A stretch of 64,000 nucleotides of DNA. Origin: Clostridia bacterium. Lineage in GTDB: Bacteria; Bacillota; Clostridia; Christensenellales; Pumilibacteraceae. Position 1 is the stretch's first letter, and each line of letters starts with the position of its first letter. Made by a program: the position numbers and the translations under genes. The stretch is from contig JAFXKH010000043.1 in the NCBI GenBank assembly GCA_017531795.1, positions 38-64,037 of the forward strand, read 5' to 3'. Shown here one piece after another: positions 1 to 64,000 of this stretch. Below the pieces are notes generated by a model that saw only the letters and a list, made by a program, of their open reading frames with translations, was not told the DNA's origin and made no database searches.

Positions 1-1580
1 TTGTCGAACATTGCAACGCCACCCACAGGCGCGTCTTTCTGGCCAAGCCAAAGTTCTATTCTTACTTTATAATCTGCAAATGCCGAGCCTTTAATATAGA
101 AAGAAAGTTCCGTCCAACCGTTTCTGGTCGTATTGCTTGCATTGCCACCGCTTATATCACTTTGAACTAAGAGCTGGGGCTTTCCGTAATCGGGCGAAGA
201 AAGATCGTTGTTCTCGCCTTTATAGTTGTAACCGGTAATTGCGGCGCTTGCAACTTTACCGTTAACGGTATTAACCCACGTGCTTACTCTGTAATTTTTA
301 TATCTGGGGATGGTGAAATAATCTGAAGCGTATCCAACGTCTTCACTACGGAAGTAGCCTTTATCGGGTTCTGCGATATTGTCGTATTCCCAAGATGAAA
401 GTATAAAGATTCTATCGTTAATGCCGTTGGGGGAGTAGGGAACCGTATTATGGATACCGATAGCTGAGTTTTCACCGTTAAATATACCAATAGTAGGAGA
501 ATATCCGCCGAAACTTCCGTCTGCTACCGTCCATCCCTTCATTCCGTTATCAAAACTTCCGATTTCTTTATCGGTGTATCCGCTATCATCAGGAGTCATG
601 ATGTTTCCGTTATCATCAATTGCAAGAAACTCAGCGTTACTTTCGGAATAATAAATAGAAGTATTATCTTCATTTACGAAATAGTTGCGATCGGCCTTAT
701 CGGGATTAGCGAAACTTTTTTCAATATTAATTTCGGAAATTTCATCGTCGAAATAAATAGGCGAGTACTGCGTTGCCGTAACGTGATCAAAGAACGCGTA
801 TCCGCTCGTAGTATAAATCTCCGATTGCTCATTTCCGTACTTGTCCGTATAATCGTACGAGTTGCCGAGTTGAAGACTTATCTCAACTGAGGAATTGTAC
901 ATAGTGGACGTTTCGATAAAGAAGGAATATTCTCTCCAACCATAATCATTGATAAGAGTTTTTTCTTCCGACGAGGTATCTATTCCGCTAAACACGAGAG
1001 GATTTTTCAATCCGGTAATCTTTATAGATGCGCCATCGTTCGTTCCGCTTCCAAACGCTCCGGTTTTTACCCAAGCGCTGATTTTATAATAAGAGTTGGA
1101 AGTGAGAGAAAGAGTGGCGGATTTATATCCGTACGCTACCTTTGAACCATTAGAGTTTATCATAAGAGCGTCGCTATCAGAACCTTCAAACTTTCCGTCG
1201 TCTTTTCCGAAAGGAGTTAAGTGATCGGAAATGCCGTGTTTGAACTCGTCGTATCCATCGAGTTTGAGATTTTCCAAAGCATTATCTTTCGTAATGTTGG
1301 AAAGCGAAAGGTCTACGACTCCGTTTACCGTACCACCTTCGGGAGTATTTCCTAACGGCGCGCTTGTCCAACTGCTAGGCACACGCGGAGCGGCTCCCGA
1401 TGATTCATTAAATTCACCGTTCGGAACGGAAACGCTCGTGTTCTGGAAAGCTTCCGTAATCGCTGCATCCGCAGTGAAAGACGAGCCTGTAGACACAAAG
1501 GTAAACGTCGAGAGAATCATAGCGAAAGCTATTATCATTGCTGTCAATTTTTGTTTTAACGAAGTTTTCTTAGCTTGCAT
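1..1580 (-). CDS. Secreted surface/glycan-binding-like protein, N-terminal ~526 aa (C-terminus lies beyond the window start)
   Basis: The minus-strand frame is open from the window edge up to ATG at 1580-1578, with a GGAAG Shine-Dalgarno just upstream. It is absent from the ORF track because it has no stop in the window. The N-terminus MQAKKTSLKQKLTAMIIAFAMILSTFTFVSTGSSFTADA looks like a signal peptide. The body shows two similar beta-rich modules (VPNGEFNESSG...SWTSAP...YYKISAWVKTGAFG...GWREYSFFIET and GSFDNGMKGWTVADG...YRVSTWVNTVNG...GWTELSFYIKG) resembling CBM4_9/galactose-binding-like jelly rolls. Confidence 0.6.
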   Translation of the reverse strand, partial: MQAKKTSLKQKLTAMIIAFAMILSTFTFVSTGSSFTADAAITEAFQNTSVSVPNGEFNESSGAAPRVPSSWTSAPLGNTPEGGTVNGVVDLSLSNITKDNALENLKLDGYDEFKHGISDHLTPFGKDDGKFEGSDSDALMINSNGSKVAYGYKSATLSLTSNSYYKISAWVKTGAFGSGTNDGASIKITGLKNPLVFSGIDTSSEEKTLINDYGWREYSFFIETSTMYNSSVEISLQLGNSYDYTDKYGNEQSEIYTTSGYAFFDHVTATQYSPIYFDDEISEINIEKSFANPDKADRNYFVNEDNTSIYYSESNAEFLAIDDNGNIMTPDDSGYTDKEIGSFDNGMKGWTVADGSFGGYSPTIGIFNGENSAIGIHNTVPYSPNGINDRIFILSSWEYDNIAEPDKGYFRSEDVGYASDYFTIPRYKNYRVSTWVNTVNGKVASAAITGYNYKGENNDLSSPDYGKPQLLVQSDISGGNASNTTRNGWTELSFYIKGSAFADYKVRIELWLGQKDAPVGGVAMFD

Positions 1581-1746
1581 TATTTGACTTCCTTGAATAT
1601 TTAACCGCATAGGGTTTCATTATAATAATACTTGATACATTATACCTTAATTGGGTTTATTATGCAAACGATTTATACCCAAGTATGAGAAAAATTTTGT
1701 GTGTTTTTATGCACATTATATTATATAGGGTAAAAAAGGAGCAATT

Positions 1747-2115
1747 TTGAAGAAAAAATCAAAAAATAATTTTTCAAAATTAATTTACGGCGCATGCATA
1801 GGAATTATTAACGGTGTATTTGGGGGCGGTGGAGGGATGCTTTGTGTTCCTTTGTTGAAAGATAAAATGCGGGAAAACGTAAAAATCAGTCACGCAACGA
1901 CCGTTTTAATAATTCTTCCAGTTTGCCTTACGAGTTCTTTTGTATATTGGACTAGCGGTAATTTTGAATTTTTTGATCAAGTACCAACAATACTTGGCGT
2001 AGTGGTGGGTGGTGTCATAGGTTCAATAGCGTTAAAAAAATTCAACAACGAGTTTGTTTCGTTGTTGTTTTCCATAGTAATGATTTTTGCGGGGATACGA
2101 AGTATTACTTTATGA
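1747..2115 (+). CDS. Half-size TSUP (TauE/SafE, DUF81) family membrane protein, subunit 1
   Basis: TTG start after an AAAGGAG RBS. 122 aa with about 4 TM segments and the Gly-rich motif GVFGGGGGMLCVPLL typical of one TSUP repeat. Its stop overlaps the next gene's start (ATGA). Confidence 0.7.
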   Translation: MKKKSKNNFSKLIYGACIGIINGVFGGGGGMLCVPLLKDKMRENVKISHATTVLIILPVCLTSSFVYWTSGNFEFFDQVPTILGVVVGGVIGSIALKKFNNEFVSLLFSIVMIFAGIRSITL

Positions 2116-2483
2116 TAAAATTTTTGTTGGTAGGAATAATGGGAGGAATTATTGGCGGTATGGGTATGGGCGGAGGCACTTTCTTAATCCCATTGCTTAC
2201 TGCCGTTTGCGGTATTGAACAAACTACTGCGCAGGCGGTAAATTTAATCGCCTTTATTCCTATGTCTATTATAAGCGTTATAATTCATGCAAAAAACGGA
2301 TTAATTAAACCAAAATATCTGTTGTCAATTTCTTTGCCAGCGGTAATTTTATCAATTCCTGCATCTATTATTGCTTTGCAAATAAATTCTGATTTGTTGA
2401 AAAATGCTTTCGGGATTTTTTTGATTATTCTAGGAATAAAACAATTTTTTCAAATACTTTTTAAACAAAAAACGCGGTATTAA
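2112..2483 (+). CDS. Half-size TSUP (TauE/SafE, DUF81) family membrane protein, subunit 2
   Basis: 123 aa with about 4 TM segments and the motif GGMGMGGGTFLIPLL. Translationally coupled to the preceding half-size paralogue. Confidence 0.7.
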   Translation: MIKFLLVGIMGGIIGGMGMGGGTFLIPLLTAVCGIEQTTAQAVNLIAFIPMSIISVIIHAKNGLIKPKYLLSISLPAVILSIPASIIALQINSDLLKNAFGIFLIILGIKQFFQILFKQKTRY

Positions 2484-2597
2484 GCAGTAATATAAAACAT
2501 ATAATGAGAACGTATTAAAAAAATAATTTTCGCTTTCGTGCTATTATCGTATATTTCGCCAAAAAATTCTAAATTTTTTAATAAATTTTAATATATA

Positions 2598-3380
2598 ATG
2601 GAGAAAAATTTGAAATTACTTATCGCCACAAAAAAAAGTATTATAACTCTCGTTGCTTTATTGCTTGTGCTCGTTTTGTCTATTATCGGAGTTTCCACAA
2701 CTGACGCTGAGTGTGTGTTTTTAGGAAAATCTCCAAGAAGAGTTCCTATATATTGCGTGGATACTCAGGAAAAAATCGTTGCTCTTTCTTTTGACGCCAC
2801 CTGGGGCGCAGATAAAACGCTGGGAATATTAGATGTACTGAAAGAATACGGCGCAAGCGCAACTTTTTTTGCTGTCGGTATGTGGGTGGAAAAATATTCG
2901 GATAAATTAAAGACTTTATCAGACTCGGGAATAATGGAGATAGGAACACACAGTAATAATCATCCTGATATGGCTAAACTTTCCCGACAAGATATTTTGC
3001 TTGAACTTGAAACTTCCGTCAATATCATTGAGAACGTTACGGGAGGCAAAGTTGATTTATTCCGAGCGCCATACGGTTCTTATAGCGATACCTTGATTGA
3101 AACCGCAGAAGAACTTGGTTTATTTACGATACAATGGGACGTTGATACGCTGGATTGGAAAGGTTTATCCGCAGGTGATATATGTCAAAGAGTATTAAAT
3201 AAAGTCAAACCTGGCAGTATCGTTCTTATGCATAACGATGGTGAAAACACTTTATCCGCGCTTCCATTAATGTTGGAAGGTTTGAAACAGAAAGGATATA
3301 AGTGCGTAAAAATAGGCGATATGATTTACAGAAAAAATTTTACCGTAGACCATACGGGGAAACAGATTAGGAGTACATAA
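2598..3380 (+). CDS. Polysaccharide deacetylase (NodB domain), PdaB-like sporulation-type, membrane anchored
   Basis: N-terminal TM anchor followed by NodB motifs: SFDATWGADKT (PdaB-like FDxxWG, lacking the second Asp of TFDD), HSNNHPDM, RAPYGSY, WDVDTLDW and LMHNDG. Confidence 0.8.
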   Translation: MEKNLKLLIATKKSIITLVALLLVLVLSIIGVSTTDAECVFLGKSPRRVPIYCVDTQEKIVALSFDATWGADKTLGILDVLKEYGASATFFAVGMWVEKYSDKLKTLSDSGIMEIGTHSNNHPDMAKLSRQDILLELETSVNIIENVTGGKVDLFRAPYGSYSDTLIETAEELGLFTIQWDVDTLDWKGLSAGDICQRVLNKVKPGSIVLMHNDGENTLSALPLMLEGLKQKGYKCVKIGDMIYRKNFTVDHTGKQIRST

Positions 3381-3381
3381 A

Positions 3382-4002
3382 ATGACAAACGAAAATCAAT
3401 TGATGACGAACAGGGTATATCTCTGCGGAAAAATTGAAACAACACCTACGCTTAGCCACGAAATATATGGCGAAGGTTTTTATGAATTTATGCTTAGCGT
3501 GCCAAGATTAAGCGAACAATTTGACGTTATCCCGATAACGCTTTCGGAAAAACTACTCGCAGAGAGAGATTTACGAGTAGGGGAGAATATTGCGATAGAA
3601 GGGCAATTCAGAAGTTATAATAAAGTGATTGAAAGCCACTCAAAACTTATGCTTACGGTTTTTGTCAGAGAATTCGTAGAGATAGAGGAAAATAAAAATC
3701 CAAACGTAGTAGAATTAATCGGTTACATTTGTAAAGAGCCGATTTACCGAATGACACCCTTATCAAGAGAAATATGCGATTTATTAGTTGCTGTAAATAG
3801 GGCGTTTAACAAATCCGACTATATACCGTGTATAGCTTGGGGGAGAAACGCGCGATACGCCGCTAATCTATCAGTTGGTACTAAAATTAATATAACCGGA
3901 AGAATCCAATCACGAAACTACGTAAAGAAAATCAATGAAGATAATAGCGAAATAAGAATTGCCTATGAAATCAGCGTAGGTAAGATAGAAACGTCTGTAT
4001 AA
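3382..4002 (+). CDS. Tandem OB-fold single-stranded-DNA-binding-like protein
   Basis: 206 aa made of two SSB-like halves. First half: NRVYLCGKIETTPTLSHE...DVIPITL...LRVGENIAIEGQFRSYN. Second half: VELIGYICKEPIYRMT...AVNRAFNKSDYIPCIAWGRNARYAANLSVGTKINITGRIQSRNY. There is no acidic C-terminal tail. Confidence 0.6.
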   Translation: MTNENQLMTNRVYLCGKIETTPTLSHEIYGEGFYEFMLSVPRLSEQFDVIPITLSEKLLAERDLRVGENIAIEGQFRSYNKVIESHSKLMLTVFVREFVEIEENKNPNVVELIGYICKEPIYRMTPLSREICDLLVAVNRAFNKSDYIPCIAWGRNARYAANLSVGTKINITGRIQSRNYVKKINEDNSEIRIAYEISVGKIETSV

Positions 4003-4004
4003 AT

Positions 4005-4030
4005 AAAATAACGGCTTTTGCCGTTATTTT
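4005..4030. terminator. Bidirectional intrinsic terminator between convergent genes
   Basis: Hairpin AAAATAACGGC-TTTT-GCCGTTATTTT, with A-tract and T-tract flanks. It overlaps the stop codon of the minus-strand gene. Confidence 0.6.
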
Positions 4031-6348
4031 ATTTTATTTTTTCTTTTGACTGCTATTATTACGATTATTGTTATTGCAACAATAAGTACGATTCCGACGT
4101 AGAACATAATTACTTGATAATATCCTGCTTCCGTATGTTTCAGATATTCGGTTTTCACAAAACACGTTGACGTCGCTCCCGTGTTTTCATTTACGACGTA
4201 AGTGATTTTTGTAAATTCACGGCCTTTTAGGAATTCTTCTTCCATTTGTACTTTCGTGCCGTTTTTAATTTTTCCGAGAACGGAAGATGTGTCTCTGTCA
4301 AAATACGTATCAACGAAATCTTTATCGCATTTGATTTCTGCGTTTGGCACGATTTGCTTATAATCTCCGCCCACAGTACCGTTAATTGCGACGTTGTTTC
4401 TGAGAACGTATCCGTTCATTTGGCCGTTAGAATCAGAGTATTCTATTCTTATCCATTTTTGTGAGTAGCCGTCTACGTATTCATCCGCAAAATTCTTTAT
4501 TAAATATGATTTTCCGACCGTCGTTTCTGCCACTTGCGGAGATGTGATTGAAGGATGTTTGTAGATTTTTACAATGCTCGTAGCCGTACAATTATTCTCT
4601 TTCGGCTCTGTATAAGGCAATTTTTTAGAAAGTGTGTTGACGTTTATGAAAGCGTAAATTCCGCCACCTTGCGTTTCAATTAATGCGTAGGCGTAATCTG
4701 TGTCTTGATACGCGCCTAAAACTATTGCGTAGGTCCCCTTGTTGATGCGTTTTGAGTCCGTAGCGGGCATTTCTGTCGGCGCGGAATAAGAATAGCAATC
4801 TATTTCTACTATATAAATATCGTGAGCAGTGTTTGTACTTTCAGGAATCGAGTTGTTGACAGAATCAATAAATTGCTTATAACTATCGTTGTTATCCAGC
4901 ATATCAATTCCCAATTCATCACGACTAATAGTTCCGTTATGGCAAGTCCCTTTTGCAATGGTAATCAAGTCACCGAATCCAAGAACGCCGTTTTTGGTAA
5001 TTTTAGTACGCGATAATGCCACGTCCGTTAATCCTTCAACAGAATAGGGGACGGAATCTGTATTTTTATAAATACCGAGATTGTCATAGCGGTACACGTT
5101 TTTAGCGTTGTCCATAAAGAATCCGTCGAAGTTTCCGTCTGAAAGAATTTGCGAAGGATTTGACAAATTTTCGTCGTATTTTATCACGCCACCACTCGTA
5201 GTCAAAACATAAATTTCCTTTCCGAAAACCTCTACGGCCTTTACGTTGTCAAGTGTTTTATTGTCAATAGAGCGGAGAAGTTTGTTGTTTTGCGTAATGG
5301 CGTATACCATTTCGCTCGATACGTCAAAAAGATCAGTCTTGACTTGTACGATGTTTTCTTGCAAATCCGCAAAGGAATATTCTTTTTTGAGTACTCCCGA
5401 CTTGCCCTCGAATTTTATAATTTTGTTTTCCGAAGAAACGAGGATGCTTCCGTCGTAAGCAATGGCTACGTCGCTTGGATGTGAAACAGGTATTTTATAG
5501 TTTCCGTGGTCGTCTATTACGGTTATACTGTGGTTTCCGTAGTCAGAAAAAGCAGTAATGCTTCCTCTCGCATCAACGTTAATTTTTTCAGAAGTGGAGA
5601 ATAAGGTCTCTGAATTACCATTTGTAAATTGGCAGATTTTTCCCGATCTCGTAGTGTAATATAGGTTTTTACCAATGGTTGTCAAAGAAGTAATTCCGCC
5701 TACGTTATAACTTTCCGCTCTGTTTGTAGAGTACAAAGAATAGGGGGTTGCGTAATAAACGTTTTCGCCGTCGTACGCGACAGAAATAATTTCGGCGTCT
5801 GTGTCAACGTCATATTTGAGCGTTTGGCTTGTCCCGTCGTTTAAATTGATCTTTGAAAGGGAGATGCGGTTTGAAAGTTCTTCAAAGACAAACAGATAGT
5901 TTTCATGAGCCACTCCGCATAAATATTTACCAATGCTGTCGGATAATACTCTTTCCGTGTCTTCGTATATGAAAATTTGAGTATCCGTAATTTCGCCTTT
6001 TAAGTTAGCAGAGAAAACTTTCCCGTTCTTTCTTGGCGTAAAAATTTCTGAATTTATAGCTTGAAAATTGTTCGCAGTAATTGAGTTATTAATAACGCTC
6101 ATATCTTCAATGTTTATTATTTTTCCGTCTTCGGTGAGCGCGTAAAGATCATTTTCGGATGCCGTTATGTATACTGGTTTAGACGTGAAGAATTTATAAG
6201 TGACAGGCGCAGTAGTTTCTTGCGCTAAGACAGAAATATGAGAAAATAAAGGCAACGAAAAAAATGCGACACAAAGCATTACCGCAAGAATTGTTGCTGT
6301 GAAAATTTTCGAAAGTTTCTTTATACCTAAAAGTTTCTTCATACCCAT
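4024..6348 (-). CDS. Large exported protein with a C-terminal TM anchor, a beta-propeller-like repeat region and SH3b-like domains; function unknown
   Basis: 774 aa. N-terminal signal/anchor (ILAVMLCVAFFSLPLFSHISVLAQE). About 450 aa of short repeats of the type ...LYYTT.SGKI.../...IYVLTTSGGVIKY.... The C-terminal third has SH3b-like segments (KIYKHPSITSPQVAETTVGKSYLIKNF...WIRIEYSD..GYVL). Final TM helix: YYQVIMFYVGIVLIVAITIIVIIAVKRKNK. Confidence 0.65.
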   Translation of the reverse strand: MGMKKLLGIKKLSKIFTATILAVMLCVAFFSLPLFSHISVLAQETTAPVTYKFFTSKPVYITASENDLYALTEDGKIINIEDMSVINNSITANNFQAINSEIFTPRKNGKVFSANLKGEITDTQIFIYEDTERVLSDSIGKYLCGVAHENYLFVFEELSNRISLSKINLNDGTSQTLKYDVDTDAEIISVAYDGENVYYATPYSLYSTNRAESYNVGGITSLTTIGKNLYYTTRSGKICQFTNGNSETLFSTSEKINVDARGSITAFSDYGNHSITVIDDHGNYKIPVSHPSDVAIAYDGSILVSSENKIIKFEGKSGVLKKEYSFADLQENIVQVKTDLFDVSSEMVYAITQNNKLLRSIDNKTLDNVKAVEVFGKEIYVLTTSGGVIKYDENLSNPSQILSDGNFDGFFMDNAKNVYRYDNLGIYKNTDSVPYSVEGLTDVALSRTKITKNGVLGFGDLITIAKGTCHNGTISRDELGIDMLDNNDSYKQFIDSVNNSIPESTNTAHDIYIVEIDCYSYSAPTEMPATDSKRINKGTYAIVLGAYQDTDYAYALIETQGGGIYAFINVNTLSKKLPYTEPKENNCTATSIVKIYKHPSITSPQVAETTVGKSYLIKNFADEYVDGYSQKWIRIEYSDSNGQMNGYVLRNNVAINGTVGGDYKQIVPNAEIKCDKDFVDTYFDRDTSSVLGKIKNGTKVQMEEEFLKGREFTKITYVVNENTGATSTCFVKTEYLKHTEAGYYQVIMFYVGIVLIVAITIIVIIAVKRKNKIK

Positions 6349-6420
6349 ACATTATAGCCGAAAATTCGATTAAAGTAAACAAAAATTTTAAATATATGCA
6401 AAGAAATTTTAAAAAAGGTA

Positions 6421-6449
6421 TTTACATTATTAAAAAAGTATGTTATAAT
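6421..6449 (+). promoter_or_regulatory. Sigma-A-type promoter for the ppx-maf-mreB-like operon
   Basis: TTTACA, a 17-nt spacer, then TATAAT, located about 60 nt upstream of the ppx ATG. Confidence 0.45.
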
Positions 6450-6511
6450 ATACCAAGTATAAGTGATATTTTGAAATATTTTACATTTTTGATGTTTCAA
6501 GAAGGAGTCAT

Positions 6512-8038
6512 ATGGAAAAAATTGCCGTAATTGACATGGGTAGTAATTCAGCTAAACTCATCTTAGCCTATGTCATTGAAGATGGTCATAATAATGGCCA
6601 TTTCGTAGTGTTCGATGAATTGCGAGAAACAGTAAGACTTGGCCAGGATATGGAACGCGACGGGTATATTAAACCTTCTAGAATCGCACAAGCCGTAAAA
6701 ACTTTAAAGATGTTTAGAAAACTTTGCGACACTAACAACGTTGACAAGATTTATGCAGTCGCGACTAATGCGTTACGCAGAGCTAAAAATCAAAAAAGTT
6801 TCTTAGAAGAAGTAAACGCTACTTGTGGTTTCAAGTTGCGCGTCCTCTCGGAAGAAGAGGAAGGGCAACTCATTTATCATGGAGTAATAAACTCCATGGA
6901 TTGTCCCAAAGGCGTTATTATAGATATTAGCGGAAGTAGTATGCAACTCGTACAGTACAACAGACGTAACGTAATGAACAGAACTACACTTCCTTTCGGT
7001 TCGATTACTTTAAGCGATTTGTTTAACGACGGTTCACATTCGCCGGAAGAATCTGCCGCTCTTATTGAAGAGTACGTAACGAACCAACTTTCAGAAATAG
7101 AGTGGTTAAAACAAATAGAGCCTGATTATCAGATGGTCGGCGTTGGAGGATCTTTCAGAAGCCTTGCAACAATCAGCAAGAGATTAAGACGTTATCCGTT
7201 ATCCGTAATTCATAACTACGTCGTTGGTAAAGACGAGTTTACGAATATTTACGATACGATAAAAGTGTTACCCGTAGACAAGCGCGCAAAGATTAAGGGC
7301 TTACATGAAGAAAGAGCAGATATTTTCGTCGCGGCGCTCGCAACGATTAAGTCTTTCCTTTCTTGCACGAATTTTGATCGCACGCTTATTTGCTCGTCCG
7401 GTATCAGAGAGGGCATAATGTTCAATCACGCAATGCCTGTAACTCTCGAAAAACCGATAAGCGATATTGTGGCTCATTCTGTATATACTCAACTTCATTA
7501 TTGCGGACAGGATATTAAGCATTGTGAAAAGGTATGCAACCTTTCGATTATGCTTTACAAACAACTTCGTGTACTTCATAAATTACCGAGAATGTACGTA
7601 AGAGTGCTCAGAGTGGCTGCGCTTATGCATGACGTAGGAACGAGATTGAAGTTCTATGCTCACAATAAGCACTCCTTCTACTTTATTTTGAATTCTTCAC
7701 TTTACGGTCTTACTCATAGGGATTTACTTCTTGCTGCGTTCGTTGCGCAAGGACATCATCCCAATGAATTCAGTATGCAAGAGTGGTCAAAGTATAAGGA
7801 TATACTCTCCGAAGAAGATTTGGGCGCAGTTTTGAAACTGTCCGTAATTTTAAGAATAGCCGAGTCTTTGGATAGATCGAGAAGCGGTGGCGTTAAGTCA
7901 ATTAATTGTGACGTTCTTGGGGATTCCGTAATTATGAAGACTGAAACGGAAGGTGATTGTTCTCTTGAAATCAAAGATGCTCTTTCCGCGCGCGCTGATT
8001 TTGCAAAAGCTTATTCCAAAAATCTTGACATACTTTAA
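6512..8038 (+). CDS. ppx: Ppx/GppA family exopolyphosphatase / guanosine pentaphosphate phosphohydrolase with C-terminal HD domain
   Basis: IAVIDMGSNSAKLIL actin-fold phosphate-1 motif, and DISGSS and VGVGGSFRSL motifs. The C-terminal HD region contains LMHDVG. Confidence 0.85.
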   Translation: MEKIAVIDMGSNSAKLILAYVIEDGHNNGHFVVFDELRETVRLGQDMERDGYIKPSRIAQAVKTLKMFRKLCDTNNVDKIYAVATNALRRAKNQKSFLEEVNATCGFKLRVLSEEEEGQLIYHGVINSMDCPKGVIIDISGSSMQLVQYNRRNVMNRTTLPFGSITLSDLFNDGSHSPEESAALIEEYVTNQLSEIEWLKQIEPDYQMVGVGGSFRSLATISKRLRRYPLSVIHNYVVGKDEFTNIYDTIKVLPVDKRAKIKGLHEERADIFVAALATIKSFLSCTNFDRTLICSSGIREGIMFNHAMPVTLEKPISDIVAHSVYTQLHYCGQDIKHCEKVCNLSIMLYKQLRVLHKLPRMYVRVLRVAALMHDVGTRLKFYAHNKHSFYFILNSSLYGLTHRDLLLAAFVAQGHHPNEFSMQEWSKYKDILSEEDLGAVLKLSVILRIAESLDRSRSGGVKSINCDVLGDSVIMKTETEGDCSLEIKDALSARADFAKAYSKNLDIL

Positions 8039-8589
8039 TGAATCTGATTTTGGCATCTGCCTCCCCACGTAGAAGAGAACTTATAAAAAAGCTTGATTAT
8101 TTAAGCGTAACTGTTTGTCCTTCAAACGTAGAGGAGATTATTACAAAAAATACGCCTTGTGAAATTGTTATGGAACTTGCCGAACAAAAAGCGAGTTCCA
8201 TAATTTCAAACGAACTCACGCTTGGCGCTGACACTATGGTTTTTCTTGATGATTTGAAATTAGGGAAACCGACTACGGAAGCGGATGCTCGACGCATGTT
8301 CCATGCTCTTTGCGGCAGAACGCACGAAGTTATTACGGGCATTTGTTTAAAAAAACGCGATAAAACGATATCTGCTTATGAGCGTAGTTTCGTTACGTTT
8401 AACGACTATAACGACGAAATTATCAATAATTATATCAAGACAGGCAAGCCTTTTGATAAAGCAGGCGGATACGGCGCGCAGGACGAAGAATTTTCGCCCA
8501 TATTAAAAAATATTACAGGAGATTACGACAACGTGTTAGGGTTGCCCGTGCAACTTATTGACAGGTTGATTAGGGAGAATTTTTCATGA
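8038..8589 (+). CDS. maf: Maf nucleoside triphosphate pyrophosphatase (septum formation protein)
   Basis: LILASASPRRRELI N-terminus, GADTMV, and KAGGYGAQ. The start overlaps the ppx stop by 1 nt. Confidence 0.9.
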   Translation: MNLILASASPRRRELIKKLDYLSVTVCPSNVEEIITKNTPCEIVMELAEQKASSIISNELTLGADTMVFLDDLKLGKPTTEADARRMFHALCGRTHEVITGICLKKRDKTISAYERSFVTFNDYNDEIINNYIKTGKPFDKAGGYGAQDEEFSPILKNITGDYDNVLGLPVQLIDRLIRENFS

Positions 8590-9593
8590 CGGCAGAACTT
8601 GCTATAACGATGGGTACTACTAATACTGCGATATATGTGGCAGGTAATGGTATAGTTCTCTATGAACCTACGGCAATAGCTTACTTTGGTGATCCAAAAC
8701 TTGGCAAAGTTAGAGCCGTGGGAAAAGAAGCAGTTGCTCTTTTAGGACGTTCTTCTGATAATACTTCGGTAATTTATCCAATAACCGACGGATATATCAC
8801 TAATCCTGAGGCTTGTAAGGATATGTTGTCCGAGTTTTTGAAAAAACTTTTTACCCCAAAACTTTTTGGATACAAAATTAAAGCGATCGTTGGTTTGCCT
8901 ATAGGTATAACGATAGAAGAACGTAGGATTTACGACGACATTTTTGCAAAAATCGGACTCAATGAAATCATAGCCGTAGAGAATATTTATTTGACGGCAG
9001 TCGGACTTAATTTACCAATTCACTCTCATAAAATGCATTTTGTGGTAAATATTGGCGGAGGAATTACTGAAATATCTGCTATTTCATCAAGCGATATCGT
9101 CAAAGGTTGTAGTATCAGCATTGGCGGAAACATGATGGATAAAGCAGTCCGCGATTACGTTTTGGGTAAGTTTGATTTTAAGTTGAGTTTGCGTACTATA
9201 TCGAAAATTAAAGAAACGATAGGAAGTTTATACTCGAACGACACTTCTTGTATGACAGTCACAGGAGTTGATCTTGCGCGCAGAGTGCCGGGTGAATTAA
9301 GGATAAAAGCAACGGATATTATGGAAGCGATTATGCCTTATTATCTTCGTATCGCGGACGGTGTCGAATCTGTAATTAAGTCTGTTTCGCCTGACGTTGG
9401 ATTCGATCTCATTAGCGGAGGACTGCATTTTGCCGGTGGCGGAAGTAACGTATTGGGCTTGAATAAACTTATGTCTGAAAGATTTAGCGTCCCGATTAAC
9501 GTTCATGCTGATGGAGAGTTTTCGGCAATATACGGAGCAGGGAAATTACTCTCAGACGTTGTTTTACTAAATGAAATACTAACGAAACATTGA
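8586..9593 (+). CDS. MreB/Mbl-family actin-like protein, divergent (nucleotide-site substitutions)
   Basis: By eye it is collinear with MreB along its full length: ITMGTTNTAIYV...GIVLYEPTAIA, FVVNIGGGITEISAIS, SIGGNMMDKAVRDYV, FAGGGSNVLGLNKLM, and YGAGKLL. ATGA overlap with maf. Confidence 0.8.
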   Translation: MTAELAITMGTTNTAIYVAGNGIVLYEPTAIAYFGDPKLGKVRAVGKEAVALLGRSSDNTSVIYPITDGYITNPEACKDMLSEFLKKLFTPKLFGYKIKAIVGLPIGITIEERRIYDDIFAKIGLNEIIAVENIYLTAVGLNLPIHSHKMHFVVNIGGGITEISAISSSDIVKGCSISIGGNMMDKAVRDYVLGKFDFKLSLRTISKIKETIGSLYSNDTSCMTVTGVDLARRVPGELRIKATDIMEAIMPYYLRIADGVESVIKSVSPDVGFDLISGGLHFAGGGSNVLGLNKLMSERFSVPINVHADGEFSAIYGAGKLLSDVVLLNEILTKH

Positions 9594-9618
9594 TTTCGGG
9601 TTGGATACGGTGTATAGG

Positions 9619-9636
9619 CACGCGCTTAGTCGCGTG
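9619..9636 (+). terminator. Putative intrinsic terminator after the mreB-like gene
   Basis: CACGCG-CTTAGT-CGCGTG hairpin followed by TCTTTTCATTT. Confidence 0.45.
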
Positions 9637-9720
9637 TCTTTTCATTTATACAAATAATATAAATATTCAACAAAAGAATATAATAATTTCTACGCGCCGT
9701 ACTTTATAATATGTATTATT

Positions 9721-10508
9721 ATGGCACGAAAAATTGTAATAACAAGTGGAAAGGGCGGTGTAGGAAAAACGACGGTAACTGCGTGTCTTGGACGCGCTCT
9801 TGCCTCTTTGGGCGAACGCGTAGTTGTAATTGACGGCGATATTGGACTTAATAATCTTGACGTTCTGCTTGGAATTGATAAGCGAGTAGTTTTGACGTTA
9901 TAGACGTAATAGAAGGTAGGTGTCGGTTAAGGCAAGCATTGATTGAAGACGTTGAAGAAAAGAACTTATTCGTTTTGCCCTCGGCGCATAGTTATGACAG
10001 TTCAAAATTTTGCGGTCAAAATATGAAAGAAATAGTTTTAAGACTATCTCATATGTTTGATTACGTTCTCGTAGATTGCCCGGCAGGGATTGAGAGTGGC
10101 TTCAAAAGGTCGGTTGCTTCTTGTGATGAAGCAATAATCGTTACAACACCGCATATCAGCGCGCTCAAGGATGCGGAAACAGTAATGAATATATTAAGGA
10201 CGAACGGAATTACAAACGAATTTATCGTTGTAAATCGAGTACGTGGTGATCTTATTGCATCGGGCGAAAGTTTGACTAAAATAGACATTGAAAAGATATT
10301 AAACAACGACGTATACGCTATGATTCCCGAAGAAGATGATTTGAACTTTTTAAGCAATGCTACTTCGTCGGGTTATAGTTGCGGTTATGCCGCATGTATT
10401 GCGCTTGCGCGTGGATTAAGGAGTGGCGTGCCTGAATTATACGATTTTTCTGAAAAATATCGTGGTATTTTTGGCAAAATCCGTAGGAGACTAAAAAGAA
10501 AACTATGA
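9721..10508 (+). pseudogene. minD: Septum site-determining ATPase MinD, interrupted by a -1 frameshift (or an assembly homopolymer error)
   Basis: ORF 9721-9903 encodes MARKIVITSGKGGVGKTTVTACLGRALA...GIDKRVV, then stops. The +2 frame from about 9891 continues as (F)DVIDVIEGRCRLRQALIEDVEEKNLFVLPSA... through ORF 9939-10508, exactly as in intact MinD. One extra T in the T4 run at 9890-9893 would restore a single ORF of about 262 aa. Confidence 0.85.
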
Positions 10509-10741
10509 AGACTGACGTTAGTAAAAAATTAAAAAGTATGTTGCTGAATAATAAACTTAACGGTTTAAATGAAGTTTTGCGCTTGATAAAATCTGATTTT
10601 GAAAGGATACTATACGAATATTTAAAATTGGATTCTACGATTGAGATAGTTGCCGACATTGATGAGTCGTACGGAAACGTAGATTTTATTGCGCGTTTTT
10701 CAGCCAGCGAAATATATGACGTAGGCAAAATGATAGAGTAA
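10505..10741 (+). CDS. minE: Cell division topological specificity factor MinE (probable)
   Basis: 78 aa, ATGA-coupled to the minD stop. The size, position and central pattern (ILYEYLKLD...IEIVADIDES.GNVDFIARF) are MinE-like. Sequence similarity is modest. Confidence 0.55.
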   Translation: MKTDVSKKLKSMLLNNKLNGLNEVLRLIKSDFERILYEYLKLDSTIEIVADIDESYGNVDFIARFSASEIYDVGKMIE

Positions 10742-10772
10742 TAATACCTTTTGTGTTCGCATAATTATTTAT

Positions 10773-11678
10773 GTGAAAATAAAATCTCTGCTTAATATTT
10801 CATTATTTAAAGGTAAAATAAAAATATCAATATTTACTTTTATTACGATTATCGCTTTGATTGTTCTCGGACACTTAGTTGAAGTTTTGTCATACGCAAT
10901 AGTACTAATAATGCATGAGTCTGCTCACGTTATATGCGCTGAAAAACTTGGATATTCGCTTTCTTCAATAAATATAATGCCATACGGTATTTCGGCAAAC
11001 GGACGTTTTGAAAACTTAAAACCGATTGATGAAATTAAAATTGCCGTTGTGGGTCCGCTGATCAACGTTTTTACTTGGACTGTAATGTTGTGTTTTTGGT
11101 GGATGTTTCCTGAAATTTACGTTGCAACGAAAAGTATTGCGGAGGCAAGTTTATTTATTGCTTTGATAAATATGATGCCTATTTATCCGCTTGACGGCGG
11201 TCGTGTTCTTCACGGTTTAATATTGATGAAAACCGGCGCGAATAGGGCAAGCAAAATCACGAAAACTATTTCAACAATTTTTTCAATTTTGATGTGCGCG
11301 CTTGCCGTCGTTATGATGATTGTTTCTTGGAATTTTTCATACTCAACGCTGGCGGTATTTATAATTAGTTCAATATTTATTCCCGTAGATAGTACTGCTT
11401 ACGAGGGAATATATACTGTATATGGAGCAAGTAAACGATTAAAAAAATCGTTAATATACAGAATTATTGCAGTTAAAGATGATTGTAGACTCTGTGATTT
11501 ATATAAAAAACTTAGCCCGCATTATTATACGGAGTTCGTTTTTATGAACGAAAATTTACGTATTATCGGGACTATGTCTGAAACAGAACTATATGAAAAT
11601 ATCATCACAAAACAAAGTACGCAAGTGGCGATTTCCCTTGCAAATAGACGTAATATGTGGTATAATACAATAGAATAG
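10773..11678 (+). CDS. M50 site-2 protease, SpoIVFB-like, with C-terminal CBS domain
   Basis: HExxH in a TM helix (LIMHESAHVICAE). Second metal-ligand motif NMMPIYPLDGGRVLHG. Six or more TM segments. CBS-like tail (IIAVKDDCRLCDLY...LRIIGTMSETELYE). It sits after minD, as spoIVFB does in Bacillus. Confidence 0.75.
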   Translation: MKIKSLLNISLFKGKIKISIFTFITIIALIVLGHLVEVLSYAIVLIMHESAHVICAEKLGYSLSSINIMPYGISANGRFENLKPIDEIKIAVVGPLINVFTWTVMLCFWWMFPEIYVATKSIAEASLFIALINMMPIYPLDGGRVLHGLILMKTGANRASKITKTISTIFSILMCALAVVMMIVSWNFSYSTLAVFIISSIFIPVDSTAYEGIYTVYGASKRLKKSLIYRIIAVKDDCRLCDLYKKLSPHYYTEFVFMNENLRIIGTMSETELYENIITKQSTQVAISLANRRNMWYNTIE

Positions 11679-11692
11679 AGGTTTTCTACTTA

Positions 11693-13195
11693 GTGAAGAA
11701 TGAAGAAATAAAAAATATAATATTGGTTGATAACGAAACTTCGTATACCACAGTTGGACTTATTGAGGATGGGAGATTATGCGAACTGTATAGCGAATCG
11801 GTTTCGCAACGGCAAATTACGGGTAATATCTATAAAGGACGCGTAGTCAACGTAGTAGACGGACTACAAAGCGCGTTTGTCGATATAGCGGAAAGTAGAA
11901 CGGGTTTTTGGCATATCAACGAATCCATGGCAAGTAAGTCTGACCTGACTGATGACGATCTGCCTTCTGATATAATGGCGAAAGAAGGCGATTACGTTAT
12001 GGTTCAAGCAATAAAAGAAGGTACAGACCTTAAAGGGCCAAAACTTACTTCAAATATTTCCATAGCAGGTCATTACGTCGTATATCTTTATAACCTTGAT
12101 TTTATCGGTGTTTCCGGAAAAATTACCAACGAGCCGTTAAGGAACAGACTTACCGATCTTTTAAAAAGTATTGCGCCGAAAGGCAGAGGATTTATTGCAA
12201 GAACAAGTTGTCTGAACGCCACCGACGAAGACATAATTCAAGAGGCTAATTTTCTTATTAAAGCAGGTGAACGCATACAACAACGTTGGGAAAACGCTGA
12301 CGGTGTTTCGTTGATACATAACGAAGGAAATATCTTATATCGTACGATAAGAGATATGCTTTCTGATAAAATTGATTTAGTTGTATGTAACAATTCGCAT
12401 ATGACGGAAGACCTTCGACAAATGATCGATATGTTTTGTCCAATGTTCAAAGGCGATGTTGCGTATTATGACAGGGAAGAAGATATTTACGATTATTTCG
12501 GTATTGGCGACGATATAACGGCAATACATAATCCACGGGTAGAATTGTCTTCGGGCGGTTTCTTAATGATAGAAAAAACCGAAGCATTGACGGCTATTGA
12601 CGTTAATACGGGTAAATTTCTCGGTAAGGATAGTAGAGAAGAAACGGTTTATAAAACCAATCTCGAAGCAGTCAAAGAAATTGCAAGGCAATTACGCCTA
12701 AGGAATATCGGTGGAATAATTGTAGTTGATTTTATTGATATGCTTGACGAGGAGCACAAAGCCAACGTCGTTGAAACTCTGAAAACTGAATTGTTCCTTG
12801 ACAGGGTAAAAACTCGAGTGCTTGATATGTCAGGGTTGGGTTTGGTCGAAATTACCCGCAAAAAAGTAGGACGAGAGTTGGGTTCGGTAAGTCAAAATAC
12901 TTGCCCATATTGCGGTGGAACAGGATATCTTTTACTTGATGCTTACGTTTCACGCGCGATAAAGTATAGATTAAAAAATCTTTTTGTCAATCACGACGTA
13001 TCAATTGCGCTTATTTTTGCGCATCCCACCTTGGCTTCACATTTGATTGACGACAATACTTTCTCAAAAGAATGCTCAGGTATATGGTCGCAAAAAAGAA
13101 TATACGTCGTTCCTGATGAGAGTTTAGATTTTGGAAGTTATCGAGTGTATTCGGGTATGGGCGGAGTTCCTTACGGAGCGACTTTACTTTCATAA
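11693..13195 (+). CDS. rng: Ribonuclease G/E family endoribonuclease
   Basis: S1 domain (GNIYKGRVVNVVDGLQSAFVDI), catalytic region (TEALTAIDVNTGKF), and Zn-link CPYCGGTGY. Confidence 0.85.
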   Translation: MKNEEIKNIILVDNETSYTTVGLIEDGRLCELYSESVSQRQITGNIYKGRVVNVVDGLQSAFVDIAESRTGFWHINESMASKSDLTDDDLPSDIMAKEGDYVMVQAIKEGTDLKGPKLTSNISIAGHYVVYLYNLDFIGVSGKITNEPLRNRLTDLLKSIAPKGRGFIARTSCLNATDEDIIQEANFLIKAGERIQQRWENADGVSLIHNEGNILYRTIRDMLSDKIDLVVCNNSHMTEDLRQMIDMFCPMFKGDVAYYDREEDIYDYFGIGDDITAIHNPRVELSSGGFLMIEKTEALTAIDVNTGKFLGKDSREETVYKTNLEAVKEIARQLRLRNIGGIIVVDFIDMLDEEHKANVVETLKTELFLDRVKTRVLDMSGLGLVEITRKKVGRELGSVSQNTCPYCGGTGYLLLDAYVSRAIKYRLKNLFVNHDVSIALIFAHPTLASHLIDDNTFSKECSGIWSQKRIYVVPDESLDFGSYRVYSGMGGVPYGATLLS

Positions 13196-13212
13196 AAATT
13201 TTTTTAGATATA

Positions 13213-13245
13213 AAAAAGAACACATCAGCTTGATGTGTTCTTTTT
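13213..13245. terminator. Bidirectional intrinsic terminator (rng / guaA-like convergent pair)
   Basis: AAAAAGAACACATCA-GCT-TGATGTGTTCTTTTT, a perfect stem of about 15 bp with A- and T-tract flanks. Confidence 0.7.
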
Positions 13246-13275
13246 GCGTGTAGCAGTCTATTAAGGCTAAAAATA

Positions 13276-14250
13276 TTATTCCCACTCAATAGTAGCAGGC
13301 GCTTTGGGGCTAAGATCGTAAAGAACTCTGCAAACTCCGTCTACTTCGTTTAATATTCTTGAAGCGATTTTTTTCAATACTGTCCACTCAATATCCGGAA
13401 CGGTTGCCGTCATAGCATCAACGGTATTGACAGCTCGTATAATTACGGGCAAATCAAAAACTCTTTTTCCGTTGCGGACACCCGTTGAGCGAAAATCAGG
13501 AACTACCGTAAAATATTGCCATACGGTCTTGTCAAGACCTGCTATTGCGAATTCTTCGCGAAGTATGGCATCAGATTCTCTGAGCGCGGTAAGACGATCT
13601 CTCGTAATCTCGCCAAGGCAACGAACACCAAGACCGGGGCCGGGGAAGGGCTGACGGTCTACCATATCATCAGGAAGTCCAAGAGCGCGTCCAACTACTC
13701 TTACTTCGTCCTTGTAGAGTAATTTTATAGGTTCAACGAGATCAAACTGCATATCTTCGGGCAGACCGCCTACGTTGTGATGCGCTTTAACGCCGTCGCT
13801 TTCAATAATATCGGGATATATCGTACCTTGCGCAAGGAATTCAATGCCTTCAAGTTTTCTTGCTTCTTCTTCAAAAACGCGTATAAACTCTCCGCCGATA
13901 ATTTTTCTCTTGGTTTCGGGGTCTGCTTCGCCCACGAGTTTACCAAGGAAGCGTTCTGTAGCATCAATATATACGAGATTTGCATCAAGCTGATTACGGA
14001 AAATTTCTACAACCTGTTCGCTTTCGCCTTTGCGCATTAAACCGTGATTTACGTGTACGCATACGAGTTGTTTGCCTATTGCTTTGATGAGCAATGCTGC
14101 GACGACGGAACTGTCCACACCGCCTGAAAGCGCAAGTAATACTTTTTTGTTTCCTACTTGAGCGCGAACTTCCGCAACTTGCTCTGCAATAAATTTTTGA
14201 GCGAGTTCGTCGTTTACGATTCTTTTCATGTCGTTCGGTCTTTTGTCCAT
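13276..14250 (-). CDS. guaA: GMP synthase ATP-pyrophosphatase + dimerisation domains only (no glutamine amidotransferase domain)
   Basis: LALSGGVDSSVVA PP-loop, RKIIGGEFIRVFEEEA, HHNVGGLPE, QPFPGPGLGVR, and the C-terminal PATIEWE. The ORF starts about 30 aa before the PP-loop with its own RBS (AAGGAG). The upstream 216 nt are non-coding. Confidence 0.85.
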   Translation of the reverse strand: MDKRPNDMKRIVNDELAQKFIAEQVAEVRAQVGNKKVLLALSGGVDSSVVAALLIKAIGKQLVCVHVNHGLMRKGESEQVVEIFRNQLDANLVYIDATERFLGKLVGEADPETKRKIIGGEFIRVFEEEARKLEGIEFLAQGTIYPDIIESDGVKAHHNVGGLPEDMQFDLVEPIKLLYKDEVRVVGRALGLPDDMVDRQPFPGPGLGVRCLGEITRDRLTALRESDAILREEFAIAGLDKTVWQYFTVVPDFRSTGVRNGKRVFDLPVIIRAVNTVDAMTATVPDIEWTVLKKIASRILNEVDGVCRVLYDLSPKAPATIEWE

Positions 14251-14436
14251 AAACTGACTCCTTGTAATAAATTAGCGTATTTATTATATACTAATCTTAC
14301 CGATTTTTCAACAACATTAAGCATTTATTTCAAAATTCTTTTCAATTTTTTACAATTTTTTGCGTATTATTGTGTATGAAACACCTACAATTCAGTTACA
14401 TGAAATTAGTTGAATACCTAAAAGTTATATAAAAAT

Positions 14437-14460
14437 AAAGACACTCAGTTGAGTGTCCTT
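14437..14460 (-). terminator. Intrinsic terminator downstream of tRNA-Glu
   Basis: On the minus strand: AAGGACACTC-AACT-GAGTGTCTTT followed by ATTTTTAT. Confidence 0.6.
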
Positions 14461-14466
14461 ATTTTT

Positions 14467-14541
14467 TGGTACCGCATAGGGGAATCGAACCCCTGTTTCC
14501 GGCGTGAGAGGCCAGCGTCCTAACCGCTAGACTAATGCGGC
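14467..14541 (-). tRNA. tRNA-Glu (anticodon CUC), CCA encoded
   Basis: Minus-strand sequence GCCGCATTAGTCTAGCGGTTAGGACGCTGGCCTCTCACGCCGGAAACAGGGGTTCGATTCCCCTATGCGGTACCA folds as a cloverleaf. It has a GTTCGATTC T-loop, and the anticodon loop CTCTCAC gives CUC. Confidence 0.85.
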
Positions 14542-14559
14542 AAATCCTTAACTTTGCGC

Positions 14560-14588
14560 ATTATATCATAAAATAGCAAAATTGGCAA
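14560..14588 (-). promoter_or_regulatory. Sigma-A-type promoter for tRNA-Glu
   Basis: On the minus strand: TTGCCA, a 17-nt spacer, then TATAAT, ending about 18 nt upstream of the tRNA 5' end. Confidence 0.5.
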
Positions 14589-14615
14589 GGATTTTAATCT
14601 TGTTTTATAAAATAT

Positions 14616-16259
14616 TTATGCGACTTTATATTCGAAAGCATGAGCTAAGTTAAGAACGTGGTCTGCTGCTCTCTCTATGTTGCCTACAAGATTGATAAAG
14701 ACACTACTTGATTGGGGTTGGCACGTGCCCTCATTAAGACGTTTGATATGTCCGTCAACGGCTTTTCTTTTAAGCCCGTCAATTTCATCTTCAAGTTCTT
14801 CAGCGCGAACGACTGCGTTTGAGTTTGCGTTACCAAACGCAAGCATACTTTCTTCAAATAGGGTGCCGAGTTTATCGTTCATAAGTTTTATGTCTGCAAG
14901 CACGGCGTCTGAGAACTCAAATTCATCCTCAACGTAGTGTCTTGTATATTTTGTCATATTGTCTGCAAGATCCGCAATACGCAATATGTCGCCAAGTGAT
15001 TCGTGCAATCTGGAAATGATTTTTTCGTCAGAATAGGAAATTTCCTCGCTGGACAACTTGACTAAAAACTTAGTGATTTTTTTACTTACGTCATTAGCAT
15101 GTAAGATATTATCTTTAATTTTGCTAGAAGAATCCAAGTCCTTAGTGGTAAAGCAATCGATTGAATCACGCAACGTCTTTATTGAAATCGTCGCAAGACG
15201 GGTGACTTCTTTTTTTGCTTGCATGAGAGCGATTGAGGGAGTTTTAAGTAAACGTTCGTCAAGATAAGTTTCTTCCTGAGGTACTTTGACTTTTTTGTCA
15301 CGAATAATAAACGTCGCAATTTTTACGAACACGTCAATAAAAGGGAAGAAAACAATTACGCAAATCGTATTGAAGAAGGTATGGAACATTGCAATTTGCG
15401 TTGTGGGCGCGTCGGGGAACCATTGCATTAATGTTACTTCCATAAAACTTGGCCACAGCAATAACATTATTGTGAAAATTAGTGTGCCAAACAAGTTGAA
15501 TAACAAGTGTATAAATGCCGCGCGTTTTGCGTTTGTATTTGCTCCTATTGAGGAAAGGATTGCAGTAATACAAGAACCGATATTTGATCCAAGGATCAAG
15601 AAAAGTACGCTATTTCCGCCCGAACCAATGATAAGTCCGCTTGCTGCCATAGAAATGACGATGGTCGTAACTGCAGAGGACGATTGCAGAAGGGCAGTAA
15701 ACCCTATACCTATGAGTAGCAATAAAAATGGATTTTGAAGTGAAGTAAGCGCTCCTGTAAACGCAGGATTTGTGCTGAAAGTTTTCATAGAACTACTCAT
15801 GAATTCAAGTCCTACGAAAACGAGTCCAAGACCGCCTAAAATATTTCCTACCGTTCTGACTTTGTCTTTCTTTGAAAGCATCGTCATAAAAATTCCGACA
15901 AAGGCAAGGGGCAGGATAAAAGCAGAGAACTCAAATGCGCTAAGCGCGGCAATCTGAGCGGTAATGGTAGTACCTATATTTGCTCCCATAATTATTGCCG
16001 TAGCCATTGAAAGGGACATGATGCCGGCGTTTACAAAGCCTACAGTGATTACTGTCGTTGCTCCTGAAGACTGAACAAGCGCTGTAGTGACTGTGCCTAT
16101 TCCAACTCCTGCAAATTTTCCGGCGCTGGATGTTTTGCTAAACCATCCTCTAAGTTTTGTATTCGCGAGTTTTTCAATAGCGTCCGATAAAACTTTAAAG
16201 CCAAACAACAAGACACCAATACCGCCTAATAAACTCATGACGGCCGTTACATATTCCAT
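14616..16259 (-). CDS. Na+/phosphate cotransporter family protein (NptA-like) with C-terminal PhoU-like domain
   Basis: Two Na_Pi_cotrans repeats (GANIGTTITAQ and GSNIGSCITA), multiple TM segments, and a helical PhoU-like tail of about 200 aa ending in ...IERAADHVLNLA. Confidence 0.85.
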   Translation of the reverse strand: MEYVTAVMSLLGGIGVLLFGFKVLSDAIEKLANTKLRGWFSKTSSAGKFAGVGIGTVTTALVQSSGATTVITVGFVNAGIMSLSMATAIIMGANIGTTITAQIAALSAFEFSAFILPLAFVGIFMTMLSKKDKVRTVGNILGGLGLVFVGLEFMSSSMKTFSTNPAFTGALTSLQNPFLLLLIGIGFTALLQSSSAVTTIVISMAASGLIIGSGGNSVLFLILGSNIGSCITAILSSIGANTNAKRAAFIHLLFNLFGTLIFTIMLLLWPSFMEVTLMQWFPDAPTTQIAMFHTFFNTICVIVFFPFIDVFVKIATFIIRDKKVKVPQEETYLDERLLKTPSIALMQAKKEVTRLATISIKTLRDSIDCFTTKDLDSSSKIKDNILHANDVSKKITKFLVKLSSEEISYSDEKIISRLHESLGDILRIADLADNMTKYTRHYVEDEFEFSDAVLADIKLMNDKLGTLFEESMLAFGNANSNAVVRAEELEDEIDGLKRKAVDGHIKRLNEGTCQPQSSSVFINLVGNIERAADHVLNLAHAFEYKVA

Positions 16260-16405
16260 AAAAAGTGATCTCCAATTATTCTTACGTTAAAGGTCGTTGA
16301 CATAATCGCTTTTACGCCAAAATTCCCTTATATAAATTTTAATATATTTAAAAAATATATTGCAAGAAATTTACTATGCTATTTTATGAAAAATCAATTA
16401 TTTTA

Positions 16406-16434
16406 TTGACTTTTTAAAACTATTTTGGTATAAT
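16406..16434 (+). promoter_or_regulatory. Strong sigma-A-type promoter (extended -10) for the AbrB-like/ABC operon
   Basis: TTGACT, a 17-nt spacer, then TGgTATAAT. The inverted repeat GTATGA-AAG-TCATAC lies between the -10 and the RBS (about 16447-16461). Confidence 0.55.
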
Positions 16435-16483
16435 AATCATACAAGTATGAAAGTCATACCAAAATTACAACTAAGGAGTTAAT

Positions 16484-16705
16484 ATGGAACTTGAAAATAA
16501 TAAAATATTTTTTGGCATAGCGAAGGTTGGGACGAAAGGACAAATCGTGATTCCTATGAGTGCTCGTAAACAATACGATATAAGACCGGGTGATAACGTA
16601 CTTCTTCTTGGCGACAAAGCCAATGGTTTATGGATAGCGACTGCTGATGCTTTTGATAAACTTGCTCCCGGTGCGTTAGCCGAAATTGTAAAAGGTAGAA
16701 TATAA
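16484..16705 (+). CDS. AbrB/MazE/SpoVT-type (looped-hinge helix) DNA-binding domain protein
   Basis: 73 aa. GIAKVGTKGQIVIPMSARKQYDIRPGDNVLLLGD matches the SpoVT-AbrB swapped-hairpin motif. The stop overlaps the ABC ATPase start. Confidence 0.75.
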   Translation: MELENNKIFFGIAKVGTKGQIVIPMSARKQYDIRPGDNVLLLGDKANGLWIATADAFDKLAPGALAEIVKGRI

Positions 16706-17433
16706 TGGAAAGCGTAATTACTGTAAATCAATTGGGAAAAAGTTTTGGCAAGATTTGCGCTTTAAACGACGTGTCTTTTAGCATTGAAAAAGGGAAACTC
16801 GTTGGTTTGCTTGGAACGAACGGCGCTGGAAAGACTACTTTAATAAAGATATTGACCTGCTTAATCCTTCCAACCTGCGGTGATGCAAAAATATCGGGTT
16901 ACGACATTGTAAAAGAAGCGAATATTGTTAAGAGTTTAATAGGAATTTCTCCGCAAGAAACGTCGGTTGCTCCGCTCCTTAGCGTACGTGAAAATATAGA
17001 ATTCATGTGTGAAATCTACGGAATTAAAGGTGAGAAATTGAAGAATAGAACCGTTGAATTACTTTCTGATTTTTCATTAAATAGCGTTGCAGATAGATTA
17101 TCTGGCAAGCTTTCGGGTGGATATCAGCGCAGATTGTCTATTGCTATGGCTCTTGTTAACGAGCCAAAAGTTTTGTTTTTGGATGAGCCAACGCTTGGCC
17201 TCGACGTAATTTCGAGAAGAACTTTATGGCAAGACTTACGCGCGTTAAAAGGGGAAATTACTACAATTTTAACCACTCACTATTTGGAAGAGGCGGAAGC
17301 CTTGTCGGACGACATAATTATTTTGGATAACGGTAAAGTTAAGACGAAAGGCACGCCGAAAAGTATTATTGAAAGCGTGGGAGCAAATAACTTCGAAGAT
17401 GCGTTTATACGCGTCGTGGGCGGTGTATTATGA
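16705..17433 (+). CDS. ABC transporter ATP-binding protein (ABC-2/DrrA-like exporter type)
   Basis: Walker A GTNGAGKTT, signature LSGGYQRRLS, Walker B VLFLDEPT, and an H-loop TTHY. Confidence 0.9.
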   Translation: MESVITVNQLGKSFGKICALNDVSFSIEKGKLVGLLGTNGAGKTTLIKILTCLILPTCGDAKISGYDIVKEANIVKSLIGISPQETSVAPLLSVRENIEFMCEIYGIKGEKLKNRTVELLSDFSLNSVADRLSGKLSGGYQRRLSIAMALVNEPKVLFLDEPTLGLDVISRRTLWQDLRALKGEITTILTTHYLEEAEALSDDIIILDNGKVKTKGTPKSIIESVGANNFEDAFIRVVGGVL

Positions 17434-18272
17434 GAATATTTGCATTTGCAAAACGCAATTTTAAGGAATTGTTAAAAAGTCCGATAAATTACGTCTTTTC
17501 CCTTGGTTTTCCGCTTTTAATGATTATACTTTTCGCGATAATTAATCATTTTATCCAAACGTCATTTGCTGAGCAAGCGGGGAATTTATCGGGTGATGCT
17601 TTAAATGCGCTACTCGCAAACAAAACGACCACGTTTGAAATGAAAAATAACGCGCCTGCCATGGCGTTTTTCGGGTTGACTTTTATAATGCTTAATGTAA
17701 CTCTTTTGGTTGCGAAAGACAAATCTTCATCTTTTCTTTTAAGATTATACTCAACCCCTATGAAAATGACTGATTTCGTAATAGGTTACGCTCTGCCGAG
17801 TTTATTTCTTTGTATTGTTCAGCAGTTTTTATGTTACGGCGTTGCTGAGATAGTGGGTGTAATAGAAGGTACGAATTTTGGCGGGGGAACGAATACGTTT
17901 AACTTTATTTTTGCGATATTGGCTGTAATTTCGCAAATTCCTTCCATGATTATATTCGTTTCTCTTGGTATTTTATTTGGCATACTTCTTGGCGAAAAAG
18001 GCGCGCCACCCTGCGTATCTATATTTATAAATTTTGCAGGAATTTTTGGCGGTTGTTATTTTCCTCTTAATATGCTCAGCGGTCTTGCTGTTTTTGCGAA
18101 ATGTTTTCCGTTCTATCCGCAAGTATTGCTTTCTCAAACAATCCTTTCTGAGACTACATTTTCATTTGAGAATTTCTGGATTCATCTTATTGTAGTTACG
18201 GCTTACACAATCTTTGCTGTATTTGCAACCTTTTTCGCATTTTCGTATAAAATGAGAAGTGATAATAAATGA
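17430..18272 (+). CDS. ABC-2 type transporter permease
   Basis: 280 aa with about 6 TM segments. ATGA-coupled to the ATPase. Typical ABC-2 layout, with a large loop after TM1. Confidence 0.75.
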   Translation: MRIFAFAKRNFKELLKSPINYVFSLGFPLLMIILFAIINHFIQTSFAEQAGNLSGDALNALLANKTTTFEMKNNAPAMAFFGLTFIMLNVTLLVAKDKSSSFLLRLYSTPMKMTDFVIGYALPSLFLCIVQQFLCYGVAEIVGVIEGTNFGGGTNTFNFIFAILAVISQIPSMIIFVSLGILFGILLGEKGAPPCVSIFINFAGIFGGCYFPLNMLSGLAVFAKCFPFYPQVLLSQTILSETTFSFENFWIHLIVVTAYTIFAVFATFFAFSYKMRSDNK

Positions 18273-18345
18273 TATTATAATCCGTAGTATAAAATATTTT
18301 CAAACGTCAAAAATACTTCTTGAAACGACAAGGAGGATTTAATTT

Positions 18346-19638
18346 ATGCCGTTTAATCCATTTAATGAAAAACCAGAAAAAACGATTTCCTTTGAGAACT
18401 GGAAACAACTGAACTCGATTCCTTATGATAAAAATGCTACCGATGCTTATACTAAGGTCCGCATTATTCTCATGAACGGAACGGAATTTGAATCGCAGTG
18501 GTTCTTGAGGAATATGTCTCGCCACGTAACTGACAACGATCTGCGCAGAGATCTTGCCGTAGTGCGTAGACAAGAGCAACAGCAACAAAAGAAGATTTCG
18601 AGCCTGAAACCAAAAGACGAAAGTATTCTTGAACATACTATTGCTTATGAACAGCTTGCCGTTGATCTTACTGCTCTTATGGCGCAAAATGAACCTGACG
18701 ATTATGTTCGCAAGGCGTTGGACTTTGCTTTGCTTGAAGACTTTGACCATTTATATAGATACGCAGATCTTCTTGAAATGGATATGGGTATTAAAGCAGA
18801 AAAATTAGTGGGAAAATATACCGAAATTATGCCAGGTAGACCTACCGTTTCGGAGCATAGATATCCTTTGGACGATATTAAGCGCAGGATAGATAACCGC
18901 ACGGCATCACCATTGACTAAATTGCACGCGATGATTATTACTGCCGCCGAGCAACAAACAATGAACTATTATATGAATCAGGCTAATTTCTACGACTTAT
19001 CCGATTTAGGCAGAAAACTGTATAATGAAATTGCAATGATTGAAGAGCAACACGTTTCAATGTATGAATCATTGTGCGACTCATCAACGACGTGGCTTGA
19101 ATGTATGCTTATGCACGAATATACTGAGTGTTATTTGTATTATTCAATGATGCAAGACGAATGTGATGAGAGAATAAAGAAGATATGGGAAGACATACTT
19201 CGTCAAGAAATTAATCACTTGCACAACGCTGCAAGACTTCTTCGCAAATACGAAGGGAAAGAGTGGCAACAAGTAATACCCGACGGCAATTTCCCCGAAC
19301 TGATTTCTTTTTCTACTATGTCTGAGAATAATAAGAATTACGTTCGTAAAGTTCTCAAAAATACTGTCAATAATACGGCGGACAGAGAAACTTGGATTAA
19401 CGTAGATAAACTTCCAGAAACTGCTGACTTTTTCAAGTATAATAAAAAAGTAAACGGAAACGTATGCGCGGTAGCCAGTCATAAAGTAATAGATAAATTT
19501 ATTATGGAAGCGGGCGAGGACTATCGTTTTCAAGAAAAAGAGCATCCGGTAAAATGTCTTCGTTGTCGTAAAGAGGATAACGTAAACGTTGGAAGAATAA
19601 AAATGGGCAATAACTGCGGAGCATCATGCGACAAATAG
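18346..19638 (+). CDS. Ferritin-like (diiron-carboxylate four-helix-bundle) superfamily protein with Cys-rich C-terminal tail; function unknown
   Basis: 430 aa, preceded by a strong RBS (AAGGAGG). The central region carries an E...ExxH...E...ExxH pattern (AAEQQTMNYY; IEEQHVSMYE; MHEYTECYLYY; RQEINHLHNA). The N-terminal half looks like a degenerate copy. The tail is CLRCRKEDNVNVGRIKMGNNCGASCDK (CxxC...CxxxC). Confidence 0.5.
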   Translation: MPFNPFNEKPEKTISFENWKQLNSIPYDKNATDAYTKVRIILMNGTEFESQWFLRNMSRHVTDNDLRRDLAVVRRQEQQQQKKISSLKPKDESILEHTIAYEQLAVDLTALMAQNEPDDYVRKALDFALLEDFDHLYRYADLLEMDMGIKAEKLVGKYTEIMPGRPTVSEHRYPLDDIKRRIDNRTASPLTKLHAMIITAAEQQTMNYYMNQANFYDLSDLGRKLYNEIAMIEEQHVSMYESLCDSSTTWLECMLMHEYTECYLYYSMMQDECDERIKKIWEDILRQEINHLHNAARLLRKYEGKEWQQVIPDGNFPELISFSTMSENNKNYVRKVLKNTVNNTADRETWINVDKLPETADFFKYNKKVNGNVCAVASHKVIDKFIMEAGEDYRFQEKEHPVKCLRCRKEDNVNVGRIKMGNNCGASCDK

Positions 19639-19733
19639 TTAAAAAAATTAAATTCTAATTTGAAAAATATAACTTTACTTTGTTTGCATTTTATGAAAAT
19701 GATGGTATAATTATAAAACAAAAGGAAGTTATT

Positions 19734-20102
19734 ATGAACGTTATCTCAAACACTAAATTTTCATGCCAAAATATTTCTGAAATGTTCAAGAGTCAATGGT
19801 GGATATTCGTTATCGCCATGTCTTGTGTCGTTATTGGATTATTTATAATAAAGATGCTTTCAAAAGGACGATTGTTTAAAATCCGCACGATAATTAAGGT
19901 AGTTATAAATTGCGCGCTTGCTTTTGTACTTTTATTTGTTATTAATTTTTTTGGCGGATTATTTACCAAAGGCGCGTGGGCGTTTACTCCCAAGTGGTAT
20001 TCCTGGATTATTATTGGGGTGTTTGGCATAATAGGATTAATTTTCCTTATTGTATCGTGTTTCGTTTGGCCGGACGTTCTCGTGACAACCGTAGCATCAT
20101 AA
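19734..20102 (+). CDS. Small integral membrane protein, BofA-like (possible pro-sigma-K processing inhibitor)
   Basis: ATG at 19734 is preferred over TTG at 19680 (RBS AAAGGAAG at 19721-19728). About 3 TM segments. IKVVINCALAFVLLFVINFFGGLF...IIIGVFGIIGLIFLIV resembles BofA (...AVKFVAGALLLVCVNMFGGSLG...ISGILGIPGIAALVV), including the conserved Asn before FGG. Confidence 0.45.
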   Translation: MNVISNTKFSCQNISEMFKSQWWIFVIAMSCVVIGLFIIKMLSKGRLFKIRTIIKVVINCALAFVLLFVINFFGGLFTKGAWAFTPKWYSWIIIGVFGIIGLIFLIVSCFVWPDVLVTTVAS

Positions 20103-20284
20103 AACCGTGTGGGCGTGCATTTGCATGCCCATATATATTATATATTGTAAAAAATTTCATAAAAATGCCTCAATTTGCTTGCGTATATTATTTATTTATG
20201 TTAAAATCTCTCTTGTGACTTATGTGGTCCGCTGGCGTAGGATATTACGTTAAGAACGCATGATAAAGTTATAGGAGTAAAGTC

Positions 20285-20629
20285 ATGAGTAATTTAATCT
20301 CAGAAATCGAAAGAGAGTACATGAAAGAAAATGTACCGCAGTTTGAAGTCGGCGACGTCGTAAAAGTATACGTAAAGGTTGTCGAAGGAAACAGAGAGCG
20401 TCTTCAGGCGTTTGAGGGAACTGTTATCGCCCGCAAGAACGGTGGTCTCAGAGAGACCTTTATCGTTCGCCGTGTATCATTTGGTATTGGTATCGAGCGT
20501 TCTTTCCCCATTCACTCACCCCGTATTGACAAAGTAGAAGTTCTCAGAAAGGGTAAGGTACGTAGAGCTAAGCTTTACTATCTTAGAAAGCTTTCCGGTA
20601 AAGCTGCTAAATTAAAAGAAGCAAAATAA
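20285..20629 (+). CDS. rplS: 50S ribosomal protein L19
   Basis: Full-length match to the L19 pattern: [46 protein letters not shown]...[31 protein letters not shown]. Confidence 0.95.
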
Positions 20630-20635
20630 GCGCCT

Positions 20636-20662
20636 AAAAGAGTTTGAAAAACAAACTCTTTT
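20636..20662 (+). terminator. Intrinsic terminator after rplS
   Basis: AAAAGAGTTTG-AAAAA-CAAACTCTTTT hairpin with a T-rich 3' side. Confidence 0.7.
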
Positions 20663-20683
20663 CGTGCTTTATGGAGGTTTACA

Positions 20684-22231
20684 TTGTTTAACATTTTATC
20701 AGAAATTAACTCCGATACTTTTGCAATTGGATTGGTGGTAGTAATTCTTTCCGTTTTAATGACCGTTGCATTAGCCCTCGTTGCAGTATTTCTTATCGGA
20801 AAGTTCAAAAGCATAGACAACGAAAATACGGTTATGGCAGGGAAGCTTAAAACCGTATACGTAGTTGCCATTATTTTGTTCGTGGGTCTGGCAATTAGAC
20901 TTTTATTTACTTTCGTAGTAAACGGTTACGGCCAGAATTTCGAATCCGTATATAATCTTGGCAAACATGTATTAAAAGACGGAAACGGCTTTGAAGGTTT
21001 CACGTCAAATTATATAGGCGTTGCGCCTATAATGGGATATTTATATGCGTTCTTTGCAGGGATTGGCACTTCATTTAACCTTGCAATAGACGATATTGCA
21101 ATGCAACTTTTCATTAAGTTGCCGTACATTCTCGCTGATATTGCGCTTTTCATTGCAATATTCGTAATTGCGAAGAAATATTGTAACCGTTATGTTGCTC
21201 TTACCATTTCTTCCCTTTATTATCTCAGCCCGCTCTCATTTGCAGTGTCGTCTATGTGGGGAAGTGACTTCTCAGTACTTGCGCTTACTTTGGTAATTAC
21301 GTTCTATTTCATGCTTAATAAGAACGCGCTTGGTATGGCGCTCGGTAGCGCAGTATCTTGTTTGGTAAGCGCGGACGCGGTAGTTATCGTTCCCGTAGTT
21401 GGCGTTTATCTCGTATATGCGTTCGTACAATCTATAATTAAAATCATTAAGGTAAAACCTTCGTTTGATATGTTGTTTGGGGACAGTTCGCTGTATAACG
21501 TATTTTACGTTCCGCTTTCAGTCGGTATAGGCGTTGCGCTTATGTATCTTCTTTCTCTTCCTGCATATTTCCCTGACGGTGTAATTACATTCCCGTCAGT
21601 TATGGAACAGCTTCTCATTAAGCCTTATCTTTTTGTCAGCGGCGCAGATGGACTTTACTATTTCTCTCAGAACGCATTGTCGATTTATACTATTTTTGGT
21701 CAGAATTACAAAATTCTCGGTACCAATTTCCCGACGGCTTTATTTGCGGGTATGTTCGCGCTTCTTGTTGCAGTAGTTTCTCTCGTTGTCTTCCTTATGA
21801 AGAAAAACAGAGCGAATCTCGTGCTTTTGACGAGTTTCCTTCTTGCAACTCTTTCGATATTCCTTATCGGCGCAAACGAGTGGTCGCTCCTTCCTTCACT
21901 TGCTCTTATGCTCGTTGCGTTTGTAGTCATTAAGGATAAGCGCATTTTGAAGGTGTTTACAATTTTGTCAACCTTTGTCGTATTAAATGCGGTTCTCGTA
22001 ATGTTCGGCGGAAATCAGATTTCTTCCATATTTACTGAGGGTTACTTCAATGTTACGACGTCGACGGGAATATCCGTATTCAATATACTGCTTTCCGTAT
22101 TTACAGTGCTTACCTATATTTACTTTGCAGTAGTGGTACTTGATATTTCACTCACGAAGAACAGAAAACTGCTTGACGTAAAACCCACCGCTTCGTTTGG
22201 CGAAGTAATGAAAAATTGGATAAGAGGATAA
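20684..22231 (+). CDS. Polytopic membrane protein, GT-C-fold glycosyltransferase-like (DUF2029/PIG-V/PMT-like)
   Basis: 515 aa with 12 or more TM segments. TTG start after GGAGG. The first-loop region (NGYGQNFESVY...SNYIGVAPIMGYLYAFF) and IKLPYILADIALFIAIFVIAKK resemble GT-C mannosyltransferase-type proteins. The assignment is tentative. Confidence 0.45.
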   Translation: MFNILSEINSDTFAIGLVVVILSVLMTVALALVAVFLIGKFKSIDNENTVMAGKLKTVYVVAIILFVGLAIRLLFTFVVNGYGQNFESVYNLGKHVLKDGNGFEGFTSNYIGVAPIMGYLYAFFAGIGTSFNLAIDDIAMQLFIKLPYILADIALFIAIFVIAKKYCNRYVALTISSLYYLSPLSFAVSSMWGSDFSVLALTLVITFYFMLNKNALGMALGSAVSCLVSADAVVIVPVVGVYLVYAFVQSIIKIIKVKPSFDMLFGDSSLYNVFYVPLSVGIGVALMYLLSLPAYFPDGVITFPSVMEQLLIKPYLFVSGADGLYYFSQNALSIYTIFGQNYKILGTNFPTALFAGMFALLVAVVSLVVFLMKKNRANLVLLTSFLLATLSIFLIGANEWSLLPSLALMLVAFVVIKDKRILKVFTILSTFVVLNAVLVMFGGNQISSIFTEGYFNVTTSTGISVFNILLSVFTVLTYIYFAVVVLDISLTKNRKLLDVKPTASFGEVMKNWIRG

Positions 22232-22257
22232 ACTAGATAATATTAATGAGGTAAGGT

Positions 22258-23790
22258 ATGCTTTCGAAAATCAACAGTTTTGGGCTTCAAGGAATAGATG
22301 GTTATTCAGTTTCAGTAGAAATTGATATAAACAACGGTTTGCCCGGAATGGATATCGTCGGCTTGCCTGATACCGCCACGAAAGAATCAAAAGAGCGGGT
22401 AAGAAGCGCGCTTAAAAACAGCGGATTTCGTCTTTCTCCCAAGAGAATTACAATAAATCTTGCCCCTGCGGATACAAAAAAAGAAGGTTCATTTTACGAT
22501 TTACCGATTGCTCTCGGCATACTTAACGCAACCGAACAACTTATTTCAGACAAATTAAGTGATACGGTTTTCGTGGGTGAATTGTCACTTAACGGTGACA
22601 TTGGAAGGATCAACGGTATTTTGCCTATGATAATAGCGGCAAAAGAACTTGGCTTAAAACGTATTGTAATTCCAAAAGCAAATGAAAATGAAGCCGCTTA
22701 CGTAAGCGGAATTACAACTTACGCATTTTCGACTCTTCGTGAGACGGTATCCTTTTTGACAGATGAAATAACTGCAGAGCCGATTACCGTCAAAGACGCG
22801 TATTCGGCTTTTTGCAATTTTTCGCATAAAGAAGATTTAAAATACGTAAAAGGTCAACTCAGCGCGCGTAGAGCGTTGGAAATAGCTGCTGCCGGCGGTC
22901 ATAATATTCTTATGATAGGTCCTCCTGGCGGTGGTAAAACAATGCTTGCAAAGTGTTTGCCGAGTATTCTACCCGATTTATCTGCTTCCGAAGCGCTTGA
23001 AACCACGAAAATTCATAGCGTAGCGGGTGTATTGGGCGCAGAGCAAGGTATAGTAAGCGCGAGACCTTTCCGTTCTCCGCACCATACGGCTTCGCGTGTT
23101 GCATTAACGGGTGGTGGATCTTCCGCAAAACCCGGAGAAATTTCGCTTGCTCATAACGGCGTTCTCTTTTTAGATGAACTTCCCGAATACAACAGAGCAA
23201 CATTGGAAATACTTCGTCAACCATTGGAAGACGGTAAAGTAGTTGTTTCCCGCGCGGCGCGAACGGTGGAATATCCTGCAAGATTTATGCTTATTGCAAG
23301 TATGAACCCTTGTCCGTGCGGAAATCTCGGTTCTGAAACTACCGACTGTTCTTGTACTCCGGCGCAAGTATCAAAGTATTTGTCAAAAATTTCAGGGCCA
23401 CTTCTTGATAGAATCGATATACACATAGAAGTGGGTGGCGTTTCTTACGATGAACTTTCTTCAAACGATTTCGGTGAGGCTTCAGACGTTGTAAGACAGC
23501 GTGTTAATGATGCTCGTAAACTTCAGTTGTCACGCTTTGACGGTTCAGGCAGTTATTGTAACGCTCAAATGAATAATTCACAACTAAGTGAGCATTGTAA
23601 AATAGATTCATCAAGCGAAACACTTCTTCGGACTGCATTTAAGCGTCTTGGTTTATCTGCAAGAGCGTATACGAGAATTCTTAAAGTAGCGCGTACTATT
23701 GCTGATCTTGACAATAGTGAACGAATTGAGAAAAAACATATTGCAGAAGCAATTCAATACAGAAGTCTTGATAGGAGCTATTGGCAATGA
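22258..23790 (+). CDS. comM: YifB/ComM family Mg-chelatase-like AAA+ ATPase
   Basis: N-terminal Lon-protease-like domain (GLPDTATKESKERV...LAPADTKKEGSFYDLPIALGIL), Walker A GPPGGGKTM, Walker B VLFLDELPE, and a C-terminal RILKVARTIADLD. Confidence 0.9.
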   Translation: MLSKINSFGLQGIDGYSVSVEIDINNGLPGMDIVGLPDTATKESKERVRSALKNSGFRLSPKRITINLAPADTKKEGSFYDLPIALGILNATEQLISDKLSDTVFVGELSLNGDIGRINGILPMIIAAKELGLKRIVIPKANENEAAYVSGITTYAFSTLRETVSFLTDEITAEPITVKDAYSAFCNFSHKEDLKYVKGQLSARRALEIAAAGGHNILMIGPPGGGKTMLAKCLPSILPDLSASEALETTKIHSVAGVLGAEQGIVSARPFRSPHHTASRVALTGGGSSAKPGEISLAHNGVLFLDELPEYNRATLEILRQPLEDGKVVVSRAARTVEYPARFMLIASMNPCPCGNLGSETTDCSCTPAQVSKYLSKISGPLLDRIDIHIEVGGVSYDELSSNDFGEASDVVRQRVNDARKLQLSRFDGSGSYCNAQMNNSQLSEHCKIDSSSETLLRTAFKRLGLSARAYTRILKVARTIADLDNSERIEKKHIAEAIQYRSLDRSYWQ

Positions 23791-24854
23791 CGGACGAAAG
23801 AAAAGCGTTATATTGGCTTCCTTCAAGCGGAATTACCGCAGAAAAACAGAATAAACTTCTTGAAATTTTTGGCTCTGCAATAGAAATTCATAAAAACGTT
23901 TTTTCAGATCTTGTAAAAGAATACGTAGGAAAGCCTTATGCGGAACTTTCCGCTATGACGGAAAATGCAATAGACACCGAACTTAAAAAACTCAAAGCCG
24001 ACGGTATCAGATTGCTTTTGAAAGGTTATGACGGTTATCCTAAACAACTCGATCAGTTTGAAGTAGTTCCTCCTCCTGTGCTTTACGCAAAAGGCAACGT
24101 CGAATTATTAAATAAACCTTCAATTTGTATTGTCGGAACTCGCAAAAGTACCGATTACGGCAAAAAAGTTGCGACTCAATGGTCGGCGGAGTTATGTGAA
24201 AAGTTTGTTATCGTCAGCGGTCATGCTACGGGAATAGACACCTACGCGGTTAAGAGTTGCTTGGATAATGGCGGTTCGGCAATAATCGTACTTGCGTGCG
24301 GATTTGAAAAGTTTGATTTTCCGACATACTTGAGAGATGTGGATAAAGAAAGACTGCTCTTTATTACTGAATATCCTATGCATATGCGCGTCGCAAAATT
24401 TTCTTATCAAGAGCGTAATCGTTTATTGAGTGGGCTTGCGCAAGCGGTAATCGTTGTAGAAGCGCCCGAAAAAAGTGGCGCTCTCATTACGGTTGATCGC
24501 GCAGTACAACAGAATAGACAAGTGTTCGTAGTCCCTGGAAGCGTTTTTTCGGATAGAAGCAAGGGAACGAATAAACTTATTCGAGACGGAGCGACGATCG
24601 CCACTTGCGCCACCGACGTATTTGAGGACTTAAACGTTATAGTTGAAAAGAAAATAACCGAAAAATTTATTCCAAAACTTTCTACGGAAGAGCGCGCGGT
24701 TTACGATTTTCTTGTAAAAGGTACAAGACATTTTGATGAGATTGTTACTGCGCTGAATTTATCACCAATGGAAACCTCTGCTATACTTTCTCTGATGGAA
24801 ATAGAGGGTATAATAGAAAAGAAACCACAAAATTATTTTGCATTATCAATATAG
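23787..24854 (+). CDS. dprA: DNA-processing protein DprA (Smf)
   Basis: Rossmann core: IVGTRKSTDYGKKVA...SGHATGIDTYA...ERNRLLSGLAQAVIVVEAPEKSGALIT. ATG at 23787 (ATGA overlap with the comM stop) is preferred over TTG at 23781. Confidence 0.85.
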   Translation: MTDERKALYWLPSSGITAEKQNKLLEIFGSAIEIHKNVFSDLVKEYVGKPYAELSAMTENAIDTELKKLKADGIRLLLKGYDGYPKQLDQFEVVPPPVLYAKGNVELLNKPSICIVGTRKSTDYGKKVATQWSAELCEKFVIVSGHATGIDTYAVKSCLDNGGSAIIVLACGFEKFDFPTYLRDVDKERLLFITEYPMHMRVAKFSYQERNRLLSGLAQAVIVVEAPEKSGALITVDRAVQQNRQVFVVPGSVFSDRSKGTNKLIRDGATIATCATDVFEDLNVIVEKKITEKFIPKLSTEERAVYDFLVKGTRHFDEIVTALNLSPMETSAILSLMEIEGIIEKKPQNYFALSI

Positions 24855-24863
24855 AGGTAAAAA

Positions 24864-27098
24864 TTGAAACTAGTAATAATAGAGGGTGTTGGTAAAAAGC
24901 CCGCCATACAAAAATATCTTGGTAAAGATTATAAAGTATTCGCTACTATGGGACACGTGCGCGATTTACCCGTTAAAACTCTCGCAGTTGACGTAGAAAA
25001 TGATTTTAAACCAACCTACGTAGTCATGCAAGATAAACAAAAAATTGTCGGCGAACTCAAAACCGTAGCATCAAATGCCGATGAAATTTATCTTGCTACC
25101 GACCCGGATAGAGAGGGAGAAGCCATTTCGTGGCATATAGCAAATATTCTAAATATACCCGAGGACAAAAAAGCGCGTATTACTTTTAATGAAATTTCCA
25201 AAAAGGCAATAGAAAAAGCGTTGTCCGCTCCTCGTGTAATAGATAAAAATCTCGTTGACGCGCAACAAGCAAGGCGAGTTCTTGACCGTCTTGTTGGTTA
25301 TAAAGTATCCCCCATATTATGCACTAAAATACAAAATAAGCTTTCTGCGGGCAGAGTTCAAAGCGTTACTCTTAGACTTGTTTGTGAGAGAGAAAGAGAA
25401 ATACTTAATTTCAAGCCCGAAGAATATTGGCCGTTTAATTCAATATTAAGCGGTAGTGGGAACGTAAAAATTAAAGCAACTCTTGCGACTAAGGACGCGA
25501 AAAAATTCAAAATTCCTTCCGAAACCGTTTTGAAAGAAGTAATTTCTGATATTGATGGTAAAGAGTACTTCGTTTCTTCAGTAAAAAAATCAATATCGTT
25601 ATCTCACGCGCCCGCGCCTTTCCGTACGAGTACTATGCAACAAGATGCCATAAATAAACTTGGCATGACGTTAAAACAAGTAACTCAATCAGCGCAGGCT
25701 TTATATGAAGGCGTTGACGTGCCGGGAGAAGGAAAAGTTGCGCTTATTACTTATATAAGAACGGACTCGACAAGAGTTTCGCCCGAAGCAATCGCTTCCG
25801 CGCGTGAATATATCAGCGAAATCTACGGACAAGACTATATACCCGAAAAACCCAATTATTACGCCTCAAAAGGTAACGTACAAGACGCGCACGAAGCGAT
25901 AAGACCTATTTCTCTTACCCGTACTCCCGAAAGCTTGAAAAGCGCATTAAATCGTAATCATTATAGATTATACAAACTTATTTACGATCGCTTCCTTGCA
26001 AGCCAGATGTCCAGCGCGAAATTCAACGCTCTTACTGCAGACGTAACTTGTGATAAATACGGTTTTAAGGTAACTGGCAAAACACCGCTTTTCCCCGGTT
26101 ACACGCGCGTATATAATGAAAAAGATGATAAAGACGAAGATGAAATGAAACGTCTACCCGACTTAAACGAAGGAGAAAGACTTGGTTTCATTGAATATCA
26201 ATATGAACAAAAATTCACAAAACCGCCTTCAAGATATACGGAAGCAAGTCTTATTAAGGCGATGGAAGAAAAGGGTATAGGCAGACCTGCTACTTATCAG
26301 CCTACCGTTACTTTGCTACAAAGCAGGGATTATACGGAAAAAGACGGAAAAATGATTAAGCCCACAGAACTTGGTTTTAAGGTTGTGGATATGCTTATAA
26401 ATTATTTCCCCGACATAATGAACGTTAAGTTTACCGCAGATATGGAAACTAAACTTGACACGATTGAAGACGGTGGAAAGATATGGCAACAAATTATTGC
26501 AGATTTTTATGCTGATTTTGAAAAGGAAATCAAATTGGCAATGGGGGACGGATATAAAATGAAATCACCTGCAGTAGAAACGGACTATAAGTGTGAAAAG
26601 TGTGGCGCGACAATGGTGATCAGAGAGGGGCGATTTGGTAAATTCCTTGCTTGCTCTGCTTTTCCTAAGTGCAAAAACACCAAACAAATTGACGAAAACG
26701 GAAACATCAAAGAAAAAGAAGAAACTTCAGTAATTGAAAGTGACGTTGTTTGTGAGAAATGTGGCGCAAAAATGATAGTCAAGGAAAGCGCTAGGGGTAA
26801 ATTCCTTGCGTGTCCGAACTATCCTAAGTGCAAAAACACCAAAGAATACGGCGAAGAAGAAGTTTTACCTGACTGCCCTGACTGTGGTAAGCCAATGCGT
26901 AAAATCAGTTATTATCGTGGAATTTTCTATGGATGCAGTGGTTATCCCGACTGTAAATTTGCTCTTTACGATAAGCCTATTGATAAAAAATGTCCCAAAT
27001 GTGGTAGTCTACTTGTCATTAAAAGCAAAAAAGACGGTATTTATCACAAATGTTCAAACAAAGATTGTGACTTCATAGAGAAAGCTAATAATGAATAA
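24864..27098 (+). CDS. topA: DNA topoisomerase I with four C-terminal C4 zinc ribbons
   Basis: Toprim domain (LVIIEGVGKKPAIQKYLG...ATDPDREGEAISWH). Active-site region (TYIRTDSTRVS). Four CxxC-(16-18 aa)-CxxxxxC ribbons in the tail. Confidence 0.95.
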   Translation: MKLVIIEGVGKKPAIQKYLGKDYKVFATMGHVRDLPVKTLAVDVENDFKPTYVVMQDKQKIVGELKTVASNADEIYLATDPDREGEAISWHIANILNIPEDKKARITFNEISKKAIEKALSAPRVIDKNLVDAQQARRVLDRLVGYKVSPILCTKIQNKLSAGRVQSVTLRLVCEREREILNFKPEEYWPFNSILSGSGNVKIKATLATKDAKKFKIPSETVLKEVISDIDGKEYFVSSVKKSISLSHAPAPFRTSTMQQDAINKLGMTLKQVTQSAQALYEGVDVPGEGKVALITYIRTDSTRVSPEAIASAREYISEIYGQDYIPEKPNYYASKGNVQDAHEAIRPISLTRTPESLKSALNRNHYRLYKLIYDRFLASQMSSAKFNALTADVTCDKYGFKVTGKTPLFPGYTRVYNEKDDKDEDEMKRLPDLNEGERLGFIEYQYEQKFTKPPSRYTEASLIKAMEEKGIGRPATYQPTVTLLQSRDYTEKDGKMIKPTELGFKVVDMLINYFPDIMNVKFTADMETKLDTIEDGGKIWQQIIADFYADFEKEIKLAMGDGYKMKSPAVETDYKCEKCGATMVIREGRFGKFLACSAFPKCKNTKQIDENGNIKEKEETSVIESDVVCEKCGAKMIVKESARGKFLACPNYPKCKNTKEYGEEEVLPDCPDCGKPMRKISYYRGIFYGCSGYPDCKFALYDKPIDKKCPKCGSLLVIKSKKDGIYHKCSNKDCDFIEKANNE

Positions 27099-28395
27099 TT
27101 TTGAAATTACCGTAATTGGCGCGGGATTAGCGGGGTCAGAAGTTGCTTTGTCTTTGGCAAAAGCTGGAATTAGAGTTAAGTTAGTAGATTGCAAACCGAC
27201 CAGAAAAAGTCCTGCGCACGTCAGTGATGATTTTTGCGAACTCGTATGCAGTAATTCCCTAAAAAGCAATGATCCATTAACGGCGCACGGATTATTGAAA
27301 TCTGAACTTCGCGCCCTTGATAGTCAAGTTCTTGCAATAGCGGACATTTGCGCTGTTCCTGCCGGAAGCGCGCTTGCCGTAGACAGAAAAGTTTTTGCAA
27401 AGAAAGTAACTGATACAATTTTATCAAATAAGAATATTACCGTTGTTAACGAAACCGTAAAATCACTCGGCGATAATCTTACAGTAATTGCAACAGGTCC
27501 GCTTACACTTGCTCCGCTTGATAATGCAATCGCTGAAAAATTCGGAAACTTGCATTTTTATGATGCAGAAGCGCCGATAATTTCAGCAGAAAGTATTGAT
27601 ATGGAAAACGCGTATTTTTCTGCGCGATATGGAAAAGGCAATCCCGAAGATTATCTTAACTGTCCGTTGACAAAAGAAGAATACGAAACTTTTTATAATG
27701 CTTTAATTTCTGCTGAAAGGGCAGATAAGCATGAGTTTGAAAAAGGTGAGATATTCGAAGGCTGTATGCCCGTTGAAATTATGGCGTTACGTGGTAAAGA
27801 TGCGCTCCGATTCGGTCCTATGAAGCCTGTAGGACTTATGCACCCGATTACGGGTAAACGCGCATACGCAGTCCTTCAACTTCGCAAAGAAAACGCGCAA
27901 GGCGATATGTATAATCTCGTGGGTTTTCAGACTAATTTGAAAATCGGCGAGCAAAAAAGAGTTTTCGGACTTATACCTGCCTTAAAAAATGCCGAATTTT
28001 TACGGTATGGCGTTATGCATAGAAACACTTTCATAAATGCACCGAGCGCAATTTCAGAGTTTTTCCGAGCGAAGAAATTCCCGAATTTATTTATTGCAGG
28101 ACAACTTAGTGGAGTTGAAGGCTATGTGGAAAGTATCGCTTCCGGCAAAGCGGTCGCGCTTCATCTGATAAGAATTCTTCAAAACAAAACGCCTATTGCG
28201 TTACCATCTGATAGTTTAATCGGCGCGTTGTCAAATTACGTGGCGTCTGAAAACGCAAATTTTCAACCAATGAACGCCAATTACGGCTTACTTGCTCCTA
28301 TAAACGAGCGAGATAAAACTGAGCGTAAACGAAAAATGAGTGCTCGCTCAAAAAAATCTATTGAAAATTATTTGGAGATATATAATGGAACTTAG
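27091..28395 (+). CDS. trmFO: Methylenetetrahydrofolate--tRNA-(uracil54-C5)-methyltransferase TrmFO (Gid)
   Basis: FAD motif [19 protein letters not shown], and [12 protein letters not shown]. Position after topA, as in Bacillus. Confidence 0.92.
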
Positions 28396-28918
28396 AGGTA
28401 CTACGATAGTTGCCGTGAAAAAGAACGGCAAAACAGCGATGGCAGGTGACGGACAGGTTACCGCAGGTCAGTCAACTATAATGAAATCAAACGCAGTAAA
28501 AGTGCGCCGTATTTACGACGACAAGGTAATAATCGGTTTTGCAGGATCTGTAGCGGACGCTTTTTCACTCAGCGAACGCTTTGAAGAAATGCTTCGTAAG
28601 TTTTCCGGTAATCTTATGCGTAGCGCAGTTGAACTTGCTCAACTTTGGAGAATGGATAAAATTGCTCACAAACTTGACGCTATGCTTATCGTGGCTGATG
28701 AAAACGAAATGTTTCTCGTTGACGGTTGCGGTGACGTAATTGAACCGGAATTTGACGTTTGCGCAATCGGTAGCGGAGGCAATTTCGCGCTTTCTGCGGC
28801 TCGCGCGCTAGTTAGAAATACCAATATGTCTGCCCGTGAAATTGCAGAGGAAAGTATTCGTATAGCGGGAGAAATATGTGTATTTACTAACGGTCACGTA
28901 ACCGTTGAGGAGGTGTAA
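28385..28918 (+). CDS. hslV: ATP-dependent protease subunit HslV (ClpQ)
   Basis: [16 protein letters not shown] (N-terminal catalytic Thr region), [10 protein letters not shown], and [17 protein letters not shown] at 28385 is preferred over the longer track ORF that starts at 28340. Confidence 0.92.
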
Positions 28919-28919
28919 T

Positions 28920-30230
28920 ATGAGTATGTCACCTATGCAAATTGTAGCGGAACTTGATAGATATATTGTAGGTCAATCGGACGCAAAAAGAGCGGTTGCA
29001 ATTGCGCTCAGAAACAGATATCGCCGTAGCAAACTTCCCGAAGAAATTAGACAAGAAATAACACCGAAAAATATCATAATGAAAGGTCCTACGGGCGTCG
29101 GAAAAACGGAAATTGCTCGTCGTCTTGCGAAACTCGTTCGCGCGCCGTTTATAAAAGTTGAAGCAACGAAGTTTACAGAAGTAGGTTACGTAGGCAGAGA
29201 CGTTGAATCAATGATCCGTGACTTGGTGGAAACCTCCGTTCATCTTGTAAAAGAAGAAAAAATGGCAGAAGTGGAAACGATTGCAAGAACGGAAGCGGAA
29301 AATAAAGTAGTATCCGCTCTTTACGCTGACTACAAAAAGAACAACAGCGACGGCGTTGCGGTTACAAAAGCATCTCTTCTTAAGTCTCTTAAAGAAGGGA
29401 AGGAAAACGATAAAATAATAGAAATTGAGATTGCCGAAGCGCACAAGCCTCTTGATATGGGCGGAGTAGGTATGGGCATTGAAATCAATTTGAACGAAAT
29501 GCTCAGCGGTTTCATGCCTAAGAAAAAGAAACTTAGAAAGGTTACCGTCCAACAAGCGCTTAAATTATTTACTCTTGAAGAATGCGAAAGACGCATTGAC
29601 GTTGACGCTATAAACGCAGAGGCAGTCAGAAGAGCGGAAGAGGAAGGTATTATCTTTATTGACGAAATTGATAAAATAACCGCGCGTGGTAATACTTCGG
29701 GCGCAGACGTGTCCAGAGAAGGCGTTCAGCGTGATATTCTTCCTATCGTTGAAGGTTCAACAGTTCAGACTAAATACGGCAGTATAAAAACAGACTTTAT
29801 ACTTTTCATCGCTTCGGGAGCGTTTATGCTTGCAAAAGTTGAAGATCTAATTCCCGAGCTTCAAGGACGTTTTCCGATAAGAGTAGAACTTGGAAGTCTT
29901 ACTTTTGACGACTTCGTTAAAATTCTTACTCTTCCTGAAAACGCTATAACCAAGCAATATGCCCACCTTCTTAAAGTAGATAACGTCAATCTTTCTTTTA
30001 CGGCAGATGCGATAGAAGAAATAGCGCGAATTACCGTCGCTGAAAACGAAACTCTGGAAGATATTGGCGCGCGTAGACTTCATACCGTAATGGAAAGTTT
30101 GCTTGACGACATATCTTACAGCGCAAGCGGTGATCATCCTATGATTGACGTAAAAATTGATAAAAATTACGTTCTTGAACATCTCAGTAAAGAAGCAAAA
30201 ATTCTCAACTTAAAGAAATATATTATATAA
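28920..30230 (+). CDS. hslU: ATP-dependent protease ATPase subunit HslU (ClpY)
   Basis: PMQIVAELDRYIVGQSDAKRAVAIALRNR, Walker A GPTGVGKTEIARRLA, and IIFIDEIDKI. ATG at 28920 follows a GAGGAGG RBS. Confidence 0.93.
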   Translation: MSMSPMQIVAELDRYIVGQSDAKRAVAIALRNRYRRSKLPEEIRQEITPKNIIMKGPTGVGKTEIARRLAKLVRAPFIKVEATKFTEVGYVGRDVESMIRDLVETSVHLVKEEKMAEVETIARTEAENKVVSALYADYKKNNSDGVAVTKASLLKSLKEGKENDKIIEIEIAEAHKPLDMGGVGMGIEINLNEMLSGFMPKKKKLRKVTVQQALKLFTLEECERRIDVDAINAEAVRRAEEEGIIFIDEIDKITARGNTSGADVSREGVQRDILPIVEGSTVQTKYGSIKTDFILFIASGAFMLAKVEDLIPELQGRFPIRVELGSLTFDDFVKILTLPENAITKQYAHLLKVDNVNLSFTADAIEEIARITVAENETLEDIGARRLHTVMESLLDDISYSASGDHPMIDVKIDKNYVLEHLSKEAKILNLKKYII

Positions 30231-30232
30231 TT

Positions 30233-31486
30233 ATGATAAACGTACCCAAAGGAACGAAGGACGCGCTTCCTTCTGAAAGTTATAAGTGGCAATACGTTGA
30301 AGCCACGTTAAGAAAAGTCGCAGACTTATACAACGCAAGGGAAATAAGAACTCCCGTATTTGAGCATACCGAACTTTTCGTACGTTCTATCGGTGATGAA
30401 ACAGACGTCGTTTCAAAGGAAATGTATACCTTTGAAGATAAAGGCGGAAGATCAATAACTCTCAAGCCCGAAGGTACTGCCCCTGTCGCAAGAAGCTTTA
30501 TTGAAAATTCACTTGATGCTCTTTCACTTCCGCTGAAAATGTACTATATTACGCCTTGTTTCAGATACGAAAGACCGCAGGCGGGTAGACTTCGTGAATT
30601 TCATCAGTTTGGAATAGAAGTGTACGGCGCCACTACGCCATATCTTGATCTGGACTGCATATCCCTTGCTTATAACGCTTTGCTTTCCCTCGGGCTTAAA
30701 GGGATTGTCTTGCGCCTTAATTCGATAGGATGTCCCAAGTGTAGAAAAGAGTATACGAACGCATTAAAGGAATATTTTAAGTCACGGCTCAATGAAATGT
30801 GCTCGACTTGTAAAGATCGCTTTGAACGTAATCCGTTAAGACTCCTCGATTGCAAATCTCCAATCTGCAAAGAAATTGGACTTGGCGCGCCCAAAATTAC
30901 CGAATATCTTTGCGACGACTGCAAGGCTCACCACGAAAAACTTTGTCAATTATTAAACGATCATGGGATTCCGTACGTCATAGACCAAAATATAGTGAGA
31001 GGTCTTGATTATTATACCCGTACCGTTTTTGAGTTTGTAACTACTGAACTTGGCGCGCAAGGTACTGTCTGCGGAGGTGGAAGATACGATAATCTCATTG
31101 CTTCGATGGGTGGGAAACAGACGGGTTGCGTAGGTTTTGCAATGGGGCTTGAACGTCTTATTATGTTGATGGAAGCGCAAAACGTTGATTTTGGAAGGCG
31201 TTATCCGGACGTCTATATTATGAGTCAGTCAGCCGAGTACGTTGATTACTGTATGAAATTAGTTAACGTTCTCAGAAATAACGGTATTTCTGCGGATACG
31301 GAAATGTCGGGGAAAAGCCTTAAAGCGCAATTTAAGTATGCTGACAAAATAAACGCGAATTATGGAATAGTGATAGGAGAATCCGAAATTAATTCGCAAA
31401 CGATAAAGATCAAGAAACTTTCGGACGGAACAGAGAAGGAAATTAATATAGCAGATCTTTCCGAATATTTATTGAAAAATATATAA
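30233..31486 (+). CDS. hisS: Histidine--tRNA ligase
   Basis: Class II motifs: [36 protein letters not shown], and GGGRYDNL. Confidence 0.93.
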
Positions 31487-31515
31487 TTGAAAATAACCTT
31501 ACTAAGGAGTATAAA

Positions 31516-32763
31516 ATGAATTTTGAAATCATTAAAAATGCAGATGCAGAAGTTGCAGAGTCAATGCTGAAAGAATTAAGACGTCAGCAGGGAAATATCG
31601 AACTAATTGCAAGTGAAAACTTCGTGTCCGAAGCCGTTATGAACGCTATGGGATCGCATCTTACCAACAAGTACGCAGAGGGCTATCCTTCAAAGCGTTA
31701 TTACGGCGGATGCGTTTATGTGGATGAAGTGGAAAATCTCGCTATTGAGCGCGCTAAAAAACTTTTTAATTGCAATTACGCTAACGTTCAGCCGCATAGC
31801 GGAGCTAACGCTAATCACGCTGCCTTCTTTGCCCTTCTTGAAACGGGAGATACTTATATGGGCATGAGCCTTGCGTGCGGAGGACACCTTACGCATGGCA
31901 GTCCTGTGAATTATAGCGGAAAACAGTATAACGTCGTACCTTACGGTCTTAATGATGAAACAGAGACCATTGACTATGATGAAGTAGAACGCCTTGCGCT
32001 TGAATGCAAACCGAAACTTATTCTTGCCGGCGCGAGCGCTTATCCGAGAACGATTGATTTCAAGCGTTTCCGTGAAATCTGCGATAAAGTAGGCGCGTAC
32101 TTTATGGTTGATATTGCTCATATTGCAGGGCTTGTCGTAGCAGGTGAGCATCCTTCTCCGTTCCCTTACGCTGACGTTGTTACTACGACTACGCATAAAA
32201 CTCTTAGAGGACCTCGCGGTGGTATGATTTTATGTAACGACGAAGAAATTGCTAAAAAAATCAATAAATCCATTTTCCCCGGAACTCAAGGCGGACCTCT
32301 TATGCACGTCATTGCGGGCAAGGCGGTGTCCTTTAAGGAAGCGCTTTCGGACGATTTTAAGGCTTATCAGAATCAAGTAATAAAAAATGCAAAGGCTATG
32401 GCAGAAGAATTTGCGCGTCAGGATATTGATATGGTATCGGGCGGTACGGACAATCATCTTATGCTTATCAAACTCGTAAAGAACAACGTTACGGGCAAGG
32501 AACTCGAACATCTTCTTGATGAATGTCATATTACCGTAAATAAAAACGCAATCCCCAACGATCCACAGAAGCCTTTCGTGACAAGCGGTATCAGAGTAGG
32601 CGTTCCTGCCGCTACTTCTCGCGGTATGAAAGAACCGGAAATGGTCAAAATTGCTCAACTTATCAGCAAGGTTATAAAAGAAAAAGAATCTGCTCTTGAA
32701 TACGTAAGCGCAGAAGTAGCAAAACTTTGCCAGGCGTTCCCGCTTTATCCTGATTTGATATAA
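31516..32763 (+). CDS. glyA: Serine hydroxymethyltransferase
   Basis: [24 protein letters not shown], and the PLP-Lys region [14 protein letters not shown]. Confidence 0.95.
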
Positions 32764-32778
32764 CATAAATAATCAATT

Positions 32779-32815
32779 AAAAGTTCTGTAACGATAAAAT
32801 AGTTACAGAACTTTT
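32779..32815 (+). terminator. Intrinsic terminator after glyA
   Basis: AAAAGTTCTGTAAC-GATAAAATA-GTTACAGAACTTTT, a 14-bp stem plus a T tract. Confidence 0.7.
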
Positions 32816-32845
32816 AATATCCTATCGTTTTACTATGTTATTTTC

Positions 32846-32874
32846 TTGACATATCAGAAGTTGTATGATAAAAT
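32846..32874 (+). promoter_or_regulatory. Sigma-A-type promoter (extended -10) for the Rrf2-nifS-nifU operon
   Basis: TTGACA, a 17-nt spacer, then TGaTAAAAT. Confidence 0.5.
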
Positions 32875-32897
32875 AGCATAGTAAAAAGGTAGGAATT

Positions 32898-33290
32898 ATG
32901 AAACTTTCGTCAAGAGCAATTTACGGAATAAGAGTTTGTTCTCTGATCAGCGTAGGTGAAAAGGTACCTATGCCTCTTTCTCTTATTGCAGAAAAGAGCA
33001 ATCTCAGCGAAAAATATCTCGAACAAATTCTTGCAAGTTTAGTTAAAGGCGGAGTACTTCTTAGTACGAGAGGTATGAGCGGTGGTTACGAACTAGCGCG
33101 TAAATCGTCAGAAATTTCGTTGTACGATATCTTAAAAGCCGTCAACGACGAGTTTGAAACGGGTTGCGGAGAGGGGTGTGACAAAGTTTGTCCTGACAAA
33201 TCAACTTTTTTGCAAATCAAAGAAAATATTGACCGAATCTTTAAAATGAATTCGCTCGGAAGCATTACCTTAAAGCGGGAGGATATATGA
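32898..33290 (+). CDS. Rrf2 family transcriptional regulator (IscR/CymR-like)
   Basis: MKLSSRAIYGIRV..., HTH segment LSLIAEKSNLSEKYLEQILASLVKGGVLLSTRGMSGGYELAR, and a Cys cluster CGEGCDKVC. First gene of the Fe-S operon. Confidence 0.85.
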   Translation: MKLSSRAIYGIRVCSLISVGEKVPMPLSLIAEKSNLSEKYLEQILASLVKGGVLLSTRGMSGGYELARKSSEISLYDILKAVNDEFETGCGEGCDKVCPDKSTFLQIKENIDRIFKMNSLGSITLKREDI

Positions 33291-34453
33291 AAAAAGTTTA
33301 TCTTGATTATTCGGCGACCACACCGCTTGATAAAAGGGTTCTCGACGATATGATTCCTTATTTGACTGACGTATACGGCAACGCAAATTCCGTTCATTCG
33401 TTTGGGCAAGAAGCAAGTTATGCCGTTGATAATGCTCGCAGAACTATAGCCGAGTGTATAAACGCCAAGCGTACGGAAGTGTATTTTACTTCGGGCGGAA
33501 CTGAGGCAAATAATTGGGCAATAAAAGGGATTTCCGTCCGCTATGGAAAAATTTCCGGAAGAAACCATATAATTACATCTGCGATTGAACATCCGTCAAT
33601 ATTGGAGTCAGTCAAATATATGTCAAACCACGGTTTCGAAGTCACTTATCTTCCCGTAAATTCAGATGGGATAATAGAAGAAGACGTTTTAAGAAAGGCT
33701 ATTTCAGAAAAAACCGTACTCGTTTCCATAATGACTGCAAATAATGAAATTGGCTCAATTCAACCTATAAAAGAACTTGCTAAGATAGCTCACGAGTACG
33801 GCGCGCTATTCCATACGGATGCCGTTCAGGCGATGAACAGTATAAAGGCGGACGTAAGAGATACTAACGTCGATTTAATGTCTTTTTCTGGTCACAAAAT
33901 ATATGGTCCGAAAGGCGTGGGCGTGCTTTACGTTAAAAGCGGAATAAAACCGGATAAGTTTATGATTGGCGGTCATCAAGAACGTACCATGCGTGGCGGA
34001 ACTACTAATGTTCCTGCAGTAGTTGGTATGGCGTCTGCATTGAAATATACCGTAGCAGAAATGGAAGAAAACAATGCGAAAATTCGTCAGGCGCGCGATC
34101 ATTTCATTGATCGTATAAAGAGTGAAATTCCTCATATCCGCATTAACGGCGGTATGAAAAACAGGGTTGTAGGTAACGCAAACGTAACTTTTGAGTATAT
34201 TGAAGGCGAGTCTTTACTTTTATCTCTCGACCTTATGGGCATTGCGTGTTCGTCAGGTTCAGCGTGTTCGTCAGGTTCTCTTGAGCCTTCACACGTTTTG
34301 ATGGCGATAGGAGTTCCTATCGAAATTGCTCACGGCTCAATCAGATTTTCGTTTGGAAAAGATACTACTATTTCAGACGTTGATTACGTGGTAGATAATC
34401 TCAAATCAGCAGTTGAAAGACTCAGACTCATGAGTCCGCTTACAAAAAAATAA
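33287..34453 (+). CDS. nifS: Cysteine desulfurase (NifS/IscS type)
   Basis: YLDYSATTP, PLP-Lys motif SFSGHKIYGPKGVG, and catalytic loop SSGSACSSGS. Confidence 0.9.
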   Translation: MKKVYLDYSATTPLDKRVLDDMIPYLTDVYGNANSVHSFGQEASYAVDNARRTIAECINAKRTEVYFTSGGTEANNWAIKGISVRYGKISGRNHIITSAIEHPSILESVKYMSNHGFEVTYLPVNSDGIIEEDVLRKAISEKTVLVSIMTANNEIGSIQPIKELAKIAHEYGALFHTDAVQAMNSIKADVRDTNVDLMSFSGHKIYGPKGVGVLYVKSGIKPDKFMIGGHQERTMRGGTTNVPAVVGMASALKYTVAEMEENNAKIRQARDHFIDRIKSEIPHIRINGGMKNRVVGNANVTFEYIEGESLLLSLDLMGIACSSGSACSSGSLEPSHVLMAIGVPIEIAHGSIRFSFGKDTTISDVDYVVDNLKSAVERLRLMSPLTKK

Positions 34454-34466
34454 GGAGTATTTATAT

Positions 34467-34850
34467 ATGTATAATGAAAAAGTAATGAAGGAATTTATTT
34501 CGCCGTCCAACGTTGGAGAAGTTAAAAATGCAAACGCCGTAGGCGAAGTAGGCAACGCTTCATGCGGTGATATAATGAAAATATCAATGCGAATTGAAAA
34601 TGGGATTATCGAAGAAGTAAAATTTCAAACTTACGGTTGCGCGGCTGCAGTTGCGACTTCTTCAATCGCTACGAAAATGATAAAAGGAAAGACGATTGAT
34701 GAGGCTCTTGCAATAACGAATCAAGAAGTAGTTGAAGAACTCGGCGGTTTACCTGCGCAAAAAATTCATTGTTCGGTACTTGCCGAAGGCGCAATCAAGG
34801 CAGCGATTAAGAATTATTTGGAAAATTATAAAATGGGCAATAACGCATAA
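34467..34850 (+). CDS. nifU: Fe-S cluster assembly scaffold protein (NifU/IscU N-terminal type)
   Basis: Three ligand Cys in the conserved contexts GNASCGD, FQTYGCAAAVA and IHCSVLA. Confidence 0.9.
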   Translation: MYNEKVMKEFISPSNVGEVKNANAVGEVGNASCGDIMKISMRIENGIIEEVKFQTYGCAAAVATSSIATKMIKGKTIDEALAITNQEVVEELGGLPAQKIHCSVLAEGAIKAAIKNYLENYKMGNNA

Positions 34851-34891
34851 CTTTTTCCGCCTGCGTAAAAAATATTATTACGGAGGTGCAT

Positions 34892-35104
34892 ATGAAAAAT
34901 TTATTATGTGGTATGATGACGGGCTTTATTATAGGTGCGTTCGTAGCCAGAAACTGTAAGCCTTGCGCAAAACTTATTGATGACGCTAGCGATATTGTTG
35001 AATCCAAAATCAAAGAAATGAAGCGTCAAACGTCTAAATACAGCAACTGTGAATGCGGTTGTGACTACGCAGAAGATTGTCAATGCGACAATGCGCAAGA
35101 TTAA
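34892..35104 (+). CDS. Small YtxH-like membrane-anchored protein with Cys/Asp-rich tail
   Basis: 70 aa from ATG 34892 (GGAGG RBS 5 nt upstream). N-terminal hydrophobic helix LLCGMMTGFIIGAFVA, then a helical region, then the tail NCECGCDYAEDCQCDNAQD. A strong terminator follows. Coding status is plausible but unverified. Confidence 0.45.
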   Translation: MKNLLCGMMTGFIIGAFVARNCKPCAKLIDDASDIVESKIKEMKRQTSKYSNCECGCDYAEDCQCDNAQD

Positions 35105-35106
35105 GT

Positions 35107-35135
35107 AAAAGAACCTGCTTTAAGCAGGTTTTTTT
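35107..35135 (+). terminator. Intrinsic terminator ending the Fe-S operon
   Basis: AAAAGAACCTGCT-TTA-AGCAGGTTTTTTT. Confidence 0.75.
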
Positions 35136-35193
35136 CATAAAATTTTCAAAAAAACTGTTTACATAAACGTGACAATGTGGTATAATCATAATA

Positions 35194-35616
35194 ATGAAGA
35201 TGTTAGGCATTGATTATGGAGATAGGTACGTCGGTTTTGCAGAATGCGACGATATGGAAATTATTGCTTATCCGCTTGAATCCGTAAGAATAAAGAGTAT
35301 GAAAGAAGCAATTTCCGTATCCGAAAGTATAGTAATTCGGGATAATATCCGCAAAATTATTATTGGATTACCACTTATGCCGGACGGCGCCGAAGGAATA
35401 AGAGCGTCTAAAACACGCACGTTTGGCAGAGTTCTTGAAAAAGTAACGAACGTACCCATAATTTATTATGACGAAAGATTGACAACCGTCCAAGCGGAAG
35501 AATATTTAAGCGAAGGCGGAATAAAGAAAAAAGATATGAAAAAATATACCGACAAACTGTCGGCTCAAATAATATTAAACGACTATATGAACGCAAAATC
35601 ATTGCGGAAGGAGTAA
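35194..35616 (+). CDS. ruvX: Holliday junction resolvase-like / pre-16S rRNA nuclease RuvX (YqgF)
   Basis: MLGIDYGDRYVGFA N-terminus, IIIGLPLMPDG, and YDERLTTVQAE. Confidence 0.88.
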   Translation: MKMLGIDYGDRYVGFAECDDMEIIAYPLESVRIKSMKEAISVSESIVIRDNIRKIIIGLPLMPDGAEGIRASKTRTFGRVLEKVTNVPIIYYDERLTTVQAEEYLSEGGIKKKDMKKYTDKLSAQIILNDYMNAKSLRKE

Positions 35617-35620
35617 GAAA

Positions 35621-35965
35621 ATGGACGAAAAAGTACAAATCATTGAAGATGAAGAGATCATCACTCTTTTTGATGAAAATGACAAACCCATGGATTTTTA
35701 TGAGGTTGCCGTTGTTGAATACGAGGGACAGTTGTATGCTCTGCTTCAACCTGCTGAGGAAATAGAGGATATTGCAGACGACGAAGTTGTTATTTTCAGA
35801 ATCGAGGAAACTGAAGGGGAAGAAGACGATTTCTTCTATCCTGTTGAAGATGAAGCAATACAAGAAGCAGTCTTTGAGGAATTTTTGCGTGCGACTGCGG
35901 ATAGCGATTGCGACGGTGTTTGCGAGGGATGTGATTCTGCGGACGAATGCGCTGATAAGGAATAA
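35621..35965 (+). CDS. DUF1292 family protein (YrzB-like) with acidic Cys-rich tail
   Basis: The core ITLFDENDKPMDFYEVAVVEYEGQLYALLQP is typical of DUF1292. It follows ruvX, as yrzB does in Bacillus. The tail is DSDCDGVCEGCDSADECADKE. Confidence 0.7.
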   Translation: MDEKVQIIEDEEIITLFDENDKPMDFYEVAVVEYEGQLYALLQPAEEIEDIADDEVVIFRIEETEGEEDDFFYPVEDEAIQEAVFEEFLRATADSDCDGVCEGCDSADECADKE

Positions 35966-36000
35966 AGTATTTACCAAAAAATATATAAATTATAAGTATA

Positions 36001-36030
36001 AACACCGAAAAACGTTTGCTTTTCGGTGTT
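36001..36030 (+). terminator. Intrinsic terminator after the DUF1292 gene
   Basis: AACACCGAAAA-ACGTTTGC-TTTTCGGTGTT followed by TATTAT. Confidence 0.55.
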
Positions 36031-36155
36031 TATTATGATATAATACTTGCGTTTGAATACACACTCGATTGCTGTCCGCGACTGTGCGGTCAATTGACCG
36101 TTCTATAAGGATAAAATCAAAGCATCGGGGAGGAATAACAGGAGGAACAAACATT

Positions 36156-36929
36156 ATGGCAAACGTAGTTTCAATGAAACAGTTGCTCGAAGCAGGCGTT
36201 CACTTCGGTCATGCTACCAGAAAGTGGAACCCCAAGATGAAGAAGTACATCTTCACCGCAAGAAATGATATTTATATCATTAACCTTGAAAAGACCGTAG
36301 ACTTGATTGATGAAGCGTATAATTTCATCAAGAGCGTTGCTGACACCGGCAAGCCTATCCTTTTCGTAGGCACGAAGAAACAGGCTCAGGAAGCAATCGC
36401 AGCAGAAGCACAGCGTTGCGGTATGTACTACATTACCAGCCGTTGGCTCGGCGGTACTCTCACGAACTTCTCAACTATCAGATCGAGAATCGAGAGAATG
36501 AACAAGCTTAACCTTATGGAGAGCATGAATGAATTTTCTCTTCTTCCCAAGAAAGAGGTTATGCAACTTACTCAGGAAAGAGATAAGCTTGAAACCAATC
36601 TCGGCGGTATCAAGGATATGCGCACTCTTCCCGGAGCAATCTTCGTAGTAGATCCGAAGAAAGAGCATCTTGCAGTAGCAGAAGCGCGTAAACTCAATAT
36701 CCCCATCGTTGGTATCGTAGACACCAACTGTGATCCTGATGAAGTAGATTACGTTATTCCCGGAAACGATGACGCTATCCGCGCAATCAAGCTTATCGCT
36801 GGCGCAATGGCTGACGCGATTATCGAATCCAGAGAAGGTGAAGAAGCGCTTATCGCAAAGCGCGCTGCTGCCGCAGAAGCAGTAGTTGCAGCTCCTGCGC
36901 AGGAAGAACCCGTCGCAGAAGAAGAATAA
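36156..36929 (+). CDS. rpsB: 30S ribosomal protein S2
   Basis: [28 protein letters not shown]... ATG at 36156 follows AGGAGGA. The track ORF from 36069 is an over-extension. Confidence 0.95.
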
Positions 36930-36942
36930 TGGAGGAATAATT

Positions 36943-37863
36943 ATGAACTTTACTGCAAAAGACGTAGCAGAACTTCGTGAAATTACCGGCGCAGGTATGA
37001 TGGATTGCAAAAAAGCGCTCGTTCATACCGATGGTAATAAAGAAAAAGCAATTGAATATCTCAGAGAAATTGGCGTTAGTATCGCTGCAAAGAAGGCAAG
37101 CCGTATAGCAAGCGAAGGTCTTATCGGCGGATATACCGAAGGCACCGTAGGCGTACTTGCAGAACTTAACTGTGAAACCGATTTCGTTGCAAATACCGAT
37201 GGATTTAGAAATCTTGTGGTTAAAGTTGCTAAAGCTGTCGCTGATACAAACCCTGCAAGCGTTGAAGAACTTCTTGAAACCAAAGTAGACGGCAGTACTG
37301 TAACTGAACTTATGAATGCAGAAACTGCAAAGTGCGGTGAAAAGATTACTACTCGTCGTTTTGAGAAATTCCAGGTAAGCGAAGGCGTAGAAGAAATATA
37401 TCTTCATAACGGCGGAAAAATCGGCGTTATGCTTGAAGTTGAAACAGACAAGCCCGCAAGCAATGAGATCAGAGAAATGGCTCATGATATTGCAATGCAT
37501 ATCGCAGCATTCTCTCCCGCGCACGTTGACGTTTCCGAAGTGCCTTCCGAATATATTGAAAAGGAAAAGGCAATTCTTTTCGTTCAAGCTAAGAACGATC
37601 CCAAAAATGCAAATAAGCCCGATGCAATTCTTGAAAAGATGCTTGAAGGCAGACTTAAAAAGAGCCTTAAAGAAATTTGTCTTTTGGATCAGCCTTTTGC
37701 AAAAGATTCATCAATTACCGTTGAACAGCTTGTTGCAAACGTTTCCAAAGCAACGGATACCAAAATCAAACTTAACAAGTTCGTTCGTTTAGTAATGGGC
37801 GAAGGCCTTGAAAAGAAAGTAGATAACCTTGCAGAAGAAGTTGCAAAAATGTCCGGAAAATAA
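36943..37863 (+). CDS. tsf: Translation elongation factor Ts
   Basis: MNFTAKDVAELREITGAGMMDCKKAL (UBA-like N-terminus), and LAELNCETDFVA. ATG at 36943 follows GGAGGA. Confidence 0.95.
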   Translation: MNFTAKDVAELREITGAGMMDCKKALVHTDGNKEKAIEYLREIGVSIAAKKASRIASEGLIGGYTEGTVGVLAELNCETDFVANTDGFRNLVVKVAKAVADTNPASVEELLETKVDGSTVTELMNAETAKCGEKITTRRFEKFQVSEGVEEIYLHNGGKIGVMLEVETDKPASNEIREMAHDIAMHIAAFSPAHVDVSEVPSEYIEKEKAILFVQAKNDPKNANKPDAILEKMLEGRLKKSLKEICLLDQPFAKDSSITVEQLVANVSKATDTKIKLNKFVRLVMGEGLEKKVDNLAEEVAKMSGK

Positions 37864-37867
37864 AAAC

Positions 37868-37896
37868 AAAAGGAACACGCTTTTAGTGTTCCTTTT
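37868..37896 (+). terminator. Intrinsic terminator after tsf
   Basis: AAAAGGAACAC-GCTTTTA-GTGTTCCTTTT plus a T tract. Confidence 0.7.
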
Positions 37897-37926
37897 TCTT
37901 AAAAGTTAAATCTTAGAGGAGTAGTT

Positions 37927-38622
37927 ATGTATAAAAGAGTTCTTTTGAAAATCAGTGGAGAAGCGCTTGCTGGTGAAAATGGTACCGGTATAGATGCAAA
38001 AATGGTAGAACACGTAGTCTCTCAGATTGTTGAAATTCACAATCAGGGAATAGAAGTTGCTGTTGTTATGGGAGGCGGAAATTTCTGGCGTGGACGTCAG
38101 GGAACAAATATGGACAGAGTAACCGCTGACCATATGGGTATGCTTGCCACCGTTATGAACGGCCTTGCTCTTCAAGACGCGATTGAAAAGAAAGGCGTTC
38201 AAACCCGTCTTCAAACCGCATTATCAATGCCGTCAGTAGCAGAACCGTTTGTTTTCAGAAAAGCGCTTAGACACTTTGAAATGGGAAGAATCGTTCTTTT
38301 CGCTTGTGGCACGGGCAATCCTTATTTTTCTACGGATACCGGCGCAGCGCTCAGAGCGGCGGAAATTGGCGCAGGCGCTTTGTTGATGGCGAAGAATATA
38401 GACGGTGTATATGACAGCGATCCCAGAAAAAATCCAAATGCTAAAAAGTATGATCAATTAACTTATATGGATATAATTAATAAACGACTTGCGCATATGG
38501 ATACTACCGCAGTTACTACTTGTATGGAAAATAATATTCCCATTATTACATTTGCTCTTGATGAACCTAATAGTATTGTTAAGGCTGCTATGGGAGAAAA
38601 AATCGGAACTTATATTGGCTAA
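37927..38622 (+). CDS. pyrH: UMP kinase
   Basis: YKRVLLKISGEAL, VVMGGGNFWRG, and GTGNPYFSTDTGAALRAAE. Confidence 0.95.
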   Translation: MYKRVLLKISGEALAGENGTGIDAKMVEHVVSQIVEIHNQGIEVAVVMGGGNFWRGRQGTNMDRVTADHMGMLATVMNGLALQDAIEKKGVQTRLQTALSMPSVAEPFVFRKALRHFEMGRIVLFACGTGNPYFSTDTGAALRAAEIGAGALLMAKNIDGVYDSDPRKNPNAKKYDQLTYMDIINKRLAHMDTTAVTTCMENNIPIITFALDEPNSIVKAAMGEKIGTYIG

Positions 38623-38676
38623 ATAAGTTGCCACCTATATATACTTTATGATATAATATTTATATGGAGGATTTTT

Positions 38677-39243
38677 ATGTTACCCGAACTTGAAGAAGAA
38701 CTTTTTTATTTGGAAGAAAAACTTGAAAAGGCTGTTAATCATCTTTCGAGCGAATATATAACCGTGCGTGCAGGTCGCGCTAACCCCAAAATTCTCGACA
38801 ATATTATGGTCGATTATTACGGTTCTCCTACGCCACTTAAACAAATGGCGAATATTTCCGTTCCCGAGCCCCGCATGCTCGTTATAAATCTCTTTGACAG
38901 AAGCGCGGCGAAAGAAACGGTAAAGGCAATCGTTGCTTCTGACCTTGGAATTAATCCCTCTGACGACGGTAAACTTATTCGTCTTGTTTTCCCTCAGCTT
39001 ACCCAAGAACGTCGTAAGGACCTTGTAAAGCAGGTTAAGAAAATGGCAGAGGACAGTAAGGTTGTATTGAGAAACGAACGTCGTGATGCTCTTGATAAAG
39101 CAAAGAAACTTAAAAAAGAACTCAATTTCTCAGAAGACGAATTGACGGGCTTTGAAAAAGATGTTCAAAAAGCTCTCGATAAATATATCGCGCAAGTAGA
39201 CGATATGAGCAAAAATAAGGAAAAAGAAATCCTTGAAATCTAA
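38677..39243 (+). CDS. frr: Ribosome recycling factor
   Basis: VRAGRANPKILDNIMVDYYGSPTPLKQMANISVPEPRML, and LTQERRKDLVKQVKK. Confidence 0.95.
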   Translation: MLPELEEELFYLEEKLEKAVNHLSSEYITVRAGRANPKILDNIMVDYYGSPTPLKQMANISVPEPRMLVINLFDRSAAKETVKAIVASDLGINPSDDGKLIRLVFPQLTQERRKDLVKQVKKMAEDSKVVLRNERRDALDKAKKLKKELNFSEDELTGFEKDVQKALDKYIAQVDDMSKNKEKEILEI

Positions 39244-39907
39244 CGCAATCCCCAAACACGTTGCAATTATTATGGACGGTAACGGTAGATGGGCTGAAAA
39301 ACGTTCTTTGCCGAGAAGCGTAGGTCATATTGCGGGTGTAAAAAATATAGATATCATTACGGATTATCTTTTTAATCTCGGTGTAAACACGCTGACTTTG
39401 TTTGCGTTTTCAACTGAAAACTGGAATAGACCCATTAATGAAGTTGACGGGTTACTTCTTTTGTTCAAAAACTATTTGATAGAAAAAGTGCCGGACTTAA
39501 TTAAAAAAAATATCGGCTTTAATGTCTTTGGAGATATTTCCTTTTTTGACGAAGAAACACAATCGTTGATTCAACAATATTCTTTGGTAAATTCTGACAA
39601 ATGCTTGAATATTTGTTTTAATTACGGTGGAAGATCGGAAATAATTAGAGCCATAAATTCTTTCGTAGATAAGTCGTGTGTCAGCGAAGCAGAACTCAGA
39701 TCTGCTTTATATACAAAAAACTTGCCCGATCCTGACGTACTTATACGAACGGGAGGGGAACATAGAATAAGCAATTTTTTATTGTTCCAGATTGCTTATT
39801 CGGAAATATATTTTATAGATACTTTATGGCCTGATTTTTCAACAGACGAGTTACAAAATATACTAAATGATTATGCAATTACTGATAGGAGATTCGGTAA
39901 AATATAA
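39233..39907 (+). CDS. uppS: Isoprenyl transferase (undecaprenyl diphosphate synthase)
   Basis: PKHVAIIMDGNGRWA, FAFSTENWNRP, and LIRTGGEHRISNFLLFQIAYSE. TTG start overlaps the frr end. Confidence 0.9.
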   Translation: MKSNAIPKHVAIIMDGNGRWAEKRSLPRSVGHIAGVKNIDIITDYLFNLGVNTLTLFAFSTENWNRPINEVDGLLLLFKNYLIEKVPDLIKKNIGFNVFGDISFFDEETQSLIQQYSLVNSDKCLNICFNYGGRSEIIRAINSFVDKSCVSEAELRSALYTKNLPDPDVLIRTGGEHRISNFLLFQIAYSEIYFIDTLWPDFSTDELQNILNDYAITDRRFGKI

Positions 39908-39909
39908 CG

Positions 39910-40866
39910 ATGAAAAGCAGAGTTAAATTCGGACTTATAATACTTTTTATTATGGCAGGTATGATGTTCTTGTCGCAATACGTCGCAAAAGAATTCTACG
40001 ATGCATTTATACTTCTTTTGATGCTTGGCGCCGCGTATGAGATGTCAAAAGCGATAGGCAACAAATATTCAAAGCCTATGTTTCCTTTACTTGCCATTTT
40101 TATTTTTATTGGTTATACCGCATTTAAGTTTGTACACGAATTTAACGCTTACGCCAATTCGGGCAATGGTTTTGGTGGAATTACTTCATATTTTGTTGTA
40201 ATGATTGCAATGATTATCGTGTGTTTTATCGTCAATATGGCAAGCGCGAAACATTCTTTCGAGAACGTAATCAGTACGTTAATTTGTATGATATATCCGC
40301 TTGCAATTATGGTTTATTTTTTGGGATTAAACTATTTTCCGGGCGCAACGAGAGGGCTTGCTTTTGACGGCTGGTATTATGATCCCTATGCGCTTACGGG
40401 AAGTTTTCTCCCGAACTATAAACCTATTGCTATCATTATGACCTTTGGTTGCGCTTCATGTACGGACATAATGGCATTATTCGTTGGTATACTTTTCAAA
40501 GGTCCAAAACTCGCTCCGCACATAAGTCCGAAAAAAACCATTTCAGGCGCAATAGGCGGTTTGTTTGGCGGTGTCATAGGCGCGGCAATCATTTGGGGAC
40601 TGTCCTTTACGGGCTTTATGGGTCTTTCGGGACTGAATGAAAATATATGGATAAGTCTGGCCTTGTATCTTTCGCTTGGATTATGCATTGCTTTTGTTAC
40701 TGAAGTTGGCGATTTGATCGCATCGTATATAAAAAGATTTTGTGAAATAAAGGATTATGGAACGCTGATCCCCGGCCATGGTGGTGTTCTTGATCGTATA
40801 GACGGAATAATGCTTGCCTCAATGGTTTGTTATTTATTCATTACTATGGTCGTTTATTTTAGTTAG
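39910..40866 (+). CDS. cdsA: Phosphatidate cytidylyltransferase
   Basis: Polytopic membrane protein. C-terminal signature SYIKRFCEIKDYGTLIPGHGGVLDRIDG. Confidence 0.85.
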   Translation: MKSRVKFGLIILFIMAGMMFLSQYVAKEFYDAFILLLMLGAAYEMSKAIGNKYSKPMFPLLAIFIFIGYTAFKFVHEFNAYANSGNGFGGITSYFVVMIAMIIVCFIVNMASAKHSFENVISTLICMIYPLAIMVYFLGLNYFPGATRGLAFDGWYYDPYALTGSFLPNYKPIAIIMTFGCASCTDIMALFVGILFKGPKLAPHISPKKTISGAIGGLFGGVIGAAIIWGLSFTGFMGLSGLNENIWISLALYLSLGLCIAFVTEVGDLIASYIKRFCEIKDYGTLIPGHGGVLDRIDGIMLASMVCYLFITMVVYFS

Positions 40867-40875
40867 AGAGGTGTT

Positions 40876-41976
40876 ATGAAAACTGTAGCTGTTTTCGGAA
40901 GCACGGGTAGTATCGGCGTACAAACGTTAAGCGTTGTGCGCCGTTTTCCCAAAGATTACAAAATTATTGCTTTAACCGCAGGGAATAACGTTACGTTATT
41001 GAAAGAGCAAATACGTGAGTTTTCGCCTGACTACGTTGGAGCAAATGAAAAATTCAGTTCGGGCGCTAAATACGAATATTTTTCTGATTTATCATCGCTT
41101 GCAAATGATTGCGATGCGGATATCTATGTTGTTGCAATTTCGGGAATATCCGCATTGCCTCCGCTTATAAACATAATTAAAAAGGGTAAGAGAATAGCGT
41201 TAGCAAATAAAGAAGCAATAGTTTGCGCAGGCGACTTAATAATGAATATGGCAAGTCAGTACGGCTCCGAAATTATTCCCGTAGACAGCGAACATTCTGC
41301 CGTATTTCAATGCTTAATGTTAGGGAATAAGGATGTTTCACGCATAATTCTTACAGCAAGCGGAGGTCCATTCTTTTCCTCGGACATAAATTTACACGAT
41401 ATTACCCCTGAGCAGGCATTAAAGCATCCGACTTGGAATATGGGTAAAAAAATCTCAATAGACAGCGCAACAATGGTAAATAAAGGTCTTGAAATTATTG
41501 AAGCGCGAAGATTGTTTGGCGAAAAGCAAGTGGATTATATAATTCATCCGGAAAGCGTAATACACTCTATGGTCGAATATGATGATGGCTCTACAGTTGC
41601 GCTAATGTCTTATCCGAACATGACGCTGGCTATTCAGTATGCGTTAACTTATCCTGATCGGATTGACAATCCGTTCGTAAAGTCCTTTGATTTTAAAAAA
41701 CCTCTTACTTTTTTTGAACCTGATGAAAAGCGTTTTCCTGCTCCGCGAATCGCAAAACAGTGTCTTGATATTGGCGGTAACGCGCCTGCAATATACAGCA
41801 TGGCTGATGAAGTGGCGGTTGAATTGTTTTTATCAAATAAAATCAAATTTACGGATATATGTGGTATAATTGAGGAGGCTTTGAGCATAAACGAAATAGA
41901 GACGACTTTCGATTATGAATATTTGCTCGCTTTGAATAAAAATATCACAAATTATTTTAGGAGAAAATATAGCTGA
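40876..41976 (+). CDS. dxr: 1-deoxy-D-xylulose 5-phosphate reductoisomerase
   Basis: VFGSTGSIGVQTL, LANKEAIVCAG, PVDSEHSA, and TASGGPF. Confidence 0.92.
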   Translation: MKTVAVFGSTGSIGVQTLSVVRRFPKDYKIIALTAGNNVTLLKEQIREFSPDYVGANEKFSSGAKYEYFSDLSSLANDCDADIYVVAISGISALPPLINIIKKGKRIALANKEAIVCAGDLIMNMASQYGSEIIPVDSEHSAVFQCLMLGNKDVSRIILTASGGPFFSSDINLHDITPEQALKHPTWNMGKKISIDSATMVNKGLEIIEARRLFGEKQVDYIIHPESVIHSMVEYDDGSTVALMSYPNMTLAIQYALTYPDRIDNPFVKSFDFKKPLTFFEPDEKRFPAPRIAKQCLDIGGNAPAIYSMADEVAVELFLSNKIKFTDICGIIEEALSINEIETTFDYEYLLALNKNITNYFRRKYS

Positions 41977-41978
41977 AA

Positions 41979-43061
41979 ATGATTTTTCTATACGTAATTT
42001 TGGCAATATTGATTTTGCTTATAATGATAACGATACACGAGTTTGGTCATTATTTGTCTGCCAAACTATTGCGTTTTGATATAAGCGAATTTTCCATCGG
42101 CTTTGGTCCAAAAATATTCAAAAGAAAATCAAAGAAAACTGACGAAGTATTTTCAATAGGTGTACTTCCACTTGGTGGATATTGCGCGTTTTATGATGAA
42201 AAAGGTGACGCAAGCGATGAAAATACTATTCCCGCAAATAAAAAGCCCTTTAACTCAGAAAAGCCGTGGAAAAGATTAATCGTTTTACTTTCAGGTCCGC
42301 TACTCAATTTATTCTCCGCTTTCTTTTTCTCATTTATTTATATTCTTGCCGTTGGTTATGCCGTGCCTACGGTTGTCGAAATATACGATAATCCGTTTAC
42401 GGGTGAAAGTTATGTTTCTGCTCTTGAAACAGGCGATGAGATAATCGCAATCAACGACGTTGATATTAACGTTATGAACTCTTTCAGTGAATTAACGGCA
42501 AATAATAAACTTGGCGAGAGCTTAAAGTTTACAATATTGCGTGACGGTGAAGAACAAGACGTTTATATTGCGAAACAGAACGTTTCAATTAAAACTGAAA
42601 GCGGTGAATATGTAAGTAAGGAGTTGTTTGGTTTTACGTCAAGCAATACGGTGAAAAGCGTGTCTTTTGAATATGCGTTTGGCATGTCCTTTCCTTATAC
42701 GTTCAAGCTTTCCGGCATGATTATCGGCTCATTTGGTCAATTAATAACGGGGCAGATTCCTCTGACCGAATTATCAGGTCCGATAGGTACGGTAACGACA
42801 ATGGCAACATATGCAGAGTTGGATTGGCGGTATATTTTGTTGTTTTTACCGCTTATCGCAAGCAATTTAGCCATTTTTAATCTTTTTCCTATTCCTTCTT
42901 TGGATGGAGCAAGAGCAATATTTACAATAATCGAGTGGTTGCGTGGAAAACCAATCAACAGAAAAATAGAAGGATATATACACACAGTAGGATTATTGAT
43001 GCTCCTTGCCTTCGTTCTTATAATTGACGTCGTAGGAATATTTATGAGGTATTTGCAATGA
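41979..43061 (+). CDS. rseP: RIP metalloprotease RseP/RasP (M50 with PDZ domain)
   Basis: TIHEFGHYLSA (HExxH) in TM1, a central PDZ-like segment (GDEIIAINDVDI), and FNLFPIPSLDGARA. Confidence 0.88.
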   Translation: MIFLYVILAILILLIMITIHEFGHYLSAKLLRFDISEFSIGFGPKIFKRKSKKTDEVFSIGVLPLGGYCAFYDEKGDASDENTIPANKKPFNSEKPWKRLIVLLSGPLLNLFSAFFFSFIYILAVGYAVPTVVEIYDNPFTGESYVSALETGDEIIAINDVDINVMNSFSELTANNKLGESLKFTILRDGEEQDVYIAKQNVSIKTESGEYVSKELFGFTSSNTVKSVSFEYAFGMSFPYTFKLSGMIIGSFGQLITGQIPLTELSGPIGTVTTMATYAELDWRYILLFLPLIASNLAIFNLFPIPSLDGARAIFTIIEWLRGKPINRKIEGYIHTVGLLMLLAFVLIIDVVGIFMRYLQ

Positions 43062-44104
43062 TGAAAAATATAGTAAAAATCGGAAACGTAAATATCGGTG
43101 GTAATCAACCTGTAACGGTTCAGTCTATGACTTCTACCGATACGGCAGACTTTAACGCGACGTTGAATCAATTGTTGGAATTAAAGCGCGTCGGCTGTGA
43201 TATAGCCCGTATTGCCGTCAGAGATGAAATGGACGTCAGCGTTTGTAAAAAAATTTTATCAGCCATCGATATTCCTCTGGTTGCAGATATTCAGTACGAT
43301 TATAAACTTGCAGTTGCTTGCGCAGACGTAGGCTTTCATAAAATCAGATATAATCCCGGCAATACTTCAACGTCAGGACTTAACGAATTGGTTTCGGCGT
43401 GCAAAGCAAATAACTGTCCTATTCGCATAGGCGTAAACGGCGGTTCGCTCGAAAAAGACATTAAACAAAAGCATGGCGGAGCATCGGCTTCGGCTCTTGT
43501 GGAAAGCGCAATGCGTTCGATAAAACTACTTGAAGATCTCGATTTTTATGACATCGTAGTGTCCGTAAAATCAAGCGATATTCGCGTTTCTTCCTTGGCT
43601 TACAGAATGCTTTACGAAAGTTCTCCTTATCCCTTACACGTTGGGATTACAGAAAGCGGAATAGGGGATCTGGCAATAATAAAATCGTCTATCGGCATTG
43701 GCTCTTTGCTCCTTGACGGTATCGGAGATACGATAAGAGTGTCATTAACGGGCGACCCTATTCAGGAAGTGTTAGTGGCTAAAAATATTATTAAAGCAAC
43801 ATCAAGCAAAAAAAACTTTGTGGAAATAGTATCTTGTCCTACTTGCGCGCGTTGTAATTATGATTTGGAACGCATTGCAAAAAAGGCAGAAGCGTTGACG
43901 AATAATATAAATAAAAAATTAAAAATTGCAATTATGGGGTGCACTGTAAACGGTCCGGGAGAAGCTTCGGACGCTGACCTTGGAATTGCAGGCGGAAAAG
44001 ACAAGGCCGTAGTATTTAAAAACGGCAAAATTCTTCTTACGGCTCGCACGGAAGATGCAGAAGAAATTTTCTTTAATATACTCAGAGAATTAATTAGTGA
44101 TTGA
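43058..44104 (+). CDS. ispG: 4-hydroxy-3-methylbut-2-en-1-yl diphosphate synthase (flavodoxin)
   Basis: VTVQSMTSTDT, IRYNPGN, IRIGVNGGSL, and cluster Cys in CPTCARC and MGCTVNGPGE. Confidence 0.93.
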   Translation: MMKNIVKIGNVNIGGNQPVTVQSMTSTDTADFNATLNQLLELKRVGCDIARIAVRDEMDVSVCKKILSAIDIPLVADIQYDYKLAVACADVGFHKIRYNPGNTSTSGLNELVSACKANNCPIRIGVNGGSLEKDIKQKHGGASASALVESAMRSIKLLEDLDFYDIVVSVKSSDIRVSSLAYRMLYESSPYPLHVGITESGIGDLAIIKSSIGIGSLLLDGIGDTIRVSLTGDPIQEVLVAKNIIKATSSKKNFVEIVSCPTCARCNYDLERIAKKAEALTNNINKKLKIAIMGCTVNGPGEASDADLGIAGGKDKAVVFKNGKILLTARTEDAEEIFFNILRELISD

Positions 44105-45587
44105 TTTTAACAAAAAGTTCATAGAAAATAATCCACAATTTGATTATATTCATTTCATCTCGGCGGTCGTAGATTCGATTAAGTTGAAGGTGTCTTTTGA
44201 AATAGTTTACAAAAAAGAGTTTGAGGAAAACTATTTTCGGGACAAGTCTTTGATCCTCATGGCTGTATCAAAACTTTTACCACCTTCCGTGCCTTTTGAG
44301 ATTAAGGCATACGCTTCCGTTTTTTCTGCAAGAGAAATAGAAAAAGCGATTTTCGAATTTATTGGAAAAGAGAGTACTCTCGTTTATTCTGCGCTGAAAA
44401 AAGATTGCGTAAACGTATCTACTGAGAACAAGTCATTGACTTTTACTTTACCCGACGGCGTAGTGGAGTATATAAACAAACAAGATTTATTGAACAGTAT
44501 AAAACAACATCTTAAACTGAAATTCTTCTCAGAATTTGACGTTAATTTAGTGGGCGTAAAAGAAAACATTGATGAGATCAACAAACGATTAAACGATTTA
44601 GAAGACGTTATAAAATATTCTTACGAGCGTCCCAACGAAGGCAGAGTAATAAAACCCGTTGGCGTTACTCACATGTACGGAAAAGACGTATCATCGCTTG
44701 CTTCGTATATTTCAGACTGCATAACCCCCGGTTTTTATACTATTTATGGCGAGATTAATGAAGTAAAAATCATTGAATACGAAAAAAAGATAAAAAAACA
44801 AGGAGAAAATCCGAAAGGCAAATTAGTGACTTTCGTACTTGATGACGGTACTGCAAGAATCAATTGTATTTTTTTCGCGCCAAAAAATAACCATGAAATC
44901 ATTAAGTATTTCGTAGATAATACGTATATAGTATCCGAAGGTTTTATTGACTATGACGTAAAAAAAGAAGACGGCTCATTGCAATTCAGAGTAATCAGAT
45001 TTTCTGGTTGTGAGAGAACTGAATTTGAAATTAATCCGGTAGTAATGATTCCGCCTCAAAAGTATAGATTTGCAAAGCCTGAAAAATACGTCACGCTTTC
45101 TCAAACGAATTTGTATTCCGAGCGTGTTCCTTTGACTTCTGATAATATTGTAGTATTTAGTCTTCTCACTACGTCACAAAATAAATTTACGACGGGAGAA
45201 CTTCTCGAATTTTCTGCTTTCAAACTCATAGGTGGACAAATAGTTGAGTATATGACTTCTCTTGTAAGACCGGGAATACTTCCTAGTGAAGAATTTCGCG
45301 GTACGCTTGGGCTTTTGAAGTCGGAAATAGAAAAAAGTCCTACGTTTGATCAAGTGCTTCCTGACTTTTATAAATTCTTTAATGGTTGTACTCTCGTATC
45401 GCATCCAATTGATTTGAACATCAGCGTAATTCGTCCGTATTTTGAAAAGCTTCATATACCGGAGCCTACGGTAATTGATATAACGTCGTGGGCGGATATA
45501 AACATTGTTAAGAAGTTCGCGCCTAAATCACCCACGAGAACTTTTATTACGGCGGAAAACTACGCTAAAATTCTTGCTTCTGTATAA
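44097..45587 (+). CDS. PolC-derived protein: PolC N-terminal domain + OB fold + catalytically degenerate DnaQ-like exonuclease fold; no PHP or polymerase core
   Basis: 496 aa. GTG start overlaps the ispG end. It occupies the polC position upstream of rimP-nusA. OB segment: GKLVTFVLDDGTARINCIFFAPKN...YIVSEGFIDYD. Exonuclease-like segment: IVVFSLLTTSQ...LLEFSAFKLIGGQIVEY...TLVSHPIDLNISVI...TRTFITAENYAKIL, collinear with the PolC sequence VVFDVETTGL...IIELAAVKVKGGEIIDKF...ILVAHNASFDMGFL...HRAIYDAEATAYLL. Confidence 0.6.
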   Translation: MIDFNKKFIENNPQFDYIHFISAVVDSIKLKVSFEIVYKKEFEENYFRDKSLILMAVSKLLPPSVPFEIKAYASVFSAREIEKAIFEFIGKESTLVYSALKKDCVNVSTENKSLTFTLPDGVVEYINKQDLLNSIKQHLKLKFFSEFDVNLVGVKENIDEINKRLNDLEDVIKYSYERPNEGRVIKPVGVTHMYGKDVSSLASYISDCITPGFYTIYGEINEVKIIEYEKKIKKQGENPKGKLVTFVLDDGTARINCIFFAPKNNHEIIKYFVDNTYIVSEGFIDYDVKKEDGSLQFRVIRFSGCERTEFEINPVVMIPPQKYRFAKPEKYVTLSQTNLYSERVPLTSDNIVVFSLLTTSQNKFTTGELLEFSAFKLIGGQIVEYMTSLVRPGILPSEEFRGTLGLLKSEIEKSPTFDQVLPDFYKFFNGCTLVSHPIDLNISVIRPYFEKLHIPEPTVIDITSWADINIVKKFAPKSPTRTFITAENYAKILASV

Positions 45588-45593
45588 AAATGC

Positions 45594-45622
45594 TTGCAAT
45601 TATATACTTAATATGATATAAT
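45594..45622 (+). promoter_or_regulatory. Near-consensus sigma-A promoter (extended -10) for the rimP-nusA-infB operon
   Basis: TTGCAA, a 17-nt spacer, then TGaTATAAT. Confidence 0.55.
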
Positions 45623-45647
45623 ATGCTTACTTAAATAGTTTTAACTA

Positions 45648-45682
45648 TAAGAGTGGGCTTGCAGTCCGCTCTTAACTTTTTT
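45648..45682 (+). terminator. Terminator-like hairpin in the rimP leader (candidate attenuator)
   Basis: TAAGAGTGG-(9-nt loop)-CCGCTCTTA followed by ACTTTTTT, ending immediately before the GGAG RBS of rimP. Confidence 0.5.
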
Positions 45683-45690
45683 GGAGAAAT

Positions 45691-46146
45691 ATGAACGCTC
45701 AGATTTACAATGCAATAAACGATACGATTATTAATCTCGGTTATGAAATTGTTGATATTGAAGAACGTATTGAATACGGTAGTAAAATCATTACTATATT
45801 TGTAGATAAAGTTCCTGACGGTATTAGTTTGAACGATTGTGAAGCAATTCATTACGCGATTGAGCCAATTATTGACGAACTTGATCCTACGAACGGAAAA
45901 CCGTACGTATTTGAGGTTTCTTCTCCCGGATTGGATCGCCCGTTCAAAACCTTACGTGACTTTGAGCGAAATTACAATAAAGACGTTGAAATTAAGTTAT
46001 ACGCCCCTATAAAAGGTAAGAAAACTTTTGAAGGAACACTAATAGAAAGAACGCAAGCATATACGCTAATAAGTATTAATGGCGTTGAAAATAAGATTGA
46101 AAATACGAGGATTGCTCTCGTTCGACCGCTTATAAAATTTGATTAA
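45691..46146 (+). CDS. rimP: Ribosome maturation factor RimP
   Basis: YVFEVSSPGLDRPFK motif. Position immediately upstream of nusA. Confidence 0.88.
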   Translation: MNAQIYNAINDTIINLGYEIVDIEERIEYGSKIITIFVDKVPDGISLNDCEAIHYAIEPIIDELDPTNGKPYVFEVSSPGLDRPFKTLRDFERNYNKDVEIKLYAPIKGKKTFEGTLIERTQAYTLISINGVENKIENTRIALVRPLIKFD

Positions 46147-46172
46147 TCGGAATAATTTCGGAGGAATATATA

Positions 46173-47273
46173 ATGATAAATAAGGATTTTTTTACCGCTC
46201 TTGATTTGCTTGAGAGTGAAAAGAAAATACCCAAGGAAGTTTTTATTGAAACTTTGGAAAATGCGTTAGCTCTTGCATATAAAAAGCAATTTGGCATGGC
46301 AAAAGAAGTTCAGGTGCTTCTTGTTCCCGAACGCAATGCAATTCGTTGTCTTGCCACTCTTACCGTTGTGGAAGAAGTAGAGGATAAAGACACGCAAATC
46401 AGCCTTGAAGACGCTAAAATTATTGATAAGAAATATAAAGTAGGAGATAAAATCACCGAAGAAATCAATAGTAAGGATTTTGGCAGAATTATTGCTCAAA
46501 ATGCGAAACAAGTTATTTTACAGAAACTCAGAGAAATTGAAAATAGCGTAGCATACGAAGAATTGTCTGAGAAAGAAGACGAATTACTTACAAGCGTAGT
46601 AAGAAGAATAGAGGGTAAGTACGTTTACGTTGAAGTTAAAAAACTTGAAGCAGTATTATCTCCAACCGATCAGCTTCCCGGAGATAAATTTTCTGTCGGA
46701 GAACGCATTAAGATTTACGTTAAGAAAATCAAGCAGGGAACGAAAGGACCTCAGGTACAAGTTTCTCGTACCGTTCCCGGTTTTGTCCGTAAACTTTTTG
46801 AAGCGGAAGTTCCCGAAATCAAAGCCGGACAGGTTCTTATTAAGGGCTTAGTTAGAGAGCCCGGTTTCAGAACAAAAATGGCTGTTTATAGCGATGATCC
46901 AAACATTGATGCAGTTGGCGCGTGTGTTGGCAACAGGGGTCTGCGCGTAAATGCGATAGTTTCCGAACTTGGCGGAGAAAAAATCGAAATTATCCCTTGG
47001 TGTGAAGATCCTCTTGAGTATATTGCAAGAGCGTTATCTCCGGCGAAAGTTATTATGGTAGAGGCTAACGAAACCGAAAAGAGCGCGAAAGTAATCGTTA
47101 AAGACGATATGCTCAGCCTTGCTATCGGTCGTGACGGACAAAATGCCCGTCTTGCTGCGCGTCTTACGGGTTGGAAAATAGACGTAAAACCTTATTCTAC
47201 AATCAAAAATATAGACGAAGACATTGATGAAGTGTCTGACGACGAGATTTCAGACGTTGGAGGCTTAGAATAA
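46173..47273 (+). CDS. nusA: Transcription termination/antitermination factor NusA
   Basis: N-terminal domain (FFTALDLLESEKKIPKEV), S1 domain, and KH domains (RVNAIVSELGGEKIEII; AIGRDGQNARLAARLTGWKIDV). Confidence 0.95.
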   Translation: MINKDFFTALDLLESEKKIPKEVFIETLENALALAYKKQFGMAKEVQVLLVPERNAIRCLATLTVVEEVEDKDTQISLEDAKIIDKKYKVGDKITEEINSKDFGRIIAQNAKQVILQKLREIENSVAYEELSEKEDELLTSVVRRIEGKYVYVEVKKLEAVLSPTDQLPGDKFSVGERIKIYVKKIKQGTKGPQVQVSRTVPGFVRKLFEAEVPEIKAGQVLIKGLVREPGFRTKMAVYSDDPNIDAVGACVGNRGLRVNAIVSELGGEKIEIIPWCEDPLEYIARALSPAKVIMVEANETEKSAKVIVKDDMLSLAIGRDGQNARLAARLTGWKIDVKPYSTIKNIDEDIDEVSDDEISDVGGLE

Positions 47274-47274
47274 T

Positions 47275-47529
47275 ATGGGCAAAATTCCACAAAGAATGTG
47301 TATTGCTTGCAGAGAGATGAAGGATAAGCGCGCTTTAATTAGATGTGTATTAGTTTCAGATAATACAATTGAGCTTGATAAAACCGGAAAAAAGAACGGT
47401 AGAGGCGCGTATATTTGCGCTGATATCAACTGTATTTCAAAGGCAAAGAAACACAATCTTTTGGAAAAATCTCTCGGTGTTCAGCCAAGCGATTCCATTT
47501 ATGATCAATTAAGCAATGAACAAACTTAA
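47275..47529 (+). CDS. ylxR: YlxR/RnpM family (DUF448) RNA-binding protein
   Basis: PQRMCIACREMKDKRALIR...GRGAYIC motif. Lies between nusA and infB. Confidence 0.85.
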   Translation: MGKIPQRMCIACREMKDKRALIRCVLVSDNTIELDKTGKKNGRGAYICADINCISKAKKHNLLEKSLGVQPSDSIYDQLSNEQT

Positions 47530-47803
47530 AAGTTATCTCGGTTTTGCTGTAAAATCAAATAAACTGATCTACGGCATTGACAATATTGAATTAAGCAAGC
47601 GTAAGAAATACGTGATTCTAATCAGCGTAGATGCCAGCGAAAATTTGCACAAAAAAGCAAAATCTTACGCGGAAAAATATTCAATACCGTTTATAAAATT
47701 AAACGAAACCTTAGAAGAATTAATATATAAAAATAACTGTAAAATAATAGCCTTGTTAGACAAAAACATGGCTGACGCCGTAATAAATACTTTTGGGAGG
47801 TAA
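47516..47803 (+). CDS. ylxQ: L7Ae/YlxQ family RNA-binding protein
   Basis: 95 aa. LGFAVKSNKLIYGIDNIE...VILISVDASEN pattern. Conserved position before infB. Confidence 0.75.
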   Translation: MNKLKSYLGFAVKSNKLIYGIDNIELSKRKKYVILISVDASENLHKKAKSYAEKYSIPFIKLNETLEELIYKNNCKIIALLDKNMADAVINTFGR

Positions 47804-47804
47804 T

Positions 47805-50279
47805 ATGGCACAGGAGCAAAAACAGACTAAAACTTTTTCAGTAGAATTTCTTAAAAAACTAATTGCTCAAGTTAGTTCTGGTGGGGAATTTCTTGCTTAT
47901 CGCAAAGAAATAGAGCAAGCGCAGACAAAAGTGGTCAGCGTTCTTTCCTCATGCAGAGATATTTCATTCACCGTAAACAAGAAGAAAGCAGAGGAGCGCG
48001 CTACTGAAGTTGATAAAACCGAAAACGTAGAAATCAAATCAGATATTGCGCGCAAAGAAAAGCCTTCTTCTACTAAAAAAGAAGTAGAGAAACCTAAAAC
48101 ACCTGTTTCTGACTCAAAACAAAAAACCGTGACGACGCCAATGGCTACCGTTAAAACTAAGCGTATGGATAATACGCCGAGTTACGTTAAAGGGGTAGTG
48201 AATCTTAAACAAGAGCCTAAAAAACCTCGTACTCAAACCAAAACTGCTCCCACTCAACGCGCAACGACTTCACCTCAGACTCCCTCTGCTCCCAGACCTA
48301 CTCTCTCAAAGTTGACTACACCTCCTCCCACAGTCAACATTGTAAAACCCAGAAAAACGGCGGATAAAAAGAAAGACACAGTAAAATATGAAGAAAAGAA
48401 GTCAATGACAAAGCGTACGTTAATACGTAAAGGCTTTATTCAAGACGACATTGACGACGATAGAGTAAGAGTAAGGAAATTAAAGAATAAAAAGAAAACT
48501 GAGCAAGTTATTGCTGAACCTAAGGTAATTGATAACGTAACGATTACTTCAACGCAAGTTACCGTAAAACAATTAAGCGAGCTTATCGGCGTTTCTGCGC
48601 AGGAAATTATGAAGAAAATGCTTATGATGGGTGGCGCGCCCATTACGTCTATAAATTCCGTTGTAGACTTTGATACGCTTTTCCTTGTTGCAGATTCTTT
48701 TGGAGTAACGCTTACTCAAAAACTTGCGCAATCGCAAGAAGAACTTGCAGAAGCATTGCACGACGAAGTAGACGACGAAAAGGATCTCCTTCCTCGTCCT
48801 CCCGTTATTACTGTAATGGGACACGTTGACCACGGTAAAACCAGTCTTCTTGATGCTATAAGAAAAACGAACGTAGTAAGTGGAGAGGCCGGTGGTATAA
48901 CACAGCACATCGGCGCGTATTCCGTTTCTTGGGAATATGAAAAGAAAAAGAGACTTATTACTTTCCTTGATACACCTGGTCACGAAGCCTTTACTGAAAT
49001 GCGCGCGCGAGGCTCGAAAATTACGGATATTGTAATTCTTGTAGTTGCCGCTGACGACGGAGTTCAACCTCAAACTATTGAAGCAATTAATCACGTTAAG
49101 GCTGCGAACGCTCCTCTTATTGTGGCAATTAATAAAATTGATAAACCCACCGCAAATATTGACAAAATCAAAGAGGAACTTTCCGTTCACGGAATTATTA
49201 CTGACGAGTGGGGCGGTGATACCAGAATGGTTCCTATATCTGCGAAGAAGAGAATTGGCATTGACACACTTCTCGAAGAAATTCTTTTCCTTGCCGACTT
49301 GAACGACTATAAAGCGAACCCCAACAGAAAAGCGCGTGGCGCAATTGTTGAAGCGCGTCTTGACCGCGGTAAAGGTCCTATCGCGACCATTATCGTACAG
49401 AACGGAACTCTTAAAAGCGGTGATGCTGTCGTTTGCGGAACAACCTACGGTAAAATACGTAGCATGACTGATTCAAGCGGAAAAATAGTTAAGACTGCTC
49501 TTCCGTCAACAGCTGTTTCAGTTATGGGTCTTTCAGGTATTCCTAATGCCGGTGACGACATGTGGGTAGTAGAAGACGAAAAAACTGCAAAAGAAATAGC
49601 CGAAGGTCGTATTGAAAAAGATAGACTTTCGCACGTTGAAGATATGGCGATTAAGTCTTTTGAACTCAATACTCTTAAAGATCTTAACGTTATTATTAAG
49701 GCTGACGTTCAAGGCTCTGCCGAAGCGCTTAAAAATTCTATCGCAAAATTAGTGAACGAAGAAGTAAAAGTCAGCGTCGTTCATTGCGCGGTAGGTATGA
49801 TAAACAAATCTGATATGATGCTTGCTGAAGTTACTAACGCTATGGTCATAGGATTTAACGTAAAACCTGATTCAGAAGCGAGAATTATAGCAGAGCAAAG
49901 TAAAATTAATATCGGCTCGTACAGCGTTATTTACGACGCTATAGATGCCGTAGAATCTGCAATGTCAGGCATGACCGAGCCGAAGTATCAAGAAGTATAC
50001 ATTGGTACAGCGCAAGTCAGAAATATCTTTAAGATTTCCAGCGTTGGTGTCGTTGCGGGCTCTTACGTCCTTGACGGTAAAATTCAACGTGGCGCAAAAG
50101 TACTCGTTAAACGTAGAGGCGAAACTGTTTATGAGGGCACAATAAGCGGATTAAAACGTTTCAAAGACGATGCAAAAGAAGTCGCTACGGGATTTGAGTG
50201 CGGTATATCTGTCGACGGATATAGTGATTTCGTTCTTGATGACGAAATTGAAGCTTACGTTATGGAAAGAATCAAATGA
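47805..50279 (+). CDS. infB: Translation initiation factor IF-2
   Basis: G domain ([29 protein letters not shown]). Low-complexity K/T/P-rich N-terminal region. ATG at 47805 follows GGGAGG. Confidence 0.95.
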
Positions 50280-50632
50280 GTTATAAAACAAACAGAACAG
50301 CAAGTGAATTGCAAAAAAGCATTTCGTTGATTATTCAAAATAAATTGCGTAACCCTGACGTATCACCGCTTGCAACCATTACAGAAGTAACCGTTTCAAA
50401 GGATTTGAGATACGCCACAGTTTACGTCAGTACTTTTGATGATACCGAAAAAACCGTTTCTGCGCTTAATAATTCGGCAGGATTTATAAAGCGTGAACTT
50501 TCGTTCGCTATGAAGAATATGCGAACTGTTCCTACACTCGTTTTTAAGAGTGACGCTTCTGCTGAGTACGGAAGAAAAATTGATTCAATTTTAAGGGGAC
50601 TTGAAAATGAATTCCATTCTGAAAGCGATTAA
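50276..50632 (+). CDS. rbfA: Ribosome-binding factor A
   Basis: R..R.A..L.K.IS..I pattern (RTASELQKSISLIIQNKLRNPDV...ITEVTVSKDLRYATVYVS). Confidence 0.9.
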   Translation: MSYKTNRTASELQKSISLIIQNKLRNPDVSPLATITEVTVSKDLRYATVYVSTFDDTEKTVSALNNSAGFIKRELSFAMKNMRTVPTLVFKSDASAEYGRKIDSILRGLENEFHSESD

Positions 50633-51548
50633 TAAAGCAAAGAGTGTTCTTATAATAGGACACGTAAGACCCGATGGCGACTGCATTGGGTCTGCTTTTG
50701 CAATCAGGGAATATTGTTTAAATTTAGGAAAAATAGCGGATGTAGGTAGTCCATCGCCCCTTCCGCTAGCGTATGCTTTTGTGAAAAATTCTGAAGTATG
50801 GAATAATATCACTCGCAAACATTACGATCTTTTTATAGCCGTTGACTGTGGTAGCGAAGATAGAATAGGTCGTTTTGACGTGTTTTTTAGATCTGCGACG
50901 GAAACGGTCTGGATAGACCATCACAGAGGGCATAGAGGCTTTGGAAAGTACAATCTTGTTAATGCTGAAGCATCGAGTACTTGCGAAATAGTTTTTGATA
51001 TATTAGAATCCGAGAAACTTATAAATTCTAAAATTGCTTATTATTTATATCTCGGTCTTTCTACTGATACGGGACATTTCATGCACAACAATACCACTCC
51101 GAAAGTTTTATACACAGCGTATAAATTAGCCTACTACGGCGCTGACGTTTATGGATTATCAACAGAATTATACAGAACGCGCACGAAAGCCAAAACGCAA
51201 CTTATTGCAAATTGTATAAATGCAATGCGCTTTTATGACGATGAGAAGGTATGTATTATTACAATTACGAAAGAAATGCTTGACGAAGTAGGACTTGCGT
51301 CTAATGATACTGAAGGGATTATTGATTATGCCATTGCCGTAAAAGGTGTGGAAATTGGCGTTAGTATGTGTGAGGAGCGCTCTTTAGAGTATAAAATCAG
51401 TTTCCGATCACGCAGGCGCGATGTTTGTGAAGTCGCTTCTTGTTTTGGCGGAGGCGGACACACTTTTGCTGCCGGTTGTAAAATCAACGGACGAAAAGAA
51501 GATGTCATTGATAAAATCTTAAAGGCAATTCGCGATACGGAGGATTGA
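50607..51548 (+). CDS. nrnA: DHH/DHHA1 family phosphoesterase (NrnA-like oligoribonuclease/pAp phosphatase)
   Basis: IIGHVRPDGDCIGS, AVDCGS, IDHH, DTGHF, and the DHHA1 motif GGGGHTFAAG. The start is uncertain (ATG 50607 or TTG 50601). Confidence 0.8.
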   Translation: MNSILKAINKAKSVLIIGHVRPDGDCIGSAFAIREYCLNLGKIADVGSPSPLPLAYAFVKNSEVWNNITRKHYDLFIAVDCGSEDRIGRFDVFFRSATETVWIDHHRGHRGFGKYNLVNAEASSTCEIVFDILESEKLINSKIAYYLYLGLSTDTGHFMHNNTTPKVLYTAYKLAYYGADVYGLSTELYRTRTKAKTQLIANCINAMRFYDDEKVCIITITKEMLDEVGLASNDTEGIIDYAIAVKGVEIGVSMCEERSLEYKISFRSRRRDVCEVASCFGGGGHTFAAGCKINGRKEDVIDKILKAIRDTED

Positions 51549-52405
51549 TGAACGGAATATTAAACGTTTATAAACCGCCCGGAGCATCCTCAGCCCAAAT
51601 CGTAGGTAAAGTCAAACATATTTTAAAGACTCGGGCAGTAGGCCATATGGGAACGCTTGATCCTATGGGTGAAGGAGTTCTTCTTATGGGCGTTGGAAAA
51701 GGAACTCGACTGTTTGACTATTTCTTATCCAAAACAAAAACTTACGAAGCAACATTTCGCTTCGGATTGATGACGGACACGATAGACGTTACGGGTGAGG
51801 TTACGGGTGAGACAACAGTCCTTCCCACCGTTCAGGAAATTAACGCTATTTTACCGTCGTTTATTGGTGAACAAGCGCAGTTGCCACCGCTTTATAGCGC
51901 AAAATCTGTCGGAGGCGTTAGAGCGTATAAATTGGCGCGCATGGGACAAACGGTAGAATTAAAACCTGCGATTATTACGATAAACTCGCTTGAACTTATT
52001 GGGACGATTGCTGAGAACGAATACCTTTTTCGTATTGACTGTTCAGCCGGTACGTACATAAGAAGTATTTGTCGCGATATTGCTGAAAAGCTCGGTTCTT
52101 TGGCGATTATGACGTCGATAAAACGCACTCGTTGTGGGCGTTATTTTTCAGACACTGCGACAGTCCTTGATGAAGTATCTCCCGAAAAAATAATACCGCT
52201 TCAAACAGCGATTCAAAGTATGCCGAAAGTATACGCCCCGGATAATCTATACAAAAAAATTGTAAATGGAGTTCCTGTTTTATTGGAAAACTGTCCAAAT
52301 GAAAAATTTGCTTTATTTTGCCGAGAAGAACTGATAGGTATTGCAGAATATACAGAAAAAGGTTGTAAAATCAAAACGTATTTGAAAGAGGATAATAATG
52401 CTTAA
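51545..52405 (+). CDS. truB: tRNA pseudouridine(55) synthase
   Basis: NGILNVYKPPGASS, catalytic GHMGTLDPMGEGVL, and SAGTYIRS. The start is ambiguous (TTG 51545 or ATG 51548). Confidence 0.92.
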   Translation: MMNGILNVYKPPGASSAQIVGKVKHILKTRAVGHMGTLDPMGEGVLLMGVGKGTRLFDYFLSKTKTYEATFRFGLMTDTIDVTGEVTGETTVLPTVQEINAILPSFIGEQAQLPPLYSAKSVGGVRAYKLARMGQTVELKPAIITINSLELIGTIAENEYLFRIDCSAGTYIRSICRDIAEKLGSLAIMTSIKRTRCGRYFSDTATVLDEVSPEKIIPLQTAIQSMPKVYAPDNLYKKIVNGVPVLLENCPNEKFALFCREELIGIAEYTEKGCKIKTYLKEDNNA

Positions 52406-53282
52406 AACGGTAGAATTTGGAAATTCCATAAATAATGAACTTTCGCTTGCTTTGGGATTTTTCGATGGGGTACATTTGGGACATCGAACCTTGCTTGATA
52501 GAGTTCGTTTATATTCCGTTCAGCACGATCTTACGCCTGCCGTTTCTACCTTTTCTGACATGGCGACAAGAAAAGAAATAATATACGATTATCACGAAAG
52601 ACGTAAAATCTTTGAAGAACTTGGTATGTCCGTATGCATTTCTCTTTCTTTTTTAAAAATTCATAAATTAAATGGAAAAGAGTTTTTTGAGGAATTAACA
52701 AGCATTTATAATATACGCCATATAGTATGCGGAGAAAATTATACTTTTGGTTCAGACAGATGCGACGTTAAAGTGTTAGCCGAACTGTGCGCCGAAAACG
52801 AAATAAAGTTAGAAGTACTTCCGTTATTAGACGTAGATTGCATTAGAGCAAGTAGTTCAAATATACGAAATTTACTAAAAAACGGAAATATTTCTTTGGC
52901 AAACAAACTGCTTGGTGAACCGTATCACGTTCGCGGTGAGGTAGTTCACGGCGACGGTCGAGGAAAGAACCTTGGTATTCCAACGGCAAATTTAGAGCCG
53001 TCGCTAACTGCCATGAAGATACGTAATGGCGTATACGGAACAAGAGTTATTATTGACGGAAATACATATAAGTCCGTTACAAACTACGGACCCAGACCTA
53101 CATTTTTGCAGAGCAAATTTGCAATAGAAACTAACGTTCCAAACGAAAAATTTCATACTTTAACGGGGCAAAACATAAAAGTTTATTTTTATAAATACCT
53201 TAGAGGCGTAAATAAGTTTGCCAACGAAAAGTTATTATTAAACGCAATTAAAAAAGATTTGGAGTGGATAAATGAAGATTAA
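52398..53282 (+). CDS. ribF: Bifunctional riboflavin kinase / FMN adenylyltransferase
   Basis: LGFFDGVHLGH, and the kinase domain GEVVHGDGRGKNLGIPTANL. Confidence 0.9.
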   Translation: MLKTVEFGNSINNELSLALGFFDGVHLGHRTLLDRVRLYSVQHDLTPAVSTFSDMATRKEIIYDYHERRKIFEELGMSVCISLSFLKIHKLNGKEFFEELTSIYNIRHIVCGENYTFGSDRCDVKVLAELCAENEIKLEVLPLLDVDCIRASSSNIRNLLKNGNISLANKLLGEPYHVRGEVVHGDGRGKNLGIPTANLEPSLTAMKIRNGVYGTRVIIDGNTYKSVTNYGPRPTFLQSKFAIETNVPNEKFHTLTGQNIKVYFYKYLRGVNKFANEKLLLNAIKKDLEWINED

Positions 53283-54126
53283 AATCGGTCCAAGCGGAAA
53301 TTCTCTTTCCTTTTACGATGAAGGACATACTCGTACGAAAGAAGCGGGTGAGTGGGTGGCGAATAAAGGATTAAACGCGTTTGAGTATTCTTTCGGCAGA
53401 GGCGTTCATATCTCAGAAGATTCAGCGAAAGAAATTGGCAAAGCATTTGCCAAGCACGGCGTTGAAATCAGTTCTCACGCGCCATATTATACTAATTTCG
53501 CGAATCCAAACGAAGATATGATTCAAAAATCTTTTGGATACATAAAGAGCACTATACTTGCCGAACATAACTTTGGTGGCAAACGCTCCGTTTTTCATCC
53601 TGCATCTTGCGGTAAAGTCTCACGAGCTGAAGCCGTTGCGGTTGCGACCAAAAACATTGCCCGTCTTGCTGAAGAACTCGATAGTCTTGATTTTGATTTT
53701 ATTCTTTGCCCTGAAACTATGGGGAAACTCAATCAAATTGGCACGGTAGAGGAGATCGTAGAGTTTTGTAAACTCAGCGAAAAGTTTTATCCTTGTTATG
53801 ATTTTGGTCATATAAATAGTTATACGCTTGGTGGAATAAAGGGATATGACGATTATAAGCGTATTATAGACTACACCGCAGATAATCTGGGCGACTTAAA
53901 AACAAAAAATATTCACGTGCATTTTTCAAAAATAATGTATGGAAGCAAGGGAGAATTAAAACACTTGACTTTCGCTGATGAAATTTACGGACCTGATTTT
54001 GAGGGATTTGCGCGACTGATTTCTGATTATAAACTTACGCCGTATATCGTTTGCGAGTCTAACGGTACGCAAGCCGAAGACGCTATGAGCATGCGAGATA
54101 TGATAAATCTTTTTATAAATAATTAA
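53272..54126 (+). CDS. Endonuclease IV family (AP endonuclease 2 / xylose-isomerase-like TIM barrel) protein
   Basis: Metal-ligand pattern is collinear with Nfo: SSHAPYYTNF, VFHPAS, LCPETMGK, YDFGHINS, VHFSK, and VCES. Confidence 0.6.
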   Translation: MKIKIGPSGNSLSFYDEGHTRTKEAGEWVANKGLNAFEYSFGRGVHISEDSAKEIGKAFAKHGVEISSHAPYYTNFANPNEDMIQKSFGYIKSTILAEHNFGGKRSVFHPASCGKVSRAEAVAVATKNIARLAEELDSLDFDFILCPETMGKLNQIGTVEEIVEFCKLSEKFYPCYDFGHINSYTLGGIKGYDDYKRIIDYTADNLGDLKTKNIHVHFSKIMYGSKGELKHLTFADEIYGPDFEGFARLISDYKLTPYIVCESNGTQAEDAMSMRDMINLFINN

Positions 54127-55178
54127 TGATAGATATGCAAAACAAATTATTCGATAACTTTGATGCAATAATAATTACCAGCCCCACAAACCGTTTTTAT
54201 TTTTCTCAAATTAAAACGTCTTTTGGCGTATTGCTTTTGCTTAAAGATAAAAAATATTATTTTACAGATTTTCGTTATGCTATTGAAACTAAAAATAATT
54301 CGGAAGGAATAGAAATTATAATAACAAATCCAACTGATTTATATTCTGACGTAAAAAAAATTTTATCGGATAACTTAGTTAAGACCGTAGGATATGAAGA
54401 AACAGATCTTACCGTATCGAATTTTAACGCAATAAAAAAAGAATTATCAGAGTTTAAGCTTAAAAGCGTAGGTGAAGAGATAGACGAACTCCGAATAATT
54501 AAAAGTGATGCCGAAATTAACAAAATTAAAAAAGCCCAGCGCATTACTGAGCAAGCCTTAGAGAAAGCGTTACAAACAATTAAACTTGGTGTGACAGAAA
54601 GAGAACTCAGCGCAGAGATAACTTATCAATTACTTCTTGCGGGAGCAGACGGAAACGCCTTTGATAATATCGTTGCTTTTGGGGAAAATTCTGCGGAGTG
54701 TCACCATACCGTGTCGGATAGAAAACTTGAAAAAGGGGATATCGTACTTATCGACATTGGCGCAAAGTATCAAAATTATTGTTCAGATATGACCAGAACG
54801 TTTTGCTATGGAGAACCTCCCAAAAAACTCATTGAGTTATATGATTTAGTAAAATCAGCGCAGGTGTATGTTTTGAAACACATTAAAGCCGGAATGACTG
54901 GGAGTGAACTTGATACGTTAGCGCGAGAATTTTTCAAAGCCAATGGGTATGAGCAAGAATTTGGACATTCGCTTGGCCATGGCGTAGGTATAAAAATTCA
55001 CGAAAAACCCAATCTTTCACGCACTTATTCTCAGCCATTACCTGAAAATGCAGTCGTAACGGTTGAACCTGGCTTATATATAGAAAATTTTGGCGGTGTT
55101 CGCATAGAAGATATGGTAGTAATTAAAAAAGACGGTATAGAGAACTTGACAAATTATCCCAAAACGCTTATAATATAA
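54126..55178 (+). CDS. Xaa-Pro aminopeptidase/dipeptidase (M24B; YqhT-like)
   Basis: Pita-bread fold ligands: VLIDIGAKYQNYCSDMTRT, GHSLGHGVG, and TVEPGLY...GVRIED. It precedes efp, as yqhT does in Bacillus. Confidence 0.85.
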   Translation: MIDMQNKLFDNFDAIIITSPTNRFYFSQIKTSFGVLLLLKDKKYYFTDFRYAIETKNNSEGIEIIITNPTDLYSDVKKILSDNLVKTVGYEETDLTVSNFNAIKKELSEFKLKSVGEEIDELRIIKSDAEINKIKKAQRITEQALEKALQTIKLGVTERELSAEITYQLLLAGADGNAFDNIVAFGENSAECHHTVSDRKLEKGDIVLIDIGAKYQNYCSDMTRTFCYGEPPKKLIELYDLVKSAQVYVLKHIKAGMTGSELDTLAREFFKANGYEQEFGHSLGHGVGIKIHEKPNLSRTYSQPLPENAVVTVEPGLYIENFGGVRIEDMVVIKKDGIENLTNYPKTLII

Positions 55179-55214
55179 TAAATATAATAGCAATTACAAA
55201 CAAAGGAGCAATAT

Positions 55215-55772
55215 ATGGTAGCAGGCGATTTCAGAAAAGGCACCACTTTTGAAAAAGACGGCAAGGTTTTCCGCGTCGTTGATTTCCAGCACGTTAAGCC
55301 GGGTAAAGGTTCGGCATTCGTTAGAACAAAATACAAGAACGTCGTAACGGGACAGGTTCTTGAAGAATCTTTCAACCCGACGGAAAAATTCCTCGATGCA
55401 AAGATCGAAACTCATGAGTATCAATTCCTCTATGCTGACGAAGATTTTTGCCATTTCATGGAACCTGAAACTTTCGAGCAGATTGATATAAATATTGACG
55501 AATGCAAAGACGCGCTTCAGTACATTATTCCCGAAATGATGGTATCTATTCAGTCGTACAAGGAAGTGCCTTTTAGCGTAGAACCTCCCAATTTCGTTGA
55601 ACTTACGATCGCAGAAGCCGAGCCCGGTATTCAAGGCGACACCTCCAAAGCAGGTAATAAACCCGCTACGCTTGAAACGGGCGCGCCCATACAAGTTCCT
55701 CTTTTCATAAATATCGGAGATAAAATCCGTGTAGATACGAGAACCGGAACGTATATGTCCAGAGTAAAATAA
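55215..55772 (+). CDS. efp: Translation elongation factor P
   Basis: [38 protein letters not shown] (KPGKG loop), and a conserved C-terminal OB domain. Confidence 0.95.
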
Positions 55773-55790
55773 TCATAAAATATTTTCTTG

Positions 55791-55823
55791 AAAATAACCT
55801 TTCTATCATAGAAAGGTTATTTT
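55791..55823. terminator. Bidirectional intrinsic terminator (efp / crp-like convergent pair)
   Basis: AAAATAACCTTTC-TATCATA-GAAAGGTTATTTT, a 13-bp perfect stem. It overlaps the stop of the minus-strand gene. Confidence 0.7.
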
Positions 55824-56476
55824 ATTAATCCATTAAATTTTATTTTGAACCAAGATTTTTTATAATCAATAAGTCCTTCTTTTTTCATTTTACTCAATTC
55901 TGCAGATAGCGCTGAACGGTCAACAGCCAAGTAATCCGCCATATCTTGCCTTAAAAAAGATAATTCAAACTCGTCGCTCGACTGTTTACTACGGCAGGCT
56001 TGTAAATAAGAAATTATTTTTTCGCGCATACTTCTTCTTGATAAATGCTCGACTTTTTCAAGAAATGATATACAGTTGTTGCTGACAATCAACAATGCGT
56101 TGTGAATAAATTTTCCGTAATCTTGCGAGAGAAAGTCCTGATATGCTTTTTGAATACCAATTATTGCTACTTCCGCATCCGATTCACACACTACTCTTGC
56201 CGTAGATCTGCTGTTTGAGAACACGTGCGCAACACCAAATATTCCACTTTTTCCAATATGACTTATTACGTTTCTGTTTCCTTGCCAATCCTCGCTCACC
56301 GTAAGAAGGCTTCCTGAAATTACGATAAGGATTTTTACATTATCTCCATATCCTATTATTTCTTCATCCTTGTTGTATTTTTTAATAATTACGTCGAAAT
56401 TTGAAAGCAGTCGTTCTATATCACTAACCCCATTAAATAATTGGCAATCAACAATTTTGTTATAAATATCTTTCAT
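55817..56476 (-). CDS. Crp/Fnr family transcriptional regulator
   Basis: N-terminal cNMP-binding-like beta-roll and a C-terminal HTH (RQDMADYLAVDRSALSAELSKMKKEGLI). No N-terminal Fnr-type Cys cluster. Confidence 0.8.
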   Translation of the reverse strand: MKDIYNKIVDCQLFNGVSDIERLLSNFDVIIKKYNKDEEIIGYGDNVKILIVISGSLLTVSEDWQGNRNVISHIGKSGIFGVAHVFSNSRSTARVVCESDAEVAIIGIQKAYQDFLSQDYGKFIHNALLIVSNNCISFLEKVEHLSRRSMREKIISYLQACRSKQSSDEFELSFLRQDMADYLAVDRSALSAELSKMKKEGLIDYKKSWFKIKFNGLIK

Positions 56477-56490
56477 AGTTCACCATTTTG

Positions 56491-56504
56491 TTGTAATTAC
56501 AACG
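56491..56504. promoter_or_regulatory. Perfect 14-nt palindrome in the divergent crp-like/ABC intergenic region (candidate operator)
   Basis: GTTGTAATTACAAC is its own reverse complement. It lies 15 nt upstream of the crp-like start codon. Confidence 0.3.
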
Positions 56505-56575
56505 GATTTATTTTTATAATTATATTATAATATATAAAACTTGTCAATATAAAATATAGTTAAGGTGAAGTGTAT

Positions 56576-57526
56576 ATGAAAAAAATATTTATATCTTTGT
56601 CAATAATATTAACGTTATTGTTTTCAATTATGTCGATTACGGCATGCGACTTTATAAAAGCGGGCGAGTTTAATCTCGTTGCGCCAGACGGCGCGCCCGT
56701 TGTTGCTCTCGCGGATATGTGGGGTGAAAACTTTGGCGAAGCGAAAATAGAATATAACGTAACGCTTGAAAGTTCACTTAACGCCGAGTTTGTTAAGGGA
56801 ACTGAGTTTATCGTTGCGCCCATTAATATCGGCGCAAATATTCACAACGCCGCGCAAAAAGACTCTACTAAGTATGATTATAAACTTATGAACGTTACGA
56901 GCTGGGGCGTTTTATATATAATTAGTAATGAAAATAAATACAACGAACTCGGTAGTAACGTTAACGAATTTCTTTCTCAATTTGACGAAAAACAAATAGA
57001 TACGATTGGACTTCAAGCAATCCCCGGAAAAACTGTTGATTATTTATTTAAGCAAGCGAATGCGCAAGTGACTATAAACGGCTCTGAAGCGTCAACTATT
57101 CAGCAAAAGATTAAAAGTAATACTCCCGTAACGGCAGTTCTCGGCGAACCGGCAATTACAGCGCTTAAAAATAGCGGAGCAAAATTTGACGTGCTTGCTT
57201 CCGTAAGCAATGCCTTTAATCTTGTTACGGGTAAAGATTTTCCTATGGCAGGTATGTTTGTTCGCTCAGACGTGGCGGAAAATAACTCAGCGCTTGTTTC
57301 TGCTATTAATGAGAGAATCAGTAAAAGCGTAAAAACTTTTAATGATGATCCTACTTTTATGAAAGATAAAACAATAGAGAACAGTACTTTAAACGCAAAC
57401 GTTATTGCGCAGGCTGCTCCAAAAATGAACGTTAAGTTCAAAAATTCAGCGGACTCGAAAGATTCCGTAAAATTCCTTCTAGAAAAACTCGGTATTACCG
57501 TTAGCGACGATTTATTTATTTTATGA
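56576..57526 (+). CDS. ABC transporter substrate-binding lipoprotein (NMT1/TauA/SsuA-like)
   Basis: Signal peptide with lipobox (LLFSIMSITAC). Periplasmic-binding-protein-like length. ATG at 56576 is preferred over GTG at 56570. Coupled to a NitT/TauT-type permease. Confidence 0.7.
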   Translation: MKKIFISLSIILTLLFSIMSITACDFIKAGEFNLVAPDGAPVVALADMWGENFGEAKIEYNVTLESSLNAEFVKGTEFIVAPINIGANIHNAAQKDSTKYDYKLMNVTSWGVLYIISNENKYNELGSNVNEFLSQFDEKQIDTIGLQAIPGKTVDYLFKQANAQVTINGSEASTIQQKIKSNTPVTAVLGEPAITALKNSGAKFDVLASVSNAFNLVTGKDFPMAGMFVRSDVAENNSALVSAINERISKSVKTFNDDPTFMKDKTIENSTLNANVIAQAAPKMNVKFKNSADSKDSVKFLLEKLGITVSDDLFIL

Positions 57527-58311
57527 GAAAGTTTTTTACAAAAAACAAATATTGGTTAATTACCATTGCATCGGCTCTCATACTATTTGGAGTATGGGAG
57601 TTAATTGCGCGTGTAATGAATCTTGCTATTGCTCTTCCAACATTTTCTTCCGTATTTTTAGCGTTTATAAATCTTATTATAAAAAGTTCAACTTACGTTT
57701 CAATAGCGTTTACGCTTTTGAGATGTCTTATTGGATATATCATAGGTTTTTCGCTTGGAATTGCGCTTGGAATAGTCGCAGGGAAGTATAAAGCAGTTGC
57801 TTCCGCCATGAAACCTATCGTGTCTTCGATGCGAGCAGTTCCCGTCGTTGCAATAACGCTAGTTCTTACTATCTGGGTGGGATCGGAAATACTTCCGTCA
57901 ATAATTGGCGTTATGCTTATTTTCCCGATAATTTATGAACAAATCAAAACGGCAACTGAAAACATTGACCCTACAATAGACGACGTTTTGTCAGAGCTTG
58001 GTGTAGGTTTCTTCACTTCTGCTCGTCAAATTTATTTACCACTCGTTGCTCCATACGCATTATCAAGCATTTCTAATACTTTTGGTATGAATATAAAGGC
58101 AGTAATTTCGGCAGAAGTTCTTGCTTATACAGTAAGAAGCATAGGAAGTGAAATATATTTTTCAAAGCAAAACTTTTTACAAGAAACTCCCACGCTATTT
58201 GCTTGGATAACAATAACGATTTTACTTTCCGTAATTTTCGAAACTCTTTTGCGTTTTATAATGAAAAAAGTTATTAATAAATTAACTTGGTTCTCAGCAA
58301 TGAAAAACTAA
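57523..58311 (+). CDS. ABC transporter permease (BPD_transp_1, NitT/TauT family)
   Basis: 262 aa with about 6 TM segments. EAA-like loop (DDVLSELGVGFFTSARQIYLPLVAPY). Confidence 0.8.
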   Translation: MRKFFTKNKYWLITIASALILFGVWELIARVMNLAIALPTFSSVFLAFINLIIKSSTYVSIAFTLLRCLIGYIIGFSLGIALGIVAGKYKAVASAMKPIVSSMRAVPVVAITLVLTIWVGSEILPSIIGVMLIFPIIYEQIKTATENIDPTIDDVLSELGVGFFTSARQIYLPLVAPYALSSISNTFGMNIKAVISAEVLAYTVRSIGSEIYFSKQNFLQETPTLFAWITITILLSVIFETLLRFIMKKVINKLTWFSAMKN

Positions 58312-58334
58312 TCAATATTATAAGGTTATTATAT

Positions 58335-58363
58335 TTGACTTACTTTTACGAAAATGGTAAAAT
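58335..58363 (+). promoter_or_regulatory. Sigma-A-type promoter (extended -10) for malQ-glgP
   Basis: TTGACT, a 17-nt spacer, then TGgTAAAAT. Confidence 0.5.
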
Positions 58364-58393
58364 TCTTTATATTATTGATGGGAGTGAGTATAT

Positions 58394-59893
58394 ATGATAA
58401 CAAGAGGAAGCGGTATATTACTACATATAGCGAATTTACCGTCTAATTTTGGAATAGGTCATCTTGGCAATCCGTCAAAAAAGTTTATTGATTTTTTACA
58501 TAAATCCCATCAAAAGTATTGGCAGATATTACCGACAGTACCAACAGGATATGGAGATTCCCCATATCAGTCATGTTCTTCAGAAGCAGGTAACGAGTAT
58601 TTCATTGACTTAGAAGACTTATTTTCAAACGGGTTATTAACAAAAGAAGAATTAGATACTTGCAAGACTTCCGTTGACAGTAGAATTAATTATGAAAATC
58701 TTTTCCAAACTCGCTTTAATATATTAAAAATCGCTTTTTCGCGATTTAATAAAAGCGATAAAGAGTTCTGTGATTTCGTAAACAAAGGAGATTATTCAGA
58801 ATATGCTCTTTTTAGAAGCATAAAAACCGCGCATAATCATAAGCCTTGGAACGAATGGTCAAATGAATACAAATTTCGTAATCAAAAGGCTCTTGAAGAC
58901 TTCAAGAAGAACAATGAAAACGACATACTCTTTTGGCAATGGTGTCAATACGTTTACGCAAAACAATGGAAAGAACTTCTTGAGTACGCGCATGCGCATG
59001 ACGTAAAGATTATTGGCGATATTCCCATTTACGTTGCGTACGACAGCGTTGAATGTTGGACAATGCCGAAATTATTTAAACTTGATCAAGATCTCAATCC
59101 AATAGTTGTTGCGGGATGCCCTCCTGATTGCTTTTCTCAAACAGGACAGTTGTGGGGAAATCCCATTTATAATTGGAACGAAATGGCAAAAGATAATTAT
59201 TCGTGGTGGAAAGAGAGGTTTAAAAAAAATTTTGAACTATTTGATATTATCAGAATTGACCATTTCAGGGGCTTTGACAGATATTATCAGATTAAATGGG
59301 GAGAACCGAATGCAATAAACGGCAGTTGGGAAAGCGCTCCGTCCGAAGAGCTTTTTGTTGAAATAGAACGTGATTTAGGGGAATTAAACGTAATTGCTGA
59401 AGATCTTGGAATTTTAGACGATTCGGCTCGCAAAATGTTTGCGAACCTTGGATATCCGGGGATGAAAATATTGCAGTTCGCTTTTGATTATAACAGCGCA
59501 AATGAATATCGCCCGCATAACTATAATAATGACAACTGCATAGTATATCCTGGTACACACGATAACGATACGCTTTTAGGATACATACAAGAACTTCCAA
59601 ATCGTAACGACTTCGTTAATGCTGTACGTAATGAGTTATTCATTATGGGTATGGATTTGCCTTTGGACTCCGATGCCGAGATTTGTGATGCAATAATAGC
59701 TCTTGCTTTTGCATCAAAGGCGCGACTTGCCATTATTTCCATGCAGGATTGGTTGAAAATTGACAATAGGGGAAGAATAAATTTGCCGTCTACGCTATCA
59801 ATCTCAAATTGGAGTTATCGTATACCTGAAAACTATTCCACGGATTACGTTATCAATAAAATTAAATACCTTACTATAAAATATAACAGATGA
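58394..59893 (+). CDS. malQ: 4-alpha-glucanotransferase (amylomaltase, GH77)
   Basis: RGSGILLHIANLPS, GDSPYQS, IIGDIPIYVA, IRIDHFRGF, IAEDLG, and PGTHDNDT. Confidence 0.9.
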   Translation: MITRGSGILLHIANLPSNFGIGHLGNPSKKFIDFLHKSHQKYWQILPTVPTGYGDSPYQSCSSEAGNEYFIDLEDLFSNGLLTKEELDTCKTSVDSRINYENLFQTRFNILKIAFSRFNKSDKEFCDFVNKGDYSEYALFRSIKTAHNHKPWNEWSNEYKFRNQKALEDFKKNNENDILFWQWCQYVYAKQWKELLEYAHAHDVKIIGDIPIYVAYDSVECWTMPKLFKLDQDLNPIVVAGCPPDCFSQTGQLWGNPIYNWNEMAKDNYSWWKERFKKNFELFDIIRIDHFRGFDRYYQIKWGEPNAINGSWESAPSEELFVEIERDLGELNVIAEDLGILDDSARKMFANLGYPGMKILQFAFDYNSANEYRPHNYNNDNCIVYPGTHDNDTLLGYIQELPNRNDFVNAVRNELFIMGMDLPLDSDAEICDAIIALAFASKARLAIISMQDWLKIDNRGRINLPSTLSISNWSYRIPENYSTDYVINKIKYLTIKYNR

Positions 59894-59912
59894 ACTTTTA
59901 AGGAGAAACGAA

Positions 59913-62234
59913 GTGCCAAATAAGATTATCGACACTATGGAGCAAATGCTCTCTTATGACTATTCAACAACTTTTGATGAGGCTACGAACAGGCAACTTT
60001 ATAACGCTTTGTCAAAATCCGTAATGCGAAACATTAACGTGCTTTGGCGTGAAACTGATGAAAAACAATCAAATAAAAAGCGCGCTTATTATATGAGCGC
60101 AGAATATCTCATTGGAAGATCCGTTTTTTCGAACCTTCTTAATCTTGGTTACCTTGATGAAATTGAAACCTTGCTTAAAGAAAAGGGAATTGATATAAGA
60201 AAATTTGAAGAAATTCCCGACTCTGCGCTTGGAAACGGCGGTCTTGGTAGACTTGCCGCATGTTATCTTGAATCAGCGGCAACCGAGGACGTTCCGCTTA
60301 ACGGTTATGGAATACGTTATAAATACGGCCTCTTCAAACAATTATTCGTAAACGGATTCCAGGTTGAAACTGTTGACGATTGGACTACCTGCGGAGATCC
60401 CTGGTCAGTTCGCCACGATGATTTGACGCAAATCGTTTCTTTCGCTGATATGAAAGTCAAAGCCGTTCCTTACGATTTTCCTGTAATAGGTTACGGCGGA
60501 AAAACCGTAAACACTCTTCGACTTTGGCAGTGTGAACCTATAAATAAACTTGATTACATTGAGTTCAATAATATGCATTATGCAAATGCTCTTTCAGAAA
60601 AGAACTCTGCTGAGATAATTTCATACGTCCTTTATCCGAACGATGAAAGAATAGAAGGTAAAACCTTGCGTCTTCGCCAGCAGTATTTCTTTGTAAGCGC
60701 ATCAATAAAGGATATTATCAAGAGTTACAAAAAGAAATACGGTCAAGATTTTTCACATTTTGGCGATCTTAGAGCAATCCAACTCAATGATACTCACCCC
60801 GTAGTTGCAATTCCTGAACTGATCCTTAATCTAGAACATGAAGGTCTTACTTTTGAAGAAGCGTTTGAAATTGCGCACAAGACTTTTGCTTTCACCAATC
60901 ATACGATAATGGGCGAAGCATTGGAAAAGTGGGATATTGAACTCTTTAAGCGTATTCTTCCCGAAGTATATGCCGTCATTGAAGAAATACAGAAGAAACT
61001 CAATTTTGAACTTTCTGCAATGCGTGTTCCTGATACTTGGAATTACAACATACTTGAAAATGGCAGAATTCATATGGCTCGTCTTGCAATATATGTTTCG
61101 CATATGACAAACGGCGTGGCGGCTGTACACACAAATATTCTCAAAACAGACGTTTTCAGAAATTGGTACGCAATGTATCCGGATAGATTTATTAATAAAA
61201 CTAACGGTATAACTCCTCGTCGTTGGCTTAAACTTTGTAATTCAAATCTTTGTAATCTTATTGAAAGTAAAATCGGTAACGATTATATTACCGACCTTTC
61301 TCAGCTTAAAAATCTTGCAAAGTATGCTCATGACCCTGAATTTATTAAGCAGTTTAAGGAAGTAAAATACAAAAACAAAAAACGCCTTGCTAAGTATATT
61401 AAAGAGCACGAGGGAATTGATATAAATCCTAACTTCTGTTTTGATATTCAAGTAAAGCGTATGCACGAATATAAACGTCAACTTCTTAATGCCCTTTCTA
61501 TCATTTATTTCTATTTTGAGATAAAAGAGGGAAGAATGCCCGATTTCAAACCAACTGCTTTTATTTTCGGAGCAAAAGCCGCGCCGGGATATTATCACGC
61601 AAAAGCAATAATGAAGTTTATAAACTGTATTGCTGATATGGTAAATCGCGATCCTGCCATGAAAGACAAAATGAAAGTCGTTTTCGTGACGAACTATAAC
61701 GTTTCTTACGCTGAATATATCGTTTCTGCGGCTGATATTTCCGAACAGATTTCTCTAGCTGGTATGGAAGCCTCAGGAACAGGTAATATGAAATTTATGC
61801 TTAACGGCACAGTCACTCTTGGGACTATGGACGGCGCAAATATAGAAATAGCCGAAGAAGCAGGCGTTGACAACGAATATATTTTTGGCGCGAGCGTTCA
61901 AGAAGTCAAAGAAAGACGTCCGGGATATCATCCTTGGGAGTATTATGATAACGATCCCGTTATTCATAGAGTCATGGATACCCTTATAAACGGAACTTTT
62001 AACGATAATGGAACAGGTATGCTTCGTTCGATTTTTGATAAACTCCGCGGTGAAGATACGTATATGAGCCTTTACGACTTTAAAGACTACGTAAGAGTCA
62101 AAAAGATTGCGAACGCAGATTACGGTACGGACGAGTTTTACTCAAAGAGTATTATGAACCTTGCAAACGCAGGTAAATTCTCTTCTGACCGTTCTATTAT
62201 GGAATATGCGAAAGAAATTTGGAAAGTAAAATAA
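59913..62234 (+). CDS. glgP: Glycogen/maltodextrin phosphorylase (GT35)
   Basis: GNGGLGRLAAC, LNDTHP, and the PLP-Lys signature EASGTGNMKFMLNG. GTG start follows AAGGAG. Confidence 0.93.
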   Translation: MPNKIIDTMEQMLSYDYSTTFDEATNRQLYNALSKSVMRNINVLWRETDEKQSNKKRAYYMSAEYLIGRSVFSNLLNLGYLDEIETLLKEKGIDIRKFEEIPDSALGNGGLGRLAACYLESAATEDVPLNGYGIRYKYGLFKQLFVNGFQVETVDDWTTCGDPWSVRHDDLTQIVSFADMKVKAVPYDFPVIGYGGKTVNTLRLWQCEPINKLDYIEFNNMHYANALSEKNSAEIISYVLYPNDERIEGKTLRLRQQYFFVSASIKDIIKSYKKKYGQDFSHFGDLRAIQLNDTHPVVAIPELILNLEHEGLTFEEAFEIAHKTFAFTNHTIMGEALEKWDIELFKRILPEVYAVIEEIQKKLNFELSAMRVPDTWNYNILENGRIHMARLAIYVSHMTNGVAAVHTNILKTDVFRNWYAMYPDRFINKTNGITPRRWLKLCNSNLCNLIESKIGNDYITDLSQLKNLAKYAHDPEFIKQFKEVKYKNKKRLAKYIKEHEGIDINPNFCFDIQVKRMHEYKRQLLNALSIIYFYFEIKEGRMPDFKPTAFIFGAKAAPGYYHAKAIMKFINCIADMVNRDPAMKDKMKVVFVTNYNVSYAEYIVSAADISEQISLAGMEASGTGNMKFMLNGTVTLGTMDGANIEIAEEAGVDNEYIFGASVQEVKERRPGYHPWEYYDNDPVIHRVMDTLINGTFNDNGTGMLRSIFDKLRGEDTYMSLYDFKDYVRVKKIANADYGTDEFYSKSIMNLANAGKFSSDRSIMEYAKEIWKVK

Positions 62235-62258
62235 TTCATACGACATAAAATAAGACAT

Positions 62259-62296
62259 AAAAAAGAGTAGATTTTTTCATAATTCTACTCTTTTTT
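62259..62296 (+). terminator. Intrinsic terminator after glgP
   Basis: AAAAAAGAGTAGA...TCTACTCTTTTTT hairpin with a T tract. Confidence 0.7.
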
Positions 62297-62338
62297 AATA
62301 TAAATCTTTATTTGCACTTTTGCCTTACATCAATAAAA

Positions 62339-62375
62339 ATAACCTAACCCAGAAACAGAGTGCGGATTAGGTTAT
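62339..62375 (-). terminator. Putative terminator downstream of tRNA-Ser
   Basis: On the minus strand: ATAACCTAA-(19-nt loop)-TTAGGTTAT followed by TTTTATT. The large loop lowers confidence. Confidence 0.4.
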
Positions 62376-62378
62376 GAT

Positions 62379-62467
62379 TGGCGGAGAGGACAGGATTCGA
62401 ACCTGCGTGCCCTTGCAGGCAAACTGATTTCGAGTCAGCCCCGTTATGACCACTTCGATACCTCTCC
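62379..62467 (-). tRNA. tRNA-Ser (anticodon CGA), long variable arm, CCA encoded
   Basis: Minus-strand sequence GGAGAGGTATCGAAGTGGTCATAACGGGGCTGACTCGAAATCAGTTTGCCTGCAAGGGCACGCAGGTTCGAATCCTGTCCTCTCCGCCA. The anticodon loop CTCGAAA gives CGA. It is class II, with a TGCC/GGCA variable stem. Confidence 0.88.
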
Positions 62468-62636
62468 TTAAGTGTTGATAATATATCATATTATTGGGAA
62501 AAAATCAAGCATTTTCGCTTTGTTAAGACAAAACAACGATATATATTTCTCCCGTATTATTTGCTGAAAATTTTCAAATATTGTCATAAGCAGTCAAAAT
62601 TCGATATATTCAAGCATAAATATAAGAGGAGGAAAT

Positions 62637-63320
62637 ATGATATTCGAAACTTTTTTATCATTTTTAAGCCGTGTATTTTGCTTTACGGCATACGTAAGAA
62701 ATAATTCTTCTTATCCTGAACCGCTTACTGTTGAAGAAGAAAAGATATACGTAGAAGCATGCAAAAACGGAGATATGGATGCCCGCGAAAAACTAATTAA
62801 ACATAATTTAAGACTAGTTGCTCATATCGTAAAAAAATACTCGGGAGCAGGTGAGGCTGACGATTTAATCTCTGTTGGAAGCATAGGCTTGATAAAAGGT
62901 GTTCAGACGTTTGAATATGGTAAAGGCAGTCAATTATCAACATACGTCGCGAGGTGTATAGAAAACGAAATTCTAATGTACATAAGGTCAAATAAAAAAC
63001 ATCGCAATGAAGTATCGTTATTTGAAAGTGTAGGTACGGACAAAGACGGTAATGATATAAAACTTTTAGACGTTCTTTCAGTATCAGAAGAAACGGTAGT
63101 TGCTGAAGCTGAAAACAAAATTATTATGTCCAAGATAAAGAGGTGTCTAAAAGAATTCTCCGATCGCGAACAAAAGGTTATTAATCTGCGCTACGGTCTT
63201 GTTGACGGAATCCCGTACACACAAATTGAAGTTGCAAAACTTCTTGGTATTTCACGCTCATACGTTTCCAGACTTGAGAAAAAAGTAATTAATAAAATTT
63301 CAGAAAAATTAAAGAACTAG
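62637..63320 (+). CDS. sigK: Sporulation sigma factor SigK (pro-sigma-K with N-terminal pro-sequence), uninterrupted
   Basis: AYVRNNSSYPEPLTVEEEKIY...LIKHNLRLVAHIVKKY...DLISVGSIGLIKGV...YVARCIENEILMYIR closely parallels B. subtilis sigma-K (SYVKNNAFPQPL...IEHNLRLVAHIVKKF). Region 4 HTH: YTQIEVAKLLGISRSYVSRLEKK. Confidence 0.85.
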   Translation: MIFETFLSFLSRVFCFTAYVRNNSSYPEPLTVEEEKIYVEACKNGDMDAREKLIKHNLRLVAHIVKKYSGAGEADDLISVGSIGLIKGVQTFEYGKGSQLSTYVARCIENEILMYIRSNKKHRNEVSLFESVGTDKDGNDIKLLDVLSVSEETVVAEAENKIIMSKIKRCLKEFSDREQKVINLRYGLVDGIPYTQIEVAKLLGISRSYVSRLEKKVINKISEKLKN

Positions 63321-63403
63321 CCTTGCAATCCGTTTGCTTTACTTTTTGCAATGTAGTATAATAATTCTCAAATATGACTAATTAATCATACTGAGGTTAA
63401 ATA

Positions 63404-64000
63404 ATGGATGTTATACTTTACGCAGTAATACTCGTGGCTTATTTTGCCGTTATGATATTTATCGGAGTAAAAAGTCGCGCTTCTGCAAAAACAGTTGGTG
63501 GGTTCGTTCTTGGTGGAAGAAAGGCAGGGCCTTGGCTTTCAGCTTTTGCGTACGGAACGTCTTATTTTTCTGCTGTTATTTTTATTGGTTATGCCGGTCA
63601 ATTTGGTTGGAAATATGGTATTGCCGCAACTTGGATAGGTATAGGAAACGCAATTATAGGCTCTCTTCTCGCGTGGGCGTTACTTGGAAGAAGAACGCGC
63701 ATTATGGCGCAACAACTCGATTCTGCAACTATGCCCGATTTCTTTGGCAAACGATTTGGTGATAATAAACTTAAAATCGCCGCTTCAATTATTATATTTA
63801 TTTTCTTAATTCCGTATACCGCATCTCTCTATAAGGGCCTTGGCAGTCTTTTTGAAGTCGCGTTTGATATACCATACTTCGTTTGTATAATAATTATGGC
63901 TGTCGTAACCGCCGTGTACGTTCTGATTGGCGGATATATGGCTACCGCTTGGAACGATTTTATTCAAGGACTTATTATGCTCTTCGGTATAGTCGCTATA
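63404..64000 (+). CDS. Sodium:solute symporter (SSS) family transporter, N-terminal part (continues beyond window end)
   Basis: ATG at 63404 follows GAGG. The frame is open to the window end. MDVILYAVILVAYFAVMIFIGVKS....GGFVLGGRKAGPWLSAFAYGTSYFSAVIFIGYAG is the typical SSS N-terminus. It is absent from the ORF track because no stop lies in the window. Confidence 0.8.
   Translation, partial: MDVILYAVILVAYFAVMIFIGVKSRASAKTVGGFVLGGRKAGPWLSAFAYGTSYFSAVIFIGYAGQFGWKYGIAATWIGIGNAIIGSLLAWALLGRRTRIMAQQLDSATMPDFFGKRFGDNKLKIAASIIIFIFLIPYTASLYKGLGSLFEVAFDIPYFVCIIIMAVVTAVYVLIGGYMATAWNDFIQGLIMLFGIVAI

Follow-up and report, generated by a model that had tools for sequence, protein, structure and literature searches.

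What does a bacterium of the Firmicutes carry at the polC locus when the gene found there is too short to encode PolC? PolC is regarded as the universal, essential leading-strand replicase of the Firmicutes. In the window analysed here, a 64,000-nucleotide stretch of a Clostridia bacterium genome, the place of polC is held by a reading frame for 496 amino acids. A first-pass annotation, made from the letters alone, had read its product as a PolC-derived protein with a dead exonuclease domain. We examined the gene, its relatives and its neighbourhood, and we ask here what the protein is, what it might do, and where the polymerase may have gone.

A polymerase-less PolC relative between ispG and rimP

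The gene is complete, running on the forward strand from a GTG start to a stop codon (44097–45587). Its orthologues are 493–498 aa long and can be aligned with it end to end. All of them keep the N-terminus MxDFNxKF, which supports the long GTG start; the NCBI model (IKM44_03140, 442 aa) begins at M55 and omits 54 conserved residues. Read directly from the sequence, the start overlaps the end of ispG by 8 nt (GTGATTGA, 44097–44104, forward strand), in line with the earlier description of an intact gene overlapping the ispG stop, and suggesting translational coupling of the two genes. The order pyrH-frr-uppS-cdsA-dxr-rseP-ispG-ORF-rimP-nusA-ylxR-ylxQ-infB-rbfA-nrnA-truB was also as previously described, and it recurs identically in 16 of 16 related loci, some of them partial.

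A 103-nt spacer separates the gene from rimP. The rimP promoter that had been placed there corresponds to a TG-extended, promoter-like site (TTGCAA-17-TATAAT, 45594–45622, forward strand), identified by consensus match only. Directly upstream of the rimP start, a 12-bp stem-loop followed by a T-run (45648–45684, forward strand) could be a terminator of the upstream unit or an attenuator in the rimP-nusA leader. An Rfam scan of the spacer found no rimP-leader or other family reaching threshold.

The AF2 model (mean pLDDT 81) divides the protein into an N-terminal domain (NTD, residues 1–170), an OB fold (residues ~185–306), a low-confidence linker (312–342) and a DnaQ-type exonuclease (Exo) fold (350–496), close to the boundaries first proposed. 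The NTD (44097–44606, forward strand) consists of two alpha/beta KH-like subdomains. Modelled alone, it again folds as a tandem KH-like unit (pLDDT 87, pTM 0.73), and its top Foldseek matches in the PDB are the tandem KH domains of NusA (E ~1e-3), along with ribosomal KH-like proteins. Such a search cannot recover the PolC NTD, since none of the PolC structures resolves it (PMC12592400). Performing hhalign comparisons, we find that the family NTD-only profile matches 77 Clostridial PolC N-termini with Prob 97.2 % (E 2.9e-11), and that the NTD of the catalytically dead clade described below does so alone with Prob 89.5 % (E 2e-6); a reversed control gave 0.2 %. The NTD compared with a single E. 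faecium PolC, its sequence rebuilt from a profile alignment, also gave 0.2 %, the same as shuffles, so the apparently collinear NTD match in that alignment was driven by the OB fold. Thus, the homology to the PolC NTD stands, but it is not visible by eye or against one PolC, and profile-profile comparison with Clostridial PolCs is required to see it.

The OB fold (44649–45014, forward strand) contains the sole Pfam match of the protein (PF01336, residues 215–291, E 9e-6). It aligns with the OB fold of E. faecium PolC (hhalign Prob 96 %, E 3.8e-9) and matches the OB domains of RPA and of PolC 3f2b in Foldseek. The Exo domain (45144–45584, forward strand; pLDDT ~80–90) matches the PolC Exo structure 2p1j in phmmer (E 1.6e-6), while Foldseek returned PolC Exo (9qpc), DnaQ, epsilon and DinG-exo at E 1e-7 to 1e-11, the best PDB matches being PolC Exo. 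Profile and structure searches hence recovered a specific relation to all three PolC domains, in the PolC order, as the first-pass annotation had supposed. They also bear out the absence of the rest. Pfam gave no PHP, DNA_pol3_alpha or DNA_pol3_finger match for the 496-aa protein at E<=10, and the same scan of a PolC from a related locus gave a DNA_pol3_alpha match (1e-56). The protein terminates directly after Exo, as ...NYAKILASV, with no C-terminal QLSLF. It is 496 aa long against ~1400–1450 aa for PolC because the PHP halves, the polymerase core (palm, thumb and fingers), the HhH region and the C-terminal tail are missing.

Catalytic loss in one clade of a widespread family

Catalytic columns were read on a 284-sequence family alignment, of which 268 members lie outside the dead clade. 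The columns of S355, N441 and T485 hold D in 265 of the 268 each, and that of L357 holds E in 266. The position of the general-base His falls inside a 2-residue deletion and no His is present, so the T480 named earlier for this position is approximate only. All five residues are lost, as had been claimed of every DEDDh position. With D, E, D, H and D absent, the 496-aa protein is a pseudo-exonuclease and not a DEDDh-family enzyme. Active family members carry FDxETTG, NxxFD and HRAxxDA.

The wider family comprises stand-alone NTD-OB-Exo proteins of ~500–545 aa. With a cut-off of E<1e-30 a profile search gave 219 clusters, every one of them from uncultured Firmicutes, and at E<=1e-10 it gave 490; nearly all of the best 150 matches are 505–545 aa long. 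A Pfam scan of 60 members found no PHP or pol3-alpha domain. Searching with the dead-clade profile retrieves active members over near full length, with E from 1e-35 to 1e-68, and the DEDD residues are intact in 265/268 members outside that clade. The dead clade itself, from Ca. Protoclostridium-like gut MAGs, is monophyletic (40/40 bootstraps) and has an invariant motif of its own, KLHIP, at residues 451–455.

The polC slot is the position between ispG/rseP and rimP-nusA. It is held by all seven distinct family proteins whose contig showed both neighbours. The dead clade occupies it in 16 loci, and the active members P0019, P0138, P0286 and L027, from several subgroups, occupy it as well; the contig of P0024, at 2.3 kb, was too short for a judgement. 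Since the active relatives share both architecture and slot, the polymerase-less form is old and widespread, and only the catalytic loss is specific to the clade. The view of a single pseudo-enzyme therefore holds for the loss of catalysis but not as a one-off, the family being large and mostly in possession of its DEDDh residues. The supposed conservation of the slot needs a similar amendment. The gene does lie there, but in many related loci other genes, not polC, stand upstream of rimP; slot occupancy alone thus does not prove that a polymerase-bearing PolC is absent from the genome.

Neighbour-joining trees of Exo, of OB plus Exo and of all shared columns did not separate the family from PolC (0–2 of 30 bootstraps), so a single origin of the family rests on a shared linker motif, Y-x2-[VI]-x-P-x2-Y. 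A literature search found no prior description of any PolC N-terminal/Exo protein, whether free-standing or truncated, in agreement with the earlier impression that none had been characterised. The NTD-OB-Exo family is accordingly undescribed, and NCBI labels it 'exonuclease domain-containing protein'.

A length one third that of PolC and the loss of every catalytic residue could mean a decaying pseudogene or a mis-assembled piece of a normal polC. This reading is refuted by several observations, and we give it almost no credence. Intact orthologues of 493–498 aa occur in the same context, with identical neighbours, in at least 14 independent assemblies. Across orthologues, dN/dS (omega) of the whole protein is 0.08–0.19, which indicates purifying selection and, for the same genome pairs, resembles the values of rimP, rseP and dxr; low values hold in every domain, and the dead Exo domain alone gives 0.05–0.21. 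Invariant motifs peculiar to the clade, such as KLHIP, are present, and the frame ends in a clean stop followed by the spacer and rimP. The low omega, the many intact orthologues and the identical synteny together support a maintained pseudo-enzyme rather than a truncated assembly, as was first proposed.

A candidate clamp-binding peptide and a putative accessory role

Where PolC has its PHP-N segment, the protein has a linker of about 45 residues (307–349; 45015–45143, forward strand), predicted to be disordered (AF2 pLDDT <50 at residues 312–342). The PHP-N segment of 14 PolCs (~85 aa, KRVELHLHT...ITDHG) is unrelated to this 45-aa linker. Across the family the linker carries the motif Y323-x2-[VI]-x-P328-x2-Y331-x4-Q336-x2-L-Y340, with column conservation of 85–100 %; Y323, V326 and P328 reach 96–100 % in the dead clade and active members alike. 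Within it, QTNLY (residues 336–340; 45102–45116, forward strand) is a candidate beta-clamp-binding motif, on the strength of the family motif and its likeness to PolC. A Q-x-x-[LMI]-[FY] sequence occurs in 196/255 family members and lies, at the median, 23 residues ahead of ExoI. In 109/111 PolCs, QLSLF lies within the last 12 residues, and a Q-x-x-L-[FY]-type motif between OB and Exo was found in 0/111.

Q336 is invariant within the dead clade, and the final residue is there Y, not F (QxxLY or QxxMY). A few dead-clade members lack the Q-x-x-L-[FY] motif, as does the active P0085/P0105/P0146 subgroup. The conservation of the motif despite a pLDDT <50, and its resemblance to the C-terminal QLSLF that PolC has and this protein has lost, count for an accessory-subunit reading; the terminal Y of the dead clade and the members without the motif count against it. 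The earlier guess of a clamp-interacting accessory factor has thereby gained a candidate peptide, and as judged from sequence the linker may bind the beta clamp.

Putting these features together, we lean, with some caution, towards an accessory subunit of the replisome that is non-catalytic, clamp-tethered and descended from PolC. This descendant has kept the tandem KH-like NTD, the OB fold and the DnaQ-type exonuclease fold, and has shed both PHP halves, the whole polymerase core and the C-terminal clamp-binding tail. In many uncultured gut Clostridia, the family stands in for polC where that gene usually lies (ispG/rseP - X - rimP-nusA). Active members are probably separate, epsilon-like subunits combining 3'-5' proofreading with an accessory role. 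The Q-x-x-L-F peptide of the linker would tether the protein to the clamp, the OB fold may touch DNA, and the NTD may touch a replisome partner, either the polymerase or tau. The catalytic residues were lost once, in one monophyletic sub-clade (Ca. Protoclostridium and relatives). The strong purifying selection on the whole protein, dead domain included, makes survival as a purely structural subunit that binds clamp and DNA and bridges partners the most likely outcome there, and proofreading would fall to something else, a PHP domain for instance. The PolC DnaQ domain of B. subtilis can proofread for DnaE in trans, as cited in PMC12926913.

Known systems resemble the short protein in part. In E. 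coli, epsilon has its clamp-binding motif, QTSMAF, just after Exo, and its structural role in alpha-epsilon-beta is independent of catalysis. PolC (DNA polymerase III alpha of the Gram-positive type; NF001688, TIGR01405) shares the homologous NTD, OB and DnaQ-type Exo, their order, the locus and a QxSLF-type clamp motif. It differs in its polymerase parts, in the place of that motif, which is at the C-terminus of PolC and in the new OB-Exo linker of the short protein, and in that the exonuclease of the window clade is catalytically dead. The Exo-less PolCs (Timinskas et al. 2013, PMC3919608) likewise come from Clostridial lineages with PolC and DnaE1 and have Exo separable from the polymerase, but they are the reciprocal product, keeping NTD-OB-PHP-Pol3-HhH where the short protein keeps NTD-OB-Exo. 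With DnaQ, or Pol III epsilon, the family shares a stand-alone DEDDh fold and, in the wider family, an active site and a clamp-like peptide near Exo. The similarity to epsilon is far lower than that to PolC Exo, the active-family profile scoring 103 bits on epsilon against 215 on T. maritima PolC Exo and 188 on E. faecium PolC. Moreover, the short protein includes an NTD and an OB fold that epsilon lacks, bears the motif N-terminal rather than C-terminal to Exo and lacks the epsilon-type C-terminal alpha-binding segment, and the window clade lacks the active site. Inactivated DnaQ-like domains are known within polymerases, for example many bacterial Pol I enzymes and the PolB G2 group (PMC12926913); there too the DEDD fold was retained after catalytic loss, presumably for structural reasons, but those domains are fused to an active polymerase, and here the protein contains none.

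The whereabouts of the PolC polymerase

Has the polymerase been lost, or does it persist elsewhere in these genomes? Across a wide range of uncultured gut Clostridia, PolC may have been dismantled and replication left to DnaE1 alone, with NTD-OB-Exo kept as a clamp-tethered, epsilon-like subunit of DnaE1, which in the Protoclostridium-like clade would be purely architectural. This is a specific version of the accessory-subunit explanation and not exclusive of it; by this account, the exonuclease would be dispensable in the window clade because the DnaE1 PHP domain proofreads. The short gene stands exactly where relatives have polC, no PolC-core similarity was found in the 64-kb window or in 27 short-form loci, and the linker seems to have regained a clamp motif once the C-terminal one was gone. 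In Clostridial DnaE1, the PHP active site and a putative epsilon-binding site are both conserved (PMC3919608). The family is known only from uncultured MAGs, and this would account for complete-genome surveys reporting PolC throughout the Firmicutes (PMC12926913). Those reports weigh on the other side, PolC being present in every Firmicute surveyed so far (PMC3919608, PMC12926913). A strong gene-strand bias and purine excess are associated with PolC genomes (PMC4070872), and the window bears this signature, with 54 of its 59 ORFs on one strand and a purine excess of +5.5 %. Furthermore, polC is not always beside rimP in relatives and could lie elsewhere, and the data cover about 20–64 kb of each genome. 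We regard a complete replacement of PolC as rather doubtful.

The persisting PolC-type signature fits with a normal or Exo-less PolC encoded elsewhere, the short protein being a subfunctionalised duplicate that adds an exonuclease or accessory module and that, in the dead clade, would act as a regulatory or structural decoy competing for clamp or ssDNA. In many relatives polC no longer lies in the slot, and Exo-less PolCs of NTD-OB-PHP-Pol3-HhH form exist in Clostridia and Negativicutes (PMC3919608), so the exonuclease can be parted from the polymerase. Our single example of an Exo-less PolC, L086, occupies the slot itself with no adjacent short form, and its pairing with a short form is unsupported. 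The best 150 family-profile matches include no long protein, which means that a PolC in the same genome, if there is one, did not arise by recent duplication. We also searched with the PHP-C/Pol3 core of L031, the nearest canonical PolC; the 120 matches listed were all canonical PolCs of other families, at 63 % identity or more, and among them none was linked to a short-form contig. A second, polymerase-bearing PolC is possible, though we hold it with less than even confidence.

The NTD's resemblance to NusA and ribosomal KH-like proteins, together with the position of the gene directly 5' of rimP-nusA-ylxR-infB and overlapping ispG, might instead point to recruitment into RNA metabolism, ribosome maturation or transcription. 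The KH-like NTD and the OB fold would then bind RNA, with the dead nuclease fold used as a binding module; many DEDDh-fold families have RNA as their substrate, and RNase T and oligoribonuclease were matched in the profile search. However, the position was inherited from polC and not newly acquired, the Exo domain is closest to the DNA proofreader of PolC, and the clamp-type motif points to DNA replication. A KH-like fold is also predicted for the PolC NTD and for tau domain V, which are protein-interaction modules, in work cited by PMC3919608 (its ref. 18). We judge a role outside replication improbable.

In many uncultured gut Clostridia, then, only the non-polymerase front end of PolC is found at the usual polC locus, and the bacteria carrying this family probably build their replication machinery differently. 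A new class of antibiotics, ibezapolstat, is directed against PolC (PMC12592400, PMC11963600). Should the polymerase really have been lost, these bacteria would be the first Firmicutes lacking it and a natural halfway stage between replisomes of the PolC type and of the DnaE/epsilon type; they would have a differently built replisome and intrinsic insensitivity to PolC-targeting drugs, and would show how an integral proofreader becomes a separate subunit. If PolC persists elsewhere, the family would represent a new accessory factor, of the replisome or of repair, that is missing from all surveys. Either way, the dead clade is a natural experiment that separates the structural from the catalytic role of a proofreading subunit.

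Gene model and domain anatomy of the window protein

The window protein is a PolC derivative without a polymerase. It has a dead exonuclease fold, is kept under purifying selection, belongs to a large and mostly DEDDh-intact family, and carries a conserved clamp-type peptide. Its ORF (44097-45587, + strand) encodes 496 aa from a GTG start codon, which shares the 8 nt GTGATTGA with the ispG stop. The NCBI model of the gene (IKM44_03140, 'hypothetical protein', 442 aa) begins at M55. Since the 54 omitted residues (window 44097-44258) are kept in all orthologues, with M1, F4, N5 and F8 invariant or nearly so, GTG is the correct start and that of IKM44_03140 is mis-called.

The gene order pyrH-frr-uppS-cdsA-dxr-rseP-ispG-ORF-rimP-nusA-ylxR-ylxQ-infB-rbfA-nrnA-truB, as read by the first-pass annotation, was confirmed in the window. 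A strong promoter-like site (45594-45622) lies upstream of the rimP start at 45691, and between the two is a 12-bp stem-loop with a trailing T-run (45648-45684, + strand). The stem-loop had no Rfam match; it could be the terminator of the upstream unit or, within the rimP-nusA leader, an attenuator for NusA-type autoregulation. Elsewhere in the window, a 206-aa protein (3382-4002, + strand) has its SSB domain (PF00436) confined to residues 108-195, behind an N-terminal extension of ~107 residues without a Pfam match, a layout unusual for a bacterial SSB. Four ORFs had no Pfam match at E<=1e-5: 4024-6348 (774 aa, one of only five on the minus strand), 18346-19638 (+, 430 aa), 20684-22231 (+, 515 aa) and 56570-57526 (+, 318 aa).

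Using 14 orthologues as input, we obtained an AlphaFold2 model (mean pLDDT 81) with two alpha/beta subdomains forming the N-terminal domain (NTD, residues 1-170), an OB barrel (residues ~185-306), a low-confidence stretch (residues 312-342) and a DnaQ-type fold (Exo, residues 350-496). Pfam detected the OB fold alone (PF01336, residues 215-291) and gave no PHP or pol3-alpha match in the protein; in NCBIfam, residues 343-461 weakly matched DEDD exonucleases and the PolC equivalog. A phmmer search matched 2p1j, the T. maritima PolC exonuclease structure (E 1.6e-6). In Foldseek, E. faecium PolC ranked first in the PDB (9qpc, E 1.6e-11, 358 columns); DnaQ/epsilon-type exonucleases came next, then OB domains, including that of PolC 3f2b.

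The first-pass annotation had proposed a descent from PolC, and profile-profile comparisons bear this out, with the NTD, OB and Exo all matching PolC. For the Exo, the profile of the DEDDh-intact family members scored 215 bits with the Exo of T. maritima PolC and 188 bits with E. faecium PolC, versus 137 bits with a CRISPR-associated DnaQ and 103 bits with epsilon. The OB matched that of E. faecium PolC in hhalign (96 %, E 3.8e-9). Once the OB was left out, the NTD profile of the family scored 0.2 % against the E. faecium PolC NTD in hhalign, equal to 20 shuffles; the apparently collinear NTD match was thus due to the OB. When 14 aligned Clostridial PolC N-termini were the target, the family NTD reached a probability of 95 % (E 3.6e-8, 130 columns), and with 77 non-redundant PolC N-termini 97.2 % (E 2.9e-11). 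An NTD profile built from close relatives of the window protein alone reached 89.5 % (E 2e-6) against the latter set, while reversed-sequence controls stayed at 0.2 %. Two PolCs aligned in register with an NTD-only HMM, over residues 12-173 in one and 16-170 in the other (i-E 1e-4; best of 140 shuffles, E ~0.9). The NTD-only AlphaFold2 model (pLDDT 87, pTM 0.73) had NusA tandem KH domains as its best PDB matches; tandem KH is the fold predicted for PolC NI/NII, as mentioned in PMC3919608 (ref. 18). The PolC NTD itself is resolved in no PDB entry (PMC12592400).

A large stand-alone family with one inactivated branch

A word-indexed search found just 14 close relatives (493-498 aa, 31-48 % identity). 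Searching 1.84 billion cluster representatives exhaustively with a profile, we obtained 219 proteins at E<1e-30. Of the 150 best matches, almost all measure 505-545 aa and align over nearly their whole length. Distant members have the same NTD-OB-linker-Exo layout, hereafter the short form, with an intact active site (FDxETTG, NxxFD, HRAxxDA). Seeded on one such DEDDh-intact protein (P0019), the search returned 490 clusters at E<=1e-10, throughout from metagenomes or MAGs. The few named ones read 'MAG: exonuclease domain-containing protein [Firmicutes bacterium]', with no cultured organism among them. D-x-E-[TS]-T is present in 235/255 family members, and three of the apparent exceptions, P0085, P0105 and P0146, are predicted-active variants (FDFEAT / GYD / HRAMAD); P0153, described below, is another exception. 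With P0286, the three variants form an abundant subgroup of 531-546 aa (e.g. metagenome locus L023:10001-11596) having an atypical FDFEAT, HNxxGYD, HRAMAD signature.

We took the DEDDh columns from a 284-sequence family alignment, in which 268 members lie outside the clade of the window protein. At ExoI, the window protein has S355 where 265/268 of these have Asp, and L357 where 266/268 have Glu; N441 at ExoII and T485 at ExoIII each replace an Asp found in 265/268. The general-base His of the ExoIII HRAxxD motif is missing, its column falling inside a 2-residue deletion. Thus, four of the substitutions read in the first-pass annotation stand, while its 'T480' for the His is only approximate. 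None of the 14 close relatives has the DEDDh residues. In 40/40 NJ bootstraps, the dead members came out as one branch, made up of the window protein, two cluster mates and P0002-P0016; catalysis thus disappeared a single time, in the ancestor of this dead clade. Its deepest member, P0016, retains the first Asp. The clade takes in Ca. Protoclostridium species and Clostridia, Christensenellaceae and Eubacteriales MAGs, from animal guts. Outside it, P0153 (533 aa), isolated and partly degenerate, carries N-E-S-K where DEDD has its four acidic residues, and looks like a second, independent active-site degeneration.

The suggestion that the gene encodes a maintained pseudo-enzyme was borne out by dN/dS. 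Applying NG86 to the closest orthologue pairs (69-79 % identity), we obtained a whole-protein omega of 0.08-0.19, similar to rimP (0.07-0.17), rseP (0.10-0.26) and dxr (0.08-0.17) in the same genome pairs; the values are approximate since dS is 1-2, though the comparison with neighbours is internal to each pair. The ranges of omega for the single domains were as follows: NTD, 0.10-0.27; OB, 0.03-0.23; linker, 0.08-0.40; dead Exo, 0.05-0.21. Some motifs, moreover, are invariant within the dead clade and peculiar to it, such as KLHIP at residues 451-455. A pseudogene or an assembly artefact is ruled out by the low omega together with these motifs.

The polC position and the linker peptide

The survey of related genomes showed an identical gene order at 16/16 dead-clade loci, some of them partial. 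DEDDh-intact members of several different subgroups (P0019, P0138, P0286 and the one at metagenome locus L027) also lie between ispG or rseP and rimP-nusA. We examined the gene upstream of rimP at 80 metagenome loci with a NusA 45-62 % identical to that of the window. It encodes full-length PolC (1402-1499 aa) at 15 loci, the short form at one (L027), an Exo-less PolC at one, and is unrelated at many. Taken together, the dead-clade loci, the DEDDh-intact loci and this census place the short family in the ancestral polC position. The dxr-rseP-ispG-polC-rimP block, which the first-pass annotation called highly conserved, holds in the window and the dead clade with the short form in place of polC, but is less fixed than assumed, because many relatives carry neither polC nor the short form before rimP; polC is not tied to this position in this part of the tree. 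At L044, L047, L050, L052, L072 and others (NusA ~48-50 % identical), a 214-aa ORF or another unrelated gene precedes rimP. The Exo-less PolC (1223 aa; L086:5695-9366, + strand; Ga0228536_1000002, 1.69 Mb) has contiguous PHP, pol3-alpha, fingers and HhH but lacks RNase_T, an example in the canonical slot of the NTD-OB-PHP-Pol3 variant of Timinskas et al. 2013 (PMC3919608).

Between OB and Exo, 14 PolCs have ~85 residues of PHP-N (KRVELHLHT...AITDHG...IYGxEGYL); in the short family, these give way to ~45 residues of unrelated linker. Although disorder is predicted for this linker, no non-catalytic motif of the family is better conserved than the one it bears: Y323 (96-100 %), [VI]326, P328 (98-100 %), Y331, Q336 (85-100 %), [LM]339 and [FY]340. 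The pentapeptide that closes this motif, Q-x-[SND]-L-F, is similar to QL[SD]LF, the consensus for beta-clamp binding, and makes a candidate clamp motif. Full-length PolCs end in Q[LIM][STC][LM]F in 109 of 111 cases, a tail that the short proteins have lost. A clamp-type motif between OB and Exo occurs in none of the 111 PolCs and in 196/255 short forms (median, 23 residues before the ExoI Asp), and this exchange supports the clamp reading. In the dead clade, the motif reads QxxLY or QxxMY (QTNLY, residues 336-340, in the window protein). The FDFEAT subgroup keeps Y-x2-[VI]-x-P-x2-Y and is missing the Q-x-x-L-F peptide; clamp tethering, if real, is therefore not universal in the family.

Possible partner polymerase and proposed role

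The longest window ORF is 828 aa. Annotating 30 further window ORFs with Pfam, we found ordinary housekeeping genes throughout and no C-family polymerase. By tblastn, the PolC PHP-C/Pol3 core had no match in the window nor in 27 related loci. Among the matches listed in a homology search with this core, there were only canonical PolCs of other families (at least 63 % identity), none on a short-form contig.

The PolC polymerase may really have been replaced, leaving a DnaE1-only replisome. Occupation of the polC slot by the short form, and a clamp motif re-created after loss of the C-terminal one, suggest such a replacement; we nevertheless consider it rather unlikely. The + strand holds 54/59 non-overlapping window ORFs, and the window has a purine excess of +5.5 % (GC skew +0.08, AT skew +0.04), asymmetries associated with PolC-type genomes (PMC4070872, PMC3814617). 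In many relatives, moreover, polC no longer occupies the slot. Both observations are indirect hints at a PolC encoded elsewhere in short-form genomes, a possibility to which we tentatively give slightly more weight.

Two comprehensive surveys of bacterial C-family polymerases were restricted to complete genomes and to proteins whose polymerase domain is intact; they describe Exo-less PolC and stand-alone DnaQ subunits, and neither of the two describes an NTD-OB-Exo protein (PMC3919608; PMC12926913). Further full-text literature searches yielded no description of a stand-alone one, and database names are generic. In these sources, the PolC/DnaQ-derived module is undescribed as an independent protein, as is its naturally inactivated sub-clade.

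In E. coli, epsilon binds the clamp and makes the alpha-beta complex more stable without needing its catalytic activity. In B. subtilis, DnaE errors can be proofread in trans by PolC's DnaQ domain, according to work cited in PMC12926913. These two precedents support a model in which the DEDDh-intact members would be a proofreading and accessory subunit encoded by a gene of its own. The linker peptide would tether this subunit to the clamp, the OB may contact DNA, and the tau-domain-V-like NTD may contact a polymerase or tau. The dead clade would have kept the architectural role alone.
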